55,395 nt of DNA from Octopus bimaculoides (lineage: Eukaryota). Numbering within the stretch: position 1 is the stretch's first letter; the number at the start of each line of letters is the position of its first letter. Positions 1-55,395 of the stretch are shown piece by piece. The DNA is taken from NCBI RefSeq assembly GCF_001194135.2, contig NC_068990.1, forward strand, positions 94,291,581-94,346,975, in the 5' to 3' direction. Below the pieces are notes generated by a model. That model did no database searches and was not told where the DNA came from. It saw nothing but the letters and a program-made list of their open reading frames with translations. The position numbers and the translations under genes are program-made.

Positions 1-89
1 AAAAAAAAAAAATCGGCTTTTCAAAATTTTAATGCCCCATCCGCCAATTTTTCACTTTTTTTTTAGCGAAATACGTAGAAAAATACAGA

Positions 90-735
90 TTATGATTCTG
101 AAAAAAAAAATTGTGGAATAGATTTCTATGTTTTAGATGTCGGAGATTACGAATATGCAAAAAAAAAAAATTATTTCACCCCTCCCCCCAATTTAAATTT
201 TTACTTTATTTTAGAGATCGTAGCGAATTGACGAACATATGGGAATCAAAATTAAATACAAAAACATCAAAGTGAAAAGAATTTGCGTTTTACTTTTGTT
301 TGCCTTAAATAATCGTAAATAATAATTTAATGTAAATTAAATATACACTTTTATCAGAAACAAACATTAATGCTTAATAATGAATGTTATAAAGTTTAAT
401 AAGGGGCTCAAATTTCACCACCTCCTCCAATTTTAAATTTTGAACTTTTTCATCCATTTATTTATCTGTTTATCTCTTCCGTTTATTCATAAAATATATT
501 TGTCAACTAAATGTGGTGGTCCTATAGAAGCCCAGGAAGACATTTATATCTATCTATTTATATACATATCTATATGCTTACTGAATTATTTAAAATTTTG
601 AAAACATGGTTTGACGATATTTCGTACTGGTATCGAAAGATCGCCGGGAGAGGGTTAAAGAAAAAGTATTTTTTTGCATATTTGTAATTCCCGACATCTA
701 AAACATAGGAATCCGAAAAAATGCGTTCAGAATCT
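90..735. repeat. Inverted pair of a degenerate spacer repeat (MITE/foldback-like)
   Basis: GATTTCTATGTTTTAGATGTCGGAGATTACGAATATGCAAAA at ~121-170; near reverse complement at ~669-713. Boundaries approximate. Confidence 0.55.
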
Positions 736-1812
736 CTGCAGTCGAAAAGGTGGGTTTCTGTAGAAAACAGAAAAAAAAAAAAGATAACCGAAAGTGGTCC
801 CTGTCCGTCACCTTCGTGGTCCCTATCCCTCACCTCATCTACAATGACAGTTCACTAAGCGAGGGCATCTTAATTCAGAGTGGTCTCCCTTGCCCTGTTT
901 TCACTCCAAATCTGCGTTCAAGCTTATAGGGAAGAATCAAGGTATGTCGATAATGACCCAGAGTTTGTTCTATGCCTAAACACCGTAATGCACGTCAACA
1001 TTTAGTGGCTAGTCGCAAAGATGCATTATTTTGAGATCAGATCAGGTCGAACCAATCAATATGTGACTGATCCTCTATACCTGTTATTTGTTGGGGGGTA
1101 GTTGTTTCCTTGCATTGTTCTCGGGGTAGGTGGGTGCTTTTATGGTTTCTGATTGTCTTGATAGCGTGAGAAAAAGTGATTTTAGGGGTGTTGTAGAAGT
1201 CTGCACGTTTGTGCATACAGAAGGAATGGTGAGGATTTTGTGAAACTTATAATGAGACCCTGATTGTTTATCCTCATTTCGGTCTTAACTGTACAGAACA
1301 TCGCATCTTTCTGGGCTTATCGAACATCATTTGTTGTAGGTTTACCGAGAAAAATCTGGCTATTTCTAGCATTTAGTATATCTGCTGCAGTTCGACGTGA
1401 CGCTTGGCCCAGGGTAAACGTTTAGGGAGCAACATGTTCAGCCTACAGTACTCTGGATGTTTTCTCTGTGTCAGTGTAGTTTGGAAAATTTGGCTGCTTT
1501 TTCTAGAATGTCGAATGACTGTAGAGGGTTATTAATTTACCAAGGGATTACAAGTCCAGTTTGAAGTAGATTTAATTGATGTAATAAAGTAATGTTAGTA
1601 GCTATTTCTAGTTGTACAAATCAATGATTACGAACGTACGACGCGATTGATTTAAAAATGAATCCCTTTAACACAGAAACAAGATGTAAGAATTTTCAAA
1701 TGTAGTGTAAGTTTGTGTGTGTATGGTAGGGATTACAGGTCAGAGGGTGCAATACCTGCCAGACACCTGTTTTCAAGACAAAAGCAATCACAAATTTATT
1801 GTAAATCGGAGC

Positions 1813-1942
1813 TAACAATCATGAGAATAAAGGTGGTCCTGAAAAGGACCGTTATTCTATGAGCAAGGACTAAGATTTGTTTGCTGCTGGGGCAATTGGT
1901 GACACTCCCAGAGATGGTGTGTTTGGCCAAATCACCAGTGAG
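1813..1942 (-). pseudogene. Degenerate histone H2B 3' fragment with intact 3' stem-loop
   Basis: Aligns to 3456-3590. Minus strand reads LTGDLAKHTIS-GS-VTNCPSSKQ vs [24 protein letters not shown]; about 9-nt deletion, stop lost, in-frame TAA at 1960-1958, no ATG. Confidence 0.85.
1835..1850 (-). terminator. Orphan histone 3' stem-loop GGTCCTTTTCAGGACC
   Basis: Identical to the H2B stem-loop at 3476-3491. Confidence 0.85.
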
Positions 1943-2499
1943 TTCCACGTTCAATATTTAGTAACAGAAGTGCATGTTAACCTTGGATCTTACATGCATT
2001 TTACAAGTATACATGAAGCGAATCGCAAGATAAACGATTTTGAGTATAAGAAAAATATGGTAAAATGAGAAACGACCCCAACCACTGACAGGTTGGTAAA
2101 GAATACATGCGTATACACACAATACACATTGTACATACATAAGCGATTCATAGGAAAAGATGCAGGTGTACGCGAGTGCATGGTTGTTCAGCTCACTTGG
2201 ACAAAAACAATGGGTGTTAACTGCTCAGAGCGGACGTGGAGGGAAAATGGTGGCATCAACCGCATATGAAATAAATTTAGTAAATTGCTGAACAACTGAT
2301 TATATTAACGTCTCTGATACCATCTCCGAAACATCGGTTACGATAAGGCTATGGAAGTGGGCGGATAATTTCTAGAGACTAGACCGATCGTTTCCCCTGC
2401 AACTAAAAAGAATTTAAGTGAGAAATATGCGAATATTCGGGGCTAATGCGGAATTACACCTATCCTTGAAAAATGCATTTAAAAAAAAAAAACTTTATT

Positions 2500-2870
2500 G
2501 ATTCCTACGTTTTAGATGTCAGATTACGAATATGCAAGAAAAAAATTTTTAATTTAACTCCCCCACCCACTCCACATACAATTTAAAATCTTGGAATTTT
2601 TTCAGAATTTTTTTTTAAAACCACCTTTTCCAAATTTCGTCACCCCGCCTCTCCGCAGCCCCACACAAAAACAGACCTTTACGATTTTTTTTGCCAGCGG
2701 ATTCCTTTGTTTTTGATGACGGAGATTCCGAAGATGCAAGAAACCGTTTTCAAAATTTTAAATTCTATAAGCATAGACAGATATAAATAAACGGATAGCG
2801 ATGAGGGAGAGGGTGAAATTTTTGAAAAAAATTTATTTTTTTGCATATTCGTAATCTGACATTTAAATCG
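2500..2870. repeat. Second inverted pair of the same spacer repeat
   Basis: TTTAGATGTCAGATTACGAATATGCAAG at ~2511-2538; inverse at ~2836-2870; diverged direct copy at ~2700-2745. Confidence 0.55.
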
Positions 2871-3475
2871 GATGAGGTGCGATTCTGCATTAGCCCCAAA
2901 TCAATATTTCGAGACGAGGAAGATTGTCTGCTAGGAACAACACACAAATCTCCCTTTAATCATACTTTTTTTTCGTCTGAATTTTTGACGATAAAGGCTT
3001 GGGAGTAGTGCCCACGAAATTCGGTTGTCAAATCTAAATATAGAATGATCGATGGAGGAGGGCACGGATTTTTCCACCATGGCCTTCGAAATGATGGGTG
3101 AATATTTAATTTCTCACCCATCCTCCGGGCCGCTGTTTCTAGCACATCACATGACCACCGTCACTCGCATGTATTGACGCTTCGAGTTTTAATTTCACCG
3201 AGATCATTCATTGATATCCGAAATGTCAAAACAAACATCTATTCGAAATCACTTTACCTACCCGTGGTGCCGTTGAAACCGCAACCCTGTGGTTGAGAAG
3301 CCAACCAAACCAAATTGTGTCCTATGTGCCTTGAAGTATATAAATCATAACGGACGTTTCTCTATTCCCTCAACCCATTCTATGGCCGTTGTCCCCTGCT
3401 AAGTCTGGAGAAAACTCCACAAGAAAATAGATCGCAAATCAGAAAGTCGAAAGTAACAATCATGAGAATATGGGT

Positions 3476-3491
3476 GGTCCTGAAAAGGACC
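3476..3491 (-). terminator. H2B 3' stem-loop
   Basis: GGTCCT-TTTC-AGGACC, 27 nt after the stop codon, followed by ACCCA. Confidence 0.95.
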
Positions 3492-3518
3492 GTTATTCTG
3501 AGCAAGTTCTAAGTAGAT

Positions 3519-3896
3519 TTACTTGCTGCTGGTGTACTTGGTGACAGCCTTGGTACCCTCAGAGACTGCGTGCTTGGCCAACTCACCAGGGAGGAGAAGA
3601 CGGACAGCAGTCTGAACCTCACGGCTACTGATGGTTGAACGTTTGTTGTAGTGAGCCAAACGACTGGCTTCAGAAGCTATTCTTTCGAACAGATCGTTGA
3701 CGAAACTGTTCATGATGGACATAGCTTTGCTGGAGATGCCAGTGTCGGGGTGGACTTGTTTCATTACTTTGTAGATGTAGATGGAATAACTTTCCTTCCT
3801 CTTCCTCTTTCGTTTCTTGTCTCCGGCAGGGCGAGTGGCCTTGGCCTTGGAGGCCTTCTTGGCTCCTTTCGAAGCAGTTGCTGGTGCTGGTGGCAT
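3519..3896 (-). CDS. H2B: Histone H2B (replication-dependent)
   Basis: Intronless 125-aa ORF with [28 protein letters not shown]...AVTKYTSSK; stem-loop downstream. Confidence 0.99.
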
Positions 3897-4159
3897 TGCG
3901 TCAGTTACACAGAAGTGAATTAACTGTCCAACTCCTTGCCTACTCTATTTATAGTTGACAAGTAGGCTCAGCGGAGCAACTGGCTGACGTTGCGCGCCTT
4001 TCAATTTGATTGGTGGAGCAGCCTAATCACGTGACATAAACCCGCGCTTCAGCAGCTTCTGACTGCTGGAGCCTACTGACTTGTATTTAAAGGCAAAAAG
4101 CAGCGCTTGTTGTCATTCATTCGGTTCGTTTGTTGAAAACTGTTATCCATCTTTGAATA
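3897..4159. promoter_or_regulatory. Bidirectional H2B/H2A promoter
   Basis: TATAAATA (minus, 3946-3953), TATTTAAA (plus, 4084-4091), inverted CCAAT 4009-4013, CACGTG 4028-4033, mirrored GAGCCTACT at 3961-3969(-) and 4069-4077(+). Confidence 0.8.
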
Positions 4160-4540
4160 ATGTCTGGTCGTGGTAAAGGAGGAAAAGTAAAGGGTAAGAG
4201 CAAGACCCGCTCATCCCGTGCCGGGCTTCAGTTCCCCGTCGGTCGTATCCACCGTCTTCTCCGTAAGGGAAACTATGCTCAACGTGTTGGTGCCGGGGCC
4301 CCAGTCTACTTGGCCGCTGTGATGGAATATTTGGCTGCCGAGGTGTTGGAATTGGCAGGAAATGCTGCCAGAGACAACAAGAAATCAAGAATTATTCCCC
4401 GTCACTTGCAGTTGGCCATCCGTAACGACGAAGAATTGAACAAGCTTTTGTCTGGAGTGACCATTGCCCAGGGCGGTGTCCTTCCCAACATCCAGGCTGT
4501 TCTTCTCCCCAAGAAGACCCAGAAGGCTTCTACCAAGTAA
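4160..4540 (+). CDS. H2A: Histone H2A (canonical; no H2A.X SQ-tail)
   Basis: 126-aa ORF with [24 protein letters not shown]...[13 protein letters not shown]. Confidence 0.99.
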
Positions 4541-4577
4541 ATTACTTAAAGGAGGCATTTTTGCTTTCCATATCAAC

Positions 4578-4593
4578 GGTCCTTTTCAGGGCC
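4578..4593 (+). terminator. H2A 3' stem-loop
   Basis: GGTCCT-TTTC-AGGGCC (one U-G wobble). Confidence 0.93.
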
Positions 4594-5088
4594 CCTACAT
4601 TTTCCTGATCGTCCTCTCTACCCCGTTTGCGATTTGTTTTCAAGGGATCGAACATTGTAATAGTACGTTAGTGTTGACTGGAGCCCTCTTTCCATTAAAT
4701 TTTTAATCGTATGAATTTGTGCAGAACATTCGCCGCAAGAATTTTCTGTCAGTCTAATCATTAGTGAAGTAGCATTTGGCCATAGCTTGTTTTTATCACC
4801 ATTTATATTTATTGTAAATTAGGACTTGAAACCCAATTTTCTTGTCCCATAGTTTTTTTCCTCATAACTTTTAGGAAGATGGGTTCTTTATTCAACGAAA
4901 TTTTATATAAATACCTTTCAGACGGTATACATTACGATTATAAAGAAATCTGGGGGTGTGGAGAGGACTTCGGGAAGTTCATATCCGAGTTTTTCCCTCA
5001 TAACTGCATGTGTGTGTATATATATATATATATATATGTATCTATCTCTATATATACTTAGAGACAGTAATAACGAGTNNNNNNNNNN

Positions 5089-5252
5089 GAGTAATAGATA
5101 GATAGACAGACAGACATATAGCTCGCTCCGTCCAGTCATGGTATTAGCTGTCAGTAGCCAAAGAATCGACAGGCCAGCAACAGGCAGACAGACAGATACT
5201 TCTCTAGCAGTGATCACTTTCACTTCTGACAGCTAATAGCATGACCAGTGCC
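5089..5252. mobile_element. Right arm only of the foldback element at 9853-10447
   Basis: Near-identical to ~10285-10447 and ends in AGTGCC; begins at a 10-N gap (5079-5088). Confidence 0.8.
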
Positions 5253-6477
5253 CGAATATGAAAATGTTTCCCCACACACACACACACGGACATCTTCGAT
5301 ATTTTCCAGCGGATTCGTTTTCGAAGACGGGGTTTCTAAATATATATACGTGTGTACAGAGATAAACGGATATTTATAAATAAATAAATGGACAAATGCT
5401 TTTCACTTCAATGTTTTTATCTAATTCGCTAAAATAATAAAAACATTTCAGTCTGGAAGGGGCAGGGTGTAAATTTAAAAAGTGTATTTTCCGACGTCGT
5501 ATCGTTATGCTCGTAGAATACGCCAAAATCAGCTCATAATCGTGTGAATTTGTGCAACACAAGTTCGCAAAAGTGAAAATTCCAAAATTAAAGCTGTGGG
5601 GTACTTAGGCCAGTCTTATAATGATGCGAATCTGACATGGAGGCCGTGTGAAGAAAGAAATGCTATTGCAGTTAACTGAAAAATCAGAGGGAGGCAGGGG
5701 TGTAAGAAAGAGACGAGGAAGGTATCAGGTGGTCGTGCGATGTGCTAAAAGACCCTAATCTTTTTTATATACCTAAAAGGCTGCTCTCCGCAAATATTTT
5801 TTAATCAACAACCAATAATTCATGATAGGAGAAAACCGCATATTAATACCACTACCATAGTTAGTTAAAATAAACTTTCTAGACTTTTAGGCGGAAGACC
5901 ATTATGAAAAAGAATTGAGACTTAAGGGCCATTTAGTTATTACTTCAAACATCTCACGACCAAGTTACCTTCCTTGTCACTGGTAATTTTTATCTCTCCT
6001 CATAAACACTTAATGGAAGGTGAATGGAATAACGATGCACCTAAAGGCGATCCACTGCTGGCGTATTTCAAAATCTGACGTAGGTATTCCTACACTTCTG
6101 TATGGATGCCTTCCACATTTACTTTTGTTTATTACCTTGTGGAGTCTGGGCAGGGAAAAATGTCCTTTACAGAGATATTATAACCCCCAACTTTATAAAA
6201 TCCGTGTCCGAGCTACATTATCTGAAGGGAAAGCTGTGGGTTAAACAATTTCCAAAATGTACAAACTGATCATGCAACCGAATTAAAATTTAATATAGGA
6301 TTCAAGTGCATCGAAACTCATAGAATAACATGAAACGAGAAAAGTATTAACTGGTCGATGCAAACGCGAATCCATCTCAGCCAATCTATATCAAACTTAT
6401 AATCTAACTAAAGAAAACGCAAACAAAAGTATAGCATATCAAATGATCGAAAGAGAATACTAAGGATATAATGTAGG

Positions 6478-6493
6478 GGCCCTAAAAAGGGCC
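6478..6493 (-). terminator. H3 3' stem-loop
   Basis: GGCCCT-TTTT-AGGGCC, 30 nt after the stop codon. Confidence 0.93.
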
Positions 6494-6523
6494 ATTTTAA
6501 GATGCTGACAAAGCAAAAGCGAC

Positions 6524-7760
<1,237 letters not shown>

Positions 7761-7791
7761 GCTTAGAATTTTTCAAGCGTCGTCACACACC

Positions 7792-7807
7792 GGCCCTTTT
7801 CAGGGCC
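7792..7807 (+). terminator. H4 3' stem-loop
   Basis: GGCCCT-TTTC-AGGGCC. Confidence 0.95.
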
Positions 7808-9109
7808 ACTACATCTTCCTTGAAGTTCAACGATGATTGTACTATCATTTTCCTGCGATTTTTCAATGAAGTTTAAGTGTAAGGTTTGGGGTCCAGACAA
7901 CCCCTTCGGTTGTACTTTGCGGTAATTCGTCTTTCGTCGCAGTCATTTAGGCTGGGCTGGTGCCAGACTCCGACCCGTAATTAGAAGTGAACGGTTGTTT
8001 CGTCATTCTGCATTCGTTATAGCGAAGAGATCACGACAGCGCCAGGTCACTGGGACGAAAATAGTCTTCATAGGTGATCTTTATATATCAGTTTTGTGAG
8101 ATTTGGCTTTATTTCTAGCATATGGATGTGGCCTGCTTCGAGGCCAAGGCCGTAGAATTGGCAGAGTAGGGAGTATAAATGTAATTTTTTTTTTTTTTTT
8201 TTTCAGAATTCTAATCTTAGTATTTTTCTGCGTATTTCGCAAAAAGACTAAAATGGAGGGGGGATTGAAGTTTTGAAAGCAGAATTAGATTCTCCATAAC
8301 CAAAAGCATGGGATTCCGTAAAAAAGCATTTTGCCGGAAGTTATGACAGAAAAATCAGGTCTTGTGAATTTTCCGAAAATCCTCCCAATCCCCCAGGTTC
8401 GTTTACGCAAGTTTTTTTTTGTCATTCGTTTTCTACGCAGTTGTTGATGGGTGAATATGTTTACGGTATAGATGTGGAATTTATCTTAAATTTCATTTAA
8501 ATACACATTAGAAATTGCAGCGGATGAAACGAACAATTTAAAATAAAAGATTGCATGCCTTTTATAGTGGATCCATTGGATCAACTGTCCTGGGGTTAAA
8601 AATCTGGCGACATTCTTGTAAATGTACCCTGTTGTCACCCGACATTACGCTCCTCTATTTCAGACGATGGTTGTGGATGCGACTTTACCACTCGTTTATC
8701 ACCTGCTGGTGTTTCTAGCACATCCTAAGACGGCCCTCGTTTCTTTCTCACTCGAATGTTTTTCAATATTTTTCTCCTTGATTTTCTTTTTTTTTTGCAA
8801 CCCCACTCCCTGCCCTCGATTGATGTCTGTTTATGAATTAAAATATTGGAGAGCCTGAGAAGATCGTTGCTAGCATTTATCTACAGCAGGGGTTCCCAAC
8901 CAGAGTCTACGTGTAAAAAGTTGTAATTTGTGGGTCTGCCGAGTAAGTTTAAAATTGTTAAAATAACCATCCAAGTTCAAAATATTTCATTAGGTTAACA
9001 TCAGTTAAATTGTAAGAAATAAAAGTTACAGTAAGAAGGCAAAATAAAGGTGATTATAATTTGAAATTCTGATACCAGATAAGCAAATTTTTAGTGGATT
9101 ACATGGGAC

Positions 9110-9463
9110 CTAGTTGTCACCCCGGAAGGATGAAGGGAAGTTGGCCTCGGCGAAATTCAACGTTAGCCTAGAGGAAACGTGGATTTCAAATGTTGGCACA
9201 AGGCCAGCAATTTCGACGCCGTTGTTCAGTTGGTACTTTATTTATCAACACTAACGGCAAGAGATACAGCTAAACATTTTTGCCCGGATTGCTAACGATT
9301 CTTATTTCTTTTACTGCCTACAAGGGAACAAACGGATATCGACCCCGAAAGGCAAAGTCGACTTCGGCGGAATTTGAACTCAGAACGTAGCGGCATACGA
9401 AATACCATTTAAACATTTCGCGCGCGGCTTGCTACCAACGGTTCTGCCAGCTCTACGCCGCTT
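9110..9463 (-). mobile_element. tRNA-type SINE fragments (family also at 15246-15460)
   Basis: GTCGACTTCGGCGGAATTTGAACTCAGAACGT and ...TTCTGCCAGCTC..CGCC are the reverse complement of the 15246 copy. Confidence 0.65.
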
Positions 9464-9852
9464 GTAAGTTCATTAATAAATTAAAGGTGTTGAAGTGGTT
9501 TTGCTAAAGATTATCTCCCTTTAACAATATGGAAACTTGATAAATTGGAAGAAGTCAGCCATTTATACAAGTCGTTAATTATAAAGCTATTCTAGCTCGA
9601 TATTTCATTCCATTTTAAAATATGTAGTTTATTGATTGTTGTGGGAGTGCTACGTCATATTTTGGCAATTATATTTCTTGCAAATATGACTACCATACAA
9701 TAATTATAATTCAATTTCTTAATGTTTATATGAAATGAATACCAATTTTCAAAAGAAAACTATTTATAACCTTAAAGAAATTTCTCATTTTGTATAACCT
9801 TTCTATACTAGTTTACCATGATTCTCAATGTGTGCGTAGCATTGCATTTCTT

Positions 9853-10447
9853 GGCACTGTCATGCTATTTAGCTGTCAGAAGTGAAAGTGTTCACTGCTA
9901 GTGAAGTATCTGTCTGTCTGCCTGCATGCCTGTCGATTCTTTGGCTACTGACAGCTAATACCATGACTGGCCGGAGCGAGCTATCTGTCTGTCTCTCTCT
10001 CTCTCTATCACTCGAAAGTTATTGGAACAAATTTGACACCTATTTCCATGCGTTTGAAAACACACAAGAGTATAAGGGTACTACTAAAGCAGAGTGGTCC
10101 CGAACGCGCTAAGCTAGTCGTGAGTGGTCGATCCTATTATTTTTAAACTTCATTTGTTTTCTATTTTGATAAATTCTCTCTGTTGAAAATTCGGGACCAC
10201 TCTGCTTTAGTAGTACCCTTATACTCTGTGTGTTTTCAAACGCATGGATATAGGTGTCAAATTTGTTCCAATAACTTTCGAGTGATAGAGAGACAGACCG
10301 ACATATAGCTCGCTCCGGCCAGTCATGGTATCAGCTGTCAGTAGCCAAAGAATCGACAGGCCAGCAACAGGCATGCCAGGCAGACAGACAGATACTTCAC
10401 TAGCAGTGAGCACTTTCACTTCTGACAGCTAATAGCATGATAGTGCC
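9853..10447. mobile_element. Non-autonomous foldback/MITE DNA transposon; ~250-bp TIRs, 8-bp TSD
   Basis: Arms ~9853-10103 and ~10191-10447; termini GGCAC...GTGCC; CATTTCTT at 9845-9852 and 10448-10455. Confidence 0.9.
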
Positions 10448-11744
10448 CATTTCTTTACTCATTGCCTGCCACAAAGAACTCCCTCCTCTATATATGATGG
10501 AAAGCATGACTGGAGAAATAAACCGTTTACTTTGGCTGTTATTTTTATAGAGAGGTAATAATTTATTTAAACGATGATCAGAACAACCATACAAATATTG
10601 AGACAATTTTATTTGTTGAGGAAATCCGTTCCTTCATTTTGCATCATTCGCACCTAATCTTAATATTTAACTGAAATGTTGAGGTGGAAAGATTACTCAA
10701 CAGCATGGATAGTTTTAGATGTTTTTGAAATATATTAAGATTTTTTTTTATAGAAGTCTAAATTTAAGGTCATTTTTCACTGTTACCAGACTACACAAAC
10801 CTTATACACTTTTAAAAAACTGTTATAAGAAAGCAAAAACATCATATTAAAATAGCAATCAATTTGATTTTCAAATCGGTAATGGCCACCTGACTATAAA
10901 TTTGGAGTTTTTGTGTATTTTATTTTTATAGAATAGCATTAAGGGTAGTTCCTCACATTTATCTTGCCTTGATACAAGTTTCCAATTATGCAATGATTTC
11001 AACTAAGACTCCCACTGGATGGGACTCCTTATTTGTGGGCAATATGCATTAATGAAAGTAATTTGACATACAATAAAATTGCTGTCCCACTGCATGGTGG
11101 TACCTTGAGCAAGTGTCTTCTGCTATAACCTCAAGATGACCGAAGTCTTGTGAGTGGATTTGGTAGATGGAAACTTAGTCTCTCTCTTAGAATCAAGTTT
11201 TTACATAACTTTACTCACTGTTACAAATGTTTCAAGTAATTTGAGGAATTGTTTCCTTGCTTATAAGAGAATGGTCATAGATTAAACGAAATTATTTATT
11301 ATGTACACAAGCCATTGTACATTGTGAGGAAACATTTGAAACGGTGAATAAAGTTATGTAGAAAACTTAGTCTCCATTCTTTGTCTGAATACTCTGTAAT
11401 TAATGCATCAATTAGTGAATAATCTCTACAGCTTTTATGGATTGGCTGGTGTATGTAATCAATATTGATTATTTATACTCTTCACTGGACATTCTACTAG
11501 CCAGGTTTAATCACATGGTAGAGCTGAATGAGGTATTTTCTTCAATGTTTTTAATCTTTCTTAGGCGTTTGTGTCTCCTTGTCTTAACATGGTGCAATAT
11601 TGTAAAGGTAATATTTAAGTGATAATAACAGATTTTTATATCTTTTTGGTTTGGTTGTGATGGGCGTTATTCAACAATGTGTAGCAAGAGTGCTAGTTTA
11701 TCTTAAACTGAATATGTTTGGCTGTATTGGAGTATACTGAAACC

Positions 11745-12030
11745 ATATTATGGTTCAGTGGTTAGGCCGCATGTGTTCTTGAGCAAGACACTTTATTTCA
11801 CATTGCTCCAGTTAACTCTCAGCTGTAGAAATGAGTTGTGACGTCACAGGTGCCAAACTGTATCGGCCCCTTTTGCCTTTCCCTTGGATAACATCAGTGG
11901 TGTGGAGAGGGGAGGCTGGTATGCATGGGCGACTGCTGGTCTTCCACAAACAACCTTGCCTGGACTTGTGCCTCGGAGGATAACTTTCTAGGTGCAATCC
12001 CATGGCCCTTCATGACTGAAGGGGGGGGGG
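11745..12030 (+). mobile_element. SINE-like repeat
   Basis: tRNA-like head (GGTTCAGTGGTTAGG) plus TTCTTGAGCAAGACACTT core; related cores near 11100, 34700-34830, 38850-38960(-), 43800-43950(-), 47020-47160(-). Confidence 0.55.
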
Positions 12031-12249
12031 GTCTCCTCCTCTGATAGTTGCTCTTTAGCCACAAAATACTCTGCTTTGCCAGATGCGTCTGACAGGCAAC
12101 CACACTTTTTTTTGTTTTGTTTTGCAATTTCTTCAAATTACTGCACCAGCTTAATAACAACAATGTTATTATTTTATCAAATTCATTATTTTCAAAATTA
12201 ATTCAAACAGTATATTTCATCAGAAATATGGCAACAAAAAAATGTTCAT

Positions 12250-12510
12250 GTCATCTCTGTAACTAAATAAAAGCTGGAAGCAAACTGCCATGATCATAAC
12301 CGATGCTATAAGAGTCTGAACACTTAAACTTCTCAACAGATATCTTACAATATGGCATTTGTCAAAGTGTCCACTAAGTCAATAAATGCAAGAATCATTT
12401 GTTCCCAGCTCACTGCTTTTCTGGTAGATATTTCAGGAGAAATATAACTGTGGTTCCATTCCTAGTGCAGGTTCCAAACCACCTTTAAACTGTTACATTG
12501 CCTTCCAAGT
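12250..12510 (-). mobile_element. Degraded LINE reverse-transcriptase relic
   Basis: Frameshifted GTTVIFLLK...EK...GNK..AFIDLVDT, resembling RT GTTDAIF...QEK...AFVDLEKAFD. Confidence 0.55.
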
Positions 12511-12519
12511 TTGAAATGC

Positions 12520-12895
12520 ACGGTCATGTGATGTGTACGGATGCTGAGCTCTAATTATGGGGGGAACCTGTAGAAGGGGTAGACCCAGGAAGACATGGAA
12601 CAAAATGGTGAGAAAGGATCTTCCGACGCTAGGCTTCAGTGGAGAAATGATAAGGGGCCAGGAGTTGTGAGATTTGCTGTCCTTGAGAAGAATCCATACA
12701 TACAGGCTTGTCCTTTACAGATGCCAGTGCTGCATAAATACAAGCACCCAGCACACACTGTGAAGTGGGTGGCATTAGGAAGGGCATCCAGCCATGGACA
12801 CCAGCCACCACAGACAATTCCCTCGCTGGCCAGCTACATGTCAAACCATCCGACCCATGCCAGCAAGGAAAACAGATGTTAAGTGATGATGATGA
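12520..12895 (+). mobile_element. RTE-clade LINE 3' end with tail
   Basis: GRPRKTW-like ORF end followed by GGCATTAGGAAGGGCATCCAGC...CCCATGCCAGC...GATGATGATGA. Confidence 0.7.
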
Positions 12896-13267
12896 CATCT
12901 CCTCACACCTTTCACACTAATGGCATTTTAACCATGACCATCCCATCATATTTATCTAAGACTCTAAGCAGGTTGAGTGAATGCTTAGTTTATCTTTGTA
13001 GAAGTTTGCTTGGCCAGTCTGAGGAGATGACATCTTGATCAATCCGACAGGACTTTCTGCTTGCTCAATCTCACTGCAAAAAAATTCTAATTTTCAAGGA
13101 AAGTAGAGAATTTCAATAGGATTTAACAGAGACGGCATCTCAATATTTGCATTCAGGACCTAGAATGACGGATAACTCTACTGCTTTCTGCTAAAAGTTT
13201 GTATCTCAGTTGCATGTGTCTTCCAAGTTCCTTGTGATCCCACTGGTACCAAGTTAAAAAAAAAAAA

Positions 13268-13438
13268 AAAAAGCATCCAGTATGCTCTGTAGGGTGGTTG
13301 GCATATTAGGAAGGGCATCCAGATGTAGAAACCATGCCAAAGCAGACAGTGGAGGTTGGTGTAGCCTTCTGACTTGCTGGATCCTCTCAAATCATCCAAT
13401 TCCAGCATGGAAATATGTGTGTTAAATCAAGATGATGG
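13268..13438 (+). mobile_element. RTE-tail repeat
   Basis: GGTTGGCATATTAGGAAGGGCATCCAGATGTAGAAACC...CCAGCATGGAAA. Confidence 0.6.
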
Positions 13439-14713
13439 TATTTTATAACGAGGGGCACAAGGCTGCACTTTGAGAAATGAATTGAATACAGTTTTCCTCA
13501 CATCTTCATGAATAAATAACAACCTGAAAATTGACAATGGTTTACATACGTGTGTGGGTGTGAACATGTCTTGGTAGTTGTGAGAAAGTGTCACTATTAC
13601 ACAAGATGTGTCCTTTGCTTCCAATCTTTAATGTCAACCTGTCTGGCTATGCAGAAATATTGCTTTGCTTAGCAAACCACTGAGCATTAGCAACAGGAAG
13701 GCATCTCAACAAATTCTTTCTGACCCATACTAGCATGGAAAAGTGGACATAAAATGAGGACACACCTGATTCTGTGAGTACTAACCATACAAAGTTACAA
13801 AACACAGACATCAAATTTTATTTATAAATGATAAAAGTGACAGCTGAAAGTCTGAAGAAATATTTGGTTTGATTGATTATAAAGAGGGAGAAAGAAAAAT
13901 CCAAAACAGGCAATTTGTTTAAAGTGTTTGAAAGAGAGAGAGAGAGAAAGGGTGTGTGTTACAAGTAAGTTGTAAAGTTAATTATAAATTGTTCTTTATG
14001 ATGATGATGACAATGATGGTGTTTTAGTTGCTGCTGCTGCTGCCACTGGAATCTGAATTATTAAAGCTAACTCACTCTAATAGATTAAAGACAAAAAAGA
14101 AACAGTCATTAGAACAATTGCTAAAGTTGAAGAACAGAGTCAGAAGGTAAAAACAAATAAACAAAAAAGGAAAATCTTTTGAAAAAGATTTGGGAAAAAG
14201 ACAAAGGAGAAAAATATCTTTAAAAGAAAGAAAATTTAAGGACTTGAACAATGTTTCCTTCATCACTTGCTGGCTGTTTTTTAAAATTTTTTTTTAAGTC
14301 ACTTTGCCAAGGAAAAAAAAGAAAAGAGGAAAGAAATTGTGTGAGATGTGAGATAGGATGTCTTGATCTTGCTGCCTTTCAGGATGGAACTGATTCTGGT
14401 GGTGCAGGTTCTGGTAAATACCAATGCTTTTATGAATGTTGGACAGGCAGCAAAGCAGAAACTATACAGAAGGAACTATGTCCACCTTGGAAACAGTCAA
14501 ACAAATGTTTTTCTAGTTATGTAGACGTTTTTTGTTTTGTTTTTTAAAACCTTTTTTCAATGCAGTTTCAGTCAAACCAAACAGCCTTTAGTTCAGAAAC
14601 TTTAGACTTAACCAAGTAGATGTCCTATCATGTAACACGTTGAAGAGATTGTGGGAATATGTAAATGTGTGAGACAGAGAAAGAGAAAGAGTGCGTTTTC
14701 TGAATAGTGTTAT

Positions 14714-14827
14714 TTTATTTATGTTTTGAAGTTCTTCCAATGCCAAAAGCTTCTGATCTGTGCACAGAAGCAAGCTTGAAAAGATTGTCTCTCAATGAAA
14801 GAGTCAGGATCTTCACAGAAGTTTATT
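14714..14827 (-). terminator. Candidate SF3B1 poly(A) signals (two AATAAA)
   Basis: AATAAA on minus at 14822-14827 and 14714-14719, downstream of the stop at 14951. Confidence 0.55.
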
Positions 14828-14868
14828 TACACCGGCACCTCCCGACCGTGCGGGCTCGACCTCTCTCG

Positions 14869-14900
<32 letters not shown>

Positions 14901-14950
14901 CATGTCCAGTTGACAGAGTCTAAAACCAGAGGTTCTTGAGTAGGATTCAA

Positions 14951-15109
14951 TCATAACATATAATCAAGTTCATAGCGAATGTATTGGTTTTTCACATCAT
15001 TTGGTATGCGAGGATAGGCTGGAATCATGCCGTCTTGGGCCCCGATATATACAGTGTTGTACACTTTCCAGTAAACATCTCGCACTTTCCGTGCAGGGTG
15101 GAAAAGCCC
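14951..15109 (-). CDS. SF3B1: SF3B1 exon 21 (terminal coding part)
   Basis: ttttctag|[52 protein letters not shown]. Confidence 0.96.
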
Positions 15110-18100
15110 CTAGAAAAGACAAAAACAGAAAAACTTTTAAAATCCTTTAGTTTAAAAGAGAAACAGTCTATCACCCAACACAATTTCATAGAAAATAATT
15201 CTCATCAGATACTTTAGTAATACTATTATTATTATTATTATTAATAAGACAGCGAGCTGCAAGAATCGTTAGCACACTGAGCAAAATGCTTAGCAACATT
15301 TCGTCTGTCTTTGCATTCTGAATTCAAATCCTGCTAGGATTGACTTTGCCTTTCATCCTTTCAGGGTCAATAAATTAAATACCAGTTATGCACTGAGGTT
15401 GATGTAAACAACTGGTCCCCTCCCCAAAAATGTCAGGCCTTATGCCTATAGTAGAAAGCAGTATGCTTGAATGATTATTGTAAATGAATGTTATTCATTT
15501 CCAATATTCTGCAAAAACATGTCTGGCCATAGGAAATATTATCTTGCTTGGAAATAGGTGGAAGTTGGCGAGAGGAAGGACATTTGGTTGTAGAAAATCA
15601 GCCTCAATAAACCCTGTTCCAACCCATGCAAGCATGGAAAAGTAGACGAAATGATGAAGTTAATAAAATAACCATTCCTGTTTAATTATCCATATATCTT
15701 CAATTCACATGCAATATTTTTTATTAACAAATTAGATTGATTTCAAATTTTCTGATTTAATTACCTTACGAATATGTTTTCCACCTGAACACTTATACTT
15801 ACCAGTTACATAAAAATATTATTTTTGTGGGTTTAATTCGAAAAGGAAGGGCATAACATACAACCTCTGTAAGGACACAATGGTGAAGGAAAATGTACTG
15901 TTTCTGACATTGTATTTCTTTATCTTTTAACATGGAAGGAAGCAATGTCCATAACCTTTCCAGGCCCTCACAGACTGGTGGGTGGAAGATATCCTTAAAG
16001 CAGAATCCTGCCCTGACTGTGTGCAATAGAATGCACTCTGTTAAATGTGGTCAATATGCCAGATTAGAGCCTGGTGAAAGTAGAATTCACAATGCCAAGA
16101 ACCAGATTAAATACCACAAGGTATCTGATACTCAAGATAAATCATTCAGGGTGGATGAATATCTTCAGTTTTTTCATTAACCCCTGATAGAAGGCAATGT
16201 TGGCCTCAAAGCACACCAACTTAATCTACTACAATAAGGAGCAGCAGACTAAGGACGCTACTGCCTTGAATCCTGGAACTGATTGGGCCAGTTCCTTGTT
16301 TACAGATGAGCAAACTGTCCAACCCATGCCAGCATGGAAAGCAGATGTTAAACGACTGGAACAACCTGAAACAAAATATTTTGCTCAAGAACACAAGGCA
16401 CCACCTGAGCTGGGAATCAAAACCATATTCTTGTGACATGAAGTGCAACAGCCTAACCACTAGGCTTTCTTTCATAGATGGAGATTTAAATCAACAGGTA
16501 CAAAGTAAGTAAACTATCATCAATCAAATATCCATATATTACCTGTAGAGCATACTGGAGAATTCTTGCCGATCCCAAACCAACTCGAAGTCCTTCAATG
16601 GCTCCCATAAATGCTTGTACAACATGTGGTGATGTTTCAAAAATATTTGGCCAGACATAGTTCATTAAATGATTTAGAGCATCTTCACAGCCAAAACCAT
16701 ACACTCCAAGGGACAAATGCTGAATAGCAGCCATTGCTGTTTGACGATGAACAAGGTCTCTGCAAAAGATAAACAAAAAATCTAAGCAAAAAATCCATTT
16801 TCGGTGCTTAACAGGACATCGAAATATTGTGTTTTCTTCTGCTCAATAATTCAAGTCTGCACAAAAGAATCTTTCTCTCCTGCTTTTTGTTTTAATAAAG
16901 TGGCTCCCCTTGTGGTTAGTAGTCTTGCATGGTGACCTCACTAGTATTAGTTGCACAAAAAGGAAGAATCCAGCAGTAGAAACCATGCCAAAGCAGTCTC
17001 TGGATCCTGTCAAACCCATGTCAGCACAGAACATAGATGTTAGATGATGATGGTTGTGTGAGACAGAGAAAGAGTGCGTTTTCTGAATAGTGTTATTTTA
17101 TTTATGTTTTGAAGTTCTTCCAATGCCAAAAGCTTCTGATCTGTGCACAGAAGCAAGCTTGAAAAGATTGTCTCTCAATGAAAGAGTCAGGATCTTCACA
17201 GAAGTTTATTTACACCGGCACCTCCCGACCGTGCGGGCTCGACCTCTCTCGCTGTGTGTGTGTGTGTGTGTGCCATGTCCAGTTGACAGAGTCTAAAACC
17301 AGAGGTTCTTGAGTAGGATTCAATCATAACATATAATCAAGTTCATAGCGAATGTATTGGTTTTTCACATCATTTGGTATGCGAGGATAGGCTGGAATCA
17401 TGCCGTCTTGGGCCCCGATATATACAGTGTTAACACAACTAACAACTTATTTTGGTGTTTCCCACTATATTTCAACCACAAAACCTCTTCTAATTACAGC
17501 ACAGAAATCATCTGAATGGGCTATAAATTTCCTTTCATGAATGTCACTGTCCCTAACAAAACTTCCAAGCCAGGAACACTTTCAGTTTGAGAGACAACCA
17601 AATGCACCCCAAACTGTCTGTACAGGAATGTGCCATTTATTACTATTTTGTACTTAGGCTCCTTTCTACTTCTTTTTCTGAACTCTAAACCACTTTTTCA
17701 AACTGGAAACTGTACTTGCAATGACAGATTCAGCCATGAGAACCATGTTGTCATCATATAAAAGTTTCCAGGGACTAAAATTGAAATTGCAGTGCAGAGT
17801 TGTATTCGTGATTGTCTTACTAGATATATGGCATTTGCAACATTGTTCTTTGGTTCAAACCCAAACTATATCCTATCCAACTTGGGATTAGCTCCAGTAC
17901 AACTTGCTACCAATTATCGAACATGACTCAATAACTTGAGTTGTCTGGATTTTCTGTCGCAAGTGATAATTCTATATTGGTCATTAGGGATAATGCCATC
18001 TTATACAATCTGATTAACTAATCAAATTACATAATCTTGTGCTTCCAACAGTTTGCTCCAATAAATCAGTAATTTTCCTTTTTATAAACTCTGCCCTGCA

Positions 18101-21100
18101 CTTAATCATCTTTACAGCTGTCCTCTCTTAGTTACACCATGCGTAAGCTTTTCTTATTTGCTTCCCATCAAAGATGGACTTTAAATAATAACAATGATTT
18201 ATATTCTATGTTCAATAACTTCTATGCTTTTGTCTTGTAAGATACTAAGAAATAATTTTGAACACACTTTTTCCAGTTGACATAAAAATATTTGCCAATT
18301 AACAACTTCTTTTTAACACTAATCTTGTTTCAGGACAGTCAACAGTACGACCATAACCTGACAAATACCAGTCAAAGATATATGCAGCAGCATAAAAAAA
18401 CCTCCTCCTTACCTGTCCATTAAAGCATCTTCAAGCAATGAAGTGACTGCATAGATGTAATCTTTTGCCATTTCACCAATGTACTGGAACATGAAGGATA
18501 ATGACTTCAGCACACCAATTTGGACATTCAACTCAGGAACTCTATATTCATTCATCAGTGCAGGGAGGACAGTGAAAGGGGAGCAGGTTTCAGCTACAAT
18601 AGCAATAGCTACAGTGGTACACACACGATTCTGTCGTTCTTGGACTTTCAGATTGTTCAAAAGTGTTGCTAATACATCATGAGGGCTACAAGAAAAAAAT
18701 ACAACAAAGGAAATTTGTTATTACTACTAACGATTTAATTACTCCTGTAATATAAAAACAAAAATTTGAAGTAGGAATTAATATGAATTATAAATTTTAA
18801 ATGCAGTTGATGGCCAGAATCTGATATTAAATGGTTTTTATTTTCTAATTGGACCATTTGGAAAAGACAAGAAAGATTTGAAGCATATTTGACATCATTT
18901 AAGATCTAATGTTTCCAAGACATTACAAGAAAAAAACTTATTTTTTATTGATATTAGTATCAAATTCTAAGTAAATTAATATTTTCCTAATCGAGTTAGA
19001 ACAATGTCCATAACCTGTGAAGAACTTTTTGGTTAAATATCTATTCTGCAGCAACTGAAAAAGTTGACTTTAACAACCTATTTTAGAGATGCTGAAAAGG
19101 TGGTTATATATAATCCCCAAAAAATGAAGGTTTTATTCTTATGGAAGTAATGACGTTTTTGTTTATTTATGGAATTGAGAAAACAAAAACAATTGTTTCA
19201 TATTTTAGAGATTTAGCAATGACATTGGAAAACAAATGACTAAAGAAGTTAAAAGCATAAATAATGGCGTTTTTTTTTTTAACAGTATTTTACTTTCACT
19301 TTCAAAGTTAAAATGTTTAATCTCAGTTATTTCTCAAAAGTGTGACCTACCCAATAGCTTTTGCAATATACCCAAATGTATTCACTGTGGCTCGGCGAAT
19401 TGCCTTTTTGTGAGCTTTTAACAGTTCAAGGAGTTCAAAACAAATCCTCATCCATTCTCTTGCCGATACAAATTCTGCTCCACGATCAGCAATTCGTCCA
19501 ACTAAATCTATGCAGTTTTCTTGTACTTTCTCTTGTCTGACAAAGAAAAAAAAAACAATAAAAATGAGTAAGCTTAAAGCTATTACCAAATATAGAGACA
19601 ATATTCCAAATAAAATGTTTATAAAATAAACTGATCACAATAAGCTAATAAGTTTACTAAGCATTTCTTGTTGATACAAATTTAATAAGTACCCGTCTAT
19701 AACAAGTGTCTCCTTTGTGGAAGCAAACCTGCTCACATAAAGGAAATACTTGTTATAAGAGACTCATGGCAATAAAACTTCACACACCTGAAGATTACCT
19801 TAGAATAGATCCTTCAATGATGATCATCATCATCTACGGTTGCCACAAAGACTAATTTAATGGACTTTTTTTTATATACAATGCCCTTTAAATGGATCAG
19901 AATAAGCAAGGGCTCCCAGCACAGCCGAGACACAGTGGGTTCACTGATGGAAAGGTCATGTTATGCCATTTAGAGGTGTTGTGAACATTGCAAGTGGCAG
20001 TTGACTGAAGAACCTTAGAGTCTCACTTTCCAGAGCTGAGCAACGTATGATATTGCTTTTAAAACACAAACATGGTCAGAATTTGTGTTTCTTGCGTTAT
20101 TATATTATCAAAGCAGATGAAAAAGTAGCTTTCTCTGCATGTTAGTTGGTCAGCTTTGCAAATTCATCAATTGTTTCAGTGGGAGAACGAGTGAAATGGC
20201 TTCTGCAGAAAAGACAGCCTTAACTGGATTCTGCGGAAAAGACAGCATTAACTGGATTCTGCAGAAAAGACAGCCTTAACTGGATTCTGCAGAAAAGACA
20301 GCATTAACTGGATTCTGAAAGGAGTTCAGGTGCAGCTTCGTTGGGAATCTGGGTTTTACAAGTGGTCTCTGGCGACCAGCAGAGACAATCCAGGAAAATG
20401 TGATTTGTGCACAACTTACTGTTACATGTTGACATTAGTAGCCGTCGTCACAACAAAGGGAAGTGTCAACTATTGGGAGAGAAATCTTTTAGATTTCAAA
20501 GGATTTCCTCATTGTATTAACATGTAGCTGAGTATTCCACAGACATGCATCTCTTTCATTTAATACTCAGTGTGTAAGAAGACCGGACCCTTGAATTATA
20601 TTTACAATCCATCGGACAAGCTTCTATATAGTTTTCATCCACTCAATTTCACTCACACTGCTTGGATTGACCCATGGCAATGGTAAAAGACCTTTGCCCA
20701 AAATGTCACTGTGAGAGTGAACCTGGGACCTTATAATTGCAAAGAGAACTTCTTAATTGTTCAGCCATGCTGTGTCCTTAGAATGATAATATTAAAAGTA
20801 CAAAAGTGTCTTACCTGTTCTTTAGAATTGGTGTTAGTCTGGGGAGGAGGTCTTTGATAGGAGGCGTCATCTTGGTCATTCCTATAACATTGACTATACC
20901 TTTAAGAGCCCCTAGGATGCTTCCTAACACTTCAGGGTATTCTTCTCCCAAGTATTCATATAATACAACACCCAAGTGACCCATCAATTTCTCCTACAAA
21001 TCAAAATACAAGGAAGAATTTTTTCAAAATCTGTCACTTAAAAAAAACAACAAAATTTATTAGAATTCAAAACAATTCTGAAGACAAATATGTTATTAGC

Positions 21101-24100
21101 AATACAGTTTATCGCTATTAGCAAATAAAAGTGGTATGTAAGATGACTAGAATTGGAATGGCAACAACATGAGCTTGAGGAAGGGCTACCATTCTAGTTG
21201 TCTCCCCTCAACAACAAATCTTGTGCATCTATCAACAACGATTTTATATTGTAACAATTCATTTCAGAGACAGGTTCCCTTCTGACATACGAAAGAAATT
21301 TACTGTTCAAGTAAGAAAGAGCAATAGGTTGTTTTCTCAAAAAATATGCATACAATTATATATATATATATACACCCTTTTTAAAATAATTATTGCACAT
21401 TAAAATTTTACATACATCTGCTTCTTCCTAAGCAAAACAAAATTCTGGCTCAATTTACAAAATTTTCAAGGTAAAAGTTAAATAAATTGCATCTACCTCT
21501 TGACAAGTTTTCATAACAACTGCAATTCTTGATATCAAATCTGCTGCTTGCTGCCTGACCTTGGCAGATTTATTGTTAAGACGCCATAATATAGTACCAC
21601 AAATCTGGGGCAAATATGGTTTTACTCTTTTGCCAAGGGCATTCACAACAGTTCCAAAGCCATTCAACATGACAACATCCTAATGAGAAATTGTAGAAAA
21701 TAAAAATTGCACATTAATAAGCAATAGATTAATTTATAAGAATCATCAGAAATAAAATGAAGTGAATAAGAGACAACATTTATAAAAATTTATATAGAAA
21801 ATATACTTCAAAACATTTTTCTTCTTCTTCAATCATTGAATTCATCGCGTGTGATCTTTACCAGCGTCACCTTACTGGCACTTGTGCCAGTGGCACGTGA
21901 AAAAAGATATTTAAGCGAGGTCGTTGCCAGTGCCACTGGACTGGCTCCTGTGCAGGTGGCACGTAAAAAACACCACTTGAGCGTGGACGTTGGCCAGTAC
22001 CGCCTGACTGGCCCTCGTGCCGGTGGCACGTAGAAGCACCCACTACACACTCGTTCGCCAGTCTTCAGTCAAATCGTCCAACCCATGCTAGCATGGAAAG
22101 CAGACTTAAAACAATGATGATAATGATGTTGTGCTAAGATTTTGTCAAAGACAATTTTTTCACTTTTGTCAAATTAATTTCTTCATTTTAATTAACAAAG
22201 TTTAACACACATGTTTTATAGTTTTTATATTAATGTAATATAGAAATGTCTACTAGATCATTAAAATATGCATTGACAGGTCCACGGTTCCAATACTACA
22301 GATATGATTAGAATGTTGCAGAGAAGAATCTCAAGACAGATTCTTCAAGTTGAGCCAAATCATCAAGGAACCTAGGAGTCAACCATAAGCAAGATGTTTG
22401 GATAATAACTGTAGTCTCAGTTGGTCGTGCTTGGGAATCCAGCTGGAGAGTTTATTGATAGTTGTTTCTGATAGGACTCTACCCCTCCGACTATTTAGAG
22501 GTAAAGAGAACATCCTGCTAAGAACGGCAGACATTATTTCCTGATAATGGTAGTTTAAGAATTAAGAACCTTTGTGAAAAGTATTTTCTTTACAAGAAAA
22601 TTAAATTTCCTTGATGTAAAAATGTGTTTTGCTTGTAATTCAAAGCATTTTCTGAATTATTATTTAAACATTAAAAGAGTTATATTTTACCTGTTGCAAC
22701 AGAAATAAAGATTGCAAGAGAAGAAAAAGAAAAAACCATTACCTCTGTTGTCTGTTCCTGGAAGGCATATAATATACCATCAATAAGTTGTTCTTCTAAT
22801 CTTGAATCTATATCAGCAGCACCAAGGTTACCCATAACCTTCTCTATTGTTTCCATAACCATCTTTCTGTATTGTTCAGCTTCATCTTTCAGATCATCCA
22901 CAATACGTACAATAATTTCGGCAGCTCCAACTTTGTTAGCAATTTCCACTGTTGTGTCTACCAACTAATAAAACATTCAATAATTTAGTTAGGCTCTGTG
23001 GGATTGAGGTGCTCTGGGTGAATATATGCAACAACCATGTAGCAATGAGGTAAAGTGGCCGATGCCAGTAAAAAGCTCCTTTTGAGTGTTGAGCCTCATG
23101 GATGAATGACCAAAACCTTTGGCATTATGCCGTGCTTGAGAAGAAGACCCATCAAACCAAGTAAAATCGCAGTTGTGCCGGTGGCATGTAAAAGCACCTA
23201 TTTCATTCTTAGAGTGGTTGGTGTTAGGAAGGGCATCCAGCTGTAGAAACTATGCAAAATCAGACTAGAGTTTGGTGCAGCCTTCCAGCCTTGCCAGTCC
23301 TGGTCAAACCATCCAACTCATGCCAGCATGGACAATGGACGTTAAATGATGATGATAAAATTTTGATAGAAAATTTTAAGATCCTTTTAAAACGGAATTT
23401 ATATCATAAAACCAGAGGCTGTTTCCAGATGATCAGTATCAAAAGGATTAAGAGATACATAAAAACCAGTCTCTCCTCATCACACAAAATGATGAATTAC
23501 AAACATACAAATTACTTTACAAATGACTGTTCGGTAACTTAGTGTTTTATCAGGTTATTGATAAATTTTACTCTTATTACATCAAACAATGAGTGAAAGA
23601 GAGAGAAAACCTGCAGTGGTATGCATGACAAACAAAATGAAGAAACCTACCTGGCGATAATTCCTTCGGTCTAAAGCCATTCTCTGGTTCCAGAAGTGCT
23701 TAAAAAATGGTGGCAAAATTTCCTCTTTAATGTATTGGGGTTCCACACCATCCGTAGCACAACACTGCTTCACTACCTAGCAATTGCAATAACAATTCAA
23801 ATATTTAAATAAAGCAAAAATTAACAACAAAGATACGAACAGTTATATGACATTGTCTTTTTTATTACTAACAAGAAACTTACAAACTGAGAAACAAAAT
23901 TGGAATTCATAGTTAAGATATTTCTTTCTATCATAGGCACAAGGCTTTAAATTTTGTGGGGAGGGGCTAGTTGAGTACATTGACCCCAGTGATCAACTGG
24001 TACTTACTTATGAACCCCAAAACAATGAAGTGCAAAGTCAACCTCAGTGAGAGTTGAACCCAGAACTACGTTTACCTACCTTTAACACAATCTTTTTCAT

Positions 24101-27100
24101 TTCTTCATCTGGAGACTGAAATTCTCGAATGAGGATTAACATCACTTCTCTGGTATAGTAGTTGGCATATTCAGCATCCATCAATGGAATAAGATAACCA
24201 ATGGCTTTCAAAAAGGCAGCTAGACCCTGTCAATCACACAACCAGAGAGAATTGGCTTAGAAAATAACATCAAGTTAAAAAAAAAAGAAAAACAAGATAA
24301 TCATTATCATCATCAGTTCACAGCTGTTTTCCATGCTGGCATGGGTTGGACAGTTTGACAGGAATATGTCAGAGAATTGCATTGGGTTCCAATGTCTGTT
24401 TTGGCTGGAGACTACCTAATGACAAAAACATATACAAGATAGTCTGTCAACAAAACAATTCCTTCTTAATGAATATCTTTAATAATCATCTCTCTTAAAT
24501 ACGACACCTTATACAGCTGTTTGGCTAGGGGATGCAAAACAACATTTCACATGTCAGTGGTTACAAGTTCATAACTGCCAAATCATCATCAGTATCTCTA
24601 AAAATAATGATTCCTAATTTAGGCACAAAGCCAGCAACTTTTGATGGGAGTTGCTTAGTTGACAGCATCAACACCATTGCTTCACTGGTGCTTTACTATA
24701 TCAACATGAAAAGGAAGATAGGTAAAACAGACCTCAACAGAATTTGAACTCTGAACACAAAGAGTCAGAACACAAACACAAGGCTTTTTTCTCTACACCA
24801 GCCTTATCTTTCCAGCTATTTCCAATAGATAACAATTTAATCACAACTGGAAGAATGAAGATAAAGTCAAATTTCCCAGCCATCAAGTTGCTAATTTTGT
24901 TTTTATTAGTAATGCATTAATAAACCAAAACAAACCACGATAGGTGAGAGACAGGTTTCAGTTTTATTAAGTAACTGAAGACAGGACTAAAATTTGCAAA
25001 ATAAATATTTCACTAAGATCATGAGTGGAAAACAATTTGAAGATATAGCAGACGTAAGAAACCCGAAGCCACGAGGATTAGCATTGAAATACTTTTAGTT
25101 TTAGATAAAATTAATGTCAAATTGACAACTGATTGCTTCCACGTTCATATTCCATTACAACTACTATTTGTGTGAATACGAGAAACAAATATTTTCTTAT
25201 AAGACACTATGTACTCCATATATACACACTGTACTTCAAATATATATTGTTTCATTAGGAATGTTTTAGTTTTTATGATGCTTGTGTAAAATGACCTTCA
25301 AAAATGAGGTTTGTCAGAAATTAAAAAGAAGAATCTGTAATAATGGCATTTCATACATTTACATATTCATCTCATTGATTCGAGACACCCAAAAGCACCC
25401 ACTACACTCTCTGAGTGGTTGGCGTTAGGAAGGGCATCAAGCTGTAGAAACCCTACCAAATCAGATTGGAGCCTGGTGCAGCCATCCGGTTTCACCAGTC
25501 CTCAGTCAAATCGTCCAACCCATGCTAGCATGGAAAGTGGATGTTAAACGATGATGATGATGAATAAAGACTGAATAAATGGAACAAGAAAACACAAATA
25601 CTTTAGGATGTACATGAAAGTTAAATTTGCTCTTAAATTGCATGACAAGATACCTTTATTGAAACAAACATGATAAAGACACTGACTGAAAGAATTCCTA
25701 AATTGTATGAAAACAGAAAAATCTAAGATTGATGGTACTTTAACATACCTTTCCTCTGTGTTGTCTGATACCCTTCCACAAGGGTTTGAGCACACTATCA
25801 AAGGACTCAATACCATAAGGTGTAGCAGCTTCAGCTAAAGCTGCCAAGGCTAAAGCTGTGATGGTTCGCACTTTCTGCTGCTCATCAATCAGACCTATCA
25901 GAAAGAACCAAAGTAAAGATTAAATCCAATAATCTCATCGAAAAGCACAAGCTTATTACTTAGTTTTCATAGCACAGCAGATATATATTTTTTTTAATAA
26001 AGTTAAATACAAAACAGAAAAACGAGAAAGGACAAATAACAGTTGAAGAATGGCTGTTTCATTTAGCTAATAAAAGCTTGGTGTACCAAATGATCACAAA
26101 GTTTTCTGATGGATTCAAGTGCAAATATATCAATGGTGACACAACAAAGAATAATAAAATTAATAATAATCCTCCCTACTGTAGGCACAAGGGGACTGGT
26201 CAATTACATCAACCCCTAGTGTTTATCTGGTACTTATTTCATTGACCCCAAAAGGATACAAGGCTTTGAACAGCATTTGAAATCAGAGTGAATAATAAAT
26301 ATATATATATATATTAAATAACAAAAGTTAACTCACCATGTTCAATAATTTCCACTAAACTTTTCAAATGAGGAAGAATGGCACAGCCCATAAGAATAGC
26401 AATTTGTTGGACGATTTTGATCCCAGTATGTCTTGCCTGCCAAGATTTTTTGCTTTTACAAACAGCTTTTAGGAAAGGCAGAAGAGAAGGGATCCCAAGA
26501 GCAGATGCGACGACTGCAAATGCTCTGGCTGTGGTGTTACGTACATACTCGTCCATATTGTCAATATCTGGTCTCATTGTAGAAATCATGGTTGCCAGAC
26601 CTGCCGCCTGAAAATAAGAATTAAGCGAATGAGTCATAGATAACCTTAAATAAAACTGCATAGAAATATTTTAAATTATACAACAGCTTCAAAACAAAGT
26701 AGGATTTAATAATACTCACTTTTGCCAAATTAGATATAATTTCTCTACCTTCAACTCTGGCATAGTAGTCTTCATCAATCAATAACGGTTCAATAACAAC
26801 AAGAATTTTGTGCACATAAGGTCGCACCAAATCATCCAGTTTGTAGAGGATACGATCAATAACTTTCACTAGTAAATGTCTTTCTTGATCTTCAAGTGTG
26901 GGTGACATTAGCAAAGGTAGGATTTGGTTGAACAATGGACCAGCACCAAAATCTCGAGCTTTATCAGTGATTTGTCTAAGAGCAGCCTAAAAAAAAAAGA
27001 GACAAAATTCATAGATAAACACATTTAAAAAAATACAGACAGATAATTTATTTTATTAATTACTTTTAAAAATTATATCACTTTTACATGTGACCTAATG

Positions 27101-30100
27101 ATAGATTCATAATTTATTTTGACACAAATTACCAAAATTTTGTCAGGGAAATTTTTGGAACAATCTTACAGCCACTCTTGGCATGATGGCATAGCACATC
27201 TGCTCATGATTTATTATAGCAAATATGTTAACAGCTGAACAATATTAATTACTTCAATCCTTTTGTTACCATAATTCTGTAGAAATATGCTACCTTTGAA
27301 AATACTAGAAAATTTCATGAAACAACTCATCATTATTAAATTGGTGGAGACATAACATGAAATTTTGATAGAAGATCCACTTTACACATAAAGTTTGTAT
27401 CATAGAATCAGGGGTGTCTTTGGAAGGTTATTATCAAAAGGGTTAATATGACAAATGTATAGTAATATGGGTTTGATAGCCAGTTATCAGAGTAATGTAG
27501 CTTTGCCTTAAAGTTACAGTTCCGATTGATGTTTGCAAGACTGCAAAGCATACTGCACTCACAACTATTTATAAAAGAAAGTAAAACTGATCCATAAAAG
27601 AAATTCTCCGAAATATAATTTTTCTTCCTCAGTGCAAAATACCATCAATGATTTCTGAAAATATTTTTTCTACATTAAATTCTAAATATAAATATTTTAA
27701 GACTTGAATAAAATAATCTTATGTCGATGATGGGACAAAAACAAAGTTTCCTCAAATGGCAATTTAAATTTTTCAAAAGCAGACTACCATAGCAATAACA
27801 AATATTTGTCCAAAGATTCCTAGCCTAAATAAGAAATCACAGAAAACATGTTGTTTTACCTTTCTCATAGGAGGTGTACCATTCTTAATTTTCAATAACA
27901 ATTTCATTATTTTTCTTTCTTTCTGTTCTTTAGGAGTGAGGGTCTCTTCATCCACATCAACCTGACAGAGAAAGGATTAAATAGAGGGATGACTACAGAG
28001 GCACCTAAAACAATTAGCAAAAGCATGGGGCATGCAACAATTTTTTCTAATGAAACATTAAAGGAAAATGTAAGAGTAATTCAACAAAATTCGTTTCAAG
28101 TGTGCAGAATAATTTAACTGACAAAAGAAAAGTAAACTCAATATTTTGTTTCACTATCAAATATATAATTCAATATTTAACATCTGGTTGAAAATTTTCT
28201 AAGTCAAAAGTTCAGTCCAGTAATGATTGAGCAGAAAACACAAACAGATACAGTATTGTGTAGATTCATGTCATACAAAACATTAAGATTTAACTTTAGG
28301 ATATTGAAGAACAGATCTGTATTTTCAGTTATTTATTCTTTGCATTGCTAAACCTAATAAGAAATAATAACAAATCCAGCAGATTAGTAAAAACAAAAGC
28401 CTTCTTACCAAGAGTTTGTCAAAATACTGCATGTCATCTGGTTTCATCATTGGTAAATTACCTTTAGGTTGCATGTCAACAATTGAAACCTTGCTATCTG
28501 GTGTTTGCATTCGGAATCCCATTGGGGTTCCTGCCATTGGTGTGGGAGTGGCAGTTAGTTTACGAGCTGGAGTTCGAATTGGTACATAACCAGCAGGTGG
28601 TTGGAGGATCTAAAAAACATACAAAAATTAAATTTAAAAAAAAACCATACAAGTATCAAATGTATCTAACATAAATCAATTGTATTTATTTCAAAAACAA
28701 TCTAACTCATTATGCAACTGAAAATAATTAATGGAAATCATTTAGAAACAAAAGTAGGAGCAATAAATATAATGAAGTAACCTTATAGCCTGTAGGAAAC
28801 ATGGAATCAAGTTCTTCATCTGACAGAGGTCTGTTCCTCTCATCCAACTCTCTCTGCCAAGTATAAGCCTGTAGCTGTTCAGGTGTCATAGACATGAGAT
28901 GGCCAGGTGTAGGTGTAGCCATGGCCATGGCTTTCTGGCCTGTAGGTGTGGTACCACCAGGGGTCATGCCTCCAGGGGTCATATTTCCAGGTGTCATCCC
29001 ACTCGGAGTCATTCCACTTGGTGTCATATTTGTAGGTGTCATGCCACCTGGTGTGGTACCACCTGGAGTCATATTTGGTGTCATACTACCTGGAGTCATT
29101 CCTCCAGGAGTTGCAGCTGCTGGAGTTTCATCCCATCTCGATCGACGTTTGCTAGCTCCAGGTGTTGGTGTATCTTGAATAAGATCCCCACCTCGATCAG
29201 TCCTTGGTGTTTCGGCCCAGCCACTACCATGGCCAGGAGTTTCTGCAAATATAAAACCACAATAATTATTAATATTGTTCCAAAGTTAAGCACAAAGTCA
29301 GCAATTTTGTAGAAAAAATTAAAGAAATGCCACTATTTTGTCCAACAATTCTACCCACTCGTTTCAATAAAATCTTCTTTTACCATGGTTCCTTACTCAG
29401 AGCATTCACTCTAATAAGTCCTGTACAGGTCAACAAAATATGCACTAGATGCAACAAGGCATGTCAGTGTATCGTATCCGTATGTGGCTAAATGCATACA
29501 TTTCAAATGGCTGTACATCTATTATTTTTCATACCGATATGCTTAAGATGAGATCCAATGAAGGTTATGTTATAAGCAGATAATTGGGAATTAGCCCTTA
29601 CAGGGCTACTTTATTTCCAGGTTACAGTACATTGTCACTGAATTTGACTTCTCCGATGAAGCAGAAGAAATATGACCACCACATAATGTATCTGATCACC
29701 ATTTTTGTTTTTTTTATAAATGTGAATTTGTAACTAGTTTTAAATATTTAAGGCCTGTTTTCATTAAACACTAAATTATGAAGTGGGATCATTATCATCT
29801 AATCACTGAGAAAAGAGAGAGGAGATGGAGGATAGACAACAGAGAAAAAATAGAGACTTACCCCTTTCTGTTTTTGGTGTCTCATCCCATCTATTTCTGC
29901 GAGCACTTGGTGTCGCCTGGTGTCCGGGAGTGTCCCTCCCAGGTGTAGCAGCACCAGGTGTGGCATGACCGGGAGTTGCTTCCCAAGCTCGAGTACTCGC
30001 ACCAGGTGTGGCACTGGGTGTTTCTCCACCCTTACTACGACCTGGGGTCTCGTCCCAGCGAGTGCTGGAAGGGGTATTTGCTGTAGCTTCTGCAGCATCC

Positions 30101-33100
30101 CAACTGGAACTTGATGTCTTCTTGGCTGGTGTGCTGTCATCTGTTGCTTGATCCCATCGCCGTCTCTTCACCGGTTGTTTCTGGGCCACAGCAGCCGCTG
30201 CCGCTGCCGCTGCTGCAGCTACGGATGCTGATGTACTTGAAGAATCTCCTGATGAACCATTGACTGCATGCAACTCTCCTGATTTGGCCTTCTCTACCAG
30301 TTGTTGCCGTAAAGCAGCCTGGAAATAAAGAAATAAACATTTCTTATTATAATGGAGCTGATATATATATATATATATATATGCTTGTTTCTTTCTGTGT
30401 TCCTTTCTGTGGAAGAGTGTAGGCTCAAAACGTTAAAGACTTGAAAAAAATGAAGCTAGTATGCTCTGCTGGATGTGTAATGTCAGTGTGCATACACGAC
30501 AGAGTGTAAGCACCTTGAGAGAAATATTGGACAAAAGAAGCATCAGATGTGGTGTGCAAGAGAGACAATTGCACTAGTATGGTCATGTGCTGCATATGGA
30601 TGAGGAGAGTTGTGTAAAGAAGTGTCACTCCCTAACAGTGGAAGGAACCCATGGAAGAGAAAGACCCAGGAAGACATGGGATGAGGTGGTGAAGCATGAC
30701 CTTCAAACGTTTGGCCTCACAGACACTATGACAAGAGACTGAGATCTTTGGAGATATGCTGTGGTTGAGAAGACCTGGCAAGTAAAGTGAGATCACAGCT
30801 GTAGCTTATACTAGTGTCGTATAACCAGCCCATTTAAAAGTACCCTTGAATCATCTGGTGATATGCTGCGCTTGAGAAGACCTATTGAGTAAAATCAAAA
30901 TGGGAATTGTGGTTGAGGCCGATGCCAGTGCTGCCTGACTGGCACCAGTGCTGGTGGCACAAAATAAGCACCATTCAAGCGCGGGTCAATGCCAATGCTA
31001 CCTGACTGGCTCCCCATGATGGTGGCACGTAAAAAGTACCATCCAAACGTGGTCAATGAATGTGGTCGTGGATTTCATGTAACAAATTAACTAATAATCA
31101 TTAAAGACTCCATCTAAGACCCTGCATCTAGCAATTTGAAGGTCATTGATACTGCTCCAAAGTTAAGTAATTGTTGGGGGTGTCATTGTTTTAATGTCAA
31201 CTTTTCCATGCTTGCATAGATCAGAAGTGACTTTGGTGAGGCAGAATTTTTCAACAGCCAGATGCTCATCCTTTCACTAACCCTCACCTGCTTTCAAGCA
31301 AGGTAATATTTTCCTTGACTCATCCAGCACCAAACAACCTAGACATACTTTCCTGGAGGATTGTTAACAAATAATAATGATTGTAAACAAAGAGTTACTG
31401 TTCTCAAATAGTGTACATATGTTGAGATAAGGGAATACACACACACATAGATGGACTGCTTCCAGTTACCATCTACCAAATTTCACTCACAAGCTACAAG
31501 TCAACCCATGGCAATGAACATCAACCAACAGTGTCCTTGCAGTGAAAGCAAACTTCAGACCACATAGTTCCTAAGTGAACTTCTTAACCACAAAACTAAA
31601 TATTTTGTAAAAGCTGATGAGAGAAAGAAAAACCAAAGAACATTGTTCTCTTAATGACATGCATCAATATATCATGTGCAGGTTTAAGATTCTGCTCTTT
31701 ATTGAATATTTATTATCAAAGAAGTGAATAAAGGAGACAAAATAAGTGTGAGATTTGAAAGCCACAACCTACCTGTTGGTGTGTAAGTCGTTGTTCAACC
31801 ATCACATCAGAGAAAGTTCGTTTGTTCAGTTTTGGATCGGGAGTTTTGCCGCCTGGAAAAGAAAGCAAACAAGGTCACGACAAGATGCCGTGACAAATAA
31901 ATTCATGTGTAAGGAAATATGAAAACACCTGCATTGCAGTTATCATCTGAAGAACACCTCCAGAAACCATTCCAAGCATTAAATCAAGTCTTGCCCTTCC
32001 AACAATATACAGTATTTATATTGGAAAAGTTTAGAGAAACATAGCGATGAGGAAAAAAGACAAAAGACAGAAAGCTTAGAACAACTAAAAAATTCCTTCA
32101 CTGAAGCTTTGAAAATAATTTTACTGAATTCTTTATCACAAATACTGAGATGCTATCCTGAAATACAGGAAATTGTAAAATGACCAAATGAGCTAAAAAA
32201 AAAAAAATTAAAAAAAAAACTACCTTAGACAAAAGAAATAAGGATCTGCAAATAACTTACATGGTATAGATATCAAGTTGGAACAAAATAGATCCTACGA
32301 AAGAATTTCCAATGTTGCCCCTGTAAAACTCTGGCCTAAGTAAACAAACTTGAGCAGGGATTTTGGTTCCATCAAGTATTATAAAGAAACATATTTAAAA
32401 GATAAGAAAGTTCTTCTGGTTAGACAGGTGAAGTAGTCAGTCTTGGAGGAAGAGAAGTATGCATTTGTGAGAAATAATTAGATAACCAGTCACTGTCGGT
32501 CCCATTGGAATGGAATCATTCAGTTGACTTCCCAGCAAATAGTGTGTTTGGTTGATTGCCTGAGAGTTAAGTGTCATCTTGGCAACAGTGAGAGAATAAA
32601 TAGCTTGAAGGAACTCTAGCCTTGGTATTCAAACAAAACAAGCAAAGACTGACAGAAAAAATACAAATCATTGCTTATGGAGCAATTTTTAAGTAACAAC
32701 TTAATATATAAAATAAATTTTTTAAATGTTTAAAACTGACTGCCACATAAGTGAAATATGACAACAGAAATTCAATACCATTAAATAGATTCACCTCTCG
32801 TATTGGAAAGAGTCGATCTTGTTAAACTGAAGTTAATTTTCAAACTTTATCAGTTTCAGAAAATTAATAGCCATAGATTGACACCTCACTCTGTAGTATT
32901 AATTATACTAATTTGAAATGTAAAGAAGATAGATTATTTAGATTGAGATAATAACAGTTACTGTTTAGCCAAAAGTCATTTCTGATTGAGTAGACTTATG
33001 ATGAAAGGCATTCCAACAATGACCATCCAGTCTTTTTCCTATGGGTAGGAGATACAGAACCCCATTATTCAATGTATCCTTTTCTAAGATGGTAGGGTGC

Positions 33101-36100
33101 GATTCGAAATTTGGGTACTATTTCTAGCAGGCTGAGAACTATACTGGGGGCAGGAGACCATTGAACATTTTATAAAAACATGGCAACTTGAACAAGTATC
33201 TTTTCCTTTAGCCTTACACTGACCAATACCTCATGGTAGCATGAGGGGAAAAAATGTGTAGAAACAATGATATGTGTGTGTGTGTGATGTACACACACTT
33301 TTTCATGGTTTCATTATTTTTTATGTCAGTTTTTTTTTTACCCCATGCTGACACAAGTTAGGAGAGCTTATTGAGGCAGTATCCCCCCCCCCCCACATAC
33401 ACACACAGAGACAGACAGACAGATAGAGACCAATTGCCCTCCAAAATACCAATAACACTGCCATCAAACAGAAGTTAATAGATTCCAAATAGGGTGAAAA
33501 TAGAAATAAAATAAATATGACCAGGCTAAAGGATAATATAGGATTTGAACACCTGACCTTTGAGTTAGTTCTTAATACCTTAAATACTGTTTAATGTGAT
33601 AAACAGACAGAGCTTGAAGTCTTCAAAGTGATCAGTATTTATAATGTTTGTCAACTAATTCTATAAAGGCTGAATATGTTTAGTACTGTGGACTTGCAAA
33701 ACGAAACTAAAAAAAACCCCAGCAGCTAAGTAACGTTTTTGGTCACCAAATAGAAAGCCATAATAGCAAAATGGAAACTTATTCACATTGTGTAAGAAAG
33801 AGTAAACTTTTTCAATAAGTAAACAAATCATCGGAAAGGAAAGACTGATTAGCAATGATGTGATGGTTTTGGAAGAAGTGGAATTAAAGCAAGCATTTCC
33901 ACAGGTGGGAGATCAAATTTCATTAAATGCTACAAAAGTAGTTTAAAATGGGAAAGTAAAAAGAAATGCTTGCTTATTTCCCAGCATGAAAAAAAAAAAA
34001 TACTGTCTTCCTTTTACTATCATACGTACAGTGCAGCTTCATGAGTTAGTGCCATCTTCTGTTCGTGTCTGCTTTCATAAACACCAACCCTAAAATTAGT
34101 CTCAGATTAGTGTAGTTCTAGAAACAGAACAAGGAGAGGGTAACAAAAAAAAAAGAAGAAAAGGTTCCCGATAATTCTTCTTTTCCACCAATTCACAGCA
34201 TGGAACAGCCTTGGCAAAAAATTATCAAATATATCATTTTCGTTTCTTATTTACTTCCTCTCACCCCAAAACATAGAAATGTTCAGTAAGTTTTAAACTA
34301 TATACATCTAGCATACGTGTACATCTCTCTTAAATAAAATGAGAATATCTTATAGAATTCTGCTTTTCCTACTACATGATGCTACAGAGAAACGAGATTG
34401 CATTTCTGTTGCAAAACTAGTTTGGGGAAATCATATTTAAAATATAATTTTAGGAACTGCTAATTGCTATCAGAATAGGAAGTTTGAACAATCATCTCTC
34501 TCTTTCTACAACTTGGTTTGCAGGATAAATTTCTAATCTAAAGAAAACCAAAGAACACTGATTCTATCAAACTGATGCCAATTTCAAATTTTATGAAGTT
34601 TTACTTTGTTATTAATGCTTTGCCCCAGGTGAGAGAAACAAAATTTCATATAGGAAATCATTTAGCTGCTAATTTCATACACAGGCTGCAGGCATGATTA
34701 TGTGGTTAAAAAGTTTGTATGCCAACCACCTGGTCTGAAGTTCAATCCTAATGGGTAACACCTTAGACAAGTGTCTTCTACCATAACCTCGGGATTTGGC
34801 AGACAGAAACTGGAAGAAGCTCATCAAGTATGTGTATATATGCATGCACACAAATACAGTTTGCATGCATGCATATGTATAACTGTGTGTGTATGTTTAT
34901 ATACTTTTCTGAAAATTCTCTTGAGCCAGAGGGAGCGACTTTGCTGCCATTTCCTCTGTCAACAGGTCATCCACTGGTTTTGTGCTTTTGTAAATAGTAT
35001 AAGATATCCCCCACCACCAAAAAAAAGAAAGAGGTAAGGGGAAGCAACGAGAAGGGTATCCAGTTGCATAACAATGCTTTCTTAATACATCTGTCTAACC
35101 CAGCAGGAAAAATGAACACAAAAACAAATGAATATATATATATGTATATAGTATGTGTGTGTGTGTATATATATATGCATACACATACACACATCCTATA
35201 TACAGGGTGCAGATGATATTCACTTGCAGCTTTCAGCTGCTAAATTTGCACCTATTCTTTTTACTTTTGTTGTCAGCCTGTTTTTCTTAAAAACAACTAT
35301 TTTTGCTTAATTTCTTTTTTGCAGAATAACTGACTTGTTGCTCGCTGTCCCACCCAGAGTCCTGCAGATGGAATTTCCAGCAACAATTATGGTCTTCAAT
35401 GTCATCAGCAATGGTGACAACATGCTACCCGACTTCTTGCCAAGAAACTCAGGCCAAACACCAATGACTACATTCATGTTCTGAGCAAAGTGGTAAAGCC
35501 CTAGGTCAAGTGGGGTGGCTGCAGGGAGGTCATGTGTGTGACAGCAAGACTCTGCAACCTTACTACCGCAGCTGGAAGGTCCAGGCCTGGCTGTCGAAGA
35601 ACTTCTTTGATTACACAGCATCTCATATTTGGCCTTACTGCAACCCTCTTGACTTCTTTGTGTGGGTCATGGTGGAATGAGACGCCAACACATCCAGCTG
35701 CAACAAGAAGAACAAGCTGAGGGCCTTCAGGGATCTAAAACAGGAGAGAGTGATAAAGATCTGTGGCTGGTTCCAAGGCTGCCTGGAAACTGTCAACGAG
35801 GCCAAAGGTGGTTTTGTCAAGTGAGACTGACAGAACATGTCATGAAGACAAACTGAACCAAATTTGACTGATATTTCTCAAATATTATAAATCCTTTTTT
35901 TTTTCTTCCTGAGACAGTCAACATGCAAATGAATACTATCTACAACCTGTATACCCATATTGATATATAATGTCTTGAACATTTGTAGGTTAATACCAAG
36001 GAAAAGGCTTATTTTATGGACAAACTTCTATGATTATATATATATATATATGTATATATACATAATGTATATGTATAATGAAAATTGATGTACTGCTACA

Positions 36101-39100
36101 AAAGGAAGAACTATATTTTATGGGATTAAAAACAAAAATTTCTCTTTTTTTACCTTCTTTCAATGAAAGTAGTTCATTTAAGATGATATGTTCAAAGAAA
36201 GGGCTGACAAAATTATAGAAAGTAAATCACTAAACTTTCATTTAAGCCAAAAAAAAAAAAAAAGGTTCAATTAAAAAATTGAAAACTGATAAATCTAATT
36301 GATAGAGATCAATGGTAACAGCAACAGTGAGGCATCAGCAGAAGTGTTTGGGACTTAATTACACTGGTAATTCAAGTAGTTGGTAAGCACTCAGCCTTTC
36401 TATAGCAACATGTAGTAGACACTAAATAAGATGTGAATTACACTACAATTATGTATCCTACATATATTGGTGAATTGTTGTGTTTCTTATTTTATCATGG
36501 ATCAGGTTAATTTATTTTTTTTAAAAAAATCACCTAGTTTTTTCATTAAAAAAATTAAATTAAATGAAATTTGAGAAAGCCAATCTTAATCTTAAAGGTT
36601 TGACAACAACAACAACAATGCAGAAGGAAGGGCACCGAGGTGAAAGCACCTCACATGATAGATGTCGATCAGGCACCAACGGCAGCAAGGCATTCCAGTA
36701 GCTAGAAAGGAAAGATACATTTAATTAGTACCCAGATTTTTTAAGTTGTACATCAGTTTAGTGGCACTAGTGCCACAACACTGAACGAGTAGCAGTACTG
36801 TCTACTTCATGCAGTCTTTTTAACAGCATGTAAAACAGGTGATACACATTTGCAGTTGTCTCTTGAAACATATTCTTAACTTCACTTCAAGGAGCTTTAA
36901 CGATGATGATGATGCAGGTCTGATAGTGTTCTACTAAAGTAAATTGAGATGGAATTTTTTCTTTTTTCCATTTTAGCTATAAAAGATTAGGCTTTTTTTT
37001 TCTTCTTCTTCTCCTTCACCAATGTTTTTAAGAACAGAACATCAACCAATAAAACAAATATTTTTGAGATATTCTGGAAGAAAAGCTTTTGATCCTTTAA
37101 AAATGATTTTGAACCTTTTCATAAATATTCTCAGAAATCTATAAAATTTCAAAGAGCCATACAGAACCAAACAATTATCAATAAGATACCTTAAAACGTC
37201 CATCTAACAGTTAGGGACCAAATTTCCAAACAAGTCATCAGACCTATCTATATTTAATATCCCCTATTATCCCCTTTCTTCATACCTTCGCCCCACCACC
37301 ATGTCATTCAATATTGTTATCTGTCACTCTTTTTCTCAGCATCACCAGTCTTATATCTCTTTTACAATACTTGCTCCTCTATCACTCCTAAAACTCCTTC
37401 CTCATCCACTGTCTAAATTTATTATTCCCCCTCTTCTGCTTTCCCAATACTCCCCCCACACCATCATACACCCTCTTGCTCTAGTTCTCCCTGTATCATC
37501 ACTCACTCTTCTATTCACTCTCTCAATCACATTCAGAGATATCTTAAAATAAAAGCTCTCTACTCTTGTACAGGGTTACCAGATTCGGCTAAGTAACATA
37601 ATGCTACTTTTCTGGACCACATGCTTCTATTATTTTTTATTTGGGTTACTAACTCTAGTAGAATTATATTTTAATATGAAAGGTAAAAATCCAATTGAAT
37701 ATTAAATTATCAAGTAAATTAGAACTGACCTGCAGACAATCTTTGTATATGCGTGTATGTGTGAGTGCGTATGTTTGTGTGTATACCATTCAAACACATT
37801 CTAATTTACTAAAAAAATGTTCATTTTGGAATACTTTCTAACATAATCTGCAACTTTCTGGAAAAATTTGTGCTACATTTTATGTAATTAATCTGGCAAC
37901 CCTGATTTTGCAGCAGACTTGATAATTGTAACCAGTAAACTATGAACAGTGGTTGGAAAATGAATGGACACAACACTTGGTTGAGAGCAAGCCTTGATCT
38001 TTTTGAGGCCATGTTAACCTCTTTTGCACTGATGATATGATAAAATGTACCAAGACATTCTGTAAAGTGGTTGGTACCCAAGAGAAGCCATGCCAAAATT
38101 GGAACATATGAATTAGACATGTCTTGGATGTTAGTAATTCTAAATAAGAACTGACTTGGACCAAGATAACAAACCCAATCTTTGAGGAGGTGGAGGAGGA
38201 CAAATTTAACAAGTAAAGTAAAATATTCTTTTACTACAGTGGATAGTGACAAGAATGAATTTTCATGATTGACATCAATCCCAAAATTGAAACATTACTC
38301 ATGGAAACACCAAAGGATGTAATAATAAGACTAAACAGAGATGGATCACACTTCTCTACAACTTCAAAAACCTGCTCAACACTGACAAGAAATCTGATAA
38401 ACATTTGAAAACAAGTTGTATGCACAAGTGTACAATTGAACGTGATAATACTAAAACAAAGAACACAAATGTATGAATTCTTGTAAGTAAAGACAATTCG
38501 CTTTTTGCTTACAAATAAAATTATCTAGAGATAGGGAAGTCAACAGGTATAACCCTAGTATTTTATTAACAAATAGGATAAACCAATGTAAAAACAAAAA
38601 TAAAATAAAAGCTAAGCAAAATGGATTTGAACAGAGAAATATAAACTATTAAACCAGATACACTAAATGGTCCAGTATTTTACCATTTCAACCAACGCAT
38701 CTACTCTAATATTAATCATCATAGTAATCATGGTATTAAGTAGACCACTGGTCACAAAACACTTGCAATCTTCTAGCTTTCAAAGGCTGCCACCCACACT
38801 CACTAATCAGGTAGGTGACATATTCCCCTGAAACAAAATACGAGTGTGTTGTGGATGAGTGGAGTGAAGCGTTTCACTCAAGAACACAATGTACGGCTGG
38901 TCTGGGAATTGAAACTACAACCTCGCAACCGTGAGTGAAATACCCTAACCACCAAGCCACGTGGCTTTACAATATTAATCATAATATAAAATAAAAAGGT
39001 ACAAAGTCTCGTCTTACAATGCCACAACTTATTTAATATTAATACATAAAGAGGAAAGAGAAGAATTACAGCAAACCTAATAAAATATCTACAAGTGTTG

Positions 39101-39341
39101 CTTACATCTTCAATCATTAACGGCCTTTCCTACAACTATAACTAACTTTGATATTATAAGAGATGAAGAAGATTCAAAGAACTAATTAACAAGCCACAGA
39201 GATAAAACATATCAATTTATATGAGGCAAAAAGTTGAGAGAGAGACTTCAAAGCACTGGCTTATTTGAAGATATAACCAGGCACTCTCATGATGGTCACT
39301 GCCAACCTTTTCCTTGTAAAAATTTAAATATGCACTCTAAA

Positions 39342-39373
<32 letters not shown>

Positions 39374-41793
39374 NNNNNNNNNNNNNNNNNNNNNNNNNNN
39401 NNNNNNNNNNNNNNNNNNNNNNNNNNNNNNNNNNNNNNNNNNNNNNNNNNNNNNNNNNNNNNNNNNNNNNNNNNNNNNNNNNNNNNNNNNNNNNNNNNNN
39501 NNNNNNNNNNNNNNNNNNNNNNNNNNNNNNNNNNNNNNNNNNNNNNNNNNNNNTATATATAATCAGTTCAACGAACAAACAATTCAAGAAACAAACAAAA
39601 ACCAAAGTGAGGGGAAAAAAAAAAAACAAATGTGAGGGCATACACAAGAATTATATTAGTTTGATGCTCAGTGAAAAGAGAGAGTTTTTAACATTTCAAG
39701 CATGGCTCTTTGTCAGAAAGGAGGAAAGGAAAAGTTCAAAGAAGAAAGAAAATCGATAACAGCCCACATGTGGTTACATATCTCAAGTGACCGGAAGTGA
39801 AAGGAGTTAGAGAAAGTGGATTTTTGGGACACAAGTGTGTGAAGATGGTCAGTGTGTGTGTGTGTTTGTGTGAGTATGTGTGTGGTAGGATCAGTGCGCA
39901 TGTGTTAGTGTTTATGTTTATGTTGCTGTGAGAGGTCAGTAGCAAGTCATCGGTGTGTGTGTTTGCATGTGTGCATAAACAGAGTGGGAAAATGAAGATA
40001 TATAAAACTTGACATAAAAACAAGTATTTATATATATATATATATATAAATATACATATATAATACACATATATATGTATGTATGTATGTATATATATAT
40101 ATGTAAGTATACATATATATATATATTGGGTCATCCCATAAATAATGCGGGTTTTTTTTTGTACTTCTTTTATTTTTCCAAATTAAGATAAAGTTCTTTC
40201 TTAATCTAAAATACACTCTCCTTCATTTTCTACAATGCTCTTCCATTTATCTGGTAGACTTGCAAGCCTTCTCTTCCAAACTTCACTTGCCCGTGATGAA
40301 AGATATCCCTCCAGTACCATTCTGATTTCATATCTTTTTCTGTCCAAATGATTCTGAAGACTACAGAACAAAGGATAATCAAATGGGGCAATGTCCAGCA
40401 AATATGGTGGGTGGGGCATCGTTTTCCATTCAAACTGCTCCAGCTTTTGGAATGTCATCCTCACAGAATGTGGCTAAGCATTATCCTGATGGAAGATGGC
40501 CATTTTTCTTCCAGTGCTGACTTAAGCTGCTCACAGTAGATCTCCTTTGTTATCGTTTGGTTTGGATTTAAAAGTTCAAAGTAGACTAAAGCTTTCATAT
40601 CCAACCAAACAGATAAAAACACCTTATGTGGATGAAGGCATTCTTTAGTCAGGGGTGCCAGTGTTTCTCCTTCCCTACCCAATGTTTTTGGTGCTTGGCA
40701 CTTGTCACCAGCCACTATTTGGTCAAAAAAAGATTCATTCGTGAGGTGTAACAGCAAGGAAGAGCACACATTCACTCTCATTCGCTATGCTGGACCATTG
40801 AAAGATTTTTTTCATTCTCTTATTCCTTTCTGTTGAAGAACGTANNNNNNNNNNNNNNNNNNNNNNNNNNNNNNNNNNNNNNNNNNNNNNNNNNNNNNNN
40901 NNNNNNNNNNNNNNNNNNNNNNNNNNNNNNNNNNNNNNNNNNNNNNNNNNNNNNNNNNNNNNNNNNNNNNNNNNNNNNNNNNNNNNNNNNNNNNNNNNNN
41001 NNNNNNNNNNNNNNNNNNNNNNNNNNNNNNNNNNNNNNNNNNNNNNNNNNNNNNNNNNNNNNNNNNNNNNNNNNNNNNNNNNNNNNNNNNNNNNNNNNNN
41101 NNNNNNNNNNNNNNNNNNNNNNNNNNNNNNNNNNNNNNNNNNNNNNNNNNNNNNNNNNNNNNNNNNNNNNNNNNNNNNNNNNNNNNNNNNNNNNNNNNNN
41201 NNNNNNNNNNNNNNNNNNNNNNNNNNNNNNNNNNNNNNNNNNNNNNNNNNNNNNNNNNNNNNNNNNNNNNNNNNNNNNNNNNNNNNNNNNNNNNNNNNNN
41301 NNNNNNNNNNNNNNNNNNNNNNNNNNNNNNNNNNNNNNNNNNNNNNNNNNNNNNNNNNNNNNNNNNNNNNNNNNNNNNNNNNNNNNNNNNNNNNNNNNNN
41401 NNNNNNNNNNNNNNNNNNNNNNNNNNNNNNNNNNNNNNNNNNNNNNNNNNNNNNNNNNNNNNNNNNNNNNNNNNNNNNNNNNNNNNNNNNNNNNNNNNNN
41501 NNNNNNNNNNNNNNNNNNNNNNNNNNNNNNNNNNNNNNNNNNNNNNNNNNNNNNNNNNNNNNNNNNNNNNNNNNNNNNNNNNNNNNNNNNNNNNNNNNNN
41601 NNNNNNNNNNNNNNNNNNNNNNNNNNNNNNNNNNNNNNNNNNNNNNNNNNNNNNNNNNNNNNNNNNNNNNNNNNNNNNNNNNNNNNNNNNNNNNNNNNNN
41701 NNNNNNNNNNNNNNNATATATAAATACATATACATACATATAAATACATATACATACATATATATACACATAAACATATATTTATACATATAC

Positions 41794-41824
<31 letters not shown>

Positions 41825-41889
41825 TATATATATACATATACACATACATATATACATATATACACATACATATATACATATACATATAT

Positions 41890-41932
<43 letters not shown>

Positions 41933-43079
41933 TTTACATACATATACATATATATATACATACATACATATATATATATACACACATATATATATATACA
42001 TATACATATATATATATATATATAGTTTATTAATAATAAGTTGTTGAGTATTATCTGGAGATGTATAATGCCAAAAAGTAAGGATGTTGTAGAGGCACAG
42101 AGATGTCAGCTCTACATTCTCCACAAACAAGAATTATCAGAGGTGAAAACTATGGGAAAAATTAAATGCTCACTATTTACAGCATAGACAACAATAAAAG
42201 GATTTAACGAGACCGGAAGCTTCACGTCAAGAACAAAATGTGGAAGAAAGTAAATTACAACACCTTGAGAAGACCGATTACTAATTCAAACACCTCTCTG
42301 CAACTGCAGAAAAACTTCATCAGAGCTTGCTGAAAATTTCAATGAAGCCTGCACATTAAAAATATCACCAACAACAGCAAGAAGAAGATTTCAAGAACAC
42401 AGTCTCAAAGACTGTTAAGCAAAGAAGAAACTCAGGATTTCTCAAAAGTGAGCAAAACATTTTTGGCTCCAGTGAGCTGCCAAAAATCATCAAAACCGGA
42501 CTCTTACACAGTGACCAAATGTCATCTAGTCAGCTGAAAGCAATTATCAGCTTTATAAACTGAGCTATACTCTTGTTTTTTTTTTATATATATGTAAAAT
42601 AATTTTATTTCTAATCCTAACTTGCAATGAATGATGTTTTAAAGGCCAAGTTTAAACCAAGACAATACACCTTGCCATACTTGTCGCCAAACAAAAAAAA
42701 AAAATGGTTCCAAGAAGAAAGCTTTACTCCACTGGAGTTGCTATCCCTGACCTAAGTCCTATTCAACATCTTTGGAAGGTGCTTAGGAGGGCAATTAGAA
42801 GTAGCACAACTAAAAAATGAAAGCACAATTATGTGAAACTAGAAGAGTATCACAACCTCATATTATCCATGCCAAGATGAATTAAGGCAGTCATTTAAGC
42901 TAAATCTGATACACTAAGTATCAGATTACTGAAAAATAAATCATTTTTGCATTTTTATACTTTTATTGTCCTGATTTAACCATATACCTTAAACGTAATT
43001 AATTTTGATGGGTGCTTTTTACTTCTGGCCAAGGCAGTATATATATCATCATCATATATACACACATATACATATATGC

Positions 43080-43116
<37 letters not shown>

Positions 43117-43295
43117 TACACACATATATATATACATATGCACTTCAGCAGTGTAACTACATGTGTCATTGGCAAATGAAGAGCTATACTTGAAACATCA
43201 AACTCTCTCTTTTCACCGAGTGTTGTTCGTTTTTATTCATTTATTTGAATTGTTTATTTGAATTGATATACATATATATATATATATATATACAC

Positions 43296-43344
<49 letters not shown>

Positions 43345-46300
43345 CATCATTTAATATCTGCATTTCATGCTAGGATGGACTGGACAGTTTGATAGAAGCT
43401 GCCCAGGTGAAAGGCTGTTCAGGCTCCAACTGTTTGTTTTGGCATAGTTTCTACAGCTGGATGCCCTTCCTAACACCAACTACTTTACAGGGTGTGGACT
43501 GGGTGCTTTTATGCACCACTGGTACAGGTGCTTTTTACATGGCACCAGCATTTACAAGCCCACAAGATTAAGGATACTCAGCTGGAGAGAGTTGCAAGGA
43601 ATGAGACTGTATATATACCTACACACACACACACATATATATATGTATATATACACACACATACGATGGACTCTCCCATTGAAGACAACGTATGAGCATT
43701 CAGCTTTTGCCGAACAACCAGCACAAATGACTTGTTTTATAGTGATGATCAAATGTTTGTGCCACACATTAGCTCACTCCCCCCTCCATCAAATCAAGGT
43801 GGCATGAACACATGCACAAGTGTACCACATGTCAGGTGGCAAAGTGATCACAGTGCATTGTGAGAGTGTTTCTGCTCAAGAACACAACGCACCCCACTCT
43901 AGGAACTGAAATCACAATCTAGCAATCATGAGTGCAACACCCTAACCACAAAGCCATACACCCATACAGCCCATTGAAGAGTACCCTTCAATCACTGGGC
44001 AATAAACTGTGCTTGAGAAAACCTGTTGAGTCAAGTGAAATCATTGTCATGGCCAGTACTGCCTGACTGGCACGTAAAAAGTACCATTCAAGCATGGTCC
44101 TTGCCAGTGCCACTTGACTGGCTCCAGTGCCAGAGGCACATACAAAGCACCAGTCAAGCGTGGCTGATGCCATTCCTGCCTGACTGGCCCTTGTGGCCGG
44201 TGGCACATAAAAAGCACCCACTACACTTTCGGAGGGGTTGGCGTTAGGAAGGGCATCCAGCTGTAGAAACACTGCCAGATCAGACTGGAGTCTGGTGCAG
44301 CCTTCTGGCTCGCCAGTCCTCAGTCAAACCGTCCAACCCATGCCAGCATGGACAACAGACGTTAAATCACGATGATTTAGATATATATATATATCCACAC
44401 ACAGATGACAGGGCTTTTGTCCATATATCATATTTTTGAAAACTTAGAAATAGTCGCAGCATAGTTTGTCAACATTATTAAAATGAAAAGGAAATTAACA
44501 AACTTTGATACAATATCATATTTTCTAGAGAGAAGCTGACCTATATGACTGCTGATTGATAAAGCAAACATATTTTGCTACTTTTATGTTTTTATGAAAG
44601 CTCAACCAAATTAACACAAAGAAAATAATTACTTATAGAAGATGAAAGGAATGGACGACATTTGCTATTCTTCACATATCGATGCAAAAATATCAAATTT
44701 CTGTAATAAGTCTTAGATTTTCTAAAAAGGGAAATACAGAATTCCGACATTCGTAACCAAACTAATCATAAAGGAAAGCTCAAAATTATATTGATACATG
44801 AGGCAATAATGTACAAGGAAAATATTAAAAAAAGACCAATGAAACATCTTCCAAGAAAAAAAGAAGACAAATATATAAATAAAACAAAGGAAAACTTTTG
44901 TAAATATTTTTTGAATTATTTTGATTTCAGTTGGACTCATAAACTGTTCAACCAGCTAAAACTTAACATGTTGATAACCACGTGGGGCTAAATTAAATGA
45001 GGATTTCATGTGTGTGTGTGTGTGCGTGTGTGTGTGTATGCATATAAATTTGCTAACAAAATAAACAGCCTCTTATTTGACTTTTTTTGCTTGCTTGGAG
45101 TTTTTTTTCTTTTGTTTTTTTGGTGAAACTAAAATAGATGTATCATCTTATGATACAGAAAATTCTTAAAATTGCTAGAACAATTTTAACTGGAATTTCA
45201 AGCCAACAACAATTTTCTATTTATGGTTCAACTGATTCAATATTGGACTACTTCATGATCCTTGGAACCTAAAATGGAAAATATACAGATATATATTTAT
45301 AAACTCGCATATGTATGTATTAATCTTACACATACACAGAATGTCTCTTAAATCTCTTGATAAATATTTAATAAAATACAAATCAGGATTGATGTTTTCC
45401 TAGAAATTTGCAATCAGCAAAGGAAAAGTAATCTTCAAGAAAAGGGCCCCGCCTTTATAATTACATTTCTGGAAAAAAAACCTGCTTTATTGTCTTATCT
45501 AAAAGACCGACATACAAATTGAGTGACTGAACGAGACTTTAGGCAAATTTCTTAATTAATTAATAAGATGTTTAAATGCTTTTAAACACAAAAATAAGAG
45601 AAAAGTTTGTGCTTAAAAGTAACTAATGTATAAGTTTGTAAAACCCCTTCAAAACCAGATAAAGAATATAGTAATAAAAAAAATTTGGGCAACAAATGAA
45701 AAAAACTGTAAAAAAATTTTTTTTAATTTATAATTTTTCAAAAGAAATGACAAACCTTCAGCAAAAGGATCATATCTTTCAGGAGAAATAATCATCTGCC
45801 TACGAATAGCTCGATAGTCATCTTCCCTGTCAGCAATTCGGGCTGGTCGGTTATCAGCAAGAGGGTCATAATTCTGAAATAGCAACAAGAAAAAATTTAC
45901 AAAAAGGAAGAAAAAAAAAAAAAAAAAAAAGCCAGCCTTTATTATACACTGTTTTTTCATCCTCATTGTTTTAAGATGCACTTTTCGCCAAACCAAGTGA
46001 AATCGTAGTTCAAGCCAGTGCAAATAACACTAGAAAGATACCCACTACACTGTTGGAGTGGTTGGCATTAGGAAGGGCATCCAGCCGTAGAAACCAAGCT
46101 AAGCCAGACTGGAGTCTGGTGCAGTTCTTCAGCTTACCAGTTCCAGTCAAACCGTCTGACCCATGCCAGCACAGAAAATGGAGAGAATTTGTTGAGGTAG
46201 ATTTTTCTACAACTAGATGCCCCACCTGTCACCAGTTTCTAAGCAAGGTAATTAACATGAGTTCAATCCTGGCTAGCTTTCACACAAATCAGCCAAATGT

Positions 46301-49300
46301 TTTGTTTACCAGTTTCTATATCAGACCAAATGCTTGATGGCTTAGCTCAGTACATCAGGAATATTTATCACCGAGGAGCCCAAACCAGGTTGAAACATCA
46401 TGCCTGACAATCAACCAGCATTCTGAGCAAATCCATGGGCTTATTTAACACATAAGTCTCTTTGAGAAGTTTTCTATGCAACAAAATATTACATCCGATA
46501 CCATTCCACATTTGTATAGACATTATGTTATATACAGACCAATGTATTTTAATCTAAGGCGGCTTCAAATGCATGAATTAATTTTTAAAGAGTTCTGTTA
46601 ATTGCAGTGTTTCCTTATTTGCTATGTTTACAAAAATCTATGGCTTACTGCTCTAAATAGTAGTCATTCAGATCATACTGACAATTAACATGTAGAGTGT
46701 CTTGTTAAAAAGGTTTTCAACCTTCGCCTCTTTCAAAGTCCTCACTACATCCAAAAATAATGACCACCCAACTAACTGGCATGGGGTTGCTCATAAATAG
46801 ATGAATATACAAATGAGGTATTGTTTTACAGCAAGATGCCCTTCCTATAATTAATCCTTACCTGGTTTTCGAGTAAAGGATTTCTTATTCCCCAATGCAT
46901 CAAAGGTACAAAAGGGAGCAGATGATTTGTTGACAAGAAAACTGACAACACCTCGCACCCATGTACTGCAACTTTCATACAGCAAGACATAGACAAACAT
47001 ACATACCTAATGGTCTTTTTCAGTTTCTGTCTACCAAGTCCTCTTTCAAGGCTTTGTTCAGCCAAGGGTTATAGGAGCAGACACTTGCTTAAGGTAGAAT
47101 ATGGTGAAACTGAACTTGAAACCACGTGGTTGGAAAGCAAACTTTTTAACCACATAGCCCCCACCTGAAGCTATATCCAATGAGAAAGAGGATCTAACAT
47201 GGTGTTTCGGGCATTTGGCAAGAAACAACCTACTTTAGTGAATATGAACAATATTTCTTATGCTCATATGCATGTCTGCACATTATCACAGTCTTAACTT
47301 ATGTGAGGGAGATTGCTCTGCAACTAGGATTGATAAAGTGAATTGTTGCAACAAGTAACTTTACTGAATACAATTTAACTGCATCAAGTCCTGGGTGTGA
47401 TTTGAAACTGCATTTGGTAGTGGGGACCTTGTTTCGGAGTTCTAGAGTTTTGAAGGGTATAGAACCACCTTTTAGCTACCATTGTTCCCAGGTCTACTCT
47501 GACCCAGAGTAGTAACACCTGTCAGGGTCCCAACTACAGGTTAATTAGCTCCAGAAAAAGATCACTCACAGACACAGACATCCCAATGGATGCAGGGTAG
47601 CTAAAAAAAAAAAATCCAAACATAAGAACACAGACATCTTACCTTGTCATTTAATGTGTCATTCAATAAATTCAATGGTGCAGTGAATGATGATTTCTTA
47701 GAATAAGATGGCTCCTCTTCCTCGTCCTATAAAGAAAAAAAAACATATATTGTTTCTTTAAGCATAAAGAAAGCTGCAGCTACAATCATCTACAACATCA
47801 AGAATGGAATAAAAGAAATAGCCAAGTCAATAAACAAAATAAGTGGTACCTCAGCATTCCAAATTGAAATCTTGGTAATTAGCCTTTCCTTCATTTAGGA
47901 TCAGTGAAATAAGTACCAGAAAGATTCTTGGGTTGAAAGGAACACGATTAGAAGCAGTGGTGTCTACTAGAGACAGCTTACTTAATGCTGTTGTGTGTAC
48001 ATTTATGCTTGCTACTTAATTGCCTTTACCTAAACAGATCACAAAACTGAAATGCAGAGTGACAAACACTGTAAAGCTGAATTCAAAACCTATGAAGCAA
48101 CTGAATTGTAACTATCAGAGAATCAGTTTTATTGATGCTGCTAATCAATTTCTTCCTCACCATTTCTGTCATGCTAAGGATGCAAGCACTCAACCCACAC
48201 AATGACAGCTTTTGTTCTGAGTATGAGTGTTGATAAAATCAATTTCTACTGAACAATAAATGGTTAATTTAACAACCTGTTCAGTGATTAGAAAAAGATA
48301 CCATTTATTAAGTTTTTTCCAGTTGAAAACTGAACAACAAATCTCTTTCTACTCACATCTTGATCTTCATTTGGAGCAATGGATGTAACATAACCTTCAA
48401 ATTTACTTGAAGAAGATCCATAGATATCCGTGTCAAAATGGCCTTCAGCACCAAGACCAACACGTTCTCCATTATCTTGAAACAATGTATTCTTTTTCTG
48501 TTGAATAGTTCGAACTTGTTCTTCAATATCTGCAATGAATAGTGATAAATAAGGTTTAACAAAACTGACAAATATAACCTTTACATTTACTTTTCAACAA
48601 GGTTTACAAATACAGACCCTGACAGTCACTTGTCATCATTTAAAATCCACTTTTCTATGCTAGCACACACTGGACAAGTTGTTATTATCCGGTTACTGTC
48701 TTCTTTGGTAGTTTCATAACTTCTCACTCCTGTCTTCCCGTTTGGACAATTTCTATGGCTGGATGCTCTTCCTATTGCCAACCACTTAACTGAATAAAGT
48801 GGGTTCACTTTATTATGGCACCAGCACTAGAAATTGGCTTGCTACTCAGCAAGACTAAAGAGATGTCTTTATTCTTATTTCCATTCATTCATTGGAAGCT
48901 GAGAAATTGCCTCACACCAAGGGACACCCCCCTCCCACTCTTCTTTCAGTTATCACCATTCATTCATTTCTTTCTTTTCCATACTACTGAATGAGATGAG
49001 AACCAGAGTAGTAGAGTTATAAAAGAGAAAGAGGGTGATAGATAGATATAGATATATGATGGTTGTTGGTAAGGAGATTGAATAGAAGTTACATGTCTGC
49101 AAAGGCAACAGGAGAGAGCACGATGAAAGAGAAGGTGAAGGAAGAGAGAGTAGAAAAATGGATGATGGTTGAAGGTAAGGAGGTTGAATGGAAACGTGCA
49201 GGTAAGAATGGTGGTAGAGAGAGTGAAATGAGGGAAATGAGTGTGATGGAAGAGAGGAAATATATCAAAATGGAATTGATCTAATCTACAAATCTATAAA

Positions 49301-52300
49301 TGGAATTGTTACAGTTATATCAAATGACCGTAAGAAATAGTTCATGAAGATGAAGTCTACAAAAAGAAAAATCTGGCAACCCTGGAGATAGCAAAAGAAG
49401 TAAGCACTCCACCCAACCCCACCTCCTTATATTGCATCAGTAACTTAGTACTTAAATGTAAACCAACAGCTGTAGAATGTGTGACTTTTAATCTCGATTG
49501 ATGTTACCAAGGTTGACTTAGCCTTTCATTTGTTTAAGGTCAATAAAATATCAGTGAGATCGTGAATTAAATAGTTAAAAAGCAAAACTATATTTAGTAA
49601 ACCGAAACAAAATATATATCATGTATTTAATCATGTACCATCTCACACACACACACAAAAACCATGTAGTTATGAAATCAATTAAACGACTTTGTATTTG
49701 GTCCTTTAGAGCAAAGCTTATAGCCTATGATTTAGAGGACAAAGCAACAAACCAGACCTTTTAAAATTTATACAGCAATACATTCCACTCTATATAAGGC
49801 AATCACACAAAAAGAGTTATTAAACAAATCTACAAGAGAAAAAAAACCCATATAGTGTTATTTCCAAGAAATGCCATTTTATTAAATTTTAAACTAAAGA
49901 CAATGTCGTTTTCTATTTTGATCCTCTCTCATAGAAGCATCTCACATGACATTTGAATTTTCTATTTTGTTTAAATGTCAAAAGCCCACTGATTCACAGC
50001 ACATTTCATTCAGCCTTAAGTTTTTTTTCTATTCAGAACTATTACAACTAACATGTATAACAGATATACAAACATAAGCATTTATGTAATGGGTGTGAGT
50101 ACGGGTACGTGATTAAGAAGTATAGGCAAGTGTCATTTTATTAGATCTCTGGGTCAATAGAAGCCCTGTGAGAAGAAGAAAGCAAATTGCAAAAGGTATG
50201 CACAATTCTTCAGGATTGATGAGATTCCAAATGGATGATCAATGAAAAGCATTGACCAATGTCCCCAGTCCTGGAGATTTGGCAGTGAATGTTCAATTCT
50301 TATCTTATTGAGCAGCATCAAGAACAAGTAAATTGGCCATTTCTCTGCAAGCAACATCATTCTGCAATCTCAGTTGATTCCACTTTGAAGTAGGCCTATG
50401 TGCCAAAGTCCACTGATTGCATGTTCTCCATGTATTGGTCCGATGACTCATCTGTCATGGGAGTCAAAAGGCACTCAAGTAGAAGGACCAAGGCATGGAG
50501 AGAAGATAAAAAGCACAACAAAAATACCTTATCAGTATTTCCTCCTAAGTTCTATATATTCTGAGAGCGTATTAAAGCCCTTTTCGGGGCTACTTTATTT
50601 GAATTCTTACTATCATGTTATTACATAAATGACTTCACAATTTGGATATTCCTAAAAACAAGATCCTGTGTTAGACAGTTCGGTATTCTCTGTAAATGCA
50701 CAAAAACCGTTTTAAGGGCCACATACTTTGTGTTGCTGTTATTGGACTAGCGAAACAATTATGAGAACGGAACCAAGGGATAAGCCCTGCTTTCCCCGGA
50801 ATTACTGGGTACATCAGCTAGTTACTGAATGTGTGACTGGAAACAAGGATATTACTTTTAGCTCCATTTAACTTCAAGGGCATGTTTCATTATACCAGTT
50901 GGTATAACGATGGAAGTCAGTTGAAAAATAGAATTATGCCTTGTAGAACTAAATGCATTTTTTACCTCCAACTTCATAATGACCTTTGGTAACAAACTGG
51001 TGAAAACATTGATACACTGTGAACAGAAGCCTCAAAATTTAGTGGAATATCCATTTCCATTGAGTGAGAAGAAAAGCTTTGAAAAGACCCGTAACATAAG
51101 GACAGAGAGCCATTTCTGCAGCAAAATGACAGAAGACAATGCCAACGATAATGGGGGTAGATATACTGTAAGACTTACTTCAGGAATGAAGCTGGGCACA
51201 GAAAAGAAATCTGGGAGAATTCTTTGAGGAGGGCATTGATAAATTTAGTGACTGAACGAATGAGTTTCTGCTTCACTGCATTTTAGAAATGAAGTATAGA
51301 AGTGTAAAGTGCAACTGCCAGTGTTGAAACAAAATTGTACGAGAATGAAAGAATTGTCAGGTAGCCTTCATTTTCATTCAATGAGATGCGTTTGATGTCG
51401 TCTGAGAGAAAGCACGTTTACAGCTGTGAAGTCAAATGAAAGAAACTGCACCTTTCCTGAATAAAATTCATGAAGCTTGCTATTGACGGTTGATTTAAGG
51501 TTTTTGCTCTTCATAATCTCAAGAGAGTTACGCTAATAGGATCAATGGCTGAATCGTGAGGCTGCAAGTTGGAAAATGGCGAATGTAGTGTGTTTGTTAC
51601 AGATGACTGATCATTAGATTTGTTTCGTAATGCTACGAGGACATAAACAGGCGTTGCCAAGCCCCTGTCTCGGCAGCATCAAAGAGAGTCTCGTCTAACA
51701 AGACAGCTAAGGTTTCTCTTAAAGCAAAGACTAGCTTAGCTTGGTTGTTTGAGGAAATCATCCTGGTATTTCGATTTGCGTTGACCACGAGGCAAGAAGA
51801 GCTGGAATATTTTAAGTGGCTCAGAAGCAAAAACAAAAGCCACTGACTGATTACAAAATTCCCATCGGTTACTTGGCTACGTTTGATGCCAACAAGAGAG
51901 AAAAATTGTCTGAACTAGTTTTGGCAGCACATATTCTTAGAACTGACAGCAATTTAGTTTTAACCAGACTAAACGTTTCCTATAAACTGAATTTTTAAAA
52001 AAATTTTTTTTTTTTACCTCAGCTCTCATAAATCTCATAGCAATAAAAGTATTTTCTCTATATACATGATCAACTAAACACCAGAGAGTTAAAAGGTCGA
52101 AAGATGTGGGCCATAATAGGCGTACGTGAATCGAAAAAAGCGAAATAGTCATTTAGAAACTAAAACAAAATGACGAGAAAGAAGTACAGCAGTAAATAAT
52201 AAATGTGATGTCAGTTCCGTGCGTAGAAAACAATCAAAACGGACAGGAAAAGGATATTAGATCCGACTAAATATTATTAATCTTTATAAAATACATCGAT

Positions 52301-53471
52301 TTATATGTATACACCAAATAAATATGCTCTACAAAGTAAACTGATTTCCTGTTATATTTTTTAAGTCCTGTCATGCCAATAAAACCAAATTCACTAAATA
52401 GATGAGTCACATTATTAGATATTGGTTACGGTAAATAATGATTGTATATCAAATATAATGAAGCTTTTAACGAATACACTAACTTCTATTGATAATCAAA
52501 TATTATTAGCCACAATTAAAAAAAAAAGTCCGTGCTAATTTGATCTGCCTTCCTAATCATCCTCAACTCTGTCAGTTATCGACCTAAAGATAAAAGGACT
52601 TGATTCTGTAGAAGCGACGAAACATGTAAATAAAATCCATCGATAATGAAGGCAACACTAGTTCAGTGTCTCCACGACCACCCACACGATTTCTTTTTTA
52701 ATCCAAGACATCTAAGCAGCATCTATTGATGTGTGCCCATCATAATTGACCACAATAAAAATTAATGTTATAATACGCACACACATTATTATATGAGTGT
52801 TGATAGACACATATTAAAAATAAAAACGTGACCGCTCTTTACAAAATGAAATGCCATCCGTATGAAAGTGTTGTAATAAATATGTTAATGTATTGTAAAT
52901 GAAAAGAAGAAATATTACATAGATATGTCTGAAATGATATAGTTAGGGGGCTCAAATATTAAAACTGTTAACACTTTCCTAGAATTGCTCGCAGAAAACG
53001 TCGCAAATAAAAAGAAAAAGAAAAGCATTTAAATTTACGACTGAATAGAAAAGCAATTGAATAAGGATTGGTGCAAAAATATTATTAAGAATCGTCAAAC
53101 ACACACACAGAAAAGTGTGTAAACAATTGTGTTCTTTGAATCTGTGTGTATATTAGAAAGCAATATATTTCTGGCTCGAAACTGAGGGATCGATTCTGAA
53201 TCGGGAAACCGTCTGCAATTGTTCCCCCAATTTGTGAACGACACACAACAACGCCATATTGTTAGAAGAGAGAACGACCACGCATTGCTTTGGAAATCGA
53301 GAATCGATCACAATTTGCCACCTAACTCAAAGTCATTATGTTCTAGTGTTTCACTGTTTCATATTTAAAAAAACAAAAAAGCATATATCAAAGCAAGAAA
53401 ACAAACAAATTCATTAAATACGCAAAAACAATAACAAAATGTCACAAACCTTCCCGAGTAAATCCCTCCAT
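14951..53471 (-). CDS. SF3B1: Splicing factor 3B subunit 1; 21 coding exons, 4074 nt, 1357 aa
   Basis: All 20 introns GT-AG with matching phases. Recognisable ULM RWDETP motifs, [27 protein letters not shown] repeats and C-terminal YIRYELDY.L. Hotspot-equivalent residues in [13 protein letters not shown] and QQKVRT are retained. Confidence 0.96.
15246..15460 (+). mobile_element. tRNA-type SINE
   Basis: AAGACAGCGAGCTGCAAGAATCGTTAGCAC...TTCTGAATTCAAATCC...GACTTTGCCTTTCATCCTTTCAGGGTCAATAAATTAAATACCAG. Confidence 0.7.
16543..16759 (-). CDS. SF3B1: SF3B1 exon 20
   Basis: [18 protein letters not shown]...ILQYALQ; 217 nt. Confidence 0.97.
17055..17431 (-). repeat. Partial duplicate of SF3B1 terminal exon and 3'UTR inside intron 19
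   Basis: Matches 14666-15058 except for (GT)n length (9 vs 14) and one AGAAAG unit; lacks the acceptor and the first 17 codons. Confidence 0.95.
17520..18100 (-). mobile_element. Degraded RTE-like reverse-transcriptase relic
   Basis: Minus strand ~17730-17775 reads [15 protein letters not shown], resembling the RT LLYADDLVL motif. Confidence 0.55.
18413..18685 (-). CDS. SF3B1: SF3B1 exon 19
   Basis: [34 protein letters not shown]...EDALMDR; 273 nt. Confidence 0.97.
19351..19536 (-). CDS. SF3B1: SF3B1 exon 18
   Basis: [19 protein letters not shown]...[20 protein letters not shown]; 186 nt. Confidence 0.97.
20201..20317. repeat. 28-bp minisatellite, ~4.2 copies
   Basis: TTCTGCAGAAAAGACAGC(C/A)TTAACTGGA x4 with alternating variants. 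Confidence 0.95.
20815..20993 (-). CDS. SF3B1: SF3B1 exon 17
   Basis: [25 protein letters not shown]...LTPILKNR; 179 nt. Confidence 0.97.
21497..21679 (-). CDS. SF3B1: SF3B1 exon 16
   Basis: [28 protein letters not shown]...MKTCQE; 183 nt. Confidence 0.97.
21860..22130 (+). mobile_element. RTE-tail repeat with internal ~60-bp tandem units
   Basis: Three GCCAGT..ACTGGC..GTGCC.GTGGCACGTAAAAA-like units, then the CCAACCCATGCTAGCATGGAAA...GATGAT tail. Confidence 0.65.
22743..22964 (-). CDS. SF3B1: SF3B1 exon 15
   Basis: [18 protein letters not shown]...FQEQTTE; 222 nt. Confidence 0.97.
23050..23357 (+). mobile_element. RTE 3' end/tail repeat
   Basis: GTGCTTGAGAAGAAGACCC...GGTGTTAGGAAGGGCATCCAGCTGTAGAAAC...GTTAAATGATGATGA. 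Confidence 0.65.
23651..23776 (-). CDS. SF3B1: SF3B1 exon 14
   Basis: [42 protein letters not shown]; 126 nt. Confidence 0.97.
23930..24068 (-). mobile_element. tRNA-type SINE fragment
   Basis: GGTACTTACTTATGAACCCC...AAAGTCAACCTCAGTGAGAGTTGAACCCAGAAC matches the 15246 family reversed. Confidence 0.55.
24080..24226 (-). CDS. SF3B1: SF3B1 exon 13
   Basis: [49 protein letters not shown]; 147 nt. Confidence 0.97.
24301..24410 (-). mobile_element. RTE-tail repeat (inverted)
   Basis: TCATCATC...TTTTCCATGCTGGCATGGGTTGGACAGTTTGAC. Confidence 0.6.
25393..25563 (+). mobile_element. RTE-tail repeat, well preserved
   Basis: GAGTGGTTGGCGTTAGGAAGGGCATCAAGCTGTAGAAAC...GTTAAACGATGATGATGATGA. Confidence 0.7.
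25749..25894 (-). CDS. SF3B1: SF3B1 exon 12
   Basis: [48 protein letters not shown]; 146 nt. Confidence 0.97.
26337..26607 (-). CDS. SF3B1: SF3B1 exon 11
   Basis: [30 protein letters not shown]...EIIEHG; 271 nt. Confidence 0.97.
26720..26986 (-). CDS. SF3B1: SF3B1 exon 10
   Basis: [27 protein letters not shown]...EIISNLAK; 267 nt. Confidence 0.97.
27860..27961 (-). CDS. SF3B1: SF3B1 exon 9
   Basis: [34 protein letters not shown]; 102 nt. Confidence 0.97.
28409..28609 (-). CDS. SF3B1: SF3B1 exon 8
   Basis: [18 protein letters not shown]...[12 protein letters not shown]; 201 nt. Confidence 0.96.
28782..29242 (-). CDS. SF3B1: SF3B1 exon 7
   Basis: [13 protein letters not shown]...(MTPGG)n...[23 protein letters not shown]; 461 nt. 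Confidence 0.96.
29862..30318 (-). CDS. SF3B1: SF3B1 exon 6
   Basis: [14 protein letters not shown]...KRRRWDQ...[13 protein letters not shown]; 457 nt. Confidence 0.96.
30455..31070 (+). mobile_element. RTE-clade LINE 3' fragment
   Basis: Reads [19 protein letters not shown]...[16 protein letters not shown]...[17 protein letters not shown] with stops, then 3'UTR tandem units. Confidence 0.8.
31773..31852 (-). CDS. SF3B1: SF3B1 exon 5
   Basis: [26 protein letters not shown]; 80 nt, phase 1 to 0. Confidence 0.93.
34030..34117 (-). other. Candidate cryptic PTC exon A in SF3B1 intron 4 (alternative acceptor at 34089)
   Basis: Long pyrimidine tract ending ctag at 34118; donor ACT|gtacgt; in-frame stop from either acceptor. 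No expression evidence. Confidence 0.4.
35203..35949 (+). mobile_element. Internally deleted Tc1/mariner element, probably DD37D (maT)-like
   Basis: TA|CAGGGTGCAGATGATATTCACTTGCA vs inverted TGCAAATGAATACTATCTACAACCTG|TA; decayed KFPATIMVF...KVVKP..QQDSA...WLSKNF...CNPLDFFVW. Confidence 0.8.
36655..36701 (-). other. Candidate cryptic frameshifting exon B in SF3B1 intron 4
   Basis: TACTAAT branch motif, tctttcctttctag acceptor, 47-nt body, CAT|gtgagg donor. No expression evidence. Confidence 0.45.
39374..39553. other. Assembly gap flanked by (TA)n
   Basis: Run of N. Confidence 0.99.
40126..40844 (-). mobile_element. Decayed mariner transposon, 3' half (5' part runs into the gap)
   Basis: TA|TTGGGTCATCCCATAAATAATGCGG terminus; [60 protein letters not shown]. 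Confidence 0.88.
40845..41715. other. Assembly gap (871 N)
   Basis: Run of N. Confidence 0.99.
41716..42023. repeat. Compound (TA)/(CA)/(TACA) microsatellite
   Basis: Direct reading. Confidence 0.95.
42068..43037 (+). mobile_element. Decayed Tc1-like (DD34E-type) transposon
   Basis: [12 protein letters not shown] start; QDNTPCHT and [13 protein letters not shown] motifs; right TIR-like GGGTGCTTTTACTTCTGGCCAAGGCAG|TA; left TIR not seen. Confidence 0.7.
43343..43610 (-). mobile_element. RTE-tail repeat (inverted)
   Basis: CAGCTGGATGCCCTTCCTAACACCAAC and reversed tail. Confidence 0.6.
43970..44376 (+). mobile_element. RTE 3' end with tandem units and tail
   Basis: GTGCTTGAGAAAACC..., three GCCAGT..ACTGGC units, GGCGTTAGGAAGGGCATCCAGCTGTAG...GACGTTAAAT. 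Confidence 0.7.
45756..45873 (-). CDS. SF3B1: SF3B1 exon 4
   Basis: [40 protein letters not shown]; 118 nt. Confidence 0.95.
46000..46180 (+). mobile_element. RTE-tail repeat
   Basis: GAGTGGTTGGCATTAGGAAGGGCATCCAGCCGTAGAAACC...CCCATGCCAGCAC. Confidence 0.6.
47643..47726 (-). CDS. SF3B1: SF3B1 exon 3
   Basis: [28 protein letters not shown]; 84 nt, tttatag/gtaaga. Confidence 0.88.
48357..48529 (-). CDS. SF3B1: SF3B1 exon 2
   Basis: [13 protein letters not shown]...[13 protein letters not shown]...[15 protein letters not shown]; 173 nt. Confidence 0.92.
48630..48830 (-). mobile_element. RTE-tail repeat (inverted)
   Basis: GGCTGGATGCTCTTCCTATTGCCAACCAC and reversed tail. Confidence 0.55.
53450..53471 (-). 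CDS. SF3B1: SF3B1 exon 1 coding part (predicted)
   Basis: aacaaaaATGGAGGGATTTACTCGGGAAG|gtttgt gives MEGFTRE(D); phase 1 matches exon 2; lies in a CpG-retaining region. Confidence 0.62.
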
Positions 53472-53673
53472 TTTTGTTATTTTCAGTTCGCTTCGCTTTA
53501 CTTCAAGGAAATGTACAATATCGTATTCAACTCGTGCAATGTCACACGCACAAACAGGTCTCCACCTGAACAGTACTTAATTTAGTGAATTGGTGTACTT
53601 GAGTGTGTGTGTGTATAAATATATATATATATATAATGAAAATACGGTTATTTTGAATAATTAATATATATAA

Positions 53674-53711
<38 letters not shown>

Positions 53712-53913
53712 NNNNNNNNNNNNNNNNNNNNNNNNNNNNNNNNNNNNNNNNNNNNNNNNNNNNNNNNNNNNNNNNNNNNNNNNNNNNNNNNNNNNNNNNN
53801 NNNNNNNNNNNNNNNNNNNNNNNNNNNNNNNNNNNNNNNNNNNNNNNNNNNNNNNNNNNNNNNNNNNNNNNNNNNNNNNNNNNNNNNNNNNNNNNNNNNN
53901 NNNNNNNNNNNNN
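53712..53913. other. Assembly gap inside (TA)n upstream of SF3B1
   Basis: Run of N. Confidence 0.99.
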
Positions 53914-55249
53914 TATATATATATATATAGTGAGAGAGAGAGAACAATAGTTTTTTGTTTTTTTTTAATTATATAAACTTTAACTTTCCATTTTAATATA
54001 ACCAAGTGAATTCTTAAAACTACAGATAACGCAGTACAGACGGCTGACACTAGATAAAATGCTTAGTTCATTTATTCCCTTCTTCGTTTATGTTGTCAGC
54101 TATTTCTCTTTAGCCACAAACCTTCTCCATAATTTTTGTACTCGTGTCAGATGTGTTAAGACTTGATTTATAGAGAGATATCGATCTGACAATGTAATTA
54201 CTAATGTACATAAACGCATAAAAGGTGATAACAAATTTTGCGTCTTTGTCGTAATGAAACAAATTTGACATGATTTCATACAATATTTGTTTAATTCGTT
54301 AAGGAACGAGCGATATAAATATTATCTGTTATTGTTATTTGTATTTATAGACCACACGAAGTAAACGGAAAGAGAGAAAACGACAATTGAAGTTAATAAA
54401 TAAGACATGGCTGACATAAACATATATGCACACACGTATCTCAAAACTTGGTCGATTTTTTTAATTTTTAACTATGTACCTTACAATAAATATATTGCCA
54501 CATCCACACTAGTCGTTGGCAAGGCCGTTTTTTTTTTTTTTCAAGTTAATGAACATGTAATGCCATTGTCATGCTACTATTATTTAATGCGTATTTGCCG
54601 CTCTGAGTTCAAATCCCACTGAGTCCACATACCTTTCAACCTTGAAGGAGGGGGGAGTCAATAAAATAAAGTACTAGTCAAGTACTCGCGTCGATGGTAT
54701 CGATTAATCCATCCCACCAAAAAAATTTCTACATTTGTACCTAAATTAGAAACCATTATTAGGTTACTGCTTGGTGGTATGCATCTTAGACGCTGATCAA
54801 GACTATTAAAGGTAGCAGTTAATATCAAAGGTTGGCTATTTAATTAAATAAAACTGCTGAACGTCAAGCATCGTTTGAGACTTCGGTTCTATTTCCATAA
54901 ATACAGCACAACACTGCATCACGTGATATGACAGGGGCTTGGCTGCGACACTTTGCTACAAAAGCAAGAACGAAGTCACTTCTGAACATTTAACAAATTA
55001 TTTATTAGGAACTGGCATGATGAGTATTGGAAAAGTTTTCTGTAACAGGGGGGCAAAAAAACTGAAACTTGAAAAGTACATTTTTAGTAGTATAACATCA
55101 AGTGATAATGTCACCAGTTCGTCCACAAAAGAAACAATAGTGTTCCTTGGATCATTTTAAATCCTTTTAAATTCCAAAAATGAACCTTCTCCATTGTTGT
55201 CAATTGACATATATATATTCTTTTACTTGTCTCAGTCATTTGACTGTGG

Positions 55250-55294
<45 letters not shown>

Positions 55295-55395
55295 TACAAG
55301 ACTAGGTGAAAAGCGCTTCATTTAATATGTGACATTAATAAAAATCTGTAAATGTACAAACATCCAGGTTTCTGAGTACCTTAATTAATTTTTTT

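Follow-up and report, generated by a model that had tools for sequence, protein, structure and literature searches.

The window, by which we mean the whole 55,395-nucleotide stretch of Octopus bimaculoides DNA that was analysed, is the SF3B1 locus of this species, and the protein spliced from it matches Octopus isoform X1 with 100% identity. SF3B1 is the core protein by which the spliceosome recognises the branch site and, among splicing factors, the one mutated most often in human cancers. The gene and all elements described below lie on the minus strand. Exon 4 (45756..45873), located by tblastn and by the gene model, ends with ...ERYDPFAE|G in phase 1, and exon 5 (31773..31852) is 80 nt long. 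Intron 4 (31853..45755) spans 13.9 kb with two N gaps and carries several ultraconserved islands. Four blocks of this intron are colinear with Argonauta, and the remaining introns align almost solely at dispersed repeats.

Intron 4 is kept in part by three assembled contigs from other species (L005, L011, and P0047), in which all downstream introns have been spliced out. In L005, 920 nt of the intron are left upstream of exon 5, whereas L011 leaves in the portion upstream of the exon described below (exon A). In P0047, a Pomacea transcript, the intron runs on into exon 5. In several assembled SF3B1 transcripts of molluscs, intron 4 is the only intron that has not been spliced out, and its retention in these contigs is not a quantitative measure.

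Exon A and other elements of intron 4

The original prediction placed a candidate exon inside intron 4, and the minus-strand sequence that it quoted matches exactly at 34117..34030. Exon A can be read in two forms. The outer form (34030..34117) is 88 nt long and shifts the frame, adding E-L-H before a TAA at 34109..34107. The inner form (34030..34089) is 60 nt long and preserves the frame, with an in-frame TAA at 34048..34046 that is reached after 14 codons, and it is the anciently conserved unit. Both translations check out as predicted. In either register, more than 50 nt separate the premature stop from the last exon junction, and at least 15 junctions follow the stop.

The outer acceptor, composed of a pyrimidine tract and AG (34118..34165), is found in cephalopods only. 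The inner acceptor lacks a pyrimidine tract. Its module (34090..34112) consists of the two CTAAT motifs that had been reported upstream of this site, CACTAAT (34112..34106) and GACTAAT (34101..34095), together with a short U4 run and the AG. The module is present as a single copy in the window, and a repeat or transposon origin of exon A is ruled out by the single-copy core. The donor, GTACGTATG (34021..34029), is weak, with T at position -1 and C at position +4. In Octopus, Argonauta, Pomacea, and cod alike, intron 4 contains a single GTACGT on its sense strand. A recursive-splicing exon was considered and dropped, because Pomacea carries no GT after the acceptor AG and the intron is just 1.9-2.5 kb in cod and snail.

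Splice sites were scored with a PWM trained on the 19 acceptors and 18 donors of the SF3B1 gene in the window. Among the 698 AGs of intron 4, the outer acceptor ranks 39th and the inner acceptor 317th. The earlier description of the outer site as very strong was overstated. The donor at 34030 ranks 454th among 814 GTs, and the donor at 34026 ranks 241st. The latter site had been proposed as the second of two tandem donors, but this proposal found no support, as its use yields a 20-aa ORF and not isoform X2. There are 128 acceptor/donor pairs on the sense strand of intron 4, and 66 on the antisense strand, that score at least as well as exon A. By splice signals alone, exon A is not above chance, and its donor and inner acceptor resemble random sites by PWM. 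Since the PWM fails to set exon A apart, we do not count this ranking as evidence.

A second candidate stop-inducing exon, exon B (36655..36701), is 47 nt long and shifts the frame to a stop in exon 5. It is the top PWM pseudo-exon of intron 4, falls inside a perfect run of 151 nt, and has a conserved counterpart in Argonauta. A branch motif, TACTAAT (36730..36724), precedes the exon. Pomacea has TACTAAT...TCTTTCCTTTCTAG| in common with Octopus, and contig L001 ends with the start of this motif.

Two further regions of the intron are conserved. The flank downstream of exon A (33798..34020) aligns with Argonauta and carries a 13-bp inverted repeat (33975..33963 and 33899..33887). The block abutting exon 5 (31853..32032) includes a 160-nt perfect run among Octopus species, and is 85% identical to Argonauta and 90% identical to L005. 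Within this block is a hairpin, GTCACGGC-ATCTT-GTCGTGAC (31894..31874). Pomacea preserves its 9-bp stem, with a single pair switched between G.U and A-U.

A different hairpin is predicted around the inner acceptor of exon A in all lineages, where it would bury the first branch motif and the AG. Our analysis of this hairpin revealed no compensatory changes or covariation and no thermodynamic excess (z = +0.57). For these reasons, a conserved RNA structure at the inner acceptor is not upheld, and we keep the hairpin simply as an idea. An Rfam search yielded no family at the exon A block or its downstream flank, and so a known ncRNA or snoRNA at this block was rejected. Elsewhere, the same search gave sub-threshold miRNA matches that fall on dinucleotide repeats.

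Conservation of exon A among molluscs

All 88 nucleotides of exon A are identical across three Octopus species, and the exon is located within a 151-nt perfect run. Approximately 2e-4 such runs are expected at a 90% intron background. In Argonauta, 82 of the 88 positions match (93-94% identity), whereas coding exons are 84.6% identical. Likewise, the homologous exon in L011 is 92% identical, compared to 81.8% for coding sequence (L011/L012). At the nucleotide level, exon A is thus more conserved than the neighbouring coding exons, with no protein-level constraint: it contains stops, and the X2 start codon is not conserved. The intron 4 alignments across cephalopods and other molluscs that had been proposed as a check place the conservation of exon A far above intronic background.

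An nhmmer profile located the inner 60-nt unit inside intron 4 of the snail Pomacea (E = 7e-9), which shares the branch-motif/AG module, the exon body, the 60-nt length, and the donor GTACGTATG. The inner form spans 60 nt in Octopus, Argonauta, and Pomacea; in L011 it spans 61 nt, and the L011 homologue of the outer form measures 89 nt. The inner-acceptor module is 100% identical among Octopus, Argonauta, and L011, and 21 of 24 positions are retained in Pomacea. The outer pyrimidine tract maintains its composition but not its sequence in Argonauta and L011, and is absent in Pomacea. Every lineage (Octopus, Argonauta, L011, and Pomacea) carries an in-frame stop, whether TAA, TAG, or TGA, and stops are kept in both registers despite a diverged 3' third of the exon. 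Sequence comparison shows strong purifying selection on the splice-site modules in more than one molluscan class.

In the Argonauta alignment, the AG, the branch motifs, and the composition of the pyrimidine tract are conserved and sequence farther upstream is not, which suggests that the signals of exon A serve as an acceptor rather than as a promoter. Contigs L001, L002-4, and L005 end short of the homologous position and so are uninformative on exon A. A search with the exon 6 peptide for cephalopod genomic contigs matched non-cephalopod ORFs in all cases, and a metagenome scan for the invariant 24-mer gave 0 matches.

Transcript evidence and competing explanations

Splicing of donor 34030 to exon 5 reproduces the annotated Octopus isoform X2 (P0270) at 1229 of 1229 amino acids, and no other site in the window is able to do so. 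The X2 models are annotations of O. sinensis and O. vulgaris. In addition, the cephalopod RNA-seq contig L011, whose coding sequence is approximately 82% identical, joins the homologous 89/61-nt exon exactly to exon 5. Every intron downstream of this junction has been removed, and the sequence upstream of the exon A homologue is intron rather than exon 4. Thus, the donor-to-exon 5 junction is found in two lineages, whereas acceptor function is suggested by conservation of the AG, the branch motifs, and the pyrimidine tract.

A protein search with exons 2-4 plus the inner peptide found no product that runs DPFAE into exon A. Similarly, ten exact ORFs predicted for exon 4-to-A splicing, exon 4-to-B splicing, or intron retention gave 0 matches in a collection of 15 billion proteins, which is a low-power test. 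As the exon 4-to-exon A junction was not found, a cassette arrangement is what we infer. With the X2 and L011 junctions, the conservation, and the stops in both registers, the candidate exon in SF3B1 intron 4 that had been predicted is nonetheless real.

We consider exon A likely to be an alternative exon of O. bimaculoides SF3B1, conserved but non-coding, that makes the transcript unproductive and thus acts as a poison or decoy exon. Its ancient core would be the 60-nt inner form (34089..34030), with near-consensus U2 branch sites (CACUAAU and GACUAAU), a U4 run, and the weak conserved donor GUACGUAUG. Cephalopods appear to have gained a further acceptor upstream, with a long pyrimidine tract, from which the 88-nt form arises. 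The acceptors would be used from exon 4, such that engagement of exon A between exons 4 and 5 would stop the reading frame after 3 or 14 extra codons. A stop more than 15 exon junctions ahead of the normal one should direct the mRNA to nonsense-mediated decay (NMD). Alternatively, a single flank might be spliced to leave an RNA that retains intron 4, as occurs with the human decoys. Either route would lower the amount of full-length SF3B1. The branch-site-dominated acceptor might also make inclusion responsive to U2 snRNP/SF3B1 activity, which would constitute negative feedback.

The most serious competing explanation is that exon A is an alternative first exon, served by a promoter in intron 4 and encoding a functional N-truncated SF3B1 (isoform X2, starting MKLHC... 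and missing the first ~128 residues). X2, whose CDS starts at an ATG (34040..34042, read from 34042), is the only annotated product that uses exon A, and the missing exon 4 in L011 and the missing exon 4-to-A junction fit this view. Furthermore, many lophotrochozoan RefSeq X2 or X3 isoforms, among them models from Gigantopelta and scallop, likewise begin at exon 5 or just before it. However, such starts imply that the upstream frame is broken, and because transcripts with a broken frame are given their longest ORF by annotation pipelines, X2 is equally expected from a poison-exon transcript. The X2 ATG is missing from Argonauta (CTCTGG at this position), L011, and Pomacea, while the stops just upstream are kept. 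Moreover, the conserved part is a 3' splice-site module, and conservation ends some 20 nt upstream, in the region that a core promoter would occupy. The 5' end of L011 lies in a poly-T tract, which is a typical assembly break. We therefore regard the alternative first exon as unlikely, and the X2 ATG and isoform are probably by-products of annotation.

Still less probable, in our estimation, is that the block is a cis-regulatory or structural RNA element (a silencer or enhancer, a fold, or an ncRNA) whose splicing to exon 5 is incidental. The ~230 nt of conservation that continue past the donor, the 13-bp inverted repeat found there, and the hairpin predicted at the inner acceptor would suit such an element. 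But the AG, the branch motifs, and the donor are precisely the positions with the highest conservation, and from snail to octopus the acceptor and donor stay 60 nt apart although the 3' third of the exon diverges. Two lineages use the same junction, and the Rfam and folding results given above also disfavour an RNA element. The remaining alternative, a chance pseudo-exon of the kind found in any 14-kb AT-rich intron, would fit the 128 pairs that score equally or better and the low rank of the donor. It is nevertheless highly improbable, and is already refuted by the annotated junction, by the second-lineage transcript, and by conservation that surpasses coding exons from cephalopods into a gastropod.

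Relationship to known decoy and poison exons

Human SF3B1 intron 4 is retained and contains six cryptic exons, E4a-f, of which five are PTC-containing (Parra et al. 2018, PMC6097662), and thus the human precedent named in the original prediction is cited accurately. The donor of one of these decoys, E4e, is the octamer GTACGTAT (Parra et al. 2020, PMC7373989). Teleost isoform X4 (...DPFADGFFSAG*) corresponds to exon 4 joined to E4e.

The vertebrate E4 decoys and exon A reside in the same gene and in orthologous introns (DPFA(D/E)|G, phase 1, 80-nt exon 5), and the orthology of the host intron and its phase hold in Octopus, Pomacea, and cod. Several such elements are present per intron in both vertebrates and molluscs. 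E4e and exon A are both 55-60 nt long, stop-containing, highly conserved, and located in the 3' part of the intron. Each has ACTAAT about 17-21 nt upstream of the AG with just a short U run, and the shared signature is composed of ACTAAT, a purine-rich spacer, U4, AG|G, and a rare donor. This donor, |GTACGTAT, is identical in human, cod, Octopus, Argonauta, and Pomacea, a match whose chance probability we roughly estimate at 0.002 to 0.01.

In contrast, the exon bodies and encoded peptides of E4e and exon A are unrelated. The mollusc acceptor also differs from that of vertebrates in having two branch motifs and, in cephalopods, a second, outer acceptor. When the mollusc nhmmer profile was run against cod loci, the only match was at the E4e donor (E = 22). 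An anchored alignment of exon A with E4e, donor excluded, gave z = -0.2 (p = 0.66), whereas the snail-octopus control gave z = 10.3. Because these formal similarity tests are both non-significant, we do not classify exon A as an E4e orthologue. The exon had been proposed to be part of an ancient or convergent module, and an ancient origin holds within molluscs (the inner 60-nt unit, acceptor, and donor are present in cephalopods and Pomacea) but does not extend to demonstrable human homology. Judging from the sequences, the argument for such homology would come down to the identical donor octamer and the similar architecture.

Other splicing-factor genes offer further parallels. The SF3B3 poison exon, in which a stem-loop conceals the branch site (PMC11162794), is likewise stop-inducing, affects an SF3b subunit, and is conserved across phyla from fly to human. 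Whether it is included depends on how accessible the branch site is, with sensitivity to U2 components, and the hairpin predicted at exon A would similarly bury a branch motif. However, SF3B3 is a different gene and intron, and its structure has been validated by compensatory mutants and SHAPE, whereas exon A carries neither a covariation nor a thermodynamic signal. Exon A also resembles the ultraconserved, non-coding, stop-bearing exons of TRA2B (and other SR proteins), the autoregulatory poison-exon case RBM39 (PMC10477243), and the SNRNP70 decoy, all of which occur in splicing-machinery genes and have weak conserved splice sites. Binding of the gene's own protein to the exon and sensitivity to NMD have been demonstrated for this group, as have intron retention and decoy activity for the human SF3B1 exons, whereas the mollusc exon is known from sequence and transcripts.

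It is possible, though in our view somewhat doubtful, that exon A and human E4e derive from one ancestral element with donor GUACGUAU, predating the protostome-deuterostome split and sensing U2 snRNP/SF3b activity. Such an element would have been a stop-bearing exon of 55-60 nt whose acceptor was dominated by the branch site and had no pyrimidine tract. More active SF3B1 would then lead to more engagement of the exon, and to less productive SF3B1 mRNA.

To our knowledge, control of SF3B1 dosage through intron 4 decoy exons is known from vertebrates only. Our findings show that molluscs too keep stop-bearing exons in this intron, under more constraint than coding sequence. What is conserved is a branch-site-only acceptor together with an odd donor that matches that of the human decoy. 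The reading of the isoform X2 proteins of octopus and many lophotrochozoans is also corrected, as these are probably by-products of unproductive transcripts. Furthermore, a minimal conserved sequence is now available for mutation to learn how decoy and poison exons are sensed.

Given the resemblance of exon A to the human decoys of the same intron, the throttling of SF3B1 in this manner may be very old, and this points to a regulatory design that was either inherited or repeatedly reinvented. If the shared ancestry with E4e is true, then few known autoregulatory splicing circuits would be older, and this one would target the core branch-site factor itself.

Exon A and its splice signals

A tblastn search with a human SF3B1 sequence, used only as a guide and followed by exon modelling by hand, puts SF3B1 between about 53.5 kb and 14.95 kb of the window, on the minus strand. 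Its spliced product matches residues 9-1357 of Octopus isoform X1 (P0269) at 100% identity, and the DNA matches Octopus bimaculoides GCA_001194135.2 (contig L010), also at 100%. Exon 4 (45873..45756, minus strand) ends ...ERYDPFAE/G in phase 1 (slashes mark exon boundaries throughout), exon 5 (31852..31773, minus) is 80 nt long, and intron 4 (45755..31853, minus) spans 13.9 kb and is interrupted by two N gaps. Part of the last coding exon, 159 nt that take in the stop codon, occurs in two 100% identical copies (17273-17431 and 14900-15058, minus) and is single copy in O. sinensis, O. vulgaris and Argonauta. The second copy arose either by very recent duplication or as an artefact of the O. bimaculoides assembly.

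Exon A lies in intron 4 on the minus strand, with an outer acceptor at 34117, an inner acceptor at 34089 and a donor at 34030. The sequence quoted in the original prediction matches the window exactly and its translations are correct, wherein the outer acceptor gives E-L-H-stop and the inner acceptor gives a 14-residue peptide followed by a stop. Every lineage compared carries premature stops in both registers: TAA and TAA in Octopus and Argonauta, TAA and TAG in the cephalopod RNA-seq contig L011, and an in-frame TGA in Pomacea.

The splice signals were scored with a position weight matrix built from 19 acceptors and 18 donors of SF3B1 itself. The outer acceptor ranks 39th and the inner acceptor 317th among 698 AGs, the proposed donors at 34030 and 34026 rank 454th and 241st among 814 GTs. 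In intron 4, the acceptor/donor pairs that score at least as well as exon A number 128 on the sense strand and 66 on the antisense strand. Thus, describing the outer acceptor as very strong was an overstatement, and the donor, which carries T at -1 and C at +4, is objectively weak. Exon A is not distinguished by its splice signals alone.

Conservation of intron 4 among molluscs

Intron 4 alignments across cephalopods and other molluscs, the check that had been proposed, reveal that exon A is conserved in Octopus, Argonauta, L011 and Pomacea. Alignable stretches of intron 4 show ~90% identity between the window and O. sinensis or O. vulgaris. Exon A is identical at 88 of 88 positions across Octopus species and sits inside a 151-nt perfect run (34141..33991), where ~2e-4 runs of this length are expected at the 90% background. 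Argonauta hians (contig L007) aligns to intron 4 in only four colinear blocks (45658..45129, 36864..36583, 34139..33798 and 32032..31853, all minus), and the other SF3B1 introns align almost solely at dispersed repeats. Base-level alignment shows that exon A shares 82 of 88 nucleotides with Argonauta, and the coding exons are 84.6% identical overall. The 28 nt separating the acceptors and the 20 nt past the donor are 100% identical, and upstream of about -20 the similarity is gone while the pyrimidine tract is retained.

A profile of five cephalopod exon A sequences has a single match (E = 7e-9) at SF3B1 of Pomacea canaliculata, located in intron 4 ~490 nt upstream of exon 5 and in sense orientation. 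This sequence, gtgCACTAATATGAGACTTATTTTAG/GACTGG...(60 nt)...AGAACC/GTACGTATG, has the branch-motif/AG module, 60-nt length and donor of the cephalopod exons, and lacks the outer acceptor. The ancient unit is thus the 60-nt inner exon, to which cephalopods added the outer acceptor.

Other segments of intron 4 (all minus strand) also carry conserved features. The 5'-proximal segment at 45129-45658 is 71% identical to Argonauta over 566 nt, and the Octopus species share perfect runs of 86 nt and 128 nt within it. Further perfect runs of 93-120 nt common to the three Octopus species (35119-35211, 36339-36458 and 37291-37403) have no Argonauta alignment, and the first of them coincides in part with a dinucleotide repeat. 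Exon B (47 nt, 36655-36701, flanks 36583-36864) is a second candidate for a stop-inducing exon and would shift the frame to a stop in exon 5. It lies inside a 151-nt perfect run of Octopus species, is conserved in Argonauta, and has a perfect TACTAAT branch motif (36730..36724), the tract TCTTTCCTTTCTAG/ and a /GTGAGG donor within a possible hairpin, GAGGTG-CTTT-CACCTC. Its branch-motif and tract module is common to Pomacea, and its start is visible at the end of contig L001.

A 9-bp hairpin, GTCACGGC-ATCTT-GTCGTGAC (31874-31894, in the conserved block 31853-32032), precedes the exon 5 acceptor by ~25 nt and could influence how the 3' splice site of intron 4 is used. Octopus, Argonauta and contig L005 have it in identical form, Pomacea keeps it with one G.U/A-U change, and cod has no counterpart. 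Downstream of exon A, the conserved flank includes a 13-bp perfect inverted repeat, AAGCAAGCATTTC / GAAATGCTTGCTT (33887-33899 and 33963-33975), and Argonauta keeps both arms, with one mismatch and with 20 nt inserted in the loop. Sub-threshold Rfam miRNA matches (mir-297, mir-466 and others) at 35138-35205, 40038-40137, 41713-42026 and 43056-43144 coincide with TA/TG dinucleotide repeats, occur on both strands and are spurious.

Transcripts and alternative readings

Contig L011 (run ERR4009535) is a cephalopod transcript whose coding sequence is ~82% identical to Octopus. Its pyrimidine tract ends in TTTTAG and leads into an 89-nt exon A homologue (61 nt from the inner AG) joined exactly to exon 5, after which the mRNA is fully spliced. 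The annotated X2 isoform of O. sinensis and O. vulgaris (P0270; XP_029640647.1, XP_036362063.1, CAI9729468/9), which clusters at 90% with the closest database protein, begins MKLHC/GKTPDPK. Splicing from donor 34030 to exon 5 and translating from the ATG at 34042 matches X2 at 1229 of 1229 residues, and within the window only this splice can encode the X2 junction. The supposed tandem donor at 34026 instead yields a 20-aa ORF. The original prediction is therefore borne out in its central observation: exon A is real, conserved and stop-inducing.

X2 itself would also fit a less likely reading in which exon A is an alternative first exon. Searching with exons 2-4 plus the inner peptide recovered no joined exon 4-exon A product, and ten exact predicted ORFs (both exon A acceptors in four species, exon B and intron read-through) had no match among 15 billion proteins, a low-power test. 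The X2 start ATG is missing in Argonauta (CTCTGG), L011 and Pomacea, and the 3' third of exon A diverges between lineages. The stops are kept in all lineages. X2 is therefore most likely a by-product of annotation, the longest ORF on a frame-broken transcript. RefSeq models repeat this pattern widely, with X2/X3 SF3B1 proteins whose start lies at exon 5 or shortly before it in scallops, abalone, oyster, Pomacea, Dreissena, Mya, Gigantopelta and two nemerteans. The strongly conserved positions form a 3' splice-site module (branch motifs, AG and pyrimidine tract) rather than a promoter, and this comparative argument favors an internal exon. A structural or regulatory element is an unlikely alternative. 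In all lineages compared, the first branch motif and inner AG are predicted to be buried in a hairpin, which shows neither compensatory changes nor thermodynamic excess. Rfam has no match at the conserved block, a metagenome scan found no match to the exon A core, and this core is single copy in the window.

Among the X2/X3 proteins, P0045, P0046, P0048, P0050-52, P0074, P0277, P0282 and P0284 lack the first ~145 residues. An alternative exon joined to exon 5 is visible in scallop (MR/GETPD) and Gigantopelta (MELEDPAR/GKTPDPK), whose junction codon R is compatible with an exon ending in C, as in Pomacea and L011.

Vertebrate decoy exons and possible function

Human SF3B1 intron 4 is retained and contains six cryptic exons (29-56 nt), of which five carry a PTC, with E4d and E4e conserved to fish (Parra et al., PMC6097662), in agreement with the precedent originally cited. 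The human E4e donor, as deduced from the morpholino directed against it, reads GCACGAAAGT/gtacgtattccggat (PMC7373989). The cod homologue (contig L015, 4759-4813) is a 55-nt exon, actaatggtaaagagaaattttctag/GCTTC...GGCACTGAAAGT/GTACGTATTCTGG, and joining exon 4 to it gives GFFSAG*, the C-terminus of annotated mudskipper isoform X4. Another cod exon (L015 4174-4209) encodes AVLLCQSCTALC*, in which annotated short SF3B1 isoforms of species from lamprey to teleosts end. Octopus, Argonauta, Pomacea and cod each have exactly one sense-strand GTACGT(AT) in intron 4, and in all four it is the donor of the stop-bearing exon. However, this shared donor is not matched by formal similarity: the mollusc profile gives E = 22 against cod, and anchored alignment to E4e with the donor excluded gives z = -0.2, compared with z = 10.3 for a Pomacea-Octopus control. 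Possible homology of exon A and E4e is a lead and not a result.

Some transcripts retain parts of intron 4 while all downstream introns are removed. In L005 the last 920 nt before exon 5 remain, in L011 the portion that precedes exon A does, and Pomacea transcript P0047 begins as read-through of the last 54 nt, as confirmed against the genome. This pattern, although anecdotal, is as expected from a selectively retained intron.

Exon A probably serves unproductive splicing that limits SF3B1 output, through poison-exon inclusion, decoy-type intron retention or both. Autoregulation via branch-site choice is an attractive possibility, given the conserved, pyrimidine-poor acceptor with its double branch motif. 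The closest precedent in the complex to which SF3B1 belongs is the SF3B3 poison exon, which has a concealed branch site (PMC11162794). In the searchable literature, decoy or poison exons of SF3B1 are not described for any invertebrate.
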